DNA from: an uncultured bacterium
Lineage (GTDB): Bacteria; Krumholzibacteriota; Krumholzibacteriia; LZORAL124-64-63
Assembly (NCBI GenBank): GCA_963727525.1
Contig: CAVSGO010000006.1
Span: 192,001 to 256,000, forward strand
Reading direction: 5' to 3'
DNA length: 64,000 nucleotides
The notes beneath the pieces are model-generated. The model was not told the DNA's origin, made no database searches, and saw only the letters and a program-made list of their open reading frames with translations. Position 1 is the stretch's first letter. Every line of letters starts with the position of its first letter. Positions 1 through 64,000 of the stretch are shown here, one piece after another. The translations under genes and the position numbers were made by a program.

Positions 1-114
1 ACCTTCGTGGTGCACGGCGAGCCGTCGCAGGCCGAGAAGTTCGCGGTGCGCATGCGGGCACAGACCGGCGGCGACGTGCACGTGCCCACGCTCGGACAGA
101 GCTTCGAGGTCTGA
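1..114 (+). CDS. 3' end of MBL-fold / beta-CASP RNA-metabolising metallo-hydrolase (partial)
   Basis: Frame 1 reads TFVVHGEPSQAEKFAVRM...PTLGQSFEV*; VHGE is the C-terminal RMMBL motif. Confidence 0.7.
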   Translation, partial: TFVVHGEPSQAEKFAVRMRAQTGGDVHVPTLGQSFEV

Positions 115-130
115 ACCGCAAGGCGGCGCC

Positions 131-1915
131 ATGCGATCGACCGCCACGCGCATCGTCCGGTTCCTGCGGCACTGGCGGCTGCGGCCACGGGTGCTGAGCC
201 TGCTGGCCATCCGCATCTGGTTGCTCGAGAAGTTCCGGATCTCCGATACGCAGCGGGTGCTGTTCTGGGCCGGCGTGGTGGGCGTGCTCGGCGGCCTGGC
301 CACGATCGCTCTGCGCGACGCCATGGAACTGCTGCACCACCTGCTCACCCGGCAACCGGGCGGGCTGGTGGAGTCGTTCGCGCGCATGCCCCAGTGGCGG
401 CGCCTGGTCGTGCCCATCGTCGGTGGCGCGCTCGCGGGAGGCGCGATCCACTTCGGCCGCTGGCTGGGCGAGAGCCGCAACACCACCGACTACATGGAGG
501 CTGTGGCTCTCGGCAAAGGGTCGCTCTCGTTCCGCCGCAGTGTGGTGAAGATCGTCTCCGCCGCATTCTCCGTGGCCTCGGGCGCGTCGATCGGCCGTGA
601 GGGCCCGCTGGTGCAGCTCTCGGCACTGGTGGCGTCGCTGGTGGGCAAGTTCCGCAACTGGTCGGCACCACGGCGCCGCGTGATCGTGGCGTGCGGTGCC
701 GCGGCCGGCATCGCGTCGGCCTACAATGCGCCCATCGCGGGGGCGCTCTTCGTGTCGGAGATCATGCTGCGCTCGATCTCCATGGAGACCCTCGGCCCCC
801 TCGTGTTCTCGTCGGTGATCGCGACGCAGGTGGTACGCCACTACCGCGGCGAAGGCCCGCTCTACGCCATCCCGGCGTTCAGCCTGGCCACCGGCTGGGA
901 ACTGGTGCTCTACCTCGCCCTCGGCGTGGTGTGCGGCCTGCTGGCACCTTTCTACCTGCGTTTTCTGCGTGCGAGCGAGTCGCTCTTCGGCCGCGTCCGT
1001 GCACCCGCGTTCGTGCGCCTGGCGCTGGGCGGTATCGTGGTGGGCGTGATCGCCACGCATTACCCGGAGGTGTGCGGTAACGGCTACAGCGTGGTGGTGT
1101 CGATTCTCAACGACGCGTGGGTGTGGCAAACGCTGCTCGTGGTCCTGGTGCTCAAGGTGGTGGCCACCGGCGCCACGTTCGGTTCCGGTGCCGTGGGCGG
1201 CGTGTTCACGCCCACGCTGTTCACTGGCGCGGGCATCGGTTACCTCTTCGCGGCGACGTGCGGGGCGTTCTGGCCCGGGCCGCCGCTGGGGCCGGGCGCG
1301 TACGCGCTCGCCGGCATGGGTATGTTCATCGCGGCCACCACGCGGGCGCCGCTGATGGCGATCATCATCATCTTCGAGATGACGCTCGATTACCACGTGA
1401 TCGTGCCGCTGATGATGGGCTGCGTGGTCGCGTATTACACGGCCAGCGCGATAGAGAGCGAGTCGCTCTACAGCCACGCCCTGGCGCGCAAGGCGGGCGT
1501 CGACGTGCAGTACGAGCTGGCCACGCTTCTGGTGTGCGACCTCATGAAGACCGACCGCATCTTCGTGCGCCTCGGTTCGCGCTTCGCCGAGATCGCGCGC
1601 CTGTTCATCACTAACAACATCAAGTACATGTACGTGCTCGACGACGAAGACACCTTCCGCGGCGTGGTGCGCCTGCAGGACACGAAGGCCTACCTCAGCA
1701 CGCCTGGCCTGGCCGACGTCGTCATCGCTCTCGACCTGATGCAGGAAGCATTCCCGCGCCTGGCGCCCGACAGCACTCTGAGCGAGGCCCTCGCCACCTT
1801 CGCCGCCCACGACGGCGAGAGGTTGCCCGTGCTCGATGCGGATTCGCAGCGCCTGCTCGGCAGCATCTCGAAGGCCGACGTGCTCTTCGCCCTGGCGCAC
1901 AGGGCATCGGCGTAG
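131..1915 (+). CDS. ClcB-like CLC chloride channel with C-terminal CBS pair
   Basis: GREGP, GGVFTP and AYNAPIAG motifs, many TM helices, CBS-like tail (LPVLD...GSISKADVL). Confidence 0.9.
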   Translation: MRSTATRIVRFLRHWRLRPRVLSLLAIRIWLLEKFRISDTQRVLFWAGVVGVLGGLATIALRDAMELLHHLLTRQPGGLVESFARMPQWRRLVVPIVGGALAGGAIHFGRWLGESRNTTDYMEAVALGKGSLSFRRSVVKIVSAAFSVASGASIGREGPLVQLSALVASLVGKFRNWSAPRRRVIVACGAAAGIASAYNAPIAGALFVSEIMLRSISMETLGPLVFSSVIATQVVRHYRGEGPLYAIPAFSLATGWELVLYLALGVVCGLLAPFYLRFLRASESLFGRVRAPAFVRLALGGIVVGVIATHYPEVCGNGYSVVVSILNDAWVWQTLLVVLVLKVVATGATFGSGAVGGVFTPTLFTGAGIGYLFAATCGAFWPGPPLGPGAYALAGMGMFIAATTRAPLMAIIIIFEMTLDYHVIVPLMMGCVVAYYTASAIESESLYSHALARKAGVDVQYELATLLVCDLMKTDRIFVRLGSRFAEIARLFITNNIKYMYVLDDEDTFRGVVRLQDTKAYLSTPGLADVVIALDLMQEAFPRLAPDSTLSEALATFAAHDGERLPVLDADSQRLLGSISKADVLFALAHRASA

Positions 1916-1996
1916 TCGATCCTGGCCCGCATGGCGTGATCGCGCTATGCTCCGCGGGTTCATCCCCGACGTTGTCCTGCCCCCGGGAGGCCTCGC

Positions 1997-4561
1997 ATGT
2001 CTTCGCGCTTTGTCGCCATTTGCCTCGCTGTCACCCTTGGTTTACCCATTGTTTCCCTGGCGGCCGACGACGCGGTTGTCGCGCTCGACGCGCTCGTCAT
2101 CGGGCCGTTCCCGGCGGCGCCGGCTCTGGTGGCCACGCCCCACGTGCCGGGCGATCAGGAACTCGTGCCCGAGATCGATCCCACGGGGTGGATGCCGGAG
2201 GAAGGCGACAAGGTGCCGGCGGCGCCGGGCCACGAGCTGACGTGGCGCAAGGTGGGCGCAGCTGATGGTGGCTTCGCGCTTCCCGATTCGGGCGTGTACT
2301 GGTTAGCGGCACGGCTGCAGAGCGATCGCTGGTCGGAGGTGACGCTGAAGGCCGACGGTGGTTGCGCCATCTACGCCGACGGTACCAAGGTCGCGGCCAA
2401 CGTGCCGGGAGAACCGGGCGATGACGTGGAGGGCGACGTCGGTGCCGGCACCGGGGCGCGCTTCGTGTTCGTGCGGGCGTCGGCTGGCAAGGATGGCGGC
2501 CACGTGACCCTGAGTGCCACCGGCGACGCGACGCTGAGCTGGACGCTCGACGCGCAGCTCGGCCTCAGCGGGATCGACCGGGCGCGCCGGATTGCGATGA
2601 TCGGCAACCTGGCCGTGTCGCCCAAGGGAGCGCTCGTGGCCAGGCGGCTGTCGCGTCGGAAGCCGACCGGCGAGGGCTGGCAGCGCGACGTGTCGGTCTT
2701 CGCCAGCGACGGCGGCCTGGTGGCCAGCGATCTCGGCGGAGCGGGTGCGCGGCCCGAGGCCTTCTCGCCCGACGGGCGCCAGCTCCTGTTGCGCCGCAGC
2801 GACGGCGGCAACACCGATCTCGTGCTCTGGACGGCGCCGCTCGGACCGGTGCGCACCGTCGTCGAGGACGAACCCGGCCTGGGTATCGTGCGTTTCTCAC
2901 CGGACGGGCACTGGCTGCTTATCGCGTCGACGCGCGGTTTCGACGCGAAGTCCGTCGCCGAGGATCAGGCGCATCGCTGGGACACGCTGGGTCAACGTCT
3001 CACTGACTGGGACCCGCTCACGCATCTGCACCTCGTGAACGTGGCCACAGGCGCGCGCCGGGTGCTCACCCAGCCCGGCGACTGGACGCTCGACGGCGCG
3101 GCGTGGCTGCCCGACGGCAAGGCGATCATCTACGGGCGCACGCAGCCGCAACCGGAGCGGCCGTGGTTCACGTCGGAGATTCACCGCATCGACCTCGCCA
3201 CCGGCGACGACACCGTCGTCGCCACCTTCACCGGTGGCTGGGAGGTGCGGCCGCAGGCGTTCGCGCCGCATCCCGACGGCCGGCGCGTGGCCTTCCTCGG
3301 TCCGCCCGAGGCGGTGGGCGATGGGCACACCGAGCACAACGTCTACGACAAGCAGGTGTGGATGCTCGACCTTGCGACCGGCAAGACCGAGCGCGCCACG
3401 TACGGGTTGCGTGATACCTTCGCCGGTGGCGGCGGTCTGCCCGCGTGGGAGCCGCGGGGCCGCTGGCTCGTGGTCCCGGCCACGGCCGGTTCACGGGACG
3501 TGCTCGTCCAGCTCGAACCCGACGGCGCGCATTGGAAAGCAACAGAGGTGGCAACCGAGGGCGTGACCGGCGAGGGATGGGCCCTCAGCCCCGACGCCGT
3601 GGCCGTGGCGTACACCGCGAGCGGCCTCGCGCAACCGCCGTCCCTCTGCCTGCAGACGCTCGGCGGCCGTGCGCGGGTGATCGAGGCGCCCAATGCCGCC
3701 CTGACGCAACGCTGGCGCCTGGCCGCGACGTCCGACGCGTCGTTCACCGGGCCAGGCGGCGAGACCATCGAGGCCTGGTGGTACCGCCCGAGCACGGCAG
3801 CGGCCGGCGTCTTCGACCAGCCGGCGCAGGGGAACGCCGGCAGCGTGCCGCTCATCGTCTATTACTACGGCGGTGCTTCACCCACCATCCGCGGTTTCAA
3901 TCCCACGCACCAGTTCTGGGCGGCCAACGGCTACGCGGTGCTCGTGATCAACCCGCGCGGCGCGTTCGGCTACGGAGACGCATTCGCCGACGCGCACGCC
4001 GGCGATTGGGGTACCGAGGCCGGCGCCGACATCGTGGCCGGTACCGAGGCTCTGCTCGCGCGCTTCCCGCAACTCGACCGCAAGGCCGTGGGCTGCTACG
4101 GCGGCAGCTACGGCGGCTTCATGACGATGTACCTGGTGAGCCACAGCGACCTCTTCGCTGCAGCCGTCGCCATGTACGGCATCGCCGACCTCGTCACCTA
4201 CTGGGGGCAGGGCGCCTGGGGCATCACCTACGGTGACATGGCGCTCGGCGGCCGCACGCCGTGGGGCGATGCCTCGTACTTCACGCAGCACTCGCCGGTG
4301 TACGCGGCCGACCGCATCCACACGCCGCTGCTGATGCTGCACGGCGCGAGCGATACGAACGTGACTCCGGGCAACTCCGAGGAGATGTTCGCCGCTCTGA
4401 AGGTGCTCGGCCGCGACGTGGACATGGTGACGTTCCCCGGCGAGAACCATGGCATCGCCGGTACGTGGGCCGACTATACGGGCCATCGCACGATGATGCT
4501 CGAGTTCTTCGACCGCTGGCTGAAGCAGCAGCCGCAGGCGTGGGAACATCGCTGGAAGTGA
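1997..4561 (+). CDS. Secreted S9 family (prolyl oligopeptidase / acylaminoacyl) peptidase with beta-propeller
   Basis: Signal peptide, FSPDG repeats, GGSYGG nucleophile, HGASD and GENHG catalytic Asp/His. Confidence 0.9.
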   Translation: MSSRFVAICLAVTLGLPIVSLAADDAVVALDALVIGPFPAAPALVATPHVPGDQELVPEIDPTGWMPEEGDKVPAAPGHELTWRKVGAADGGFALPDSGVYWLAARLQSDRWSEVTLKADGGCAIYADGTKVAANVPGEPGDDVEGDVGAGTGARFVFVRASAGKDGGHVTLSATGDATLSWTLDAQLGLSGIDRARRIAMIGNLAVSPKGALVARRLSRRKPTGEGWQRDVSVFASDGGLVASDLGGAGARPEAFSPDGRQLLLRRSDGGNTDLVLWTAPLGPVRTVVEDEPGLGIVRFSPDGHWLLIASTRGFDAKSVAEDQAHRWDTLGQRLTDWDPLTHLHLVNVATGARRVLTQPGDWTLDGAAWLPDGKAIIYGRTQPQPERPWFTSEIHRIDLATGDDTVVATFTGGWEVRPQAFAPHPDGRRVAFLGPPEAVGDGHTEHNVYDKQVWMLDLATGKTERATYGLRDTFAGGGGLPAWEPRGRWLVVPATAGSRDVLVQLEPDGAHWKATEVATEGVTGEGWALSPDAVAVAYTASGLAQPPSLCLQTLGGRARVIEAPNAALTQRWRLAATSDASFTGPGGETIEAWWYRPSTAAAGVFDQPAQGNAGSVPLIVYYYGGASPTIRGFNPTHQFWAANGYAVLVINPRGAFGYGDAFADAHAGDWGTEAGADIVAGTEALLARFPQLDRKAVGCYGGSYGGFMTMYLVSHSDLFAAAVAMYGIADLVTYWGQGAWGITYGDMALGGRTPWGDASYFTQHSPVYAADRIHTPLLMLHGASDTNVTPGNSEEMFAALKVLGRDVDMVTFPGENHGIAGTWADYTGHRTMMLEFFDRWLKQQPQAWEHRWK

Positions 4562-4644
4562 TCGTCGTTCTCGGATTCACGGACCGGGGATCGCGACCTC
4601 GTTCCCGGTGGATCGACGGCCATTTGGGCGGGAATCCCGAGGTA

Positions 4645-4673
4645 TTGCCGAAGTTGCGGGGTGTCGATATACT
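4645..4673 (+). promoter_or_regulatory. Putative sigma70 promoter upstream of the flippase
   Basis: TTGCCG-N17-TATACT. Confidence 0.5.
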
Positions 4674-4827
4674 CGTGATCCTGCTGGTGGCCTGAGCAGG
4701 CAGGGGGATTGGGGCCGAATCCTAGCGACGAGAAGACGCGAACTGTGGCAAGAGTACCGAAACTGGACCACAGCCATCACGAGGCCCTCGTGCGCCGTCG
4801 CCCTGGACGACCGCACCGGCATCTCGC

Positions 4828-6468
4828 ATGACCGCGCGCCAGATCTCACCGGTACGCCAAGAGGGCTTCGTCCGCGAGACATTCCGGCACGCCGCCATCT
4901 ACAGCGGCGCCAACGTCCTCGGCCGCATGATCAGCTTCTTCATGCTGCCGTTCTACGCCTACATCCTGCGCGACATCGGCTACGGTGTCATCGGCATGAT
5001 CGACGCGGGCCTGACTTTCCTGTCCAGCCTGTTCGCCTACAACTTCCGCGGCGCGATCATCCGCATCTATCACGAGGAGCCCGACCCGGCGCGCAAGCCG
5101 ATGGCCGTCACCACGGGCATGATCCTCGAGCTGGCGATCACGGTGCCGGTCATGGGCACGGCGGCGCTGCTGAGCCATCCGATCGCCCACCTGCTGCTCG
5201 GCGATTCGTCCTACTGGAACCTGGTCTGCCTCGCCTTTGCATCGTTCGTGCTGGACATCTTGTCCGGGACCGCTCAGGTCGTCTTCGTCATCCGGCGCAA
5301 GTCGATCACGTTCTCCGCGATCAGCCTCGTGCGGCTGGTGGTCGGCCTGAGTCTGAACATCCTGTTCGTGGTCGTCCTGCGCTGGGACTTGCTGGGGTAC
5401 TTCGTGGCGGGTCTGGCGACGACCGTGATCGGTGCCGTGGTCACGGTCACCGTGGCCCTGCGTGAGTGTGGCGTCGGGCTCGCCTTCGACCGCAAGCTCG
5501 CTCGCGATCTGATCAAGTTCCAGCTACCGCTCGTGCCCAGCAGCCTGGCGACGTTCGCGTCGCGGCAGGTCGAGCGGATCCTCGTGCGCTTCCAGATCGA
5601 CATCGCGACCCTCGGTGTCCTGGAGATGGGCTACAAGTTCCCCGTGCTGTTGAATATGCTGGTCATCAGACCGTTCATGAACAGCTGGCAGACCAAGCGC
5701 ACCGAGATCGCCGAGGAGCCTGGCGCGCCCGAGCGCATCGGCCGCATGTTCGCCTACTTCCTTTTCCTGGCCGCGCTCGGGGGGCTCGTGATCGCAGTCG
5801 ATATCCGGCTCGTGTTGCAACTCCTGACGCCGCCCGAGTTCTGGGGGGCGTTCCGCATCGCCCGCGTCGAGGTTCTCACCACGATCATGATGGGGTGCTA
5901 CGGCTACCTCCAGTTCGGCCTCTATTACGCGAAGAAGACTTCCATCATCGCGCGCACCCGCATCGTCACGGGACTCGCGAAGGTCGGCCTCTCGTACGTC
6001 ATGATCAGCGTCTGGGGCATCTACGGCGCTGCTTACTCGGCGCTCGTCATGAACACCGTGCTCACAGTGTGGATCCATTTCCTGTCCAAGCGGTACTACG
6101 TGCAGATCATCGAGTGGCGTAAGATCTTCCTGATCGCAGCCACGGCGGTCATCGTCTTCCTGCTAATCAACCACCTAAAGAATGATACAATAGCCGGCTG
6201 GGCCCAGCCGCTGGCGCCGCTGGCGAACTCCTGGGTGCAATGGCTGCAGCACACCTGGGTCGGCACCTGGAAGGACGGCAAGGTCATCAGCCTGATCAAT
6301 GAACGCGGCGACATCGTGCTGGCCATCGCGGTCAAGACGGTGCTCTGCGCCGTCTTCCTGCTGCTGCTGCCCTTCGTCCACGTGGAGACCCAGCAGCGGA
6401 TCAGCCGGCGCATCGGGACGTTCGGGGCGCTCGGGGCGTTAAGGGCGTTCAGGGCGCGCGGCCGCTGA
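4828..6468 (+). CDS. Oligosaccharide flippase (Wzx/MOP family)
   Basis: Typical start (HAAIYSGANVLGRMISFFMLPFY...YG), about 14 TM helices, WGIYGAA motif. Confidence 0.85.
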   Translation: MTARQISPVRQEGFVRETFRHAAIYSGANVLGRMISFFMLPFYAYILRDIGYGVIGMIDAGLTFLSSLFAYNFRGAIIRIYHEEPDPARKPMAVTTGMILELAITVPVMGTAALLSHPIAHLLLGDSSYWNLVCLAFASFVLDILSGTAQVVFVIRRKSITFSAISLVRLVVGLSLNILFVVVLRWDLLGYFVAGLATTVIGAVVTVTVALRECGVGLAFDRKLARDLIKFQLPLVPSSLATFASRQVERILVRFQIDIATLGVLEMGYKFPVLLNMLVIRPFMNSWQTKRTEIAEEPGAPERIGRMFAYFLFLAALGGLVIAVDIRLVLQLLTPPEFWGAFRIARVEVLTTIMMGCYGYLQFGLYYAKKTSIIARTRIVTGLAKVGLSYVMISVWGIYGAAYSALVMNTVLTVWIHFLSKRYYVQIIEWRKIFLIAATAVIVFLLINHLKNDTIAGWAQPLAPLANSWVQWLQHTWVGTWKDGKVISLINERGDIVLAIAVKTVLCAVFLLLLPFVHVETQQRISRRIGTFGALGALRAFRARGR

Positions 6469-6500
6469 TCAACGATGACTCGAGCCGATCCGCCAGTGGC

Positions 6501-7397
6501 CTATCTGGATCCGAACGCCTCTCCAGCGATCGGGGTGCCTCTGCGTTCGCGTGCGGCGATGACGCACCCCCAGTCCTCGTCCCACTGCTGCTGAATCGGA
6601 CCGATGTCGAGCCACGGCTCGCGACCGGGTCGATTGGGAAGCCAGGCGAGCCGCTGCTGGCAAAGCCCGCGGGGATCGAGGTGCAGGTGCTGGAACAGCC
6701 GGTTATTGAGCGTTGGCACGAACCGTAGGCGACGCAGCCCACCATCGAGTTGATTGAGCTGGCGCAGGATGCGCGCCTGCTGGCGACCCACGCCGACGTT
6801 GACGGGTGTGGAGATCAGATCGTCGTCGGCGCCCGGCGGCACACGGAGGAACGTCCGGAGGTCGCGAATGAAGCGCGGCAGGTTATCCCTGATCTCCTCC
6901 TGGGTGTAGACGAAGACTCGATCCCCGAACAGTCGGCCGAGCAGCTCCAGCCGCGCCGAGAAGGACAGATCGGCCGGCTGCAAGAGACTGCCCGACCGCT
7001 CCGGGTCGAAGACGGCACGGATATCCTCGGTCCCGCCCTCGTGCAGGTACTGCCTGTAGATCGAGGAAATCAGGTCCGCATGGGCGCGAAACCCGATGAT
7101 GATCCCCGCCTCGGGGAACATGTGTGCCAGTCCCGCCATGTTGACGCGGAATTGACCGAACCAGTCGCGCTCGTACGGGATGCCCGAAATGCCCTCGTCG
7201 CTCACGAGAAGTGTCCCCTGCGATTCGGCCGCGGGCAACACGGTCCGCACTCGCGCTGGTGGAGGCACGAACGCGACCTCGGTAAGCCCGGGAAACACGC
7301 GCCGCTGGAGAAAGGTCGTGGCGGTCTTGTGGAGGCCGACGTGAAATATGGTCTGCAATCCTGGCACCGTGTTACCCCCGCGCGAACCCGAGGTCAT
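6501..7397 (-). CDS. Sulfotransferase-family P-loop protein
   Basis: HVGLHKTATTFLQ 5'-PSB motif, LLVSDEGIS, R..DLISSIY. Confidence 0.75.
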   Translation of the reverse strand: MTSGSRGGNTVPGLQTIFHVGLHKTATTFLQRRVFPGLTEVAFVPPPARVRTVLPAAESQGTLLVSDEGISGIPYERDWFGQFRVNMAGLAHMFPEAGIIIGFRAHADLISSIYRQYLHEGGTEDIRAVFDPERSGSLLQPADLSFSARLELLGRLFGDRVFVYTQEEIRDNLPRFIRDLRTFLRVPPGADDDLISTPVNVGVGRQQARILRQLNQLDGGLRRLRFVPTLNNRLFQHLHLDPRGLCQQRLAWLPNRPGREPWLDIGPIQQQWDEDWGCVIAARERRGTPIAGEAFGSR

Positions 7398-7580
7398 GTG
7401 TCTCCGGGTCGATCGTCCGGGCGGGCACGGCGCAACACGTCATACGCCGCCGATTCGCCCATATTACGCGAGACGGCAGGGGGCTGCCAGGCGCGATGGC
7501 GGCGCCCGAGGCGCGACTTTGACTGCGAGCGGCTTCACGGGTAGCATGTGGTGCCCGCCCACGCGTTGACAGTGCCTCTG

Positions 7581-8846
7581 ATGGCGGAGAGAGTCGTGAA
7601 CCCTGTCGACCACATGCTCCAGCCGTGTTTGCCCTGTCCGCCCGGACGCCGCCGGCGACCGTCCCGCCGCACGCTACTGCTCGCGGCCCTGCTCGCACTC
7701 ATCGTCTTGTCCGGGGGGTGTGGACGCGGGTCGGTCGCGGAGTTCAGTCCCGGTCAGCTCACCGAGCAGACGCTGTTCACCGGCGGAACGGGGGGCTACT
7801 TCATCTATCGTGCGCCGGTGCTGCTGGTCACCGAGGCAGGAACCGTCCTCGCATTTGCCGAGGGTCGCCGTAACAGCCGACGCGACAACGGCGATATCGA
7901 CTTCCTGCTGCGTCGATCGCAGGACGGTGGACAAACCTGGTCGCCGCCGCAACTTTTGATCGATTTCGGGCCCGACACGTGCGGCAACCCTGCCGCCGTC
8001 CAGGATCGCGACACGGGCACGATCTGGCTGTTCGTCGTCTGGAACCGCGGCGAGGACGAGGAAAGCGAGATCGTCCGCGGCGAATCCCGCGATACCCGGC
8101 GCCCTTATGTGTTCGCGAGTCGCGACGACGGCCGGACCTGGTCGCCGCCGCGGGAGATCACGGACGAGGTCAAGAGCTCGGAGATGCGCTGGTACGACAT
8201 CGGTCCTGGCCGGGCCATCCAGCTGCGCTACGGTCCTCATCGTGGTCGTTTGCTCGTGCCCGGCGACCACAGCTATCCCGTTGCGAACGGGAAGTTCCAC
8301 GGCGTCGCGGACATGGGCGGCCACGTGTTCTACAGCGACGATCATGGCGAGACCTGGCACCTGGGCGGGATGATCCGCCCGGGCGCCGCCGAACCACAGC
8401 TCGCCGAGCTCGCTGGCGGGCAGGGCCGGGTCCTCGCGAACCTCAGGTCGTTCGGGCGCAATGGGCACCGCCTCCAGGCGATCAGTGACGACGGCGGCGA
8501 TACGTGGACCGCGCCGCGTGAGATGAGATCCCTCATCGAACCCAGGTGCCAGGGGAGTCTTCTGCGATACTCGTGGCCCCAGGACCCCACCGGCGACCTG
8601 CTGCTGTTCACCAATCCGGCCAGCCGCCAGCGCGAGAACCTCGTGGTGCGTGCGAGTCGCGACGGCGGCCGGACGTGGCCCCGCGGGCTGGTGATCCATC
8701 GGGGACCGGCCTCCTACTCCTGCCTTGCCCGCATGTCCGCCGGTCGCGTGGGCTGCCTCTACGAGGCGGGGGACTCGCGTCTCTACGAGCGGATCGTCCT
8801 GGCGACGTTTCCCGTCGCGGCACTCGGCGGAGACCAGCCGCGCTGA
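7581..8846 (+). CDS. GH33 sialidase-family lipoprotein (start uncertain)
   Basis: YRAP (RIP-like) motif, five Asp-boxes (SxDxGxTW), SYS...YE; SRRTLL followed by an LSGGC lipobox-like signal. Confidence 0.85.
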   Translation: MAERVVNPVDHMLQPCLPCPPGRRRRPSRRTLLLAALLALIVLSGGCGRGSVAEFSPGQLTEQTLFTGGTGGYFIYRAPVLLVTEAGTVLAFAEGRRNSRRDNGDIDFLLRRSQDGGQTWSPPQLLIDFGPDTCGNPAAVQDRDTGTIWLFVVWNRGEDEESEIVRGESRDTRRPYVFASRDDGRTWSPPREITDEVKSSEMRWYDIGPGRAIQLRYGPHRGRLLVPGDHSYPVANGKFHGVADMGGHVFYSDDHGETWHLGGMIRPGAAEPQLAELAGGQGRVLANLRSFGRNGHRLQAISDDGGDTWTAPREMRSLIEPRCQGSLLRYSWPQDPTGDLLLFTNPASRQRENLVVRASRDGGRTWPRGLVIHRGPASYSCLARMSAGRVGCLYEAGDSRLYERIVLATFPVAALGGDQPR

Positions 8847-8988
8847 CGGCCTCGTGATCCAGCCCTTTTTCGTGGGCCCACGAGTTGCAAGAGTGTGGGC
8901 GTGCACCCTGCCCTGAGGAAATCATGAGGCTGGGTGAGGAAGATCCGGAAGGGCCACGGCAGGCGGAATGACATAGGGGAACTGCACC

Positions 8989-9597
8989 ATGCGTATCATC
9001 GTTGCAAAGCTCAATGCTGTTACCGCCCGGTTGCGTGGACCGCGGCTCGTGACGGCCCCCGGCTCCACATTCCAGGTGGGTCGGAAGAGTCCCCAGTACC
9101 GCAACAAGCAACTCGCCAATGCCAACCGTCTGCTCGAGATGGGCGAGTTCGAGACGGCCGAGCCGATCCTGCGCCGACTCGTGCAGGAGAAGCCGCGCGA
9201 GGCGGAGTTCCTGGCGAGTCTCGCAATCTGCGTCGCGCAGAGCCAGGGCCGCTACGTCAGCGCCGAGAAGCTGGCGGAGAAGGCCCGGCGGCTCTCGCCC
9301 GACCAGGCCTGCGGTTGGTTCGCGCTGGGGTACATCAACCTGCTGGGATCGCGGCTCGAGCGCGGTCACTACTTCCTGAGCGAGAGCCGCAAGCGCGACC
9401 CGCGCGACCCGCGAGTCCGCTACGGCCTGGATGCGTGGCAACGGCGTCGGCCGCCGGTGATCGCCGACCTGGCGCACGATCACATCGTGAACCGACTGCT
9501 CGGCGGCATCCGGCGCATCTTCACCGATCGCCGGGTGATGCTGGCGAGCGCGGGGTGGTTGGCGTACCAGCTCATGGCGCTGGTCATGATTCGCTGA
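8989..9597 (+). CDS. Tetratricopeptide-repeat protein with C-terminal hydrophobic helix
   Basis: TPR-like helical repeats (AEPILRRLVQEKP, ARRLSPDQACGWFALG). Confidence 0.6.
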   Translation: MRIIVAKLNAVTARLRGPRLVTAPGSTFQVGRKSPQYRNKQLANANRLLEMGEFETAEPILRRLVQEKPREAEFLASLAICVAQSQGRYVSAEKLAEKARRLSPDQACGWFALGYINLLGSRLERGHYFLSESRKRDPRDPRVRYGLDAWQRRRPPVIADLAHDHIVNRLLGGIRRIFTDRRVMLASAGWLAYQLMALVMIR

Positions 9598-9652
9598 GTC
9601 GGGCTTGCCGGCCGGCAGCAACGGTGCGAAGCTGGCGGCGAGGAGGTTCGTC

Positions 9653-10378
9653 ATGCCCGACCGGCACCCGTTCGCCGCCCTGGTCCTCGGAATCTGCCTG
9701 ATCGCCGCCGCGGCGATCCTGGCGACGACGTGGCGCGGCAACGTCAAGATCGCCCAGACGCTCGACGTCGTCGGTTCGGCCAAGATGGACCTGATGTCCG
9801 ATCTGGGCCGCCTCACCTGCAGCCTGCAGGCCAGTGGCAGCACCGCCGAGGCCGCGTATACCGCGTTGCAGGGGCAGATCCCCATCCTGACCGAATACCT
9901 CGCGGGCATGGGTCTCACCGGCGACGCCATCGAGCCGTCGCCGATCAATACCTGGACCGTCGACGAATTCGACAGCAACGGTCGGCCCACCGGTCGCGTG
10001 CTGTCGTACGAGGCGCAGCAGCAGTTCGTGGTGGAATCGAAGGATGTCGACCTGATCAAGCGCGTCTCCCTCGACCTGGCCAGCCTCGTGACCAAGGGCG
10101 TGGATATCCACACCCAGTCCCCCGAGTACCTCTACCTGGAACTCTCCGACGTGAAGGTGGAGGTGCAAGCCCTCGCCGCCAAGGACGCCATGGAACGCGC
10201 CCGCCGCATCGCCGAGGCCAGCGGCGCGAAGATCGGGCCGATCCGCGACGCCACCGTGGGGGTGTTGCAGATCACGCCTCAGCATTCGACGATGGTGTCG
10301 GATTACGGGATCAACGACAACTCGTCGATCGAGAAGCAGATCACCGCCGTGGTGCATGCGAAGTTCGCGATCCAGTAG
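9653..10378 (+). CDS. SIMPL (DUF541) domain protein
   Basis: VVGSA...D, AAKDAMERARRIAEASG, SSIEKQIT motifs; AGGAGG RBS. Confidence 0.85.
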   Translation: MPDRHPFAALVLGICLIAAAAILATTWRGNVKIAQTLDVVGSAKMDLMSDLGRLTCSLQASGSTAEAAYTALQGQIPILTEYLAGMGLTGDAIEPSPINTWTVDEFDSNGRPTGRVLSYEAQQQFVVESKDVDLIKRVSLDLASLVTKGVDIHTQSPEYLYLELSDVKVEVQALAAKDAMERARRIAEASGAKIGPIRDATVGVLQITPQHSTMVSDYGINDNSSIEKQITAVVHAKFAIQ

Positions 10379-10462
10379 GGGCGGATTCGACGTAGTTGCG
10401 CGCAAAGATTCGTCGTCCGCGCGCGATGTCCCGCCGCACGGCCTCGAGAAAACCACCCTGGA

Positions 10463-10897
10463 CTAGGGACGCGTGAAGTCACACAGCGGTGGTGACGTCG
10501 TTTCCTCGCGCAGCAAATCCTCGATGGACGATCCCGCGAACGCGATTTCCATGGCTTCGGCCGCCATGTCGAGGCGTCGGTGCAGCGGGCAAAGCGTCGT
10601 GCCGTGGCTCGTCAGACCCAGGGGGCAGCTGTGGATGCGGCGGATGGGATCCACCGCATTGACCACATCGAGCACCGAGATCTCCGCCGGCGGCCGGGCG
10701 ATGCGGAAACCGCCACCGCGCCCGGGGGCGGACGTCACCAGGCCGGCTCGGGCCAACTTCTGCAACACCTTCGCGAGATAGCCGGCCGGCACCTGGGATA
10801 CCCGGGCGATCTCAGGCGTGCCGTGGGGGGCGTCCGATGCCGAAGCCAGCCAGACCACGGCTCTCAGGGCATATTCGGCAGTTTGGGAGATCATCAT
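10463..10897 (-). CDS. Rrf2-family transcriptional regulator
   Basis: SQTAEYALRA, YLAKVLQKL, GRGGGF, C-terminal CPLG...CPLH. Confidence 0.9.
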   Translation of the reverse strand: MMISQTAEYALRAVVWLASASDAPHGTPEIARVSQVPAGYLAKVLQKLARAGLVTSAPGRGGGFRIARPPAEISVLDVVNAVDPIRRIHSCPLGLTSHGTTLCPLHRRLDMAAEAMEIAFAGSSIEDLLREETTSPPLCDFTRP

Positions 10898-10946
10898 CCG
10901 GAGGTCCCTTCTCTCGCGATCCTGCCTCACAAGATCCACAAAAAGG

Positions 10947-10962
10947 ACCTTGACGTCCAGGT
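10947..10962. promoter_or_regulatory. Putative Rrf2 operator 1 (ACCttGACGTCcaGGT)
   Basis: Near-palindrome matching operator 2 in the AT-rich divergent intergenic region. Confidence 0.55.
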
Positions 10963-10984
10963 TTAACTTGTGCAATTTATGTAA

Positions 10985-11000
10985 ACCAAGACGTCTTGGT
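10985..11000. promoter_or_regulatory. Putative Rrf2 operator 2 (ACCAAGACGTCTTGGT)
   Basis: Perfect 16-bp palindrome 34 bp upstream of the ric start. Confidence 0.6.
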
Positions 11001-11034
11001 ATCGTTAAAGCCTGGAAACGACAGGAGTGTTGTG

Positions 11035-11772
11035 ATGGCCATCGATCTCGAAACCAGCGTCGGCGACCTTGCCGGCAGCCTCCCAGCCCTGATTCCCGTG
11101 CTGGAATCACTCGGTATCGACTACTGCTGTGGCGGCCAGCGATCGCTGGTCGAGGCGTGCCGGTCCGCCAACCGCGATCCCCAGACAGTGCTGGCGGCGC
11201 TGGTCCGGGCCGAGCAGCCATCATCGGCGTCGTCCGTGGCTGCCACCGACTGGCGACAGGCGAGCCTCAACGCGCTCATCGATCACATCGTCGCTCGCCA
11301 CCATGAATATCTGCGCCAATCGCTGCCTCGTATCGGCGATCTCATGCAGACCGTCTTGAAAGCCCATGGCGCCAACCACCCGGATCTGGCCGGGGTGTCC
11401 GAGCAATTCCAGGCGTTGCGCGCCGAACTTGAGAACCATCTGCTCAAGGAGGAGGGCATCCTCTTCCCCATGATCCAGTCGATGGAGGTGACACGGAGTC
11501 TGGACGACGTCCATTGCGGCTCCGTTGCCAACCCCATCACGGTCATGGAGCACGAACACGACAACGCCGGAAACGCCCTGCGCAATCTGCGAGCCTGGAC
11601 CAACGAGTACCAGCCGCCCGCCGACGCTTGCCCCACCTATCGTGCGTTGCTCACGGACCTGGCCAACCTCGAGCAAGACCTCCACGAGCATATCCACATG
11701 GAGAACAATCTTCTGCACCCCCGCGCCGTGGCCCTGGAAGCCCGGTTGCGCAACACTGCCGCAGGCGATTGA
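11035..11772 (+). CDS. ric: Iron-sulfur cluster repair di-iron protein (Ric/YtfE/ScdA)
   Basis: DYCCGG, HHEYLR, HLLKEEGILFP, HIHMENN hemerythrin motifs. Confidence 0.95.
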   Translation: MAIDLETSVGDLAGSLPALIPVLESLGIDYCCGGQRSLVEACRSANRDPQTVLAALVRAEQPSSASSVAATDWRQASLNALIDHIVARHHEYLRQSLPRIGDLMQTVLKAHGANHPDLAGVSEQFQALRAELENHLLKEEGILFPMIQSMEVTRSLDDVHCGSVANPITVMEHEHDNAGNALRNLRAWTNEYQPPADACPTYRALLTDLANLEQDLHEHIHMENNLLHPRAVALEARLRNTAAGD

Positions 11773-11783
11773 AAGGTCGAACC

Positions 11784-14072
11784 ATGAACAATCGCAAACT
11801 CTGGGGTACGTTCGTTGCCGTGATCGTGATCTCGTTTTCCGTGCTCGGATACTTCGGTCACGAGATCTATCGCCAGGCGCCTCCCATTCCCGACCGCGTC
11901 GTCGCCGCGTCGGGCGAGGTGCTCTTCACCGGTCAGCAGATCCACGACGGTCAGAATGTCTGGCAGTCCACCGGCGGCCATGAGCTGGGTTCGGTCTGGG
12001 GCCATGGGTCCTACGTCGCGCCGGACTGGTCGGCCGACTGGCTTCACCGGGAAGCCGAGCACCTGCTCGGACTGTGGAGCGATCGAGACTATCAGCGCCG
12101 TCCCGCAGCGATCAGCGCCGAGCAACTGGCTGGCCTGAAATCGCGCCTGCAGCAGGAGATGCGCACCAATACCTACGACCCGGCCACCAGGGTCTTGACC
12201 CTCGGCAATGACCGCGCCGCCTCGGTGCTGGCGATCGCCACCTACTACCGGCAGCTCTTCGGAGACGATCCGCAGCTGGCCCGGACCCGCGAGGCGTACG
12301 CCATGCAAACGCCCACGGTCAGTGGCCGCGAACGTCTCGACGACCTGACCGCGTTCTTCTTCTGGACCGCCTGGGCCTGTGTCACGGAACGGCCTGGGCA
12401 GGAGATCACCTACACCAACAACTGGCCGGCCGACGAGCTGGTGGGCAACCATCCGACAGGCAACCTCATCCTGTGGACCGGTTTTTCGGTGATCCTGTTG
12501 CTGGCGGGAGTGGCCTTGCTGGGATGGTACTACGCCACCAACCGTGATCAAGAACCGGACCCGTCGACGTTGCCGGCCAACGATCCGCTCACGGCGCTCG
12601 AGCCGACGCCGTCCATGCAGGCCACGCTCAAGTATTTCTGGGTGGTGTGCGCCCTGCTGGTCGTGCAGGTCGTGCTCGGTGCGGTAACCGCGCATTTCGG
12701 CGTGGAGGGTTCGGGCTTCTATGGCCTCGACCTCGGCCGCATCCTGCCATACAGCGTATCGCGCACCTGGCACGTGCAGCTTGGCATCTTCTGGATCGCC
12801 ACCTCGTGGCTGGCGACCGGGTTGTTCATCGGTCCGGCCGTGGCCGGCCAGGAGCCACGATTCCAGAGGCTCGGCGTCAACGTGCTGTTCGGCGCGCTGA
12901 TCGTCGTGGTGGGCGGCTCGCTCGTCGGCGAGTGGCTCGGCATCATGCAGAAGCTCGATCTGGTGCCCAACTTCTGGTTCGGTCATCAGGGTTACGAGTA
13001 TGTCGACCTGGGCCGGCTGTGGCAGATCTTGCTGCTGGTGGGACTGCTGCTGTGGTTGGTGTTGATGGTGCGCGCTCTGCTGCCGGCGTTGCGACGGCGA
13101 GACGAGAGCCGCTCGCTACTCACCCTGCTCGTGATCTCCTGCGTGGCCATTGCCGGCTTCTACGGCGCTGGCCTGATGTGGGGTCGCCAGACCAACCTGG
13201 CCATGGCCGAATACTGGCGCTGGTGGGTCGTGCACCTGTGGGTGGAAGGTTTCTTCGAGGTGTTCGCCACGGTGGTGATCGCCTTCCTGTTCGTGCGGCT
13301 GGGCCTCCTGCGAGTGAAACTGGCCACGGCCGCCGCGCTGTTCTCCACCAACGTGTTCCTTGCCGGCGGCATCATCGGCACCTTCCATCACCTGTATTTC
13401 ACCGGTACACCCACGGCCATCCTGGCCCTGGGGTCGACGTTCTCGGCGCTGGAAGTCGTGCCGCTGGTGCTGCTGGGCTTCGAGGTCTATCACAACCTGC
13501 GGCTGAGCAAGGCCACACCGTGGCTCACGGCTTACAAGTGGCCCATCTACTGCTTCGTGGCCGTGGCCTTCTGGAACCTGGTCGGTGCCGGCATCTTCGG
13601 TTTCCTCATCAATCCGCCCATCGCGCTGTACTACATGCAGGGCTTGAACACCACGCCAGTGCACGGTCACACGGCCCTGTTCGGTGTGTATGGCATGCTC
13701 GGCATCGGGCTCATGCTGTTCGTGCTCAAGGGCCTGGCCGCGCGCCGGATCTGGAAGGACGGCGTGATACGATTCGCGTTCTGGTCGATCAACGTCGGCC
13801 TCCTGCTCATGGTGCTGATCAGTGTCCTGCCGATCGGTCTGGCCCAGACGGTGGCCAGCGTGAACAAGGGTCTGTGGTATGCACGGTCGTCGGCGTTCAT
13901 GCAGCAAGACTATCTGCAAACCCTGCGCTGGCTGCGGGTGATCGGCGACACCATCTTCGCCGTGGGGGCGCTGGCGCTAGGCTACTTCGTGATGGGGCTG
14001 AAAACCGGCTGGTCGGTACGGCCCGAGCACGATCTGCCAGAGCGGGTGGCCGCGAAGGTGTTGGCCCGATGA
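11784..14072 (+). CDS. norB: Quinol-dependent nitric-oxide reductase (qNor)
   Basis: GSVWGHGSYVAPDW, VVHLWVEGFFE, GTFHHLY, HGHTA, RVIGD; 762 aa. Confidence 0.95.
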   Translation: MNNRKLWGTFVAVIVISFSVLGYFGHEIYRQAPPIPDRVVAASGEVLFTGQQIHDGQNVWQSTGGHELGSVWGHGSYVAPDWSADWLHREAEHLLGLWSDRDYQRRPAAISAEQLAGLKSRLQQEMRTNTYDPATRVLTLGNDRAASVLAIATYYRQLFGDDPQLARTREAYAMQTPTVSGRERLDDLTAFFFWTAWACVTERPGQEITYTNNWPADELVGNHPTGNLILWTGFSVILLLAGVALLGWYYATNRDQEPDPSTLPANDPLTALEPTPSMQATLKYFWVVCALLVVQVVLGAVTAHFGVEGSGFYGLDLGRILPYSVSRTWHVQLGIFWIATSWLATGLFIGPAVAGQEPRFQRLGVNVLFGALIVVVGGSLVGEWLGIMQKLDLVPNFWFGHQGYEYVDLGRLWQILLLVGLLLWLVLMVRALLPALRRRDESRSLLTLLVISCVAIAGFYGAGLMWGRQTNLAMAEYWRWWVVHLWVEGFFEVFATVVIAFLFVRLGLLRVKLATAAALFSTNVFLAGGIIGTFHHLYFTGTPTAILALGSTFSALEVVPLVLLGFEVYHNLRLSKATPWLTAYKWPIYCFVAVAFWNLVGAGIFGFLINPPIALYYMQGLNTTPVHGHTALFGVYGMLGIGLMLFVLKGLAARRIWKDGVIRFAFWSINVGLLLMVLISVLPIGLAQTVASVNKGLWYARSSAFMQQDYLQTLRWLRVIGDTIFAVGALALGYFVMGLKTGWSVRPEHDLPERVAAKVLAR

Positions 14073-14080
14073 GTTGATTC

Positions 14081-14112
14081 CAGGGGGCCCGCCGTTGGCG
14101 CCCCCTGATTTT
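14081..14112 (+). terminator. Intrinsic terminator after qNor
   Basis: CAGGGGGC...GCCCCCTG stem followed by ATTTT. Confidence 0.6.
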
Positions 14113-14162
14113 GGGCTCCAGATCCATCGAACCTTCTGGCATACTCGTGCCAGGAGGTTCCG

Positions 14163-14750
14163 ATGGGGAAGCCGCAGTTCACCGATCCGCGGTTCGTGGA
14201 TCGGCTGCGATCCGGTGACGCCGTAGCCATCGAGGCGGTGGTCCATGCCTATCTCCCGCAGATCCTGCGGGCGGCTCGCGGGGCCGGCCTGGATCTCGCG
14301 CGGGCTGAGGATGTCACGCAATCCGTCTTTCTGACCTTCATCCAGACTGTCGCGCGATTCGAGGGGCGGGCCCATGTACGGACGTGGTTGTTCGGTATCC
14401 TCTACCGGAAACTCTCGGAGACCTGGCGTGCCGTCAAGCGGGAGAACGAAGCGGACGATATCGACGGGATCATGGAGGAGCGGTTCGCGCCGAACGGAAC
14501 CTGGGCGCGTCCGCCCCGCGAGGCGGATCAGGAGACACTGGACGCGGAGATCCGGGCTCACCTCGCGGTCTGCCTCGATGGCGTTCCCCAGCGCCAGCGG
14601 GTGGCGTTCCTGATGCGGGAGGTCGAGTGTATGTCGACCGAGGAGATATGTAATGTCATGGAGGTTACCGACACCAACCTCGGGGTGCTCCTGTTCCGGG
14701 TCCGCAACCGCCTCCGCGAGTGTCTTGAGAAGCGGAACGTGAAGGGCTGA
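14163..14750 (+). CDS. ECF sigma-70 factor
   Basis: AEDVTQSVFL, FEGRAHVRTWL (region 2); EEICNVMEVT..NLGVLLFRVR (region 4). Confidence 0.9.
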   Translation: MGKPQFTDPRFVDRLRSGDAVAIEAVVHAYLPQILRAARGAGLDLARAEDVTQSVFLTFIQTVARFEGRAHVRTWLFGILYRKLSETWRAVKRENEADDIDGIMEERFAPNGTWARPPREADQETLDAEIRAHLAVCLDGVPQRQRVAFLMREVECMSTEEICNVMEVTDTNLGVLLFRVRNRLRECLEKRNVKG

Positions 14751-14754
14751 TACG

Positions 14755-15030
14755 ATGCTGAAATGCCACGAAGTTTCGCATCTGGCGGCGAGCGGTGGGA
14801 TCGCCCGGGCGGGGTTGCTCAAGCGACTCGAGTTTCGCCTGCACCTCATGATGTGCCGTCACTGCCGCAACTATGTCCGCCAGGTCGCGCGGATCGGCGC
14901 CGCGGCCGCGAAGCTCTTCGGCGCCGGGACCGAGGATGCCGACGCCGTGGCGCGCGTCGAGGCCAGGGTTCTCGCCTCGGTCCGCAAGCCCCCTCCCGAT
15001 CACGACGGTGGCGCCAGCCACTCCCACTAG
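14755..15030 (+). CDS. Zinc-binding anti-sigma factor (zf-HC2)
   Basis: C...HLMMCRHC motif, 4 bp downstream of the sigma gene. Confidence 0.85.
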   Translation: MLKCHEVSHLAASGGIARAGLLKRLEFRLHLMMCRHCRNYVRQVARIGAAAAKLFGAGTEDADAVARVEARVLASVRKPPPDHDGGASHSH

Positions 15031-15674
15031 CGCGCCGCTCGCGATTCGTTTGCGCTCCAGCGTCGGTAGACCAGTCCCAGGGCAGTGCCGTAGACGATGT
15101 GGGCCAGGATGACGGTGACCGGCATCGTGGGCATCTGCAGACCAAAGGCGCCGACGCCAAGCGACGTGGCGACAGGGCTGGCCAGGAACCCGATCCCGAT
15201 CATGACACCGTAGGCGACGGACCAGCGCAGACGGCGGCGTCCCAGCAGCACCGCAAAGATCAAGCCGAACATCCCGCCATTGGCGAAGTGATATGCCCAG
15301 CCCAGGACATCGGAGAGGTGTGACGGTCCGACCATGAAGCGGTTGGTGAGCAGGACGCCCATCAGACGCGGCATGTCGCCCGGCATGCCGCCGAGCCGGA
15401 AGCTCACGATCCGGACGATCTCCAGTCCGATCGTGGCCACCACACCGGCGGCTGCACCCACCAGCGTTCGCCTGACCAGAATCCGGTGTCCACGGTGGGC
15501 GGCAAGGACGACAACCCCGGCGAGCACGGCCAGCGCAGGCAACAAGAGGTTCAGGGCGAGCACGGACATGCTCGCGTAGCCCGCCTGTGCAGCGGGGAAG
15601 ATGTTGGGCGCGATCGCAGCCAGGGCCAGGATCGTCGCCGCAAAGGCGTTCTGTTCGTTGATGATGCGTCGCAT
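15027..15674 (-). CDS. Uncharacterised membrane protein with Met-rich loop and intramembrane His
   Basis: About 6 hydrophobic helices; GGMPGDMPRLMG, YHFANG, HIVYG; AGGAG RBS. Confidence 0.75.
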   Translation of the reverse strand: MRRIINEQNAFAATILALAAIAPNIFPAAQAGYASMSVLALNLLLPALAVLAGVVVLAAHRGHRILVRRTLVGAAAGVVATIGLEIVRIVSFRLGGMPGDMPRLMGVLLTNRFMVGPSHLSDVLGWAYHFANGGMFGLIFAVLLGRRRLRWSVAYGVMIGIGFLASPVATSLGVGAFGLQMPTMPVTVILAHIVYGTALGLVYRRWSANESRAAR

Positions 15675-15733
15675 GAGTCATTGTCTCCTCGCTCGAGATC
15701 CGGATGCTGAAATCGAATCGCGGTCAACGGTAG

Positions 15734-15760
15734 GTGTCGCCTCGCCGCGCTTCCTTACAC
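15734..15760 (-). promoter_or_regulatory. Putative ECF promoter GTGTAAGG-N13-CGACAC
   Basis: Same motif and spacing as the divergent copy at 15809-15835. Confidence 0.6.
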
Positions 15761-15808
15761 GGAGGTTGGCGCGCCCAACCCCGTCGGCGGTCGGTACCGA
15801 AAGATTGT

Positions 15809-15835
15809 GTGTAAGGGATGCCTCGCGTCCGTCAC
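15809..15835 (+). promoter_or_regulatory. Putative ECF promoter GTGTAAGG-N13-CGTCAC
   Basis: Same motif and spacing as the divergent copy at 15734-15760. Confidence 0.6.
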
Positions 15836-15904
15836 TCACAGGCCGAGAGCGAAATCGTCCGAACCCGGGCGACACAGGAAATTTGCAAACGATCGGAGCG
15901 AATC

Positions 15905-16387
15905 ATGAAGACGTCGAATACCCACCTGGTTCACGCTGGCCTGCTGGCCCTGGTCTTGACCCTGCCTTCACTGACTGCTGGCGCGGCACGGGCTACGGGC
16001 GCGGACGATCTGAGCCAGACCGTGGTGGCGGGTTCGGTAGAGCAGGTGCTGAGCGGCCTGAAGAAGATGGTCGCCGACCACGGGATGATGGTCATGGGCG
16101 AGTTGCACCAGGGCAAGGTGCTGGAGATGACCGGACTGAAGGTGACGTCCGAGTCGATCTTCGTCGGCAACCCTAACGTGGGGAAGAAGCTCTTCGCCAT
16201 CGAACCGGGCGCCGGGGTCGCCTTGCCCGTGCGCGTGAACATCTTCGAGAATGCCGCCGGGCAGACCGTCGTTGCCTACATCCCGCCATCCCGGCAACTC
16301 GCCGGCTATCACAACCCCATGCTGGACAAGGCTGCCGCCATGCTCGACGAGAAGCTGGCCGGTATGGTCGGCATGATCGGCAAGTAG
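15905..16387 (+). CDS. Secreted DUF302-domain protein
   Basis: Signal peptide; IFVGNP...GVALPVRVNIFE...VAYIPP pattern. Confidence 0.8.
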   Translation: MKTSNTHLVHAGLLALVLTLPSLTAGAARATGADDLSQTVVAGSVEQVLSGLKKMVADHGMMVMGELHQGKVLEMTGLKVTSESIFVGNPNVGKKLFAIEPGAGVALPVRVNIFENAAGQTVVAYIPPSRQLAGYHNPMLDKAAAMLDEKLAGMVGMIGK

Positions 16388-16435
16388 CAGTCTCCCGAAG
16401 TGCCCCACCAGGCCACGCAAGCAAAGGAGATAGTA

Positions 16436-18703
16436 ATGAAACGGACTTTGACCCTCCTCGTCGGCATCGGTCTGGTACTACTGGCCGCGTCCGCCTCGGC
16501 GCAGCTACGGATCACCGACACGTCGCACTACGTGACCGAGACGCAGATGCTCCTCGCCAACGAGATCAACGAGAGCGGCGAACCCTACGCCGAGGCCCTC
16601 GGCTACGATCTCGATGTGCTCGACCCCATGCAGCCGGGCTTTCCGGATGCGACGGCGTATACGCTCGGCATCGAGAACTACGAGTACTCGCGGTATCAGC
16701 TCGGCGTCGTGATCGCACGGTCGGGAATCGGCTTGCACATGATGTGGTCTCCCGTGATCCGGGCGCAGGCCGCCATGGAGACCGACCCCGGCTTTGACGG
16801 CTCGTTCACCGGTCCGCCGAACGGCTACCGCGAGGATGACGAACTGATGAAGGTGGTCATGCATTTCGGTCAGCTCGCGGACCACGTGCCGCCGACCAAT
16901 GCCTGGCCACAGTTCGGCGAGTTCGTCGAGGGTGATCCGCACTACGCCCAGCCCGTGGACGCCGACGCGTTCACCCACGACTTCGCCACCTTGCGCTGGG
17001 ACCGTTCCCGGATGATCAAGGAGCTCTCGCCGGGAGCCATGGGGCAGACGCTGATGAAACAGTATCTCTGGTCCCAGGACATGCTCAGCGCATTCCACGA
17101 CACCAACGGCGAGGCCGTCGAGGCCGACGGCAGTGTCAGCCCCGACGGCCCGGATGGGGTCTTCGACCCGGACAACGGGATCTTCTACGGGGGTGACGAT
17201 CTCGACGGTTTCGTGGGACAGGTCCTCACGGCCGAGGCCGTCAACAAGGTCAAGAACCTCGTGGACAACCTAGCCTTCGACGGCCGCAATCTCGGGTCGA
17301 TCGACCTCATGACCTACGATCCGGTGGCAGGCCTGCGCTACTTTCCCCATCGCATCGCGGTCGATGAGGAGCCGGTACCGGGGCTGCCGCCGCAGGCGGC
17401 GGACTACGACGTCGTCGATCCGCGCAGCGATCTCTTCGACCAGGCATCGTTGCTCTGGGGCGCCGTCCATTTTGCCGACATGATGAATCCGAACAACTCG
17501 AGCGATGCTGCGCACCTCGCCTACCATGCCGCGTTCGATGGCGATCCGTTTCCCGCAGCAATGAGCGAGACAGGTGTGCCGGGTCCCTTCGACCTCATGA
17601 AGGGCACTGCGAAAGCCGTGTTCCTGAACCTCATGGCGATGCACTTCGACGCCACCGCCGGATCGTTCGTCGACTTCAGCCGCCCCGTCGGGTTCGGCCG
17701 GTCTGATGACGGTGGCGACGATCACGACGACGACGGGATCGTTCGCCACGGCGTGCAGCTGGGCAGCCGCCTGTCCACGGTCGACGCAGCCTATCTTCTG
17801 GTCGCCCTCGATTCGTTCCTCGGTCAGTTCTCAAACACGCCGCTCGCAGCCGCGGCTCGGGACGCCATCGCAGCCCAGGCCGATTTCCTGATCGCGTCGG
17901 TGGACCACCGCAACCTGTATCGCGAGTGGGTGCGAGTCGGTGGCCACGACCGCGGCCAGCGCGGCGCCCCGAGCCTCCTGGCGCAGGCCGCGGCCGTCCG
18001 CGCACTCTACTCGGCCTATGACGCGCTCGGCGACGCCCGGTATCGCGACGCGGCGGACTCGGCCTACACGACCATGGTGGAGACCTACTTCCGCGGCGAC
18101 GCGGGCCTCTTCGCCACCGGTTTCGGCGGTCGCAAGGCGACCTACGATCCGCAGATCATGGCCATCCTCTCCGGTGCCTTGCGCGAAGCGCGCCTGGTGG
18201 GCGACCACGAGGATGCCACCGACATCTACGTGTCACTCTGGAACAACGTGGCGAACACGATGCAACTGGCAGAGGGCGCCAACACCGGCGAGACCGGCGG
18301 CGACTCCGATGGCGACGGCATTCCGTTCATTCCTGAGCAGGCTGAAGATCTGGCCCCCGTGTTCGCTCCGCGCGCGGAGGTCTGGCTCGGAAGCCTCGGC
18401 GGTGGTCACGACGGCGTATCCCCGGCCGGTGCGTCGGGAACCGGTACCGTCCCGATGCTCGCCACCCCCAATCCATTCAATCCCGTCACCGTGATTGCCT
18501 TCGATCTCCCGCAATCCGCGCACGTGACACTCGCCATATACGATGTCCTCGGTCGCGCCGTGCGCCATCTCATCGAGGGTGACCTGCCGTCCGGGGTCCA
18601 CGAGGTCACGTTCCTCGGAGATGACCTCTCATCGGGCGTCTACTATTACGTGCTCGACACGGGAGGGAATCGTCAGGTCGGCAAGATGACACTCGTGAAG
18701 TGA
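16436..18703 (+). CDS. Large uncharacterised secreted protein with C-terminal FlgD/T9SS-like sorting domain
   Basis: Signal peptide; PNPFNP...IYDVLGR...LSSGVYY...KMTLVK tail; AAGGAG RBS. Confidence 0.8.
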   Translation: MKRTLTLLVGIGLVLLAASASAQLRITDTSHYVTETQMLLANEINESGEPYAEALGYDLDVLDPMQPGFPDATAYTLGIENYEYSRYQLGVVIARSGIGLHMMWSPVIRAQAAMETDPGFDGSFTGPPNGYREDDELMKVVMHFGQLADHVPPTNAWPQFGEFVEGDPHYAQPVDADAFTHDFATLRWDRSRMIKELSPGAMGQTLMKQYLWSQDMLSAFHDTNGEAVEADGSVSPDGPDGVFDPDNGIFYGGDDLDGFVGQVLTAEAVNKVKNLVDNLAFDGRNLGSIDLMTYDPVAGLRYFPHRIAVDEEPVPGLPPQAADYDVVDPRSDLFDQASLLWGAVHFADMMNPNNSSDAAHLAYHAAFDGDPFPAAMSETGVPGPFDLMKGTAKAVFLNLMAMHFDATAGSFVDFSRPVGFGRSDDGGDDHDDDGIVRHGVQLGSRLSTVDAAYLLVALDSFLGQFSNTPLAAAARDAIAAQADFLIASVDHRNLYREWVRVGGHDRGQRGAPSLLAQAAAVRALYSAYDALGDARYRDAADSAYTTMVETYFRGDAGLFATGFGGRKATYDPQIMAILSGALREARLVGDHEDATDIYVSLWNNVANTMQLAEGANTGETGGDSDGDGIPFIPEQAEDLAPVFAPRAEVWLGSLGGGHDGVSPAGASGTGTVPMLATPNPFNPVTVIAFDLPQSAHVTLAIYDVLGRAVRHLIEGDLPSGVHEVTFLGDDLSSGVYYYVLDTGGNRQVGKMTLVK

Positions 18704-18720
18704 TATGTCACTTCGCGCCC

Positions 18721-18748
18721 GGGCCGGGAACGACGCAGTTCCCGGCCC
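18721..18748 (+). terminator. Hairpin after the DUF302 operon
   Basis: GGGCCGGGAAC-N6-GTTCCCGGCCC perfect 11-bp stem with a weak U-tract. Confidence 0.45.
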
Positions 18749-18927
18749 CGTTCGCCGCTGTCAAGAAGCCAATCAGGGAGTGAATGGATACAGTTGATCG
18801 CCGACGGGCCTGGGTCTTGCTTGAACCCCGTCGCGACACGTGAGGGGCGCGCCCACCAGGGTGCGCGTGGCGCCGGGTGTGCCAGGTGACCCAATGGGGT
18901 CGTCCGATAATCAGCCAGGAGCGATCG

Positions 18928-19674
18928 ATGTTTGCCGCAAACAACGGAAGCGACTTCGACTTTCCCGACCTGAACGCACTGCCGACGACCTACGTCGTGG
19001 CATCGACGCCTCGCTCGGGGAGCACCCTGCTCTGCCGTGCCCTGTGGGCGACACGCCACGCCGGTGCTCCCAAGGAATATTTCAACCCGGAACACATGCG
19101 TGACTTTCGGGCACGCTGGGGCCACCTGCCTTTGCCCGAGTATCTCCGCCATCTGTACCGCCATCGATCCTCACCCAACGCGATCTTCGGTGTTAAGGCC
19201 CACTTCCATCAGATCGACCAGCTCTTCCTGAGCCAAGGCTTCGATCTGCACGAGATGCTCCGCGAGCCACGCTACATCCTCATCTCCAGGCGGGACCGCT
19301 TGCGCGCTGCGGTCTCGTGGGTGAAGGCGGAGCAGACAGGCATCTGGAACAGCGAAGCGCCGCGTCCGGCCGCCGTCCACTACGATCACCAGGCCATTGT
19401 GGCGCGCATGGCGAAACTCGAGGCTGACGATCGTGCCTGGCGCGCCTACTTCCGCTGCCGCGGCATCGAACCTCATGCGGTCGACTACGAGGAGTTGACC
19501 GCCGATTACGAGGCTACCGTGCGCGCCGTACTGGACTTCCTGGGCGCCTCCGGCGAGATCGCCGAGATCGCGCCGCCGAGATTGAAGAAACTCGCAGACG
19601 ACGTCAGCGAGGATTGGATCGTGCGCTTCCAGAGCGAGCAAGGCAATTCCGTGGTCCCGGTCGCGACCGGATAG
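18928..19674 (+). CDS. Stf0-family sulfotransferase
   Basis: STPRSGSTLLC, G.PKEYFN, FGVK, RRDRLRAAVSW.KA.QTG.W, YEEL. Confidence 0.9.
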   Translation: MFAANNGSDFDFPDLNALPTTYVVASTPRSGSTLLCRALWATRHAGAPKEYFNPEHMRDFRARWGHLPLPEYLRHLYRHRSSPNAIFGVKAHFHQIDQLFLSQGFDLHEMLREPRYILISRRDRLRAAVSWVKAEQTGIWNSEAPRPAAVHYDHQAIVARMAKLEADDRAWRAYFRCRGIEPHAVDYEELTADYEATVRAVLDFLGASGEIAEIAPPRLKKLADDVSEDWIVRFQSEQGNSVVPVATG

Positions 19675-19813
19675 CCCTGTCCGTGGCGCCCAGTGACGCT
19701 CTCGACGCGAGATATCGGCGAGACGATGCGCAAGTCCGCGGCTTCGCTCCCGAGCAGGGTCTTGGAGCCGCGCGTCGCGGTGCGACTGATACCGAAAGGT
19801 CCGGCGATCTCGC

Positions 19814-20905
19814 TCAAGTTGACGAGGCGTGCTGTCCCTCCGACAGCGGCGTCAGCTCGGCCCGTAGGCGCGGCAGCGACTGCGGATACTGCTCGCGCAC
19901 GAACGCCACGAGCTTCTCGCGCACGAGGCAGCGGAGGTCCCAGGCCGCGCCCGAGTCGCGGGCGCTGATCAGGGCGCGCATCTGAACCGCGCGCTCGGTG
20001 ACGTCGGTGATCTGGATGCTGGCAACGCGGCCGTCCCAGCGGTCGTCGTCCTTGACGATGCGCTGCAGCTCGGTGCGGATGGCGTCGACGGGCACGGAGT
20101 GGTCGACGTAGAGGTAGATGGTGCCCAGTAGTTCGGCCGAGACACGGGTCCAGTTCTGGAACGGCTTTTCGAGGAAGTAGGTGATCGGCACGATCAGCCG
20201 CCGCTGGTCCCAGATGCGCACCACGACGTAGGTGAGGTTGATCTCCTCGATCCGACCCCACTCGCCCTCGACGATCACGACGTCGTCGATCCGGATGGGT
20301 TCGGTGATCGCGATCTGGATGCCCGCGAAGAGCGTTCCCAGCGACTTCTGGGCTGCGAAGCCGACGATGATGCCGATGATTCCGGCGGAGGCGAGCAGAC
20401 CGCGGCCCAGGCTGCGCACCGTCTCGAAGGTCATGAGAATGAAGGCCAGCGCGAGCAGCCAGGTGAGCGCGATGACGATCTTGCGGGCGATCTCGTATTG
20501 TGTGTGCACCTTGCGCGCGTGCAGGTTGTCGGCCTGCGCGATGTCGTAGCGGGACCGGATCACGTCCTGGCCGACGGCGGTGAAGGCGATCACCAGCCAG
20601 GCTCCGCTCACGATCAGCAGGATCCCGATGACGTGCGCGGCGAAGGCGCCGTAGACTTCCGGGAGTTGCATCAGGGGGAACAGGGCCTCGATGACCAGGA
20701 GCACGATCAGCAGGCGCAGCGGTCCGCGGCAGCGCTTCGCGATCGCGTCGTCCAGCTCCGCGCGCGTGCGGCGGGCGAAGCGCTTGAGTACCGCGAAGGC
20801 GATCGCGTGCAGGATAAAACCGATGACGATCGCCGCGGCCAGCACGATCGCAACGCGCAGGATGGGCTGGCCGTGGGCGAGCACCTGGTCGACGAATCCT
20901 TCCAC
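19814..20905 (-). CDS. MscS-family mechanosensitive channel
   Basis: LLASAGIIG..GFAAQ, PIRIDDVVIVEGEWGRIEEI, PFQNWT; GTG start with AGGAG RBS. Confidence 0.9.
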   Translation of the reverse strand: MEGFVDQVLAHGQPILRVAIVLAAAIVIGFILHAIAFAVLKRFARRTRAELDDAIAKRCRGPLRLLIVLLVIEALFPLMQLPEVYGAFAAHVIGILLIVSGAWLVIAFTAVGQDVIRSRYDIAQADNLHARKVHTQYEIARKIVIALTWLLALAFILMTFETVRSLGRGLLASAGIIGIIVGFAAQKSLGTLFAGIQIAITEPIRIDDVVIVEGEWGRIEEINLTYVVVRIWDQRRLIVPITYFLEKPFQNWTRVSAELLGTIYLYVDHSVPVDAIRTELQRIVKDDDRWDGRVASIQITDVTERAVQMRALISARDSGAAWDLRCLVREKLVAFVREQYPQSLPRLRAELTPLSEGQHASST

Positions 20906-21144
20906 GGTCGGGTCTCCTCTCGCAGGAAGCCGTGGTGCCACAGCCCGGGTGTGGCGAGGCCATTATTGATACAAGGTAACCGTAATGGAATTCGTGGTGA
21001 CGGCCAGCCAGCAGGACCGGCTACGGCTCGCTCCTGGTCATGGATATGTCTGAAAAGAAACATCTTATGCTAGGATCGGACCGGAATCCCGGTCATGGCA
21101 GGCAAACGCGAACAGGTTGTATGCCACCTATTTCCAGTCCGACC

Positions 21145-21171
21145 GAACTTCCCGGGTGCGGCGTGCGTCGA
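21145..21171 (+). promoter_or_regulatory. Putative RpoE-like ECF promoter
   Basis: GAACTT-N16-GTCGA directly upstream of an ECF sigma gene. Confidence 0.5.
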
Positions 21172-21219
21172 TAGGGCTGAGCGGATGATGGCCGGAACGG
21201 CAGCCGACGGGCGAGGGCG

Positions 21220-21798
21220 ATGGACCTGAACCAACTCCTGCATCGCTGTCACGAAGGGGACGAGCTGGCCTGGGAGGCTCTGGTCACCCGGTATCAGGCG
21301 CGCATCTGCAGCCTGGCGTACCACTACGTGGGCAGTGACGAGGAAGCGCTGGACGTGGCGCAGGAGATCTTCGTGAAGGTATGGAAGCAGCTCGACTCCT
21401 GTCGCGAACCCGAACGGTTCGAGGCCTGGCTGATGCGGATCGCGCGCAACGCCTGCCTCGACCACCTGCGCCGTCGCAAGGCGCGGCCGCCGGCCCAGGA
21501 CGTACCGGCGGAGGACATGTTGTCCCTTGCCGACCCCGGCACCCGGCCCGACGACGACTACGAGCAGGACCGGCGCCGCCGGGTGCTCGAGGCCGGGCTG
21601 CAGAGGCTCAGTCTGATCAACCGCGAGATGATCGTCCTGAAGGACATCCAGGGCCTGTCCCTGGAGGAGATTGCCAGCATGCTCGATCTGCCGCTTGGCA
21701 CCGTGAAATCGCGCAGCAGCCGGGCGCGGATCGAGTTGGGCAAGACTGTGGCCGCCCTCACCGGTGGGCCCGGCCCCGACCTGGAGGCCACGACGTGA
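21220..21798 (+). CDS. ECF sigma-70 factor (RpoE/SigW-like)
   Basis: ALDVAQEIFVK, WLMRIARNACLDHLR, EEIASMLDLPLGTVKSR. Confidence 0.9.
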   Translation: MDLNQLLHRCHEGDELAWEALVTRYQARICSLAYHYVGSDEEALDVAQEIFVKVWKQLDSCREPERFEAWLMRIARNACLDHLRRRKARPPAQDVPAEDMLSLADPGTRPDDDYEQDRRRRVLEAGLQRLSLINREMIVLKDIQGLSLEEIASMLDLPLGTVKSRSSRARIELGKTVAALTGGPGPDLEATT

Positions 21799-22496
21799 GC
21801 AGCGACCGCTACGACGGCGCCGATATCACGCGGCGCATCGTGAGGGCCACGAGCGGGTCGGCCTGTAGGCGGGCCGAGGCGCTCCTCGCCAGCCGCACCG
21901 ACAGTGCGCTGGAAGTCTTCGATCTGGCGCTCCTGCGCGGTCACCTGGCGCGCTGCGAGGCGTGCCGGGCGCTGGCCGAGGCGCTCGACTGGTCGTTGCC
22001 GCTGCTGCCCGCGCTCGCCGAGCGCGAGCCGGGTGAGGCGTTCACGGAGGCGGTGCTGGAGCGCACGAGCCGTGCGCCGCAGCGGGCCCTGGTGCCCTGG
22101 CTCGAGCGCGGGACCGTGGCGGCGCAGGAACGCTGGCGGCGGATGTGGCAGCGGCCGCGCTTCGCCCTGGAGGCGGCGTGGGTGGGGGCGTGCGTGGTGG
22201 CGCTCCTGGTGTGGAGTCCGCTGGCGCCGGTTGGCGCGCAGCAGCAGGCGCGGGCCGCGATCCAGGCCGGGGGCACGGCGTTGCCCACCCTGGTGCAGGA
22301 CGCACCGCGACTGGGCGGAGAGCTGGTGGCGCCGCTGGCGTCGCCCGCCGGCAAGATCGAGGTGGAGCTGGACACCACCGTCCAGGGGTTGCGGGAGCGG
22401 GCTTCGCATGTCGCGGCCCGCGGCCACAGCCTCTGGCAGAGCATCCTCGGTGGCGGCCAGCATGACGATGAGGGCGGGGCGGACGCCGGCCGCTAG
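21795..22496 (+). CDS. Membrane-anchored zinc anti-sigma factor
   Basis: Overlaps the sigma stop (GTGA); C...HLARCEAC; one TM helix. Confidence 0.75.
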   Translation: MSSDRYDGADITRRIVRATSGSACRRAEALLASRTDSALEVFDLALLRGHLARCEACRALAEALDWSLPLLPALAEREPGEAFTEAVLERTSRAPQRALVPWLERGTVAAQERWRRMWQRPRFALEAAWVGACVVALLVWSPLAPVGAQQQARAAIQAGGTALPTLVQDAPRLGGELVAPLASPAGKIEVELDTTVQGLRERASHVAARGHSLWQSILGGGQHDDEGGADAGR

Positions 22497-22550
22497 CCGG
22501 CCCCCCCTCGCCGAGCAGCGCGGCGTGGCCGCGGCAAAAGGAGCAAGACC

Positions 22551-23141
22551 ATGGATCACGACAACCGTCAGTACGAGCCGCGGATCGAGAATCCGGACAC
22601 GCGGTCTCAGCCGAACTACGAGGCGCCGCGCCGTCGCGACCTGCCGTACAAGGTGCCCTTCCTGGCCGGACTGCTGTCGGGCATCCTGCCGGGGCTGGGC
22701 CAGGTGTACGTGGGATACCTGCAGATCGGCATCACCCTGGGCCTGATCATCGCCGGGTGCATCACCGTCCTGTCCAGCGGGGGCGGCGGCGGGGTGGAGC
22801 CGCTCTTCGGACTGACGCTGGCCTTCACCTGGCTCTTCGGCATCATCGACGCGGTGCGTCGGGCCGGAGCCTACAACCGCTACCTGGATGGGTTCGGCAG
22901 CGACGCGCCCCCGCCTGAACTGGCCACGCCCGGCTGGGCTGGCAGCCGCGCCGGCGGCGTGGTGCTGATCGTCCTGGGTGGCCTGCTCACGCTGAACAGG
23001 CTCTTCGATATCGATCTCGAGTGGCTTGAGAACGTGTGGCCGCTGGGGCTGGTGGGGCTGGGCGTATGGCTGGTGTGGAAGTCGCGCCAGGACAAGGCGA
23101 CCGGTCCGGACACGGCCGACCACGACCGCATGGGGCATTGA
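22551..23141 (+). CDS. Membrane protein, envelope-stress (LiaF/LiaI-like) type
   Basis: LSGILPGLGQVYVG, WPLGLVGLGVWL helices; third gene of the ECF operon. Confidence 0.7.
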   Translation: MDHDNRQYEPRIENPDTRSQPNYEAPRRRDLPYKVPFLAGLLSGILPGLGQVYVGYLQIGITLGLIIAGCITVLSSGGGGGVEPLFGLTLAFTWLFGIIDAVRRAGAYNRYLDGFGSDAPPPELATPGWAGSRAGGVVLIVLGGLLTLNRLFDIDLEWLENVWPLGLVGLGVWLVWKSRQDKATGPDTADHDRMGH

Positions 23142-23251
23142 TAGCCGAAATCTTCTCAATCGACGGGCGGCCCGACCGATACAGCCGGTGAGGGCCGCCC
23201 GCCTCGCGTTCTGGCGGCGGCCATGGGTTTGCGCCGAGGAGGCGGTCGTTC

Positions 23252-24274
23252 GTGGAGCAGCGGCCAAGCAAGATCCTGATCGTCGACGACTCGAACCTGG
23301 ACCTGCGGGTCCATGCGGCGACGCTGCATGCCAAGGGGTACGAGATCGTCACGGCCACCAGTGGCGAGGAAGCGCTGCTGCTGGTCGAGGTGACGGTGCC
23401 TGATCTCTTCCTCATTGCCGCCAAGATGCAGAACATGGACGGCTTCACGCTCTGCGAGCGCCTCAAGGAAGACGCCCGCATGATCAACGTGCCGGTGGTC
23501 TTCATCACGGCCGATCCCACACCCGAGGACATCGATCGCGGCTACGCGGCCGGCGGCGTGGATTACATCGCCAAGCCCTGTCACCTGAGCGAGTTCCTCG
23601 CGCGCGTGTCCACCCACATCCGGCTCTACCAGGCCTTGCAGGACGTGGCGCGTCTCCAGGACCAGGCGATGGACAAGAACCCGCTCACGCACCTGCCGGG
23701 CAACAACTCCATCCTCGCGCAGATCCAGGAGGCCATCGACTCCCGCGCGGCCCGGACCGTGATCTACGCCGACCTCGACAACTTCAAGGCCTACAACGAC
23801 TACTTCGGCTTCTCGGCGGGCGACGACATGCTGCTCTTCACGGCCGAGACACTGCAGACGGCGATTCGCCTCGTGTGCAAAGGCGAAGAATTCCTCGGCC
23901 ACATCGGCGGCGACGACTTCGTGGTCATGGTCGACGACGACGTGGCGCCGCAGCTCGCGACGGAGATCGTGCGGCTCTTCGACGCCGGCGCGCCCAACTT
24001 CTATCGAGATGCCGACATCGCGCGCGGTTACATTGAGAGCACCGACCGCACAGGCGCCATTGCGCGCTTCCCGATCGTCTCGCTATCGATGGGCGGCGTG
24101 CAGTTGCGTTCGCACAACTTCACGCGCTTCCTCGAGGTGGCCAGCGTATGCGCCGAGGTGAAACACATGGCCAAGGCCATTCCCGGCAGTAATATCTTCA
24201 TGGATCGCCGCGGCCTCTCCGACGCCCTCATCGATCTTCCGCGGCCGACGTCGACTCACACCTCCGACGACTAG
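23252..24274 (+). CDS. Receiver-GGDEF protein with atypical receiver
   Basis: ILIVDD...KP receiver; NPLTHLPGN, DLDNFKAYND, HIGGDDF. Confidence 0.85.
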   Translation: MEQRPSKILIVDDSNLDLRVHAATLHAKGYEIVTATSGEEALLLVEVTVPDLFLIAAKMQNMDGFTLCERLKEDARMINVPVVFITADPTPEDIDRGYAAGGVDYIAKPCHLSEFLARVSTHIRLYQALQDVARLQDQAMDKNPLTHLPGNNSILAQIQEAIDSRAARTVIYADLDNFKAYNDYFGFSAGDDMLLFTAETLQTAIRLVCKGEEFLGHIGGDDFVVMVDDDVAPQLATEIVRLFDAGAPNFYRDADIARGYIESTDRTGAIARFPIVSLSMGGVQLRSHNFTRFLEVASVCAEVKHMAKAIPGSNIFMDRRGLSDALIDLPRPTSTHTSDD

Positions 24275-25662
24275 TCTCCAAGCGCCGCCAGGATGTCCCG
24301 CCCCAGTGCCGTGAGCGACGGGTCGCGCGCGCCCATGACCATGACGAGGTCGCCTTCGCGAGCCTCCGCCGCGACGGCGGCCGGCAACTGTGCCCGGTCG
24401 CTGACGAAGCGGGCGTCGCGGTCCTTCGCCCGGATCGCGCCCACGAGGTCCGCGCTGCTGATGTCGCGGGTGACGGTGCCGCCCGCGTAGTAGATCTCCG
24501 GCAACCAGAGCACGTCCTGCGGCTGCAGGGAGGTTGCCAGTGCATCGACCAGGTCGTGGCGCAGGAAGCGGGTGGGGCCAAAGCCGTGGGGCTGGAAGAT
24601 GGCGAGCACGCGCGAGTCGGGGCGGGCGAGGCGCGCGTGGGCCGCGGCGAGGGCGGCGGTGAGCTTGTCGGGGTTGTGGGCGAAGTCGTCGATCACCTCC
24701 ACGCCACGGGTGTGACCGAGCGACTGGAAGCGGCGGACCACCCCCGCGAAGCCGGCCAGCGGCTCGATCATGGCGTCCAGCGCGACGCCTGCCGCGCGGC
24801 ACGCCGCGATCGCCGCGGCCGCATTGCGCACGTCATGCCGGCCCGGGGTGGGCACGGAGAAGCGCACGCCCTGCACGGTGAAGGCGCTGCCGCGCGGACC
24901 GCTGGCGAGCGCCTCGGCGCGCACGTCGCAATGCGCGCCGAGGCCGAATGTGACGGCGCCGGTGCGCAGGGCATCGAGCCGCGAGCCCTCGCCCACGATC
25001 AGCGGCCCGGTGACGTTGGCCTTGAAGACGTCGAACATTGCAGCCACGTCCTCGGGTTCCTTGTGGTCCCGTCCGAGGTTGAGCACCACACCACACCACG
25101 GGTGGTAACGCACCACCGATCCGTCGCTCTCGTCGGCCTCGATCACGAGCCAGGGTGTCGGGCCGCCGTCGCCGTCGCCGCCCCAGGCGTTGCCGAGGTA
25201 GCCGTCGCGCTGCAGGGCCACCAGTGCGCCGCCGGTGAGCAGGCGCGGGTCGTGGCCGCAGCCGCGCAGGACCGTGAAGATCATGGCCGTCACCGTCGAC
25301 TTGCCGCTGGTACCGGTGACGGCGATGGTGCGGTGCTCCTGCACGAAGCGCGCGAGCAGTTCGCTGCGATGGAGCACGGCGATCCCGAGGGCGCGGGCGG
25401 CGCGGACGTCGAGGATGGTGCCCTCCACCGCGGTGGAGACGACGACGGCGTCGCAATCGTGGGTGATGGCGTTGCCGTCCTGGGGCACGATGATCACGCC
25501 CGCGGCCTCGAGGGCGCGGCGGATCTCCTCGCGCTCGCCTCGGTCGAAGGCGCGGTCGCTGCCGGTGGCGCGGCCGCCGCGGCCGGCATGGAACAGCGCC
25601 AGCGCGCTCATGCCGCTGCCGCCGACGCCGACGAAGTGGAGCCAGGGTTCAGGCGATGACAA
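24271..25662 (-). CDS. MurC/Mpl-like Mur ligase
   Basis: HFVGVGGSGMSALA, GTSGKST, EADESDG, DDFAHNP, FQPHG. Confidence 0.9.
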   Translation of the reverse strand: MSSPEPWLHFVGVGGSGMSALALFHAGRGGRATGSDRAFDRGEREEIRRALEAAGVIIVPQDGNAITHDCDAVVVSTAVEGTILDVRAARALGIAVLHRSELLARFVQEHRTIAVTGTSGKSTVTAMIFTVLRGCGHDPRLLTGGALVALQRDGYLGNAWGGDGDGGPTPWLVIEADESDGSVVRYHPWCGVVLNLGRDHKEPEDVAAMFDVFKANVTGPLIVGEGSRLDALRTGAVTFGLGAHCDVRAEALASGPRGSAFTVQGVRFSVPTPGRHDVRNAAAAIAACRAAGVALDAMIEPLAGFAGVVRRFQSLGHTRGVEVIDDFAHNPDKLTAALAAAHARLARPDSRVLAIFQPHGFGPTRFLRHDLVDALATSLQPQDVLWLPEIYYAGGTVTRDISSADLVGAIRAKDRDARFVSDRAQLPAAVAAEAREGDLVMVMGARDPSLTALGRDILAALGD

Positions 25663-26200
25663 CGGGGTCTCCCTCCTCGACCCGGACGAAGAGCGCCTCG
25701 ATGTCGGCGCTGCGCAGACGGATGCAGCCGCCGCTCATGGGCCGGCCCAGGTCGGACTCGTGGTTGGTGCCGTGCAGGTAGATGAATCGCGTTCGAGAGT
25801 CGACGCCGGTCCCGCGGTTGATGCCATCCTCGCAACCATCGAGGGTGAGAATGCGCGTGAGGATGAGATCGCCGTCGTTTCGCGTGCCGGGGCGCCAAAC
25901 CTCGCCGGTGGGCTCGCGCGACTCGAAAACCGCGAAGCGCGGCGCGTCGGCGCCGATGCGACGGGCGATGTGGTGAAGGCCCGGGGGCGTGCCGCCGCTG
26001 CCCTCGCGCGCGTCGACGCCGGCCCGCGCGGTGCTGCAGGGCCAGCGCCCGGCCGCCGCGCCATCGCGCACCAGGGTCACCGTCTGGCTGGCGACGTCGA
26101 CCAGCAGCCAGCGGGCCGGCGCGCGTCCGAGGCGGTCGGCGAGTATCGCCGCGTGGGCTGCCACCTGGGCCGCCGTGGGGGTATGAGCTGGCTCTTGCAT
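25649..26200 (-). CDS. YkuD-domain protein without signal peptide (ElsL-like L,D-carboxypeptidase/transpeptidase)
   Basis: IYLHGTN...SGGCIR catalytic His/Cys; TPPGLH, ILTRILTL. Confidence 0.85.
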   Translation of the reverse strand: MQEPAHTPTAAQVAAHAAILADRLGRAPARWLLVDVASQTVTLVRDGAAAGRWPCSTARAGVDAREGSGGTPPGLHHIARRIGADAPRFAVFESREPTGEVWRPGTRNDGDLILTRILTLDGCEDGINRGTGVDSRTRFIYLHGTNHESDLGRPMSGGCIRLRSADIEALFVRVEEGDPVVIA

Positions 26201-26360
26201 GTGCGGGAGGGTACACCCGGTTCCGGCGGTGGGCAACGTCCGGACGCCTGGCGGCCTTGCGATCGCCCGGGTGAGTTACCACTATTTCAGAGGATGTGAT
26301 ATTGCTAACAACCAGCAGTGCGGGCAACGTCGGATTCCGCAAAGCCTGAGGAGCTTGATC

Positions 26361-28583
26361 ATGTTCGACATTGGTGGTGCGCTCGACCGTCAGATCAAGC
26401 AGTTCATGAAGAACCGGCCGACGATCCTGTTCATCGAGCCGGAAGACTACCGAGTGCTCGAGGCTGCGTTCTCCCTGCCGCAGGTTGCGGGCGTGGTGTT
26501 CCTGGCGACGCGGGAGCGCGTGGCCGAGGTCATCGCGCGCGAGCTGCCGCACAAGGACCCGGTCAGCGTCGAGTTCCTGCTGGGCGAGAGCGCGTTCTGC
26601 CCCATCGATGGGCATCCCGAGCTGGTGGACGAGTTCGCGCAGGCGATCATGGCGCTTCCGCCGGAGCGTCGCTGGACCGACGAACCCGCCGAGGCGCGCC
26701 GTCTGGCCGCCACGCCGGCCGGCTTCGGCATCATGGCGGTGCACGAGGGACATGCCGACATCGTGGTGGGCGGCGCGGCGCACGAGCCGCGCGACTACTT
26801 CCGACCCATGATCAAGATACTGAAGGTGGACGAGGTCGTCTGTGAGGCCGGCGTCTTCGTGTTGCCCGACAGCCACCCCGGCAATATCTACCCGCACAAT
26901 ATCCTGGTGATGGGCGACGTGGGTGTGAATGCCGCCGTCACCCCCGAGATCCTGGCGCGCAGCGCGGTGGGCGTGTGCGCGGTGGCGCGCGACTTGATCC
27001 CGGAAGAGGTACTGCCCACGATCAACGGCGCCATGGTGAGCTATTCCAATCGCGGCAGCGACGAGGGGCCGAGCCCCGAACTGGTGCGCCAGGCGGCCGC
27101 ACTCGTGCCCGAGTACCTGAAGCAGCGCATCGCACGCGGCGAGCGATACCGGTCGATCGAGATCGTGCCCGAGGTGAAGATCTCGGTGGCCCTGTCGGCG
27201 CGTTCGGCACACCTGTACCGGCGCGGCAAGCAGCGCGAGGACTTCCACGGCACGAACGCGGTCATCACGCCCAATCTCGATACCGGCAACCTGTTGTTTC
27301 ATCTTTTCAGCACGCGCTACCCCGACGCCAAGAAGTTTGGTGCCCTCTTCGGCATCCGCTTCCGCGGCGTGGATCTGCCCATGGACGTGCTGCCCGAGGA
27401 CGCGGCCCTGGCCGTGAAGGCCGCCGTCCTGCGGCTACACCGTTTTGGCGAGTGGACACGCACGCCACGTGACACCTTCTTCCCGAGGCCGCGAATCCTG
27501 GCCATCAACCCGGGATCCACCAGCACCAAGCTGGCGATCTTCGAGGGCGAGGAGGAGATGGTAGCCGAGGAACTGCAGCACAGCGCCGACGAGCTGCTGC
27601 CCTATGAGGGGCAGCGCATCGTGGCGCAGTTCGGGTTCCGCAAGGAGGCCATCACCGCATTCCTGGCGGCCCACGACCTGTCGCTGGCCGACATCGACGC
27701 GGTGAGCGCGCGTGGCGGTCTGGTGCAGCCCATCCCCCACGGCACCTACGCGGTGAACGATCGCATGCGGGAGGACCTGCTCGGTGGCACGGCCACCGAC
27801 CATGCCTCGAACCTGGGTGCGCTGATCGCGCAGGAGCTTGTCAGCGGCACCGACAAGCCGGCGTACATCACCGATCCCGTCGTGGTGGACGAGATGAATC
27901 CGCGCGCGCGTATCAGCGGCATGAAGGAATTGCCGCGGGTGCCCATCAGCCACGCGTTGAATCAGATCGCCACGGCGCACCGGTTCGCGCGCGAGCAGGG
28001 CACGTTCTACGAGCACCTCAACCTCATCGTATGTCACATGGGCGGCGGTATCTCGATCGGCGCGCACAAGAAGGGGCGCTACGTCGACGTGAACAATGCT
28101 CTCGATGGCGAGGGCCCGTTCTCGCCGCAGCGTTCTGGCTCGCTGCCGGTGGGGCCGCTGATCCGGCTGTGCTTCAGCGGCAAGTACACGCAGGAGCAGC
28201 TCCTGGTCCTGAACAAGGGGCGCGGCGGACTGATCGATTTGCTCGGCACCGCCGACTTCAAGCTCGTGGAGTCGAAGGTGAAGGAGGGCGATGCCGAGTA
28301 CAGTCTGGTCTTCGGGGCGATGTGCTACCAGATCGCCAAGACCATCTGCTCCATGGCGCCGGCTTTCGACGGGGAGTCGGTGGACCAGATCCTGCTCACT
28401 GGCGGGATGGCGCGGTCGCAGCTCCTGGTGGACTCGATCCACAAGCTGCTCGGTCCGCGCTGTGCCGGCCTGACCGTCTACCCGGGAGAGAACGAGATGG
28501 TGGCCCTGGCGCTGGGCGCGCTGCGGGTCCTGTCGGGTCGCGAGCCGGTGCGGCACTATGCGCCGGAGAGCCAGGAAGGATAA
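26361..28583 (+). CDS. buk: Fusion of a phosphotransacylase-like domain and butyrate kinase
   Basis: N-terminal PTA fold (FIEPEDYRVL, MVSYSNRGS, PNLDTGN); C-terminal INPGSTSTK, HASNLG, HMGGGIS, PGENE. Confidence 0.9.
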   Translation: MFDIGGALDRQIKQFMKNRPTILFIEPEDYRVLEAAFSLPQVAGVVFLATRERVAEVIARELPHKDPVSVEFLLGESAFCPIDGHPELVDEFAQAIMALPPERRWTDEPAEARRLAATPAGFGIMAVHEGHADIVVGGAAHEPRDYFRPMIKILKVDEVVCEAGVFVLPDSHPGNIYPHNILVMGDVGVNAAVTPEILARSAVGVCAVARDLIPEEVLPTINGAMVSYSNRGSDEGPSPELVRQAAALVPEYLKQRIARGERYRSIEIVPEVKISVALSARSAHLYRRGKQREDFHGTNAVITPNLDTGNLLFHLFSTRYPDAKKFGALFGIRFRGVDLPMDVLPEDAALAVKAAVLRLHRFGEWTRTPRDTFFPRPRILAINPGSTSTKLAIFEGEEEMVAEELQHSADELLPYEGQRIVAQFGFRKEAITAFLAAHDLSLADIDAVSARGGLVQPIPHGTYAVNDRMREDLLGGTATDHASNLGALIAQELVSGTDKPAYITDPVVVDEMNPRARISGMKELPRVPISHALNQIATAHRFAREQGTFYEHLNLIVCHMGGGISIGAHKKGRYVDVNNALDGEGPFSPQRSGSLPVGPLIRLCFSGKYTQEQLLVLNKGRGGLIDLLGTADFKLVESKVKEGDAEYSLVFGAMCYQIAKTICSMAPAFDGESVDQILLTGGMARSQLLVDSIHKLLGPRCAGLTVYPGENEMVALALGALRVLSGREPVRHYAPESQEG

Positions 28584-28585
28584 CG

Positions 28586-29506
28586 ATGACGCCGATTCGC
28601 ACTCTCGACCAGCTCGTCGCCAGCGTCAAGGGTCAGCCCTCGCGCCGTGTGGCCGTGGCGGCGGGACACGATCCCAACACCATCCAGGCCGCGGCGCGCG
28701 CGGCGCAGGAAGACATCGCCGTCGTCACCCTCGTGGGCGACGCCTCCCGCATCGCGGCGTTGTGCCGGGAGCACGGTCTGGACGCCGGCGTGTTCACGAT
28801 CGTCGACGAGAAGGACGAGGCGAAGGCGGGCGCGGAGGCGGTGCGGCGCGTGCGCGAGGGCGAGGCCGACGTGCTCATGAAGGGGCTCATCGGCACCGAC
28901 AAGTACATGCGCCTGATCCTGGACAAGGAACGCGGTCTGCTGCCGCCGAAAGCCGTGCTCAGTCACGTGACGGTGCTCGACATCCCGGCCTACCAGAAGA
29001 CCCACGGCAAGCTGCTCTTCGTGGCGGACGTGGCCATCATCCCCGATCCCGACCTGGCCACCAAGGTGCAGATCGCGCAGTACGTGATCGACGCCGCCCA
29101 CGCCTTCGGCATCCCCGAGCCGCGGATCGCCCTGGTGGCGGCCACCGAGAAGGTGAACCCGAAGATGCCGGCCTGTGTCGACGCGGCTCTCATCACGCAG
29201 ATGAATCGGCGCGGCCAGGTCAAGGGCGCCATCGTCGACGGACCACTCGCGCTGGACGTGGCGCTCAGCCCCGAGGCTTGTAAGATCAAGGGATTGACGA
29301 CCCCGGTCGATGGCGCGGCTGACGGTCTCGTGTTCCCTAACATAGAGAGTGGCAACGTCTTCTACAAGTCGGCCACGGTGTTAGGCGGTGCGCGGCTGGC
29401 GGCCGCGGTGATCGGCACCACGGCGCCGTGCGTCCTGACCAGCCGGGCCGACGATGAGGAGAGCAAGTTTCTGTCGATCGCTCTGGGGTGCCGTCTGGCC
29501 CGCTGA
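28586..29506 (+). CDS. ptb: Phosphate butyryltransferase
   Basis: ADVLMKG, DGPLALDVA, PNIESGN, LTSRAD. Confidence 0.9.
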   Translation: MTPIRTLDQLVASVKGQPSRRVAVAAGHDPNTIQAAARAAQEDIAVVTLVGDASRIAALCREHGLDAGVFTIVDEKDEAKAGAEAVRRVREGEADVLMKGLIGTDKYMRLILDKERGLLPPKAVLSHVTVLDIPAYQKTHGKLLFVADVAIIPDPDLATKVQIAQYVIDAAHAFGIPEPRIALVAATEKVNPKMPACVDAALITQMNRRGQVKGAIVDGPLALDVALSPEACKIKGLTTPVDGAADGLVFPNIESGNVFYKSATVLGGARLAAAVIGTTAPCVLTSRADDEESKFLSIALGCRLAR

Positions 29507-29653
29507 TGCGCGCCGTCCGGCGCGGAAAAAGATTCAAAAAACCGCTATAAAACTGCGGTATTTTGTGGCCTTCGCGACCGGATCGCGCTATCGTTCGCGA
29601 TGGCATGGAAGCCAAGTGCCAGCGACCTCAGCATTAAAAAGGAGAGAACGCCC

Positions 29654-30007
29654 ATGGCTAAGAAGGCTGCGAAGAAGGCTGCGAAGGCGCCCGCGAAGGC
29701 TGCGTCGGTGAAGGCCCCGACCCGCAACGAAGTCTACCGCGACATCGCCGCGAAGACCGGTCTAACCCGCAAGGACGTCGTCAAGGTGTGCGACGCCCTG
29801 AGCAACTCCATGGTCCAGTCGGTGAAGAAGCACGGCAATTTCAACCTGCTGGGCCTGATGAAGCTCACGCTGGTCAAGAAGCCGGCCGTGGCCGGTGGCA
29901 AGCTCGTGCGCAATCCGTTCACCGGCGAGATGGTGAAGCAGAAGGCCAAGCCGGCGTCGCGCTCGGTTCGTGTGCGTCCGCTGAAGGCCATCAAGGATCG
30001 CCTCTAG
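29654..30007 (+). CDS. HU-family DNA-binding protein with Lys/Ala-rich N-terminal tail
   Basis: RNPFTGE arm, KPASRSVRVRPLK; AAGGAG RBS. Confidence 0.9.
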   Translation: MAKKAAKKAAKAPAKAASVKAPTRNEVYRDIAAKTGLTRKDVVKVCDALSNSMVQSVKKHGNFNLLGLMKLTLVKKPAVAGGKLVRNPFTGEMVKQKAKPASRSVRVRPLKAIKDRL

Positions 30008-30053
30008 TAAGAACGCGTCCTCGAAAGCATGCGTTCTTGTTCTCGCGATGCCG

Positions 30054-30090
30054 AAACGACCCCCGCGCCTCGTTGGCGGGGGTCGTTTTT
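30054..30090 (+). terminator. Intrinsic terminator after HU
   Basis: AAACGACCCCCGC...GCGGGGGTCGTTTTT. Confidence 0.75.
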
Positions 30091-30131
30091 CGACCACACC
30101 CGTACCGCGATCGTGAAGTGAAGCGTCGTCC

Positions 30132-31778
<1,647 letters not shown>

Positions 31779-31849
31779 GTACCGTATACGCGTCGACTCG
31801 ATCACGCGTCGTTTTGGCCGGTTTACCTCGGTAGCCCTACCTTGAACCC

Positions 31850-34027
31850 ATGAAGCCCCCGCGCACCTGGACCTGGCTGGTCGGCTTGCTGATCGTCGGT
31901 AGCCTGTCCCCGGGATGCCGCGGGCACGACCCATCCGGGCAGGCGGCGGCTCATTCGAGTCTCCGTACTTCCGACCTAGGACACTCCATGCATACCAACC
32001 GCCTGGCCCGGGAAAAGTCACCGTATCTGCTCCAGCATCAGCACAATCCGGTGGATTGGTATCCGTGGGGCGAGGAGGCCTTCGCCAGGGCTCGCCAGGA
32101 TGGCAAGCCCATCTTCCTCAGCATCGGGTACTCGACGTGCCACTGGTGTCACGTCATGGAACGGGAGTCGTTCGAGGATTCGACGGTGGCGGCGTTTCTC
32201 AACACGCACTTCGTTGCCATCAAGGTCGATCGTGAGGAACGACCGGACGTCGACGAGATCTACATGACCTTCGTGCAGGCGACGGCAGGACAGGGCGGGT
32301 GGCCGCTGAACGTGTTCCTCACACCGGACCTGAAGCCGTTCTTCGGCGGCACCTACTGGCCGCCCGCGGATCGGTACGGCCGCGCCGGGTTCCTGACCGT
32401 GCTCCAACAGATTCGGCAGGCCTGGCAGATCCGGCGCGACGAGGTTACCGCGTCGGCAGACGATATCCATCGCCACCTCGAACAGGCCGTGCAGCCGCAC
32501 GACGCCGGCCGCGACTCGCTCGTGGCTGCCGTCGTCGAGCGGGCCGGCTTGCAAATGAAGGACGGATTCGACGCCGCGAACGGCGGCTGGGGCCACGCGC
32601 CCAAATTTCCCTCGCCGAGCTACCCTGCGTTCCTGTTGATGTACGGCACGGAGTACGAGGATCGCGAGGCCGTGGACATGGTCCTGCGCACGGCCAACGC
32701 GATGGCGGCCGGCGGCATCCACGATCAGCTCGGGGGCGGCTTCCATCGCTACGCGGTCGATGAGAAGTGGCTCGTCCCACACTTCGAGAAGATGCTCTAT
32801 GACAATGCCCAGCTACTGAATCTCTATCTGGATTGTTACCAGGTCAGCGGCGACGTCCGGTACGCCGAGGTGGCCCGCGGTATCGTCGCGTACGTGCGGC
32901 GCGACATGACGCATCCCGGCGGCGGCTTCTATTCCGCCGAGGATGCCGACAGCGAGGGCAAGGAAGGCAAGTTCTTCTGCTGGACGCAAGACGAGCTGGG
33001 TCGCCTTCTGACGGACGACGAACGCGAGGTCGTCGTCCGGTACTACGGTGTGACCGCCGGCGGCAACTTCGTCGATCACAGCGATCCCGAGCCGCTGCCA
33101 GGTCTCAATGTCCTGAGTGTCGTGGATACGACCCTGACGATCGACGACCGCGCGCGACTCGCCTCCGGCAAGGCGAAGCTGCTCCGCGCGCGAAGCCAGC
33201 GCGTGCGGCCGTATCGAGACGACAAGATCCTCACCTCGTGGAACGGCCTGATGCTGGGCGCGCTGGCGCGCGCATCGGTGGTTCTCGATGACGCGGCGTC
33301 CCGGGAGGCGGCCGAGCGGAACCTGACGTTCCTGCAAGACCATCTCTGGGACGAATCGACGCACACCCTGCACCACCGCTGGCGCGACGGCGCCTGCGAT
33401 TCCGTGCAACTGCTCGACGACTACGCCTTTCTCCTGGCAGGCACCCTGGAGCTGTACCAGGCGACGCTCCAGCCGGCGCCGCTCGCCTTCGCCGTCGAGC
33501 TGGCGGACGCCTTGATGCTGCGATTCACCGATGGTGATCACGGTGGATTCTGGCAGAGCGGATCGCAGGGCGGAGATCTCATCCTGCGGGTGAAGATCGA
33601 CCGCGACGGGGTGGAGCCCTCCGGGAATTCCGTGGCCGCCCGCGCCCTGCTGAAGCTCGCGGCCATCACCGCGCGTCCGGACTATCGCGCAGCCGCCGAT
33701 GCCTGCCTCCAGGCACTTGCCCCGCGACTCGTGCAGACGCCGCGGGCGGTGCCGTACCTGCTGGCCGCTCTGGACTTCGCCGTTACCGAGCCCCGCCGCG
33801 TGGTGCTCGCCGGCGACCCCGCGACGGCCGCCGCCGCCGCCCTGATCCAGGCTGCTCATGCGGTCTACCAGCCGCGCAAAGTGGTGCTGGGGACGACTGG
33901 TCCCGTCGACGCTTTCGCGCGGACCCTGCCGGCCCGGGACGGCCAGCCGACGGTCTACCTCTGTACGGGCCAGGCCTGTCAGCCGCCCACCCACGAGCCC
34001 GGGCAGGTTACGACGCTGCTGCGCTGA
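31850..34027 (+). CDS. YyaL/SPATA20-like thioredoxin-domain protein (alternative start 31988)
   Basis: [51 protein letters not shown]. Confidence 0.92.
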
Positions 34028-34082
34028 CACCCGGGACATCCGCGGTAGCGGCATCGATCACCCCGGGGTTACCATCCCTGTC

Positions 34083-34484
34083 ATGGAACCACGTGAGCAC
34101 ACCAGCCCCGGAATCGACGCCACGCCGGTAGGGCGTGCGACATCGCGCCGGCACGCCGCCGAAGATGTCTGGTTCTCGGAGCGATGGTTCGACGTCTCCG
34201 TGAATCGCCTCGTCGACGGCCAGTACCACCTGACCATCGCTTACCACTGCCACCCGCGCTGGGAAAACGAGCGCGACCGTCCGCACCTGGCAGCCTTCGT
34301 TTGCCGCTCCCCGCGCGACGTGCACCGCATCCTCAACGACTACGACTACCGCGGCCACATCCAGGTCGACTTCGTCCCCGAGGGCAGGCTCGACTTCGTC
34401 GAGCGCACGGTGGCGTACACCGATCGCCTCGTGTTCGATGTACGTACCGCGGTGCGCGGCCTCCTGCCGGCGCTGCGCGGCTGA
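34083..34484 (+). CDS. Hypothetical protein
   Basis: GC3-rich codons filling the gap between yyaL-like and nhaA; no family recognised. Confidence 0.55.
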   Translation: MEPREHTSPGIDATPVGRATSRRHAAEDVWFSERWFDVSVNRLVDGQYHLTIAYHCHPRWENERDRPHLAAFVCRSPRDVHRILNDYDYRGHIQVDFVPEGRLDFVERTVAYTDRLVFDVRTAVRGLLPALRG

Positions 34485-34544
34485 AGCAGCCGCGAGCATC
34501 CTCGTCTACCTCGAGTCGACCACCGAGAAAGGACCGATTCGACC

Positions 34545-35726
34545 ATGGCCGAACCGTATGTCCAGTCCCCGGCACCCGACGCTCCCATCCGCAAGGTCAT
34601 CGACCCGATCACGCGATTCATGCACGTGGAGGCTGCCAGCGGCGTGGTTCTGCTCGCTTGCGCCGTCATCGCCTTCGCGCTCGCCAACTCGCCCTGGCAC
34701 GAGGCGTTCCTCGGTTTCTGGAAGCATGAGGTGGGCTTCAGGCTGGGCGGGTTCGCCATGCACCACTCGCTGAAACACTGGATCAACGACGGGCTCATGG
34801 CCGTGTTCTTCTTCGTCGTGGGTCTCGAAGTGAAGCGGGAACTCGTGGCCGGCGAGCTGCGCGACCCGCGCCGGGCCGTGCTGCCGGTGGCCGCAGCGTT
34901 CGGCGGCATGGTGGTGCCGGCGGCGATCTACTTCGCACTGCAGTCGGGCACGGAGCACGCCCATGGCTGGGCCGTGCCCATGGCCACCGACATCGCGTTC
35001 GTGGTGGGCTGCCTCGCCTTGCTCGGCGACCGCGTGCCGCGCGTACTGCGCGCGACGCTCCTGTCGCTGGCCATCGTCGACGACATCGGCGCCATCCTCG
35101 TGATCGCGTTCGTCTTCACATCAGGGCTGAACCTCACCGCGTTGCTGCTCGGCCTGGCCGGGCTAGGTGCGGTGGTGGGGCTGCGGAAGCTGGGTGTACG
35201 CCACTTCAGCGTGTACACGGTGGCCGGTGTGCTCGTGTGGGTGGCGTTCCACGAGTCGGGTATTCACGCGACCATAGCCGGCGTGGTGCTGGGGCTGCTC
35301 ACGCCGCTGGAGCCGCTCGAGCACCTGGAGGAGAAGCTGCACCCGTGGACGAGCTTCGTCGTCATGCCCGTTTTCGCCCTCGCCAATGCGGGGGTGCCGT
35401 TCCAGGTGGCCGACCTGGGCGATCCCGTGGCCCTGGCTGTGGCGGCGGGCCTGGTGCTGGGCAAGCCCCTGGGCGTGCTGTTGGCGGCATTCGTGGTGGT
35501 GAAGCTCGTGACGCGGACGTTGCCCGAGGGACTGACGTGGCGCATCATGCTGGGGGCCGGCGCCCTGGCGGGCATCGGTTTCACCATGTCGCTCTTCATC
35601 GCCAACCTCGCGCTCGACGAGCCGGGGCTGGGCGCGGCCAAGGTAGGCGTGCTGGGCGCCTCGGTCCTGGCGGCGACGCTGGGCATGCTCACGCTGCGCG
35701 CAGTGCTGCCCGGTCGGTCTGGCTAG
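34545..35726 (+). CDS. nhaA: Na+/H+ antiporter NhaA
   Basis: [36 protein letters not shown]. Confidence 0.95.
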
Positions 35727-37753
35727 GGCACGTTGCGCCGCAGCTCCTCGAGCCAGGGCGCCGCGGTGGCATCGCTGGGCGCTCGCCAGTCGCCACGCGG
35801 GGAGAGCGACCCGCCGGACGTGAGCTTCGGTCCGTTGGGGATGGCCGACCGCTTGAACTGACTCTGCGCGAAGAACCGGGTGAGGAATACCTCGAGCCAG
35901 TGCTTGATCGTGGGCAGGTCGTGGGCGTGGCGATCGGCCGCCGCGATGCCGGGCGGCCAGGTGCCGCGCGCGATGTCCTCCCAGGCCTCGAGCGCGAGGT
36001 ACGCCACCTTGCTCGGACGCAGACCGTAACGTGTGAGGTAATAGAGGTTGAAGTCCTGCAGCTCGTAGGGCCCTACCACCGACTGCGTGCTCTGCAGGGC
36101 GGCGCCCGGCACCAGTTCCGGCGACACCTCCGTGGCCAGCACGCGGTCGAGCACGTCGCTCACCTCGGGGCCGAAGATATCCTGCGCACTCACCCAGCGG
36201 ATGAGGTGCTGGATCAGCGTCTTGGCCACGGACGCGTTCACCGCGTAGTGCGACATCTGGTCGCCCACGCCATACGTGCACCAGCCCAGGGCCAGCTCCG
36301 ACAGGTCTCCGGTGCCCACCACCAGGCCGCCTTCCTGATTCGCCAGACGAAAGAGCAGGTCGGTCCGCGCGCCGGCCTGCACGTTCTCGAAGGTGACGTC
36401 GTACACCGCTTCGCCACGGGCGAAGGGATGGTCGATATCGGCCAGGAGCTGGCGGGCCAGCGGCGTGATGTCGATCTCGCGCGCGTCGATGCCCAGCTCG
36501 CGCATCAGCTCCCAGGCGTTTGCTTTCGTCTCGTCGCTGGTGGCGAAGCCGGGCAAGGTGACGCCGATGATATCGGCGCGGTCGCGTCCCATGAGATCGA
36601 AGGCGCGGCAGGTCACGAGCAGGGCCTGGGTGGAATCGAGTCCGCCGGAGACGCCGATCACGGCCCTGGCGATGCTGGCCGACTGCAACCGCGTCATCAG
36701 CGCGGCCACCTGGATGTTGGTGGCCTCGTAACAGTCACGTTCCAGGCGGGTGGGATCGTGGGGCACGAAGGGGAAGCGGTCGATCGCGCGCGCCAGACGC
36801 ACCTCGGCCGCGGGCGGATCCAGCCGGAACGGGATGCGGCGCACGGTGCGCACATCGTCGCGTTGCAGGGCGGCGTCACGGAAGGTGCCGAAGCGCACCC
36901 GTTCCTGTACGAGCCGCTCCACGTCGATGTCGGCGGTGATGAACGTGCTCTCGAGCGGGAAGCGGCGCGACTCGGCCAGCTTCTCGCCCATCTCGAACAC
37001 TGCGAGATGCCCGTCCCACGCCAGGTCGGTGGTGCTCTCGCCATGACCGGCGGCGGAGTAGAGATACGCGGCCACGCAGCGGCGCGACTGCCCATCGCAC
37101 AGCGCATTGCGATCGTCGGCCTTGCCGATCACGATGTTGCTGGCCGAAAGATTCGCCAGCACCGTGGCGCCGGCCAGCGCCAGCCGCGTGGACGGCGGCG
37201 TGGGCGCCCACACGTCCTCGCAAATCTCCACGCCGAGGGTGTAGCCGGGGTAGTCGTCGGCCACGAAAATCAGGTCGGCCCCAAAGGGCACGTCCTGGCC
37301 GAGCAGCGTGATCGCGTCTCGCGTGGCGTGCGCGGCCGTGGCGAAGTGCCGCTTCTCGTAGAACTCCCGGTAATTGGGCAGGAAGCTCTTGGGCACCGCG
37401 CCGAGCACGTGCCCGCGATGGATGATGACGGCGGTGTTGTATAGCGCGCCGTCCACGCGCAGGGGCGCGCCCACGATGAGCGTGGGAAAGAGCGTCGCGC
37501 TGGCCGCGATCAGCGACGCCAGGCCCTCCAGCACCGCGTCATGCAACGCATCCTGCATGAGCAGATCGTCGATGGCGTACCCGCTCAAACCCAGCTCCGG
37601 AAACAACACCAGCGCGGCGCGCTGCTCGTGGGCGCGCCGGGCGAGCGCGAGCGTCTCGGCCGCATTGGTCGCCGGATCGGCGGGCGCGATGGTGGGCGCG
37701 CAGGCGGTTACGCGGACGAAGCCGTGGGCATAGAGGGAGCGGAAGGGGGCCAT
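35723..37753 (-). CDS. nadE: Glutamine-dependent NAD+ synthetase
   Basis: Nitrilase domain (FPEL, PK, ICED) plus SGGLDST, TGDLSE, SQFKR, LSPRGDW. Confidence 0.95.
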
Positions 37754-37910
37754 GGCGATCCTGTCGGTCGAGGGGGCCGTGGTCTCGTTGCTCTCCAAGT
37801 TGAGCGCGAAAGGGCACGCGTCAAGGGCGCAAGCCATGGTGCCGGCACCACGATGGAATCTTGCCCCGGCTGGGTCGATATGTCGTCACCCCTGCCCGAG
37901 CCGGTGTCGG

Positions 37911-38657
37911 TCACCGCAGCAGCAACCGCACCGCGAACACCACGATCACCACCAGCACGAGGCGGCGCAACCACGCGTGGCCCTTGGCGATGGCCAGGCG
38001 CGTGCCCAGCCAGCCGCCCAGCGCGTTGCCGGCAGCCAGCGCAATGCCGAGGTGCCAGTTCACCTCGTGGTGCACGATGAACACGATCAAGGCCGTGACG
38101 GTGAACGCGCCGACCACGAACACCTTGATGGCATTGATACGCACCAGGTCGAGACCGTGCACGAGCAAACCCGTGATGACCAGGAAGCCCACGCCGGCCT
38201 GGATGAACCCCCCGTACATGCCGATGGCGAAGAACGAGACCACGAGCACCGCCGTCCTCGCGGTACCCAGCCGCGCCACGTCGACGCGTAGCCGCTTCGC
38301 TGGATCGATCACCATCACCACGCACACGCCCAGCATCACGGCGGCGAGGATGCGCTTGAAGAGCTGATCGTCGATATCCACGGCCAGGCGCGCTCCCAGC
38401 GCTCCGCCCACCAGCGCGGGCGCCGTGCACAACAATGCCAGACGCCACGGCAAAAGCCCGCGCTGCTGGAAGCCCCGCACCGCGACGATATTCTGCGCGA
38501 GGATGGCGACGCGATTGGTGCCATTGGCCACGGCCGCCGGCAGGCCTACCCAGATCAGCACCGGCAGTACGAGCAACGAACCCCCACCGGCCAGCACGTT
38601 GAGGATGCCGGCCACGAGTCCGACCGCGAACAGGAGCAGAGCGTGGAGGGGATTCAC
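37911..38657 (-). CDS. Sulfite exporter TauE/SafE family protein
   Basis: NVLAGGGSL, ANGTNR, YGGFIQAGVG. Confidence 0.9.
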   Translation of the reverse strand: MNPLHALLLFAVGLVAGILNVLAGGGSLLVLPVLIWVGLPAAVANGTNRVAILAQNIVAVRGFQQRGLLPWRLALLCTAPALVGGALGARLAVDIDDQLFKRILAAVMLGVCVVMVIDPAKRLRVDVARLGTARTAVLVVSFFAIGMYGGFIQAGVGFLVITGLLVHGLDLVRINAIKVFVVGAFTVTALIVFIVHHEVNWHLGIALAAGNALGGWLGTRLAIAKGHAWLRRLVLVVIVVFAVRLLLR

Positions 38658-38972
38658 GAAGATGTCCTCGCTGGTGTCCGCGCCGTACGACCCGTCCCGA
38701 GGTCGCGCCATCATCGTACAGCGCAGCGCCGCAAAGGCAACCCCCGGTCGGCTGGCGAGACCGCCGCAGCCACCATACGTTCTCGATGACGCACGCCGAA
38801 GGTGATTCCGCCGTGCGCGTCCTCATCGTGGACGTCGGGAGACCTCGTCGATGCCGGCGCCAATCTGTTCTCCTGGGCGGGTCGCTGTGTACGAGTTCCT
38901 GAGCTCTGACATTGGATCTGACCCGGTTTTCCGGACACTGTGTTACTTTCGTAGCGAAGGGAGCCACCGACC

Positions 38973-39671
38973 ATGACACCGCATCTCGCCGCCAAGCCCG
39001 GTGACATCGCCGACCGCGTGCTGCTGCCCGGAGATCCGCTGCGCGCCCGCCACATCGCCGAGACCTATCTGAACGACGCCGTCTGCTACAACGAGGTCCG
39101 TGGCATGCTGGGCTTCACCGGCACCTACAAGGGCAAGCGCGTTTCGGTGCAGGGAACGGGCATGGGCGTGCCGTCCCTCTCCATCTATGTCCACGAGCTC
39201 ATGGCCGACTACGGGGTGAAGCGCGCGATCCGTGTCGGCACCTGCGGGTCGCTGCAGGAGCACGTGGGCCTGCGCGATGTGATCCTGGCCATGAGCGCGT
39301 CCACAGACTCCGCGATCAACCGGATCCGCTTCGCGGGGAAGGACTACGCCCCCACGGCCGACGCCGACCTGCTGTTCGCGGCCCGGGATGCCGCCAAAGC
39401 CATGAACCTGACCATCCACGCCGGGGCCGTGCTGACATCGGACACGTTCTATGACGACGATCCCGACAGCTGGCGCATCTGGGCCAGATTCGGCGTGCTG
39501 GCCGTGGAGATGGAGACCGCGGCACTGTACACGCTGGCGGCCGGGTTCGGTGCCCAGGCGCTTTCGGTGTTGACGGTGAGCGACCATCTCGTTCGGGGCG
39601 AAGGGGCGACGCCGCTGGAGCGGCAACAGGCGTTCGGGAGCATGATGGAGCTGGCGCTGGAGACGATTTGA
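38973..39671 (+). CDS. deoD: Purine-nucleoside phosphorylase DeoD-type
   Basis: [28 protein letters not shown]. Confidence 0.95.
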
Positions 39672-39678
39672 AGCCGAG

Positions 39679-40906
39679 GGTTGTACCTGCGAAATTGTGC
39701 ATGGCCCGGTGCTTGCCTGACCCGAGGCCATGTGCCCGTCGACCTCACCCGCAACTCAACCCTGGTCCCCTCCTCACTGCCCCAACCCCAACTGCCACCA
39801 CCACCACCACATGCACGGCCCCTGGCCCTTCCTCAGGCGCGGATACTTCCGACGACTCAACCCGCCCCACCTCGTCCCCCGCTTCCAGTGCCGACACTGC
39901 GGCCGATCCTTCTCCAAGCAGACCTTCTCCACCACCTACTGGCTCAAGAAGCCGCTTCTGCTGCCCCTGATCCTCGATCTCTCCGTCAACGCCATGGCCA
40001 ACCGCCAGGCGGCCCGGACGCTCAAATGTGCTCCCGCGACCGCCGATCTCCAGCTCGCCCGCCTCGGCCGCCACTGCCTGCTCTTTCAGCGACACATGCT
40101 CACCGGGGCGTCTCCCCCCGCTGACATCGCCATCGATGGCTTCGTCACCTTCGAGTACAGCCAGGACTACCCGTTCGAGTTCCTGGTCGCCGTCAACCGG
40201 GACAACAGCTTCGTCGAGCACTTCACCGAGGCGCCGCAGCGGCGTAGCGGCCGGATGACCGGGGCCCAGAAGAGGCGCCGAGCGGCGCTCGAAGCCGCGT
40301 TCGGGACGCCTGACCCGAAAGCTGTCGAGCAAGGGATGCGCGAGGTGCTCGAGGTCACCCTGGCGGGGGCCACCGTGGCGACGGTGCATAGCGACGAGCA
40401 TCAGGCCTATCCGCGGGCGATGCGGGGACTGGCCGTTGAAATCGACCACCAGACGATCAGTTCGCGGGCGAAGCGGGATGCTCGCAATCCGCTGTTCGAG
40501 ATCAATGCGCTGGATGCATTCATCCGGCACAGTCGGGCGGATCATCGGCGGGAGACGATCGCGTTCGCACGGCGCCGCCAGGCTGCGGCGGAGCGATTCG
40601 CGGTGTTCGTGGTGTGGAAGAACTTCGTGAAGAAGCGCTGGGAGAAGCGGTGCTTGTCGACGCCGGCGATGTTGCGGGGGCTTGTGGCGCGGCGGTTGAC
40701 GGTGGCAGACATCCTGGAGACGCGGTTGTTTCCGGGGCGGATCGGGTTGCCTGAGAGATGGCGGGAGTACTACTGGGGTCTGGTGGAGACACCGGTGGTG
40801 GGGGTGAATCGGCGGCACGAGCTGAAGTACGCGTTCTAGAAGCGGGTGCGGCGGTCGGTGAATTCCGGCCGCGGAACCCGGCATGCACAATTTCGCAGGT
40901 ACAACC
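39679..40906 (+). mobile_element. Complete insertion sequence (~1228 bp), IS1/IS1595-like DDE lineage
   Basis: Perfect 25-bp terminal IRs GGTTGTACCTGCGAAATTGTGCATG (39679-39703 / 40882-40906), flanked by the direct repeat CGAG (or CCGAGG if each end is 1 bp shorter). Confidence 0.9.
39730..40839 (+). CDS. Transposase (Zn ribbon, HTH, DDE-like core)
   Basis: CPNPNC...CRHC, RQAARTL HTH, AIDG, HSDE, RRETIAF, TPAM. Confidence 0.85.
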   Translation: MCPSTSPATQPWSPPHCPNPNCHHHHHMHGPWPFLRRGYFRRLNPPHLVPRFQCRHCGRSFSKQTFSTTYWLKKPLLLPLILDLSVNAMANRQAARTLKCAPATADLQLARLGRHCLLFQRHMLTGASPPADIAIDGFVTFEYSQDYPFEFLVAVNRDNSFVEHFTEAPQRRSGRMTGAQKRRRAALEAAFGTPDPKAVEQGMREVLEVTLAGATVATVHSDEHQAYPRAMRGLAVEIDHQTISSRAKRDARNPLFEINALDAFIRHSRADHRRETIAFARRRQAAAERFAVFVVWKNFVKKRWEKRCLSTPAMLRGLVARRLTVADILETRLFPGRIGLPERWREYYWGLVETPVVGVNRRHELKYAF

Positions 40907-41091
40907 CGAGGCTCGAATAACTCGCGTAGGCCGCCGGGTCGACACTTGTTCTGCTGGCGTGTGGGATATCTGGCGGGTGCCGAACACGCCCAGTCTTGTG
41001 ACCCACACGCAGGCCATAAGCGCTCCGATTCGCGCTGACGCTGTGGTATACCTATTCTTGACGAAATGGATTATCCCGAGGAGGTGACGCC

Positions 41092-42327
41092 TTGTCGTTC
41101 CGGTACGTCTTCATCGCCGTGCTCGTCAGCACGGCGATCATTGCTGCCGCTCTGATCGTCAATGCGCGCCGCCCTTCGGTGGAGACGGCGCAGCCGACGG
41201 CCGGGCTCGTCAAGGCGAGCGGCAAATGCGCGGAGTGCCATCGGCGCGAGACCGAGGCCATGGTGGTGGAATACGAGCAGAGCGTGCATGCGACGCGCGG
41301 CGTCAACTGCCTGGATTGCCACCGGCCCATGGACGGACAGGAGTCCTTGGACCATCGGGGCTTCACGATCGCGAAGACGCTGACAGCGAAGAACTGCGCG
41401 CAGTGCCACCAGAACCAGTACGATCAGTTCCTGCGCAGCCGCCATGCGGCGCCGGCGTACGCCGCGGTTCTCGGCGATACCGTGTTCACGCCGCAGCAGA
41501 TCGCTGACGCGGAGCGGTATCATCCCGGCGCGGTCAAGCGCGCCGGCAACCCGCTGGTGGGCCTCGAGGGCGATGCCGCCGCGGTGAAGGGTTGTCTCTC
41601 CTGCCACTCGGTAGGCAAACCCAACGCCGACGGGTCGATCGGCTCGTGCACTGTGTGCCATGGCCGGCACCTGGCCTCGGTACGTCTCGCCCGTCTGCCG
41701 CGCACCTGTGGCCAGTGCCACATGGGTCCGGACCACAGCCAGATCGAGATCTACGACGAGTCGAAACACGGGGTGATCTTCAACGACCTCGCGTCGAAGA
41801 TGAATCTGGATGCGCCACCGCGTACGCTCACGCCGCGCGACATGCCGGTGCCCACCTGCGCCACATGCCACATGAGCGGCATGGGGGGCCAGAAGGTGAC
41901 CCACGACACTTCGGAACGCCTGTCGTACTGGCTCTTCGCCGCCGAGTCCAAGCGGCGACCGGATTACCTCCAGGCGCAGAACGACATGAAGGACCTGTGC
42001 AACACCTGCCACGTTGCAAGCCATACCGACCGCTTCTACGCCGAGGCCGAGTCGGTGGTCACGGCAACGAACAGGAAGATTGCGCAGGGACTGGCCATCA
42101 TCGACAGTCTGCGCCAAGATGGGCTCCTGACGCCGGCCCCGTTCGACGAGCCGATCGAGTTCACCGCCTTCGATTTCTGGCACTACTACGGTCGCACGGC
42201 CAAGCACGGCGCTTTCATGGGCGGCGCGGACTTCGTGCAGTGGCACGGCAATTACGAGTTGCTCAAGCATACGGTCGATCTAAGGGCGGAGGCTGCCGAG
42301 CTGAGGCGCGAGCATGGGCGTCCGTGA
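41092..42327 (+). CDS. Octaheme HAO-family cytochrome c, membrane anchored
   Basis: 8 CxxCH motifs; HMGPDH..IEIYDESKHG, PTCATCHM, HGAFMGG; TTG start with GGAGGT RBS. Confidence 0.9.
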   Translation: MSFRYVFIAVLVSTAIIAAALIVNARRPSVETAQPTAGLVKASGKCAECHRRETEAMVVEYEQSVHATRGVNCLDCHRPMDGQESLDHRGFTIAKTLTAKNCAQCHQNQYDQFLRSRHAAPAYAAVLGDTVFTPQQIADAERYHPGAVKRAGNPLVGLEGDAAAVKGCLSCHSVGKPNADGSIGSCTVCHGRHLASVRLARLPRTCGQCHMGPDHSQIEIYDESKHGVIFNDLASKMNLDAPPRTLTPRDMPVPTCATCHMSGMGGQKVTHDTSERLSYWLFAAESKRRPDYLQAQNDMKDLCNTCHVASHTDRFYAEAESVVTATNRKIAQGLAIIDSLRQDGLLTPAPFDEPIEFTAFDFWHYYGRTAKHGAFMGGADFVQWHGNYELLKHTVDLRAEAAELRREHGRP

Positions 42328-43132
42328 GCGTGTGCGAGGTTGGTCGCGGCCGCTGCTGGTCGAGCTGTTCGCCATCGGCAACCTTGCGTTCCTGACCCTC
42401 GACGTGTTCATCGCCCACTCGATCAACGCCTTCGGTTACCCGATCGAGCGCATCCCCGTGGGCTTCGGCGTGGTTGGCGCCGTGGTGCTGGCGGTGGGCC
42501 TGGTGGCCGACGCTTTCGATCTACGCCGGGCCGCCGCGCGCTGGGCGGGCTACCTGGTGGGGCCGGCGGCGATCCTCGTCGGCGTGGTCGGCCTGTTTCT
42601 GCACCTGAAGAGCAGCTTCTTCGACGCGCAGACGCTCAAGAGCCTCGTCTATACGGCGCCGTTCGCCGCGCCACTCGCGTTCGCGGGCCTCGGCTTCCTC
42701 GTGCTCGCCAACCGCATGGTGCCGCGCGGCTCGCGCGAGTGGGCGCGGTGGGTGCTCTTCCTCGCCTGGGGCGGCTTCGTGGGCAATCTCGCGCTCTCGC
42801 TCGCCGACCACGCACAGAACGGCTTCTTCGACGTGCTCGAGTGGATCCCGGTGTTTGCCGCCGCCCTCGCCGTGGGGTTCCTGCTGGTGGTGCTGGTGCG
42901 CAGCGACGACCGCGTGCTGCTGCGCGCGAGCCTGGGAATCATGGCCCTGCAGGTGGTCGTGGGATGTGTCGGGTTCGTCCTGCACGTTCACGCTGACCTG
43001 CACCAGCCTGCCCCCGGGATCGTCCAGGCCATCCTCTTCGGCGCTCCGCCGTTCGCTCCGCTCCTGTTCGCCGACCTGGCGGCCCTGGCGGCGATCGCCC
43101 TGTGGGATCTCCTCGAAGCGCCGGCCGACTGA
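42314..43132 (+). CDS. Integral membrane protein with internal duplication and 4 His
   Basis: Overlaps the cytochrome stop; two repeats H..NxF...E.IP...G..LH...AP..APL.FA.L. Confidence 0.8.
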   Translation: MGVRERVRGWSRPLLVELFAIGNLAFLTLDVFIAHSINAFGYPIERIPVGFGVVGAVVLAVGLVADAFDLRRAAARWAGYLVGPAAILVGVVGLFLHLKSSFFDAQTLKSLVYTAPFAAPLAFAGLGFLVLANRMVPRGSREWARWVLFLAWGGFVGNLALSLADHAQNGFFDVLEWIPVFAAALAVGFLLVVLVRSDDRVLLRASLGIMALQVVVGCVGFVLHVHADLHQPAPGIVQAILFGAPPFAPLLFADLAALAAIALWDLLEAPAD

Positions 43133-43250
43133 GGACGACTCGGGGGACCGGCGTCACCCTACCGCCGATATGGACTTGTCCCGGCCCCCTGTCTACCTTG
43201 GAGGCACACGGCAGGCCTTGTACCCCTTCTTTCGGGAGTGTGCGGACGTC

Positions 43251-45188
43251 ATGGGTCAGACGATGGTGGAAAAGATCTGTCAACAGCATCTCGCCGAGGG
43301 GCCCGACCGGCCCCTGCGCGCGGGTGACGTGATCTCGCTGCGGCCGCGGCACGTGATGACGCACGACAACACGGCGCCGGTGCTCAAGAAGTTCAAGGCG
43401 ATCGGCGCCACCCGGATCCACGATCCGCGTCAGGTGGTGTTCACCCTCGACCACGAGATCCAGAACACGACGCCCGAGAATCTCGCGAAGTACACGCAGA
43501 TCGAGGACTTCGCGAAGGAACACGGCATCGACTTCTACCCGGCCGGCACGGGGATCGGACACCAGATCATGGTGTCGCACGGCTACGTGGTGCCCGGGTC
43601 GCTCGTGGTGGCCTCCGACTCGCACTCCAACATGTATGGCGCACTCGGCGCCTGTGGCACGCCCGTGGTGCGCACCGACGCCGCCGCGATCTGGGCAACC
43701 GGCGAGTTCTGGTGGCAGATTCCGCGTTCGATCCAGGTGACGCTCAGCGGCAAGCTCCAGGGCGGCGCCACCGGCAAGGACGTCATCGTCTCGCTGTGCG
43801 GCCTGTACAACCAGGGCGAGGTGCTCAACGCCGCCATCGAGTTCACCGGGCCGGGCGTGGCCACGCTGAGCATGGATGAGCGCATGGCCATCAGCAACAT
43901 GACCACCGAGTGGGGCGCCCTCGTCGGCTGGTTCCCCGCCGACGACGTCACCCTCGCCTACCTGCGCGAGCGCAAGGCGAAGCTCGATCTGACGCGCTAC
44001 AGCGATGCCGATCTCGAGCACTGGGCGCAGCAGCCGCTCCAGCCTGATCCCGACGCCGTGTATGCCGGCACCATCGCCCTCGATCTGGGCGACGTGAGCC
44101 CGCACGTGTCGGGCCCCGATTCCGTGCAGGTGATGCGTTCGGTAGCCGACATTGCGCGCGAGAAGGTGCGCATACAGAAGGCCTATCTCGTGTCGTGCGT
44201 GAACAGCCGGCTCTCGGACCTCGATGCGGCGGCGGCCGTGATCAAGGACCGCCACGTGGCCGACGGCGTGGCGTTCTACGTGGCCGCGGCGAGTGCCGAG
44301 GTGCAGCAGGACGCCGAGGCCTCGGGCGCCTGGGGCGCGCTGCTTGCCGCGGGCGCGAAGCCGCTCCCTTCTGGCTGCGGGCCGTGCATCGGGTTGGGCA
44401 CCGGGCTGCTGGAACCGGGGGAGGTGGGCATCTCGGCCACCAACCGCAACTTCAAGGGCCGCATGGGCTCGCGCGAGGCGAAGGCCTATCTGGCCAGCCC
44501 GCAGGTGGTGGCCGCATCGGCTGTGGCCGGCTACATCACGGCGCCCGCCGCGGTGGTCGACTGCGCGCCGGCCTACGCCTTCACGGTGGGCGCGGTGAAG
44601 GCCAGCGGCGGCGGCGAGCACATCGCCATCCTCGAGGGTTTTCCGCCGCGCATCGAGGGGCGCCTGGTCTTCCTGCCGCAGGACAACCTGAACACCGACG
44701 GCATCTACGGCAAGGACTACACCTACCGTGAGTTGACGCGCGAGGAGATGGCGAAGGTCGTCATGCAGAACTACGACCCCGCCTTCGTCCAGAAGGTACA
44801 CGCGGGCGACATCCTCGTGGGCGGGGCCAACTTCGGTACGGGATCCAGCCGCGAGCAGGCGGCTACCGCGTTGCTGGCCGCGGGCTTGCCGCTGGTGATT
44901 GCGAGCAGCTTCTCGCAGACCTACCTGCGCAACGCATACAACAACGGCTTCGTGTGCATCGAGTGCCCCGAGCTGGTGGCTGACCTGCGGCAAACGCTCG
45001 CCGACCGCGTGCAGGGCGGCGAGGCGACCATCATCCCCGGCGACGTCATCACCATCGATTTCACCCGCGGTTCAGCCGCCTACGCTGGCCGCGACTACGC
45101 TTTCCCCGCGCTCGGCTCGGTGCCGCAGTCGCTCTACGTGGCCGGTGGCATCGAGAACCTCGTGCGCAAGAAGCTGAGACTCGCGTGA
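43251..45188 (+). CDS. Single-chain homoaconitase-like (aconitase family) enzyme
   Basis: [35 protein letters not shown], fused swivel domain ([15 protein letters not shown]). Confidence 0.88.
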
Positions 45189-47050
45189 CTGCATCCCGTG
45201 ACCGCAACGTCGCGAACTTCCTGCCGCGAAGCCGCGCGGAGATGGCGGCCCTGGGGTGGGACCGTTGCGACGTGGTCCTGGTCACGGGCGACGCGTACGT
45301 CGACCATCCCTCCTACGGCGTGGCCCTCATCGCGCGCCTGCTCGAGAGCCGGGGTCTGCGCGTCGGCGTGATCGCCCAGCCCGACTGGCGCGGCACCGCC
45401 GACTTCGCGCAGCTCGGCGAACCGCGGCTGTGCTTCGGCGTCACGGGTGGCAATGTCGACTCGATGGTCGCCAACACCACTGCCGGCAAGCGCCGCCGCA
45501 AGTTCGACGATTACGCGCCCGGCGACCGCGCCGGCCTGCGCCCCGACCGGGCCGTGATCGTCTACGCGAATCGACTGCGCGAGGCATTCGGCTCTGTGCC
45601 CATCATGCTCGGTGGCCTCGAGGCCAGCCTGCGTCGCCTCGCGCACTACGACTACTGGGAGGATCGGGTGCGCCGCGGGGTGCTCGTCGACGCGCGCGCC
45701 GATATCCTGGTCTACGGCATGGGCGAGCGGCAGATCGCGGAGATCATGGAACGCCTCGAGCGCGGCGCGACGCTCGACGGCATCCGCGGCACCGTGGTGG
45801 TGCGCGGCGCCGATGCGGTGCCGGCCGACGCCGTGACGCTACCTTCTTACGAGGAGGCGGCCGCCGATCGCGACGCCTTCGGTGCGGCCTTCAAGCTGGC
45901 CTACCGCGAGATGGATCCCGGCGTGGGGCGCGCCGTCGTCCAGCCGCACGGCGATCGCGTGGTGATCCAGTATCCGCCCGCACTGCCGCTGACCACCGCC
46001 GAGCTGGACGCGCTCTACGCCCTGCCCTACGCGCGGGCGTGGCACCCCGACTACGACGCCGCGGGCGGCATCCGCGCCTTCGAGACGGTGCGCCACTCCA
46101 TCACCTCGCACCGGGGTTGCAGCGGCGAGTGCGCGTTCTGCGCGATCTACTTCCATCAAGGACGCATCGTGCAATCGCGCAGCGAGGCGTCGATCCTCGC
46201 CGAGGGGCGCGCGCTGGCAGCGCGGCAGGACTTCAACGGCACGATCACCGACGTCGGCGGTCCCACCGCCAACATGTATGCTTGCTCCTGCGCGCGCTGG
46301 AAGAAGCACCGCTTCTGCTCTGACAAGCACTGCCTCGTGCCCGACAAATGCTTATCGTTCAAGCGCGGCTACAGCGCCTGCATCCAGCTCTACCGCAAGC
46401 TCGCCGCTATTCCGGGCGTGAAGCACGTGTTCATCGGCAGCGGCCTGCGCCACGATCTGCTGGCCGACGACGAGGCGCGCCCCTACCTCGAGCAGATCTG
46501 CCGATACCAGGTGAGCGGTCTGCTGAAGGTGGCGCCCGAGCATTGTGACGACGGCGTGCTCGGCCTGATGCGCAAGCCCCGCTTCGCCGTCTACGAGGAG
46601 TTCGTGAAGCGTTTCAAGGCGGCCGCACGCGCGGTGGGCAAGGAGATCTACATCGTCAACTATTTCATCACGTCGCATCCCGGCGCCACGTTGCGCGAGA
46701 ACCTGAAGCTGGCGCTCTACCTTGCGAAGAGGCGGATCAAACCGGAGCAGATCCAGGACTTCATCCCCTCGCCGATGACGCTGTCCACCTGCATCTATCA
46801 CACCGGCCGCGATCCGTTCACGGGCAAGGCCGTGCCAGTGGCTCGTGGTGAGCGCGAGCGCCGTCTGCAACGCGCCATGGTCCAGTACGACAAGCCGGGC
46901 AACCGCGCACTCCTGGCAGAAGCGCTCGATACGATCGATAGTCGCCACGTGCTTCCCAAGTTCGACGCCGCCATCGCGGCCACGCAGACCAGCAAGCGCG
47001 GCCGACGACCGCTACGTCGCTCCGCACCGCCCCGGAGGCGCCGCTCATGA
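45185..47050 (+). CDS. ygiQ: YgiQ (UPF0313) radical SAM protein
   Basis: [39 protein letters not shown]. Confidence 0.92.
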
Positions 47051-48429
47051 CCAATCCGCATGCCCGCCCTGAAGCCCCGGCCATCTACGATGACCCGCGC
47101 GTGCCGGAGCACACGTTCCACCTGTGGACCCGCTACGTGACGGCCGATATCGGCACGGCCCTCGATCGCTGGCTCTCGCGCGAACTCGGGGCCCTCGTCG
47201 GACTGCGGCGGCAGCAGCGGCTGTGGATCGGCGAGCAGCTCACCGACGCCGTGCGCTTCGCGCCACTGGCCCTCTTCTGCGACCACCTCTGCGCGCATCC
47301 GCCCACGAGTCTTGATCCCGATGGCCTCGATGCGGCCCTCGATCCCTGGGCCGCGGCCGAGCCGGACCCGGTGGCCATGGGCCAGTGGCTGCGCGCACTG
47401 CCGGCGTCGGCCGCGTTCTTCTGGGTGTTCCTGCGCAAGCGGCAGGCGGGCGCGACGATGCCGAAGGTCACCTTGCCGCATCCCGACGCGATGAGCGTCT
47501 GGCGCGCCGCGCGCGAGTGGTGCGTGGCTTCGCCGCGCCTGGAGGTGCAGCTCCTCTGGGCCGGCTTGCCGCCATGGTTGGCACCGACGCTCGCGCGCCG
47601 GGCCGCGTCGTCAGGCTGGACCGACTGGCAGACTCATCAGTTCCTCACGTTGCTGGCCACGCGGCCGCCGCTGTGGTTGCGGCTGAACGATCCCGACCAT
47701 CGCGACGCCGTCCTCGCCGAGCTTGAGGAATTCCACTTCACCCTGGTGACCAGCGACGGCGACGCCCTCGCCGTGAAGGGCCCGCGCGGCATCGTCGAGC
47801 GCGCCTGCATCCGCGAGGGACACGTGGCCATCCAGGACATGGCGAGCCAGCGCATCGGCCTGGCCGTGGGCGTGGAGCCGGGCCACTTCGTCTGGGACGC
47901 CTGTGCCGGCGGCGGCGGCAAGAGCCTGCAACTCGCCGCCCTCATGCGCGGCCGCGGCGCCATCTACGCCACCGATATCAACCCGCGCCGCCTCCAGGAT
48001 CTGCGCTTGCGGGCGCAGCGCGCGGGCTTCACTTCGATCCGCGCCCACGAGTGGGACGGCCAGGCCCTGCCCCCCTTCGGCAACGCGGTGGCCAAGCACG
48101 GCGGCTTCGACCGCGTGCTCGTGGACGCGCCGTGTTCGGGCTCCGGTACCTGGCGCCGCAACGTGGAGGGCCGCCTCATGGTACGCCGCGACGAGATCGC
48201 CGGCCTCACCGCGCGCCAGGGGCGCCTGCTCGACGTGGCCGCGGGGGCCGTGAAATCCGGCGGCCGCCTCGTCTACGCCACCTGCTCGTTCCGCTGCGAG
48301 GAGAACGAGGACGTGGTCGCCGCCTTCCTCGGCGGACATCCCGAGTTCACGCTGGTGGAGCGGCGCGTGCACGGCAGTCCTGACGAGGACGCCGACACGA
48401 CGTTCACGGCGGTGTGCGAGCGGCAATGA
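47047..48429 (+). CDS. RsmB/NOP-family RNA m5C methyltransferase
   Basis: [29 protein letters not shown]. Confidence 0.9.
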
Positions 48430-48539
48430 CCACGCGTTCGCGATGCGGAAGAATCGGAACATCGTACCGGCGTCATTTCCGTGGAGCGGAGCCGACCCGG
48501 ATCTCGAACGAAGCCGTCGCCAACCCGAGGTGAAACGAC

Positions 48540-50087
48540 GTGAAGGTGCTGTACATCGCGGCGGAGTGCAAGCCGTTCTCGAAGACGGGGGGTGTGGGGG
48601 ACGTGGCCGGGGAGCTGCCGGGAGCGATCCGGGAGTGTGGTGTGGACATCGAGATCGTGACGCCGCTTTATGGGCGGGCGAAGGTCGATGAGCGCGAGCT
48701 CGAATCGGTCGCGAGCTACGAGGTAATATTCCAGGGCCAGCGGGAGCGCGTCGAGGTGCTGCGGACCAGGCACGACGGGGTGGCGGTCAACTTCGTCAGG
48801 AATGCGACCTACTTCGCGGTCGACTACTCGACGGGGGTGCATGCCGTGCCCTTCCTCAACCCACACCTGTTCAAGAAAGACTACGCCACGCCGTACGTCG
48901 ACAGCGCGCCGGAGCCCATCGCCTTCTACGACGACGCATTGCGGTTCTCGTTCTTCAGCGCGGCCTGCCTGCCCTTCATCGAGAAGCTACGGCCCGACAT
49001 CGTGCACGCGAACGACTGGGTACTCGGCTACCTCTTCGGGTGGATGGCGATGAAGGGGCTGCCGCCGAAGCGGGTGCTGACCATTCACAACATCGGCTAC
49101 CAGGGGAACATCGGACGCGACACGATCACGGGCTGGGACATCGAGACGATCGCGAACGATCGCGCGCTCGGGCCGTTGTTCGCCGATCCCCGCGTCGACT
49201 GGGAAAGCGTCAACGCGCTGCGGCTGGCCATGGAACTGGCCCACCAGGTGAACGCCGTCAGCCCCACGTACGCGCGCGAGATCACCGAGTCCGAGGACGG
49301 GAGCCGATACTTCGAGGGCGGCAAGGGGCTCGATGAGGTGGCGCGCCGGCTGGCGGGCCCGCCGCAGCGGTTGCACGGAATCCTGAACGGGTTCGCCTAC
49401 GCCCAGGCGCCGGACCGAGCCTGCTTCGAAGCCATCCTCGCCGAGAAGTCCCGCATGAAGCGCGCGCTGGCCCGCGACTACGGCGCTGCGGACGCCATGC
49501 TCATCGGGTTCGTCGGGCGGGCCGTGGAGCAGAAATTCCGACTTCTGACCGAAACGCTCGATGGCAGGAGCGTCCTCGCGCACATCCTCGACATCCCGGA
49601 CGTCAACGTGGCCGTGCTGGCGACGGGCCAGCGGGAGTACGAAACCTTCCTGAGGAGCGACGAGCTGGCGGCGCGGCCCAACTTCCACGCGACGATCGCG
49701 TACGACCGAACGAAGGCCGGACAGATCAGCCTCGGCAGCGATGTGTTCCTGATGCCGAGCCTGTTCGAACCCTGCGGGATCACGCAGATGGAGTCGATGA
49801 ACTGCGCGACACCGCCCCTCGTGCGCTGGACGGGCGGTCTCGTGGATACCGTCCAGCCGCCGACGCACCCGTCGGGCGGCACCGGCTTCGGCTTCGACGG
49901 GCGGACGCGGGACGAGGTGCTACACAACCTCGTCGCGGCGGTGCGCGACGCGCACGCGCTGTATCACGGCAACCGGGCAGCCTTCCGCGAGATGCAGTGG
50001 CGCGGCTTCCAGCAGCGGTTCCTTTGGGCGGACGCCGCGGCGGATTACGTCGCCAAGCTCTACGAGCCGGCGCTCGGCTCGCGGTGA
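48540..50087 (+). CDS. glgA: Glycogen/starch synthase (GT5)
   Basis: KTGGVGDV, HANDW, TIHNIGYQG, VSPTYA, PSLFEPCG, TGGLVDTV. Confidence 0.88.
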   Translation: MKVLYIAAECKPFSKTGGVGDVAGELPGAIRECGVDIEIVTPLYGRAKVDERELESVASYEVIFQGQRERVEVLRTRHDGVAVNFVRNATYFAVDYSTGVHAVPFLNPHLFKKDYATPYVDSAPEPIAFYDDALRFSFFSAACLPFIEKLRPDIVHANDWVLGYLFGWMAMKGLPPKRVLTIHNIGYQGNIGRDTITGWDIETIANDRALGPLFADPRVDWESVNALRLAMELAHQVNAVSPTYAREITESEDGSRYFEGGKGLDEVARRLAGPPQRLHGILNGFAYAQAPDRACFEAILAEKSRMKRALARDYGAADAMLIGFVGRAVEQKFRLLTETLDGRSVLAHILDIPDVNVAVLATGQREYETFLRSDELAARPNFHATIAYDRTKAGQISLGSDVFLMPSLFEPCGITQMESMNCATPPLVRWTGGLVDTVQPPTHPSGGTGFGFDGRTRDEVLHNLVAAVRDAHALYHGNRAAFREMQWRGFQQRFLWADAAADYVAKLYEPALGSR

Positions 50088-50328
50088 ACGCAAGTGAAGG
50101 ACCGGTGCGCGTGAGAGGTGCGTGAGCCGTTGCGCGACTCACGGCCACAGGATGTGCAGATAGGGAGATCACCACGCCGCGCGCGGCGGCGTGATGGCGG
50201 AAACCGCGGTTCGATTAGACCGTCAATTCTTACGATACGCCTTCTTGCAATCCGGCAGCGACCCGACCTTCCGCGACGTGGGCTCATACCTGCGGTCGGG
50301 ACGAACTGACGCGCAGGCATTGCGCTGA

Positions 50329-52578
50329 CTAGTAGTCCAGCCACTCGATCGGCGACTCAAGCCGCGCGCCCTTGATACGCTCGATCAGTTCGGTGAACAC
50401 AGGGATATTGTTGTCGAAGGAGCCGTGGGTCGCCGGCACCTGGGCGCCGGTACGGGTGCAGGTCACGGTGGGGCTGGTGATCGGCCTCGCCAGCAGTTGC
50501 GTGTCCACGATCGGCTTCCACCGCTTCTGCCAGGTCTGCACGAAGGGCAGCTCGCTCGCTTGCCACTGGTCGGAGTCGTCCGCGTAGCCAGGCTGCAATG
50601 CACGTTCCATGCCCAGCAATGGCATCTTGCGCTGGTCATCGAGTGCGCGCGAGACGAGGTACAGCAGCGACTTGCCGTAGGCCGCGGTCGTGGGGCAAGG
50701 CAAACCGTCGCGTTTCTCGTTGGCATCCGACAGGTAGTAGAGCCACAGGCGGTCGAGCGACAGCAGCTTCTTGCTGGCGGCGGCGAGGTAGCGTTCGACC
50801 GCGAAGCGCAGTGAACACGCGGCCGCGAGCAGAGTACAGGTGCTCACCCGAGGCGACGCCTGGCGCAGATCGGAGCGCAGACAGCGTTCGAGGTAGTGCC
50901 CGAGCAGGATCGACCCCGCCGAATGGCCGGCAAGGTGCAATTCGAGGCTGCGCTGCTTCTTCTGCAGCGACGCATCGACGTCGGCGAGGTTGCGGGCCAG
51001 AAGGTCGAGGCCGCGCCCCGCCTGCGTACCGAAACTGGCGTTCTCACACATCTCGCTCCAGATGCCCCTGCCCAGGACGTGGGCAACTGCCTCGCAGGCG
51101 CGATCGCGCGCGTCTTCGAACTTCTCCTTGAGCTGATCGAGGACGCCTGCCGTCAGACCATCGTCGCCGCCGCCAATGCGCTTCAGCCAGTCGGTGACCA
51201 TGTCGGCGATCGTCTCGCCGGCGCCCGTCTGCCAGGTCAAGAACAGCGGGTAGATGCCGTTGGCGTGGAAGCAGGGCCCGAGCACGCGGTTGCGCGCAAT
51301 CGCCTGCTCCTGGGAATTCAGGCCCCCATGCGCGTAGAGGGCGAGCTTGACCGGACCCTTGGGTTGTTTGAGCGCCCATCTGAGGATGCTGTCGTGCACG
51401 ATGCCCTTCGCGTAGGCCTCGTGGTCATCGGTGTCGCTGGTCAGATCGCAGACGATCAGTTCGCCGTCGTTGCCCGTGACTAGGGAGTGCTGGTACGCCT
51501 CGCCAGTCGACCAGGGCTGGTAGTCCGGATTCGCGAAGTCGTGGTCGAAGGGCCATGGGTCGTGCGGCGGATTGCCCACCGCGCTTGCCGCGCGATCCCG
51601 AGAGACGAGATGCCGACCCGTGGGCACGGGCCAGTGCGAGGAGATCCGCGCGGAGTCCGCCAGGTCTGCCGGCACGCCGAGGGCGCAGGCCCAGGCGTCG
51701 GTGCCATGCAAGATCCAGTCGTCGTAGGGTAGAAGCGCGAATCCCGAGGCACCCCAGCTCGTCCCCCACGAATTCTGCACGACGAAGCCGCGCTCATTGA
51801 AGCCCACCAGCGCGAAGGCGTGGCCGCCCATGCTCTTGCGATCAGTGACCGGCGCGATGACTGGCAGGTCGTCGTGCGAGCGCGGCGAGCGCAAGGGCGT
51901 GTCCAGAAGCAACGCGTCCCAGCCGTCGTGAGCCTGGCCGGAGACGTAGACGGCGCCGATTTCCGCGATCGCTGCTTGCAAGTCGACGACCGCGTCCTTC
52001 TTGACGCGGTAATATACGCCGATCGTGCGTTTGCCCGCATCCGTGTCCCAGCCCTTGCGTGGTGAGACGAACGCCGCCTTGCCGCTCTTGAGGATCCGGT
52101 ACGGCCACAGCGACTCGCCACAGACGCCATGCTTATGCCAGCCTTTCAAGGCACCGCGACAGCTCGAGCCCTCGTAGTTCTGCCCCGGCCATTCGTCATA
52201 ACGTTTGGCGAGCTGGTAAAACATCTGCGGACTGACGGATTCGAAGACCTCGTCGGCAACGGTCTCGATGTGCCGGATCCACAGCAAGTAGTTTGCAACG
52301 CAGGCCAGACCGAAGCCCGTACATGCGCCCTCGGTACCCTGGTCGCGGATCAAGCCAGCTTTGACGTAGGCAGCCAGGTGCTTGCGGATGAACCCGTCGG
52401 AAGGAAAGCGGACGGGCAACGAGCGCAGCGGTGGTCGGTAGAGGAGGTCGCGGAAGTCGAGTCGGTCGGGGCGGGCATCGAAGACGCGACCGCGGAGGCC
52501 GGCGACCTTGCTCCCGGCGGTCGTGACGGGCTGCGTCGGCTTGGCGACGGGTTTCCGGCTGCGTGTACGTTTTGCCAT
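50329..52578 (-). CDS. C1 (papain-like) peptidase fused to an alpha/beta-hydrolase domain
   Basis: DQG.EGACTGF, GGHAF, QNSWG; YAHGGLN, GHSAG, HGSFDN. Confidence 0.85.
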   Translation of the reverse strand: MAKRTRSRKPVAKPTQPVTTAGSKVAGLRGRVFDARPDRLDFRDLLYRPPLRSLPVRFPSDGFIRKHLAAYVKAGLIRDQGTEGACTGFGLACVANYLLWIRHIETVADEVFESVSPQMFYQLAKRYDEWPGQNYEGSSCRGALKGWHKHGVCGESLWPYRILKSGKAAFVSPRKGWDTDAGKRTIGVYYRVKKDAVVDLQAAIAEIGAVYVSGQAHDGWDALLLDTPLRSPRSHDDLPVIAPVTDRKSMGGHAFALVGFNERGFVVQNSWGTSWGASGFALLPYDDWILHGTDAWACALGVPADLADSARISSHWPVPTGRHLVSRDRAASAVGNPPHDPWPFDHDFANPDYQPWSTGEAYQHSLVTGNDGELIVCDLTSDTDDHEAYAKGIVHDSILRWALKQPKGPVKLALYAHGGLNSQEQAIARNRVLGPCFHANGIYPLFLTWQTGAGETIADMVTDWLKRIGGGDDGLTAGVLDQLKEKFEDARDRACEAVAHVLGRGIWSEMCENASFGTQAGRGLDLLARNLADVDASLQKKQRSLELHLAGHSAGSILLGHYLERCLRSDLRQASPRVSTCTLLAAACSLRFAVERYLAAASKKLLSLDRLWLYYLSDANEKRDGLPCPTTAAYGKSLLYLVSRALDDQRKMPLLGMERALQPGYADDSDQWQASELPFVQTWQKRWKPIVDTQLLARPITSPTVTCTRTGAQVPATHGSFDNNIPVFTELIERIKGARLESPIEWLDY

Positions 52579-52655
52579 GAGTCCGCGCTCCCTGTTCGGG
52601 CGAATGCGGGTGGAGGACATGCCCATCAGACTAGCCCAGGCGCAGCCGGAGTCAA

Positions 52656-52990
52656 TCAGTCTTGTTGAGGCGAACGGGCGCGCTCGGCGGCGTGCCGAAG
52701 GGGGTGGACGACCAGTTCGGTCGGATTGTAGTGGAGATCCACCGGCAACCCATCTTGACACACACCAGCGACATGGTGCGCGGCGACATCATCGGACAGC
52801 GGCCCCGCAAAGATCACGTCGTCCTGTTAGATCCCGCTCTCGTAAAGCTCCTGCAGGAACGCCAGGTATTCGGAATCCGCCGCGATCTGTGCGGCGGAGT
52901 CGGTCTTCATCTCTGAATTCACCGATGCCCGACGACTTGTATGGAATACAGGGTGCAGCTGGTCGACCCGATCCAGGAATCGCAAGGCGA
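52656..52990 (-). pseudogene. Possible gene remnant with an in-frame TAA
   Basis: Protein-like reading (..MKTDSAAQIAADSEYLAFLQELYESGI*QDDVIFAGPL..) broken at 52827-52829; family not recognised. Confidence 0.25.
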
Positions 52991-53081
52991 TGGATTGCCC
53001 TGAGTCCCGATCTCTGGCCAAAGGGAGATTGATATGGTATGAATGCCCCACCCGTGCCCAGCCATTGATCCGGAGAACCGC

Positions 53082-55685
53082 ATGCAGCCAGGCCAGACTA
53101 TCGCCCAGTACCAGATCAAGGCCCGGATCGGCGCCGGCGGCATGGGCGAGGTGTTCGAGGCCCGTGACACCAACCTCGATCGCGACGTCGCGGTGAAGGT
53201 GCTGCCCCGCGAGTTGGCCGACAACGCGTCCCGCCTCGCGCGTCTCGAGCGGGAAGCCAAGGCCATCGCGGCCCTCTCCCATCCCAACATTCTGGCGATC
53301 TACGACTTCGGCACGGCCGACGGTACCGCCTATGTCGTGACCGAACTGCTCAAGGGCGAGACCCTGCGCGAACGGCTGACCCACGGCGCCATGTCCCACC
53401 GCAAGGCGACAGACTACGGCCGCCAGATCGCCCGCGGCCTGGCCGCAGCCCACGATAAGGGCATCGTCCACCGCGATCTCAAGCCGGAGAACATCTTCCT
53501 GACCCACGAGGGTCGGGTGAAGATCCTCGATTTCGGCCTGGCCACGGCGGCCGGCCCGGATGTGGACAGCGATCCGCAAGAGGGCGCCACGATCGACATG
53601 TCCGCCGACACCAGGCTGACCGAGCCCGGCACCGTGCTGGGCACCGTCGACTACATGTCGCCCGAGCAGGTGCGTGGCCTGCCGACCGACGCGCGTTCGG
53701 ATCTGTTCTCGTTCGGTTCGGTGATGTACGAGCTCGTCGGCGGCCAGAAGCCTTTCTCGCGCGAGACGGCGGCCGAGACCATGACGGCCATCCTGCGCGA
53801 AGAGCCCGCCGACCTGGCGACCCTGGCTCTGGAACTGCCGCCCGCCCTGGCGGCGATCATCAGGCGCTGCCTGGAAAAGCGCCCCGGCGAACGTTTCCAC
53901 TCGGCCCACGATCTGGCCTTCAGTCTCGAGGCTCTTTCGGGGTCATCCGTGTCCACCGGCACGGCGGCTGCTCTGGCCGGTATCGACAGCCCAGGGCGCC
54001 GATCGGGCGCCGGCATCGTGGTCGGGTTGCTCCTGGTTGGATTGGTCGTGGGCGCGGCGGCCGCGTGGTTCCTGCGCCCGACCCCACCAAACGGCTCCCA
54101 GGTGCGCTTCACGGCGTTGAGTTCCCGGCGCGGCACGGTGACCAACGCGCGCTTCACCGGCGGCGACGAGACAGGCATCTACAGCGCCGCCTGGGCCGAC
54201 GAGCCGCTGCGCCTGTTCCCGGCCTCGGTCGGCACGCGCACGTCGCCTCCGCTGAACATCGGCGATTGCGACCTGCTCAGCGTGTCGTCGGAAGGCGAAC
54301 TCGCGATTTCCCTGGACCGGCACCAAGCCCTGGGCTGGGAGGCCTACGGCACCCTGTCCGTGGCGCAGCCGGGCGGCGCCGCACCGCGCCCTGTCCTGGA
54401 GAACGTGGGCGTGGCCGACTGGTCTCCCGACGGCAAGGCTCTTGCGGTCTCCCACGAGGTGGACGGCGAGGTACGCCTGGAATACCCCATCGGCACCGTG
54501 CTCTACGAGTCGCCCGGCTGGATCAGCGAGATCCGGGTGCATCCGGACGGCGATCGCGTGCTCATCGCAGACAACCCACTGCGGGGCGACAACATTGCTC
54601 AGGCCCGGATCATCCACAGGGACGGTCGGGTCGAGGATCTCGGCCTTGGCTGTGCCTGGGGCGTGTTGTGGGACAAGGATGGCAAGTCCGTACTGGCCGC
54701 GAACGGCCTCGGCGTGACGCGCACCCACCCCGGACACGACCCGGTACAGATATTGTCCACTCCCGTTTCCATGCGACTCCTGGATATCGCCCCCTCGGGA
54801 CGGATGCTGGTGGCCATCGCTTCGGTCCGGCGCGAGATTTTTGGCCGGGAACCCGGCGCGAACGACGAGAAGAACCTCAGCTGGCAGGACTGGTCGACTC
54901 CCCAGGCCATCAGCGACGATGGGCTCGCGACCATCTTCGAAGAGGGCAACGACTTCAATGCGGACGGCTACGCCATCTATCTGCGTCGAACCGACGGCTC
55001 TGCCCCGCTGCAGGTGGGTTATGGCTCGACGGTTGCCTTGTCTCCCGACAAGAAGTGGCTGGCGGTCATACGGCGACCGACCGCCGACGACCGGACCCTC
55101 GAACTGCTGCCCACCGGAGCCGGTGAACCGCGGAGCGTGGACCTCCATGGCCTGCGCATATCGGATGTGAACTCCCGCTGGCTCCACGATCCGGACGGCC
55201 GCGACGTCATCGTCACACCGGCCAGCCGGGCCGGTGAAGCCCGGCGCATCTACCGCATCTCGCTGGACGGCGCGCCGCCGCAGACCATCACGCCGGAGGG
55301 CTTCCAGATCGCCCTGCTGGGCCATGTCGTGTCGCCCGACGGCCAACTGATCGTCGTCACGCCGCTCGAAGGCGCGGCGGTTTCATTCACCAGCGATGGC
55401 GATGGCCCACATCCCCTGGCTGGCGTGCTGCCCTCCGACCTGCCGCTGGCCCTGGAACGGGACAACCGGCACCTCTACGTGCAGGCGGCTCGCACCATCC
55501 CCTCGCCCATCTACCGCGTCGACACCGTCACCGGCGAACGCACCCTGCACACCGAACTCTCGCCCCGCGACCAGGCAGGTGTGTCGGTCATCGACCGGGT
55601 GAAGATATCCGCGGATGGCAGGGCCTACGTCTATTCGATTCGGCGCGTACTGTCGGACCTGAATATCGTGGATGGGCTGCGTTAG
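53082..55685 (+). CDS. Hanks-type Ser/Thr kinase with TM helix and TolB-like beta-propeller
   Basis: [35 protein letters not shown] repeats. Confidence 0.93.
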
Positions 55686-55711
55686 GCGCGTCCGTCCTGG
55701 TGTGATACGGG

Positions 55712-55751
55712 TTGATGGAAAGTACGCCCAAGCGTACAATAAAGAGTACGC
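55712..55751 (+). promoter_or_regulatory. TA operon promoter with overlapping GTAC-containing operators
   Basis: TTGATG-N17-TACAAT; GTACGC-N4-GCGTAC (55722-55737) and a third half-site GTACGC (55746-55751). Confidence 0.7.
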
Positions 55752-55764
55752 ATGGAGGTGCAAT

Positions 55765-56046
55765 ATGAGTAAAATCCCCGATATGGTCCCCGTCAGCGAC
55801 TTTCGGCAGGATGCCGCCGCTGTGCTCAAGAGGCTGCAGTCTGGCGCGGGCCCGTTGGTCGTCACCCAACGCGGTCGGGCAGTAGCCGTCATGCAGAGCG
55901 TCGAAGCATACGAAAAGCGTGAACGCGAGCGGGAGTTGCTGCGGCTTCTCGCGGCGGGAGAGCACGAGATCGCAGTCGGCGAGGGGCATTCACTGGCTAG
56001 CGTGATGAAGGAGGCCGACGCACTGCTCGGAGATGACGAGTCGTGA
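55765..56046 (+). CDS. Phd/YefM-family antitoxin
   Basis: PVSDFR...PLVVTQRGRAVAVM..VEAYE; GGAGG RBS. Confidence 0.9.
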   Translation: MSKIPDMVPVSDFRQDAAAVLKRLQSGAGPLVVTQRGRAVAVMQSVEAYEKRERERELLRLLAAGEHEIAVGEGHSLASVMKEADALLGDDES

Positions 56047-56335
56047 AGATCAAGTTCACTCCATCGGCGCGGCGGCAGTTTCTCGAAGGCCTGGAGTACA
56101 TCCGCCAAGATAGTCCGACGGTAGCTCGTCAGTTTCGGCTCAAGGCAGAAGCAGTGCTAAAAGCCGGTTGAGTGAGTTCCCGGATTCGGGTCGAGCGATC
56201 CCGGAATTCCCGGAACTGCCACATCGAGAGGTCATCGTTCGGCCGTACCGGTTCTTCTATCGCGTCATCGGAAAGACAGTGTGGATCGTTGCCGTTTGGC
56301 ATTCGGCTCAGTTGCCGGCTGGTCCGAGTAATTGA
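56043..56335 (+). pseudogene. RelE/ParE-family toxin, frameshifted
   Basis: VKIKFTPSARRQF..LEYIRQDSP... stops at 56169-56171; continues in another frame as RLSEFPDSGRAIPE...REVIVRPYRFFYR...IVAVWH. Confidence 0.85.
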
Positions 56336-56378
56336 GGTCCGCATAACAGGATCGTCGCTGGAATACTTGCAGGCAGCG

Positions 56379-56525
56379 GCGCGCTTCGACGAGGAGAGCC
56401 ACATCGGCTGGGCGCGGATGCTTGAACGCGAGGGCGTGCACGTCATCTACGGCCTGATCGGCCTGCTGACCCACGCCAAGCTCCTGCTCGTCTTGCGCCG
56501 CGACAAGGACTGCGGGCAACACTGA
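56379..56525 (+). pseudogene. ppk1: Internal fragment of polyphosphate kinase 1
   Basis: ARFDEESHIGWARMLEREGVHVIYGLIGLLTHAKLLLVLRR matches the PPK1 ARFDE...GLKTHAK segment. Confidence 0.8.
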
Positions 56526-56807
56526 CTTGAGCGTAGTGCGATCACCTGACGCGATGGACTCCGTTTCAAGAGGCAACCTAAAGATCTCCCCGGATTGACA
56601 GACACCGGGGTTCATCTCAAACTGTACCGGCAGTCTCTTATATCCGATCGCGACGTCATATCGACGGAGACAACATTTCGACGAACATACACGACTATCG
56701 CCCACTCCTCGGTACTTTGGCCGATACGCACCGCAAAGCCTCTTGGGCCTGAACGTCGCGATCCTCACTCGGGGCTGCTTTTTTCGACCATCATGGGAGG
56801 TATGATC

Positions 56808-57968
56808 ATGCGAATTCGTTTCATGTTGCTATTGATCGCAACCTTCGGGTTGTTGGCGATGACGGCGTACGCCGGCAAACCCGGTGACAGCGCCGTGACC
56901 TCGGTACCTTCGGACTACCCCTGCAACCAGCAAGGCGACGCGGGGCTGTGTCTACCACTCGACGCGAGCTGGGAAGTCGTCCAGTTCACCAATGGCGTCG
57001 CGGACTGCTACGAGAACGACGATGGTTCGTCCGTCATGTTGACGTTGCCGTTCTCTTTCGACCTCTTCGGTACGCCGCAGACCGACTTCTGGATCAACAA
57101 CAACGGCAACATCTCGTTCGATGGGCCCTACTTCACCTACACGCCGGAGGGATTCCCGGTCGCGAGCTTCCCCATGGTCGCACCGTTCTGGGGCGACGTG
57201 GATACGCGCTCACTACTCGATGGGGCTGGTGTGGTGTGGATGAAGATGGGTGCCAATTATCTGGCGGTCACCTGGGACCATGTCGGCTACTTCAGTTCAC
57301 ATACCGATCTGCAGAGCACGTTTCAGCTCATCATAAGCGACGGAACGTATGGGGGCATCGGGATTGGCAACAACGTATGCTTCTGCTACGCGGACATGCA
57401 GTGGACGACTGGCGATGCATCGGGTGGTGCCGGCGGCTTCGGCGGCTCACCGGCCACCGTCGGCGTGAACAAGGGTGACGGCGTAAACTACTTCAACGTG
57501 GGACGCTTCGATCACAGCGGCGGCGACTACGCCGGCCCCGATGGGATCAGCGGTGTCGACTGGCTCGACTTCCAGCAGATTTGCTTCAACGTCGGCGGCG
57601 ATATCAACCAGTGCCCGGTGGCCATCAACTTCCCGGCCGGCAACACGATCGTGATGACGGACGCCAACCCGACGTTGAATCTCAGCGTGGGCTTCATCGG
57701 ACCGGAAGCCGGCCAGACCGTGCACACGGTGGTCACCACCGGTGGCCTCGCCAACTTCGCCTACGTCAGCGTGGACGGCAACCCGTCGACGGTCACGATG
57801 ACGTTCACGCCAACCGCTGCTGAGATCGGCACTCACGTGATCCACTTCGCCGCGACGGACGATTATGATCCGCCGTGCACGACCGAGGTGGACCTGACGA
57901 TCATCGTCGAACAGAGTGTGCCGGCCGAGCAGAGATCCTGGGGCGACTTGAAGAGCATCTACCGCTAG
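56808..57968 (+). CDS. Secreted nidogen-like (NIDO) domain protein
   Basis: NDDGS, INNNGNISF, APFWGDVDTR, TFQLII, MQWTTGDAS.G..GFGG; tail SWGDLKSIYR. Confidence 0.85.
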   Translation: MRIRFMLLLIATFGLLAMTAYAGKPGDSAVTSVPSDYPCNQQGDAGLCLPLDASWEVVQFTNGVADCYENDDGSSVMLTLPFSFDLFGTPQTDFWINNNGNISFDGPYFTYTPEGFPVASFPMVAPFWGDVDTRSLLDGAGVVWMKMGANYLAVTWDHVGYFSSHTDLQSTFQLIISDGTYGGIGIGNNVCFCYADMQWTTGDASGGAGGFGGSPATVGVNKGDGVNYFNVGRFDHSGGDYAGPDGISGVDWLDFQQICFNVGGDINQCPVAINFPAGNTIVMTDANPTLNLSVGFIGPEAGQTVHTVVTTGGLANFAYVSVDGNPSTVTMTFTPTAAEIGTHVIHFAATDDYDPPCTTEVDLTIIVEQSVPAEQRSWGDLKSIYR

Positions 57969-58000
57969 GCCGCAATTCCAGGTAATCGCCGCGGACCGAC

Positions 58001-58034
58001 GGCCGACCGAGGAGATGGGCGACCTCGGTCGGCC
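58001..58034. terminator. Hairpin between convergent genes
   Basis: GGCCGACCGAGG-N10-CCTCGGTCGGCC perfect 12-bp stem. Confidence 0.45.
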
Positions 58035-58136
58035 CGCGCGGTGACCTGGCCTTCCCGAGCACCGACCCCGTGCGCGACGGCACCGACCCTGAGCCGCCGG
58101 GTCGAGGTGGGCTGCCGGGACTGACGGATCCTGCAA

Positions 58137-58652
58137 TCAGGATTTCGCGCACTTCCGCACCGTGTCCCAGGTGCGCGTCGTCTGATCCTTGCCGAACGTC
58201 GCGGCGATCATCTTCATGAACACGGGTCCGCGGGGGCTCTTCACGTAGGCGGTGAAGATCTCGCATCCTTCCACCGCGAGGATGCGGGCGCCGTCTTTCT
58301 CGCCAGGCAGGCGCGGCGTGGGGCTCACGGGCTTGCGCGTGAACGTCACCACTCTCTTCGCGTCCGGCGGTAGGTCGAAGCGCGCGAACGGATCGGCGGC
58401 GATGAGGCGCGTCAACATGTTGATCGAGCGCACGATCGTGAAGAACGACCGGCCCGCTTCCCGCGTGAGCGCGGTCTCGATCACGCTCTCGATTTTTGCA
58501 AGCGAGCGCATCGACGTCGAGAAGGCGACGTTGCCTGTCGCGAGCACCGTCTTGACGTCGGTGAAGCCCTCCGCCTCGATCCATCGTTTGAGATCCGGCA
58601 TCGCGAGATTGGTCGGACTCACCCCCCGCAGCAATGCCACGTAGCGTACCAT
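58137..58652 (-). CDS. DUF1697 family protein
   Basis: YVALLRGV...M, VKTVLATGNV, TTRTWDTV. Confidence 0.88.
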   Translation of the reverse strand: MVRYVALLRGVSPTNLAMPDLKRWIEAEGFTDVKTVLATGNVAFSTSMRSLAKIESVIETALTREAGRSFFTIVRSINMLTRLIAADPFARFDLPPDAKRVVTFTRKPVSPTPRLPGEKDGARILAVEGCEIFTAYVKSPRGPVFMKMIAATFGKDQTTRTWDTVRKCAKS

Positions 58653-58667
58653 GGATCAGCTCCCGGT

Positions 58668-59399
58668 CTAGAAACGTCCTTTGAGGACCAGTAAGGGTAG
58701 AGGCATGGCTTCGCGATTGCCGGCTCCGCCGGCGACGGCGCCCTCGCGTGCCACCGTGCGGCCAACGATCCAGCCGATCGTGGCGCCGGCGAGGACGTCG
58801 CTCAACCAATGCCGGGAAACCTCGATTCGCCCCATGCTCGTCACGCCCGCCAGCACGAGAGACAGGGCGGCCAGCCCATCGCCGCGACGACGTGTCAGCA
58901 CTGCGGCGGTCGCGAACGCCACGGCCGTGTGCCCCGAGGGAAACGCATAGGCGTCGCCATCGGGCCGCTCGCGGCGGACTGCGACCTTCAGCAAGCCCAC
59001 GGTGGTGGCGGTGAGGAGCTGCGCACGCGCCAGTGCGTAGCCGTCGCCGGCCAGTCGCGCGTCATTGCGGCTATTGCCGAGCGCCCACAGCGAGAGCGAC
59101 AGCGGCACCTGCACTCGTCCGTCGCCCCAGAGATTGCCCACGCGGGCCAGCGTCGGCCAGGGCCCGCCAGCACGAGCCAGGGTATCGCGCGCCTGGGCGT
59201 CGAGAAGGGAGCCGCCAAACGTCATGGCGGTACCGCCAAGCAGCCACAGGGCGTTCGCCGTGGTGGGCAAGGCCTGGATATCGTCGACCACGTCCGCCGG
59301 CATGTCGCCGGGATGCGGCAGGTCCGCGCCACGGGTCGGCGGCGCGAACGTTGCGATCGCGAGCAGCGCGATGAGTCCGGGAATCTGCGAGGTGCGCAT
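58668..59399 (-). CDS. PAP2-family phosphatase
   Basis: K...RRERP, FPSGH, SMGRI...HWLSDV. Confidence 0.88.
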   Translation of the reverse strand: MRTSQIPGLIALLAIATFAPPTRGADLPHPGDMPADVVDDIQALPTTANALWLLGGTAMTFGGSLLDAQARDTLARAGGPWPTLARVGNLWGDGRVQVPLSLSLWALGNSRNDARLAGDGYALARAQLLTATTVGLLKVAVRRERPDGDAYAFPSGHTAVAFATAAVLTRRRGDGLAALSLVLAGVTSMGRIEVSRHWLSDVLAGATIGWIVGRTVAREGAVAGGAGNREAMPLPLLVLKGRF

Positions 59400-59514
59400 G
59401 CCGGAAGTCTCGGCGCGCATCGGCGCGCGCGCCAGGGAAATCTGGCGTGGTTTCGGCACGGTGAGAACGAGCATACCTTCTTCCAGTGCGTCGTCACGAC
59501 CCGGAGGCAGTCCT

Positions 59515-59907
59515 GTGAATGAGATTTCCGTCTCGACCAGATCCCACGACCAGCTCGTGAACATCACGGCCGAAATCAATGCCGCCGTCGCCGATCTCGG
59601 CGTGCGCGATGGGGCGGTGCTGGTGCACGTGCCGCACACCACGGCCGCCGTCACCATCAATGAGGGCGCCGACCCGGATGTGCCACGCGACCTCTTGCGC
59701 CGCCTCGATGCCCTGGTGCCGTGGGACGATCCCGACGACCGCCACGGGGAGGGCAACAGCGCCGCGCATCTCAAGTCGTCGCTGGTCGGCTGCAACCAGC
59801 TGGTGCCTGTCGCCGCGGGCAAGCTCGAGCTGGGCACCTGGCAGGCCGTGTGGTTCTGCGAGTTCGACGGGCCGCGGCAGCGGCGGGTGCAGGTGTTGGC
59901 GATCTAG
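59515..59907 (+). CDS. yjbQ: YjbQ/UPF0047 family protein
   Basis: HTTAAVTINE.ADPDV, HGEGNSAAH, LGTWQ, EFDGPR. Confidence 0.92.
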   Translation: MNEISVSTRSHDQLVNITAEINAAVADLGVRDGAVLVHVPHTTAAVTINEGADPDVPRDLLRRLDALVPWDDPDDRHGEGNSAAHLKSSLVGCNQLVPVAAGKLELGTWQAVWFCEFDGPRQRRVQVLAI

Positions 59908-60017
59908 CTGGGTGTTGGTCGAGGGACCGCTGTTCCGGGGGGTTCCCCAGCGAGGCCATCTCATGATATCCTCTTGCCTGCGAATCTCGTTCCCGCCCAC
60001 AGCCCCGAGGACCTCCC

Positions 60018-61817
60018 ATGCCCATCCCCATGCATCGCCGGACGACGTTCGTCATCGCTCTCGTGTCTGTTGTGATTCTCGCCGCCGCCGCCCGGGCCGA
60101 TCTGGCGCCCATCGAGCTGGACGGTTTCTTCGACGACTGGGCGGCCGTGGCGCCGGTCGCGGTCGACGCCATCGGTGATGGCGGCACGGTCGACTTCGGC
60201 GCGGTCTCGGTGGCCAACGACCAGGACTATCTCACCATCCGGTTCGCCGTGACCGGCAACGTGCAGCCCGACGAGCAGGAAGACATGCGGCTGTACCTCG
60301 ACACCGACATGAATGCGTCCACCGGCATCGCGTACGGCGATCTCGGGGCGGAGCTGGTGTGGCAGTTCGGGAACCGTGTCGGCACGTTCACGCGAGGGGG
60401 GACGGCCACGATCCACCATGCCGACATCGGCCTCATGATGGGACCGACGGTGAGCAACGACGAGTTCGAGATCGCCCTGCGTCGCGACGCTGTGCCGGCC
60501 AACGGGCAGGCCCTGTTCCCGGGCGACACCGTGCGCTTCCTGCTGCGAGACATGACGTCCGGGGACCGCGTGCCCGACGTGGGCAGCCTCACCTACACCT
60601 TCGCCGCCGGCAACGACGCCGCGCCCACACTCGCGCTGGGACGCGCGAGCGCGTCGCACCTGCGCCTGGCGAGCTGGAACGTGCAGAACGACGGGCTCTT
60701 CGCCGGCGGCGCCGCCGAGGCGGCTCAGGGGCGGCTGCTCGGCGTCATCGACCCCGACATGCTCATCATCTGCGAGGTGTGGAACCACTCGGCAGCGCAG
60801 GTGGCCGCCAGGGTCGAGCAGCATCTGCCCAGCGGTCCGGGAGAGCAGTGGTACGCCCTGGGCATCGACGGCGGCAACGTGATCTGCAGCCGGTTCCCCA
60901 TCCTGCAGACCTGGGCTGTGAACCCCGGCTACCGGATCACCGCTGCGCTCATCGACCTGCCAGACACCGACACCGATCTGCTGCTCTTCGCCTGTCACTG
61001 GCGCTGCTGCACGGCCGACGCCGATCGGCAGAAGGAGGCGGATTCGATCATCGGCTTCCTGCGCGACGCGCGCTCGCCCGGCGGTCTCATCGATCTGGCG
61101 CCGGATACCCCCTTCCTCCTGGCCGGCGATCTGAACCTGGTGGGGTGGCGCCAGCAGCTCGACACCATTCTCACGGGCGACATCATCAACGAGGGGCTCT
61201 ACGGGCCCGACTCGCCTCCCGACTGGGACGGCAGCGACTTCGCCATCGTCCACTCCCGCCAGCTCGACGGCCGCGCCAGTTACACGTGGCGCGACGACGG
61301 CAGCTCCTACTATCCCGGCATGCTCGACTGGATGCTCTACTCCGGCAGCGTCCTCGACGTGCACAACAACTTCATCCTCGAGACCCGCACGATGACCGCC
61401 GCGACGCTCGCGGCTACCGGCCTGCAGGCCACCGACAGCCCCACCGCGAGCGACCACGACCCGCGCGTCGCCGATTTCTCGCTCAGGAACGCCGGCACCG
61501 GCGTACCCGACGTCGGGATGACGACCGCCCTCGCCCACCTGCGTCCCGCGGCGCCGAACCCGTTCAACCCCTCCACGGACCTGCGCTTCACCCTCGACCG
61601 CGCCGGACGCGTGGAGCTGTCGATATTCGACGCGCGCGGCCGCCGGGTCCGGAGCTTCCCGGACACCCACTACGCCGCCGGCGATCATGCCCGGCGCTGG
61701 AACGGCCGCGACGACACCGGACGCAAGGTCGCTTCGGGCGTCTACGAGGTACGCATGGTGGCACATCTCGGCCGACGAACCGAAACAGGATCGGCATCGA
61801 TCACGCTCGTGCAGTAG
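60018..61817 (+). CDS. Secreted endonuclease/exonuclease/phosphatase with FlgD-like tail
   Basis: SWNV, CE, GDLN, LDW, SDH motifs; PNPFNP tail. Confidence 0.85.
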   Translation: MPIPMHRRTTFVIALVSVVILAAAARADLAPIELDGFFDDWAAVAPVAVDAIGDGGTVDFGAVSVANDQDYLTIRFAVTGNVQPDEQEDMRLYLDTDMNASTGIAYGDLGAELVWQFGNRVGTFTRGGTATIHHADIGLMMGPTVSNDEFEIALRRDAVPANGQALFPGDTVRFLLRDMTSGDRVPDVGSLTYTFAAGNDAAPTLALGRASASHLRLASWNVQNDGLFAGGAAEAAQGRLLGVIDPDMLIICEVWNHSAAQVAARVEQHLPSGPGEQWYALGIDGGNVICSRFPILQTWAVNPGYRITAALIDLPDTDTDLLLFACHWRCCTADADRQKEADSIIGFLRDARSPGGLIDLAPDTPFLLAGDLNLVGWRQQLDTILTGDIINEGLYGPDSPPDWDGSDFAIVHSRQLDGRASYTWRDDGSSYYPGMLDWMLYSGSVLDVHNNFILETRTMTAATLAATGLQATDSPTASDHDPRVADFSLRNAGTGVPDVGMTTALAHLRPAAPNPFNPSTDLRFTLDRAGRVELSIFDARGRRVRSFPDTHYAAGDHARRWNGRDDTGRKVASGVYEVRMVAHLGRRTETGSASITLVQ

Positions 61818-61881
61818 AGAGGCGCCCCTCGACACGCATCTCGGGAGATGTCGACCTGGCGAACCTGCGGACCACCGTGCG

Positions 61882-63456
61882 TCACCGCATGAGCACGAGC
61901 CTCGCCACGCCACGCTGCTGGCCGACCAGCGCTCGTGCCAGGTAGATGCCGCTGGGGACCGTGCGGCCGGTGTCGTCGCAGCCGTCCCAGACGAGGTCCT
62001 GGCGTCCGGCCGCCAGATCGCCGGTGAAGAGATTGCGCACGAGACGCCCATCGGCGCCATAGAGCGACACCTGCGCGTGCCCGGTGCGCGGCAACGCGAG
62101 CGAGAGAGTGCACTGCGGATTGAACGGGTTCGGGAAGGCGTTCAGCGCGAGGGCGCCGGCGGACGGCGCGGCGTCGATCGCCGTCGCCACGTCCATCTCG
62201 GCGTAGTAGAGATCGCCGCCGTTGCCGAACTGGTTCGCATGCACATGCTTGCCGCAGGCCGCCAGGCGCCGCGTACCCGCGGGGCCGACGGTGGTGAGAT
62301 CGACGTCGTAGATGGAGCCGACGGTGTTGACCGCGAAGTACGGGTGCGGATCGGAGGCCTGGAAGACGTTCACCTCGGCGTTGACGTCGGCCTCGTCCCC
62401 CCAGCTACCCACGACCGCGAACGCGCCGTCATTGGCGCTGGCCACGGGCAGATCCTGATAGCTCCCGGCCGACACCGGGAAGAGGTACGTCCAGGTCGTC
62501 GCGCCGCTCACGCAGTCGTACCACTCGATGCGGTTGTGATCGTAGCTCGTGGTGTACCAGCCGGTGATCAGGCCGCCGTTGTCGGCGACCGCGCACGTGC
62601 CCAGGTACCAGCCGGAGCCCGCCACGGTGAAGCGCGGGCGATAGGTCTGGCCGTCGCCTTCCCACACGTAGAGCGTCGACCAACCCGAGGCGAGCCAGTG
62701 GCCGTCCGGCGAGATGGACAGGGGATCGGCGCTCGCGCCCACGCCGCCCGACCATAGCGGCACCCCGGTCGCCGTGGTGAGAACCATGACGGTGGCGCCG
62801 AGGCGCACCGCGATGAGGCCGCCGTCGGCGGTCAGGCGCAGCCCGCGCGCGAAGAGATTGGTCGCCGTCTGATAGCTCGACAGTGGTGTGCCCGTCGCGG
62901 CGGCGAAGCCGCGGATCGTGCAATCGGTGGTCGTGTTGACGGCGAGGGCCACGACGCTGCCGTCGTCCGAGACCCGCAAGCAACCCGCCGGCGCCGTGCA
63001 ATTGTCGTAGTCTTTACGCCAGAGCTCGGTCTGCGACGCCGCGTCGTAAGCGTGGAGCCGGACACCCTGCGTGGACGGGATCGTCTCCACGATCGCCATC
63101 ACGCCGGCGCGGCCGTGGGCCTGGTTCTCGCCGCCGGTGAAGGTCCAGGTGGGCACACCGCCGGACCCTGCCTCGAAGTAGTTGGCCACGCACGCCGCGC
63201 CTTGAATGCTCCCGGCAACGACCTGCCCGTCCCACGCCGCGCAGCTCACGTAGATATTGCCCGGGATGGTCTGCTGCCACAGGACCCCGTCGCGCGTGGT
63301 TGCCGGTACGGCTTGACCATCGCCCGCGATGGCGTCGCGCACGACCTGCGTTCCCGCATCATCCTGGACGAATATCTGGCGACTGAGCTGGGGTGGATCG
63401 GCCGAGACCGAGAGAGCGACGAGCGAGACGAGAACGACGATCGCGCTGATCCTCAT
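61882..63456 (-). CDS. Secreted beta-propeller protein with FlgD-like tail
   Basis: Signal peptide, W-terminated propeller blades, PNPFNP...WDG...SGIY. Confidence 0.75.
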   Translation of the reverse strand: MRISAIVVLVSLVALSVSADPPQLSRQIFVQDDAGTQVVRDAIAGDGQAVPATTRDGVLWQQTIPGNIYVSCAAWDGQVVAGSIQGAACVANYFEAGSGGVPTWTFTGGENQAHGRAGVMAIVETIPSTQGVRLHAYDAASQTELWRKDYDNCTAPAGCLRVSDDGSVVALAVNTTTDCTIRGFAAATGTPLSSYQTATNLFARGLRLTADGGLIAVRLGATVMVLTTATGVPLWSGGVGASADPLSISPDGHWLASGWSTLYVWEGDGQTYRPRFTVAGSGWYLGTCAVADNGGLITGWYTTSYDHNRIEWYDCVSGATTWTYLFPVSAGSYQDLPVASANDGAFAVVGSWGDEADVNAEVNVFQASDPHPYFAVNTVGSIYDVDLTTVGPAGTRRLAACGKHVHANQFGNGGDLYYAEMDVATAIDAAPSAGALALNAFPNPFNPQCTLSLALPRTGHAQVSLYGADGRLVRNLFTGDLAAGRQDLVWDGCDDTGRTVPSGIYLARALVGQQRGVARLVLMR

Positions 63457-63762
63457 CGTGAACTCCCTTGAATGATGAACTTCTAGCACACCGGGCGGCA
63501 GAGGAGCCCGAGCGGTCGCGATGCGGCCGATCCTACCACCGAAGCGCCCGGGATTCCAGAGCCGTCCCATCGCCTGGTTGCGGGCGGACATCGATCCCGA
63601 AGCCCAGGACCACAGCCGCCCTCCGATGCCATGCGACCGATACCTGGAGCTGGAATGACCAGCGCATGATGATGCCTTACGTTCACCCCCTCGGAATCTC
63701 GCCTGACATGAGTTCTGGAATATTCCATTGCCTTTTCGTCTCAATTATGGTCAAATTGTAGG

Positions 63763-64000
63763 ATGAATGACTTCAAAAGATTTCGACGAATTGCGCTACC
63801 CTGCGCGCTTGCCTTGCTCCCCTTGGTCTCGTTCCCCGTAGCCGCGAAGGATCGGGACCAGGTCCCGGCGAGGTTTCAGAACGAGGTCCCTGACGACCCC
63901 TACATTGCATCTCCCCTTGCGGAACATCCGAGGTCTCCCGCCACGCGATTCTCCCGAGATTCATTCTTCGTCGTCCAGGTGAACGTCGATGCTCTCGGGC
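63763..64000 (+). CDS. 5' end of a secreted protein (partial; possibly BNR/sialidase-like)
   Basis: MNDFKRFRRIALPCALALLP.. signal peptide then ..VQVNVDALG, open to the window end. Confidence 0.55.
   Translation, partial: MNDFKRFRRIALPCALALLPLVSFPVAAKDRDQVPARFQNEVPDDPYIASPLAEHPRSPATRFSRDSFFVVQVNVDALG

Follow-up and report, generated by a model that had tools for sequence, protein, structure and literature searches.

A conserved fusion of butyrate kinase to a PTA-fold domain with an altered active site, encoded next to a separate ptb gene

One uninterrupted gene in the window (the whole stretch of 64,000 nucleotides that was analysed) encodes a butyrate kinase (Buk) that is preceded in frame by a PTA-fold domain, and a separate ptb gene follows directly behind it. 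As read from the alignments, the catalytic positions of this N-terminal domain (N-domain) are replaced and fixed in the close homologs, not merely variable, and we infer from these residues that transacylase catalysis has been lost. The fusion with the altered Pta domain is conserved across an uncultured family that is widespread in sediment and water metagenomes, and its role is unstudied so far in the literature searched. Ptb-Buk and Pta-Ack are textbook routes of substrate-level ATP formation, and the two enzymes of each route are usually regarded as free partners. The explanation that we favor, albeit tentatively, is that a bifunctional Pta-Buk ancestor lost its transacylase chemistry once a separate Ptb had taken over, and that the dead domain persists as an assembly or regulatory module.

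The fusion gene and its neighbor

The open reading frame extends without interruption from 26199 to 28583 on the forward strand, and initiation at ATG 26361 gives the 740-aa protein, a start that is supported by the invariance of M1 across homologs (alignment A4). A start at 26199 was rejected because the homologs begin at an MFDI/MYDI N-terminus. The fusion stop codon TAA (28581-28583) and the ATG of ptb (28586) are 2 nt apart (Table 1). Scanning the locus for promoters and terminators gave no promoter-like site and three terminator-like sites compared with 2.1 expected, and the sequencing-run search returned no RNA run carrying the locus and one DNA run, with a word share of 0.08. The AF2 model of the full-length fusion has a mean pLDDT of 86.0 and a pTM of 0.84.

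Table 1. Positions of the features of the fusion locus within the window.
Feature	Position	Strand	Remarks
Shine-Dalgarno-like GAGGAG	26348..26353	+	7 nt 5' of the fusion ATG; read from the sequence
Fusion gene, pseudo-Pta domain and butyrate kinase	26361..28583	+	740 aa plus stop, single frame
N-terminal PTA-fold domain, aa 1-372	26361..27476	+	Pta-type, not Ptb-type; remodelled active site
Pro143 codon	26787..26789	+	Ser128 position of M. thermophila Pta, Tyr576 of MaeB
Lys273 codon	27177..27179	+	Gln244 position of M. thermophila Pta, Gln683 of MaeB
Pro340-Met341 codons	27378..27383	+	at the Ser309-Arg310 position of Pta
Inter-domain junction, aa 361-378	27441..27494	+	...W.RTP.DTFFPR.R...; conserved among homologs
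Butyrate kinase domain, aa 376-740	27486..28580	+	phosphate loop N383-PGSTSTK-390 (ASKHA)
AGGAAGGA, ribosome-binding-like site for ptb	28573..28580	+	within the final codons of the fusion gene
ptb, phosphate butyryltransferase-like	28586..29506	+	306 aa plus stop; Ser286-Arg287 at 29441-29446

By family score and fold, the C-terminal part of the fusion protein is a full butyrate kinase of predicted activity: it reaches 449.8 bits against TIGR02707 (butyr_kinase, cut-off 289.1) over aa 378-730 and profile positions 1-349 of 351, and Foldseek places it on Buk2 of T. maritima (1x9j/1saz) with 50% identity and a TMt of 0.86-0.88. Pfam Acetate_kinase is also matched in the fusion protein. Seven phosphate-loop residues (N383, P384, G385, S386, T387, T389, and K390) do not vary among 46 sequences, and we take the loop N383-K390 to be the ASKHA phosphate-1 motif. 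Within the junction, F373 is invariant and W365, R367, T368, P369, D371, T372, F374, R376, and R378 are nearly invariant (alignment A4).

Separate ptb-buk gene pairs exist in Clostridium acetobutylicum, Listeria, and Bacillus, and the Buk proteins of these pairs measure about 355-375 aa and have no PTA-fold extension. The locus resembles separate pairs (CaPTB structure, PMC9706017; T. maritima Buk2, 1SAZ/1X9J) in its two predicted activities, in the adjacency of the genes, in the identity of its Buk domain to Buk2 and in the Ser-Arg pair of its Ptb with an Asp two residues on, but the gene order is buk then ptb and the kinase bears the 372-aa pseudo-Pta. The ptb product matches Pfam PTA_PTB with 161 bits and appears as a clear Ptb relative (E 1e-89 to 4e-93), although below equivalog level, as it scores 311.7 bits against NF004472 (cut-off 399) and 300.6 bits against TIGR02706 (cut-off 410.5). 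Its motif, ...VLTSRADDEE, retains the Ser-Arg pair that the sequence-only reading had recognized in LTSRAD; S286, R287, and D289 are the same in all of 23 sequences and correspond to Ser279, Arg280, and Asp282 of CaPTB (available part of PMC9706017).

At E <= 1e-20, the N-domain was detected in 82 of the 86 further genomes of the family and in none of the 114 genomes from eight other families in the phylum. The close homologs, defined as the best 120 of 913 matches at E <= 0.001, are all 732-748 aa long with both Pfam domains each. Pfam, NCBIfam, the homologs and these genomes all bear out the earlier description of a 740-aa in-frame fusion of a PTA-fold domain and butyrate kinase, which is real and conserved. 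In 26 of the 28 related genome loci that could be assessed, ptb follows the fusion gene directly, 5-234 nt downstream; at two altered loci (L009 and L040) ptb is not nearby, and both genome bins hold a Ptb-like match elsewhere.

The altered active site

Pfam PTA_PTB (PF01515) matches the N-domain at aa 12-327 with 62.2 bits, above the gathering cut-off of 24, and the match spans only profile positions 7-289 of 319; relatives that keep the Ser-Arg pair are matched up to position 312-315, with 109-169 bits. The score against the Pta equivalog TIGR00651 is 52.2 bits, below the cut-off of 311.2. Class I Ptas (M. thermophila 1QZT/2AF3; P. gingivalis 6IOW/6IOX) have the same fold and are the nearest solved sequence relatives of the N-domain family profile (9.3e-42, for 6iow, to 6.5e-34), while Ptb 7vg9 is matched at 1.9e-05. 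With Foldseek, the N-domain model superposes on Pta 6iox with a TMt of 0.75 and on the MaeB PTA domain 6zne with 0.81, and the difference between the ranges for MaeB PTA domains (0.79-0.81) and active Ptas (0.71-0.79) is small. Across 116 sequences, 99 of 373 N-domain columns are at least 98% conserved (mean pairwise identity 0.69), compared with 132 of 363 columns in the kinase half (0.73), hence the N-domain is almost as conserved as the kinase half and is under constraint.

Residues were mapped by aligning the family profile to five solved Ptas and are numbered as in M. thermophila Pta. The family motif dlsrdS..ed aligns on DLSRGC..ED of Pta, where the window protein reads D338-L339-P340-M341-D342...E346-D347, and no other Ser-Arg aligning to the motif occurs in the C-terminal part of the N-domain. 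Replacement of Ser309/Arg310 in M. thermophila Pta strongly affects kcat (available parts of PMC6461089 and PMC9706017), in keeping with the catalytic role that had been assumed for the pair. Its replacement in the fused domain, by Pro340-Met341, was likewise confirmed: among the 120 close homologs (best of 913) the column reads PM in 115, AM in three, SM in one and TM in one, with Met in 120/120. Unlike class I Ptas, the N-domain has also replaced Ser128 and Gln244, the latter a residue that extends into the site of the partner subunit in Pta dimers (available part of PMC9706017). All 121 close-clade rows have Pro at the Ser128 position (Thr/Ser in 16/18 Ser-Arg-keeping relatives and 7/7 Ptas) and Lys at the Gln244 position (Gln in 18/18 and 7/7), and M341 and D342 are each present in 121/121. 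Equivalents of the class I residues Asp316, Asn279, and Arg133 are present, Asp316, the proposed base of Pta, as Asp347 in 121/121 close-clade rows. As Asn310 and Arg148 are retained alongside Asp347, the domain may still bind some ligand or carry out an altered chemistry.

Ser-Arg-keeping relatives and the direction of change

The earlier reading had named retention of SRG in homologs as grounds for refutation. Only distant homologs retain the pair, among them fusions of about 730 aa (P0137; L043-L050), and in the close clade its loss is consistent. These share the N-domain family (33-39% identity, tblastn), the junction and the length with the window protein, yet have Thr/Ser128, Gln244, Ser309, and Arg310, and are presumably true bifunctional Pta-Buk enzymes. 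Stand-alone relatives of the Ser-Arg-keeping type also occur (L052-L054, P0132, P0167). The metagenome scan yielded 18 loci, from which L057-L060 (1.0-3.6 kb, partial matches) were left out of the analysis, and in the Atlas the P0137 N-domain matched generic PTA_PTB clusters only, with scores of 0.90-0.91. In a tree rooted on seven Ptas, which is a quick search of hand-picked rows with SH-aLRT support only, the Ser-Arg keepers are basal and the altered rows all group together in a single clade (SH-aLRT 99, 19 rows), within which the substitutions arise stepwise. Since the basal fusions of about 730 aa retain Ser-Arg, the loss is a derived trait, confined to a single clade, and is not inherent to the fusion; since all altered sequences form one clade, the association between the loss and a neighboring ptb rests on few independent events. 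Step by step, the series can be followed from enzyme to pseudoenzyme, and the Ser-Arg-keeping fusions are potential compact parts for pathway engineering, from acyl-CoA to ATP or from acid to acyl-CoA.

At locus L056, where Ala-Arg occupies positions 340/341, an upstream Ptb, 35% identical to the window Ptb, overlaps via TAATG, so that ptb is tightly, and probably translationally, coupled to the fusion gene in two differing gene orders. No second PTA-family match was found in the flanks of the nine Ser-Arg-keeping fusion loci, within the extent of their metagenome contigs (0/9). Together with the 26 of 28 linked loci, this distribution points to complementation by Ptb. A description of a natural Pta/Ptb-Buk fusion, Ser-Arg-keeping fusions included, was not found in the literature searched, nor was one of Krumholzibacteriota with butyrate in the literature listings; PMC2700814 mentions buk and ptb only as separate genes, besides the MaeB domain.

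Possible roles of the N-domain

Under the favored explanation, the locus would form a two-gene module for substrate-level phosphorylation, in which Ptb would convert a short acyl-CoA (putatively butyryl- or branched-chain) and phosphate into acyl-phosphate and the Buk domain would use the acyl-phosphate to form ATP, or both would operate in reverse for acid activation. The N-domain would be a pseudoenzyme derived from the transacylase part of an ancestral bifunctional Pta-Buk protein. Its acyl-phosphate/phosphate site would have been rebuilt by exchanges that then became fixed (Ser128Pro, Gln244Lys, Ser309Pro, Arg310Met, Gly311Asp). The transacylase step would fall to the separately encoded, translationally coupled Ptb, and most likely the dimer face of the dead domain would hold either Ptb or another N-domain, bringing transacylase and kinase into one assembly. 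The dead domain would have been retained because its fold is intact, the PTA dimer face is kept and the junction to the kinase is conserved.

The complex predicted for the N-domain (aa 1-372) and Ptb scored 0.73 (runs 0.73, 0.70, and 0.73), while the best of three controls scored 0.00; the mark for this score is reached by 116/157 solved complexes and 2/215 mismatched pairs, which is a rough guide given that the alignments were our own. At least 94% of the contacts are shared between the runs, the partner pLDDT is at least 90, and the predicted interface is the PTA dimer face, including P143, G188, K273, N310, H314, M341, and D342. However, the score may echo solved PTA-fold homodimers, and it does not tell N-domain:Ptb from N-domain:N-domain pairing. 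Docking to Ptb, one of the two roles proposed by the sequence-only reading, is a prediction of this model, which may reflect likeness to those homodimers. If the domain does dock Ptb, or senses acyl-CoA, it would be a second, independent non-catalytic re-use of the PTA fold after MaeB, and a natural case in which enzymes that handle an unstable acyl-phosphate are physically coupled.

The foremost alternative, which we nevertheless consider unlikely, is an allosteric sensor like MaeB, where the putatively dead domain would bind CoA or acyl-CoA, signal via the junction and tune ATP formation to the acyl-CoA/CoA ratio. The precedent cited for this proposal is sound: according to the available part of PMC7902834, acetyl-CoA is sensed in MaeB by a non-catalytic PTA domain and is contacted by R535/K538, R581, N616, and N718. 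MaeB (B. bacteriovorus Bd1833, E. coli; PDB 6ZNG, 6ZNT, 9KRW) likewise joins a transacylase-inactive PTA fold to another enzyme, and the N-domain, whose inactivity is predicted, is also a PTA fold with a non-consensus catalytic site that is attached to a second enzyme. Counterparts of R581 (Arg148), N616 (Asn190), and N718 (Asn310) are each present in 121/121 close-clade rows, Arg148 is not conserved among the Ser-Arg-keeping relatives, and the conserved junction and the slightly closer superposition on MaeB are also in line with a sensor. However, the 3'-phosphate contacts R535/K538 are only partly basic here (Arg at 104 in 64/121 rows and at 105 in 67/121), and there are substitutions around the acyl pocket (Phe for Y721, His for K722, Lys for Q683). 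The hexameric ring of MaeB, which binds acetyl-CoA, and the C-terminal placement of its PTA domain have no parallel here. The N-domain precedes its fusion partner, a kinase whose substrate is the product of the transacylase reaction. Their sequence relation is weak (E 1.8e-08), and the lost residues differ, the deviations named by the MaeB authors (same source, same part) being the Asp316 and Ser128 equivalents and not Ser-Arg, compared with Ser309/Arg310, Ser128, and Gln244 here. A sensor would be compatible with an assembly role too.

Next in rank, and with a lower probability, stands a structural relic, a domain that only homodimerizes as in the ancestor and supports the fold or oligomer of the kinase, with neither Ptb contact nor ligand. 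PTA-fold enzymes are dimeric or larger via the dimer face (CaPTB dimers and octamer, PMC9706017; MaeB PTA hexamer, PMC7902834; available parts of both), the predicted N-domain:Ptb interface is that same face, and the Ser-Arg-keeping fusions have a similarly conserved junction. Yet the positions of the former active site carry new residues that do not vary (P143, K273, M341, and D342, each 121/121), which is more than a role in fold or oligomer alone demands, and the tight, probably translational coupling of ptb in two gene orders also argues against a relic.

We give still less weight to a pseudo-Pta:Ptb heterodimer on the kinase in which the invariant Lys273, Met341, and Asp342 would lie at the common interface, beside the active site of Ptb, and would complete or gate that site. 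The dead cleft would bind CoA or acyl-CoA, so that a ligand-regulated metabolon would channel labile acyl-phosphate directly to ATP formation.

It is very unlikely that the domain is still an enzyme that performs transacylation or a related acyl transfer with other residues or on another substrate, which would give the module two transacylases of differing specificity. The proposed base is kept as Asp347, the replaced residues are strictly conserved and Ptb enzymes place the base differently from Pta (available part of PMC9706017). Against this, four positions that are invariant in 7/7 Ptas and found in all or 16/18 Ser-Arg keepers were lost together, the Pfam match breaks off before the catalytic C-terminal part, and a separate intact Ptb is linked in most assessable loci.

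The chance that two genes were joined by an assembly or gene-calling artefact, a possibility raised by the earlier reading, is practically negligible, as the fusion frame runs without a break through 34 loci of independently assembled genomes, most of the 82 related genomes contain open frames of about 740-800 aa, and homologs also come from JGI, ENA, NCBI, and Logan sources. Databases label all these fusions simply as "butyrate kinase".

The fused gene and the adjoining ptb

The ATG within the open frame (Table) that agrees with the homologs, and that is served by a GAGGAG ribosome-binding site, yields a protein of 740 aa. Pfam places a modest PTA_PTB match (62.2 bits) at aa 12–327, ending at profile position 289 of 319, as well as an Acetate_kinase match, and aa 378–730 reach 449.8 bits (cut-off 289.1) with the NCBIfam equivalog for butyrate kinase, which bears out the sequence-only reading that a PTA-fold domain (N-domain, aa 1–372) is joined in frame to a complete butyrate kinase (Buk). 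The separate, intact Ptb that it had placed downstream is likewise present as a 306-aa PTA_PTB protein (161 bits) starting 2 nt after the fusion stop; among named proteins it most resembles phosphate butyryltransferases (E 4e-93), though with scores under the NCBI cut-offs. The fusion gene and ptb are probably translationally coupled, since AGGAAGGA lies within the final codons of the fusion gene, ahead of ptb.

The neighboring genes are unrelated. The HU-family protein carries its Bac_DNA_binding match at aa 41–135, behind a Lys/Ala-rich N-terminal extension of ~40 residues. The GGDEF match of a response regulator fusion covers just profile positions 5–92 of 161, and its cyclase may be truncated or degenerate.

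Table. Coordinates of the features discussed (window positions unless a contig or locus is named)
Feature	Position	Strand	Remark
Response regulator-GGDEF fusion	23252-24274	+
YkuD transpeptidase, Mur ligase			upstream of fusion, divergent
Open frame of fusion	26199-28583	+	ATG at 26361
Fusion stop TAA	28581-28583	+
ptb	28586-29506	+	start ATG
HU-family DNA-binding protein	29600-30007	+	downstream of ptb
ABC-F ATPase			downstream of ptb
Canonical pta with ackA immediately downstream	G000:C7:2015354-2017532		same genome
MaeB-type PTA match	C5:201571-202518		same genome
Second acetate kinase	C5:410518-411663		same genome
ptb of Ala-Arg fusion L056	L056:5072-6003		upstream of fusion, overlap TAATG
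Ser-Arg-keeping fusion L051	L051:6001-8187
Stand-alone forms	L052-L054:6001-7176		before smpB

A word-indexed protein search with the fusion returned 913 proteins at E <= 0.001, and the 120 listed among these are all 732–748 aa long, at least 63% identical and in possession of both domains; where named, they are called only "butyrate kinase." A search for the N-domain succeeded in 82 of the 86 other genomes from the window's family, the remaining four being 59–81% complete, and in none of 114 genomes from eight other families of its phylum (E <= 1e-20, window N-domain as query). An assembly error, which the earlier reading had allowed for, is ruled out by this recurrence in the family and among independent assemblies from four sources (NCBI, JGI, ENA, and Logan). 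The 34 loci from a scan of species-representative genomes have record titles that are mostly Candidatus Krumholzibacteriota or Krumholzibacteriia, with Holophagales in one. Locus L009 is titled Breznakiellaceae (Spirochaetota) but shares an identical N-domain with P0005, which belongs to the Krumholzibacteria-type clade; its bin, G202, contains two fusions of this kind (C149, C104) along with a canonical Pta and, where one contig begins, a Ptb-like gene, and may be mixed or mislabeled.

Active-site replacements and the wider family

A profile of 11 family members, searched against solved structures, is far nearer to Ptas (6iow, 9.3e-42) than to Ptb (7vg9, 1.9e-05), and the family consensus "dlsrdSsved" aligns to Pta "DLSRGCSxED." In the numbering of M. 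thermophila Pta, Ser309, Arg310, and Gly311 are replaced by Pro340, Met341, and Asp342, Ser128 by Pro143, Gln244 by Lys273, Tyr282 by Phe313, and Lys283 by His314; Asp316, Arg133, and Asn279 are kept as Asp347, Arg148, and Asn310. According to work on Pta, replacement of Ser309 and Arg310 has a strong effect on kcat, whereas Arg87 and Arg133 matter chiefly for Km; Asp316 has been proposed as the base, and CoA is contacted by Gln244 of the partner subunit (PMC6461089, PMC9706017).

The catalytic Ser-Arg pair is thus absent from the fused domain, as had been noticed, and its place is taken by PM in 115, AM in 3, SM in 1, and TM in 1 of the 120 close homologs, all with Met. Pro143, Lys273, Met341, Asp342, Arg148, Asn190, Asn310, and Asp347 each occur in 121/121 rows of the close clade. 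Because the replacement residues are fixed, the site has been remodeled and then frozen instead of drifting into decay. The N-domain is under nearly as much constraint as the kinase, reaching at least 98% conservation in 99 of 373 columns and a mean pairwise identity of 0.69, against 132 of 363 columns and 0.73 for the kinase half (computed on 116 of the 120 sequences; four missed by the junction pattern were left out).

The expectation that the loss is conserved across homologous fusions holds within the close clade but not in several distant fusions. An HMMER search of 1.84 billion representatives with the N-domain gave 34 clusters below 1e-30, which include further fusions of ~720–750 aa and some stand-alone forms of ~370–395 aa, canonical Ptas surfacing only from about 1e-13; Ser-Arg is kept in the fusions P0126, P0134, P0137, and P0141 and in the stand-alone P0132 and P0167. 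A metagenome scan seeded with Ser-Arg-keeping sequences gave 18 loci, 14 of which were analyzed (L057–L060, short and partial, were excluded): nine are fusions with D[FY]SR, eight of them with an intact kinase P-loop (degenerate in L051), three are stand-alone proteins of 391 aa (L052–L054), and one each is an Ala-Met (L055) and an Ala-Arg (L056) fusion. In the Ser-Arg keepers the PTA_PTB match reaches profile positions 312–315, with 109–169 bits in fusions and 77 bits in the stand-alone L052.

Several side cases were seen in this family. L051, P0126, P0141, and P0134 present the mirror image, Ser-Arg in the Pta-like half and a degenerate kinase phosphate loop (e.g., TIDPVMCCTE or TVNTARDSTH where INPGSTSTK is expected) with a weak or absent Acetate_kinase match, and the kinase half of these fusions may be dead. 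The genes of L052–L054 directly follow three 2-oxoacid:ferredoxin oxidoreductase genes (POR_N, TPP_enzyme_C, POR), which for L052 would suit an active transacylase. P0147 (905 aa) combines Aldedh, 4Fe-4S dicluster and BMC shell domains with a partial PTA_PTB of the N-domain family; either separate genes were merged in the call or this member is linked to a bacterial microcompartment, and it hints that a branch of the family functions in a locus of that type.

In a quick IQ-TREE phylogeny of 44 chosen rows (the window protein, ten of the 120 close homologs together with L009, seven further altered rows, 18 Ser-Arg keepers, and an outgroup of 7 Ptas), the keepers form a basal grade and every altered row falls into one clade of 19 rows (SH-aLRT 99). 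Within it the states look stepwise: Pro143 is common to the five states named here, which at 273 and 340–342 continue with Gln and Ser-Lys-Glu in P0121, Gln and Ala-Arg-Asp in P0124, Lys and Ala-Arg-Asp in L056, Lys and Ala-Met-Asp in L055, and Lys and Pro-Met-Asp in the close clade. As the groups are defined by 340/341, only the covariation at 143, 273, and 342 is independent.

Linkage to ptb and the modeled complex

Among the 34 genome loci, 28 are assessable for the downstream gene (six end too early), and in 26 of these ptb starts 5–234 nt past the fusion; L009 and L040 have no ptb nearby, but in the bin of each a different contig carries a Ptb-like match to PF01515. A ptb also lies downstream of the fusion in L055 and upstream of it in L056. 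Beside the nine Ser-Arg-keeping metagenome fusions, about six distinct lineages given three near-duplicate pairs, no second PTA-family gene was detected (E <= 1e-5; 0.6–6 kb examined per side), and neighbor Pfam matches at five of the nine are consistent with this absence. Since the altered rows form a single clade, the association between alteration and ptb amounts to few independent events. Pairwise identities suggest a second, independent recruitment at L056, because its Ptb is just 35% identical to that of the window while its Buk half is 56% identical, although both are about equally conserved in the close clade (~69% for Ptb, 66% for Buk).

An AlphaFold2 model of the whole fusion (46-row alignment) has a mean pLDDT of 86.0 and a pTM of 0.84, which suggests a fixed mutual orientation of the two domains, in agreement with the conserved junction W365...R378. 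In Foldseek comparisons of the model, the C-terminal half matches T. maritima Buk2 (50% identity, TMt 0.86–0.88), and the N-terminal half P. gingivalis Pta (TMt 0.75) and MaeB PTA domains (0.79–0.81). Modeling the N-domain (46 rows) with Ptb (23 rows), as had been proposed, gave scores of 0.73, 0.70, and 0.73, against 0.00 for the best of three controls, on a mark passed by 116/157 solved complexes and 2/215 mismatched pairs, which is rough here given the custom alignments. The runs share at least 94% of contacts, with partner pLDDT at least 90, and the predicted contacts fall on the classical PTA dimer face (in chain 1, residues 303–319, 226–228, 273–275, 341–342, 143, and 188). The mean top-residue frequency of these residues is 0.925 against 0.762 elsewhere in the domain, but core and former active-site positions are among them. 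Both partners are PTA folds and PTA homodimers have been solved, so that the pass may mirror a known fold pairing, and the modeled result does not discriminate Ptb from a second N-domain as partner.

Candidate roles of the N-domain

The most economical account would have three stages: an ancestral single-chain Pta-Buk enzyme, as the putatively bifunctional Ser-Arg keepers would imply; a lineage in which a separate Ptb settled alongside and the fused transacylase site was remodeled; and retention of the dead N-domain under strong constraint. Neither a natural Pta/Ptb-Buk fusion nor the present pseudo-domain was found described in the open-access main texts searched; the idea of a PTA fold serving as a non-catalytic module is already known from MaeB.

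We tentatively favor an assembly role, in which the N-domain would now tie Ptb to the kinase, consistent with the modeled pairing. A MaeB-like acyl-CoA/CoA sensor, for which the evidence is the retention of Arg148, Asn190, and Asn310 when compared with MaeB (PMC7902834), seems less likely as the function, and the two roles are not exclusive. Somewhat less probable again is a homodimerizing relic, with which the complex model is equally compatible. Residual catalysis, despite the kept Asp347, is improbable for a site with both Ser and Arg replaced.

The 4.66-Mb host genome holds four PTA-fold genes. It also encodes a 3-hydroxyacyl-CoA dehydrogenase adjoining an acyl-CoA dehydrogenase and has three 2-oxoacid:ferredoxin oxidoreductase matches, and hence short acyl-CoAs of either kind, straight or branched, are plausible candidate substrates.
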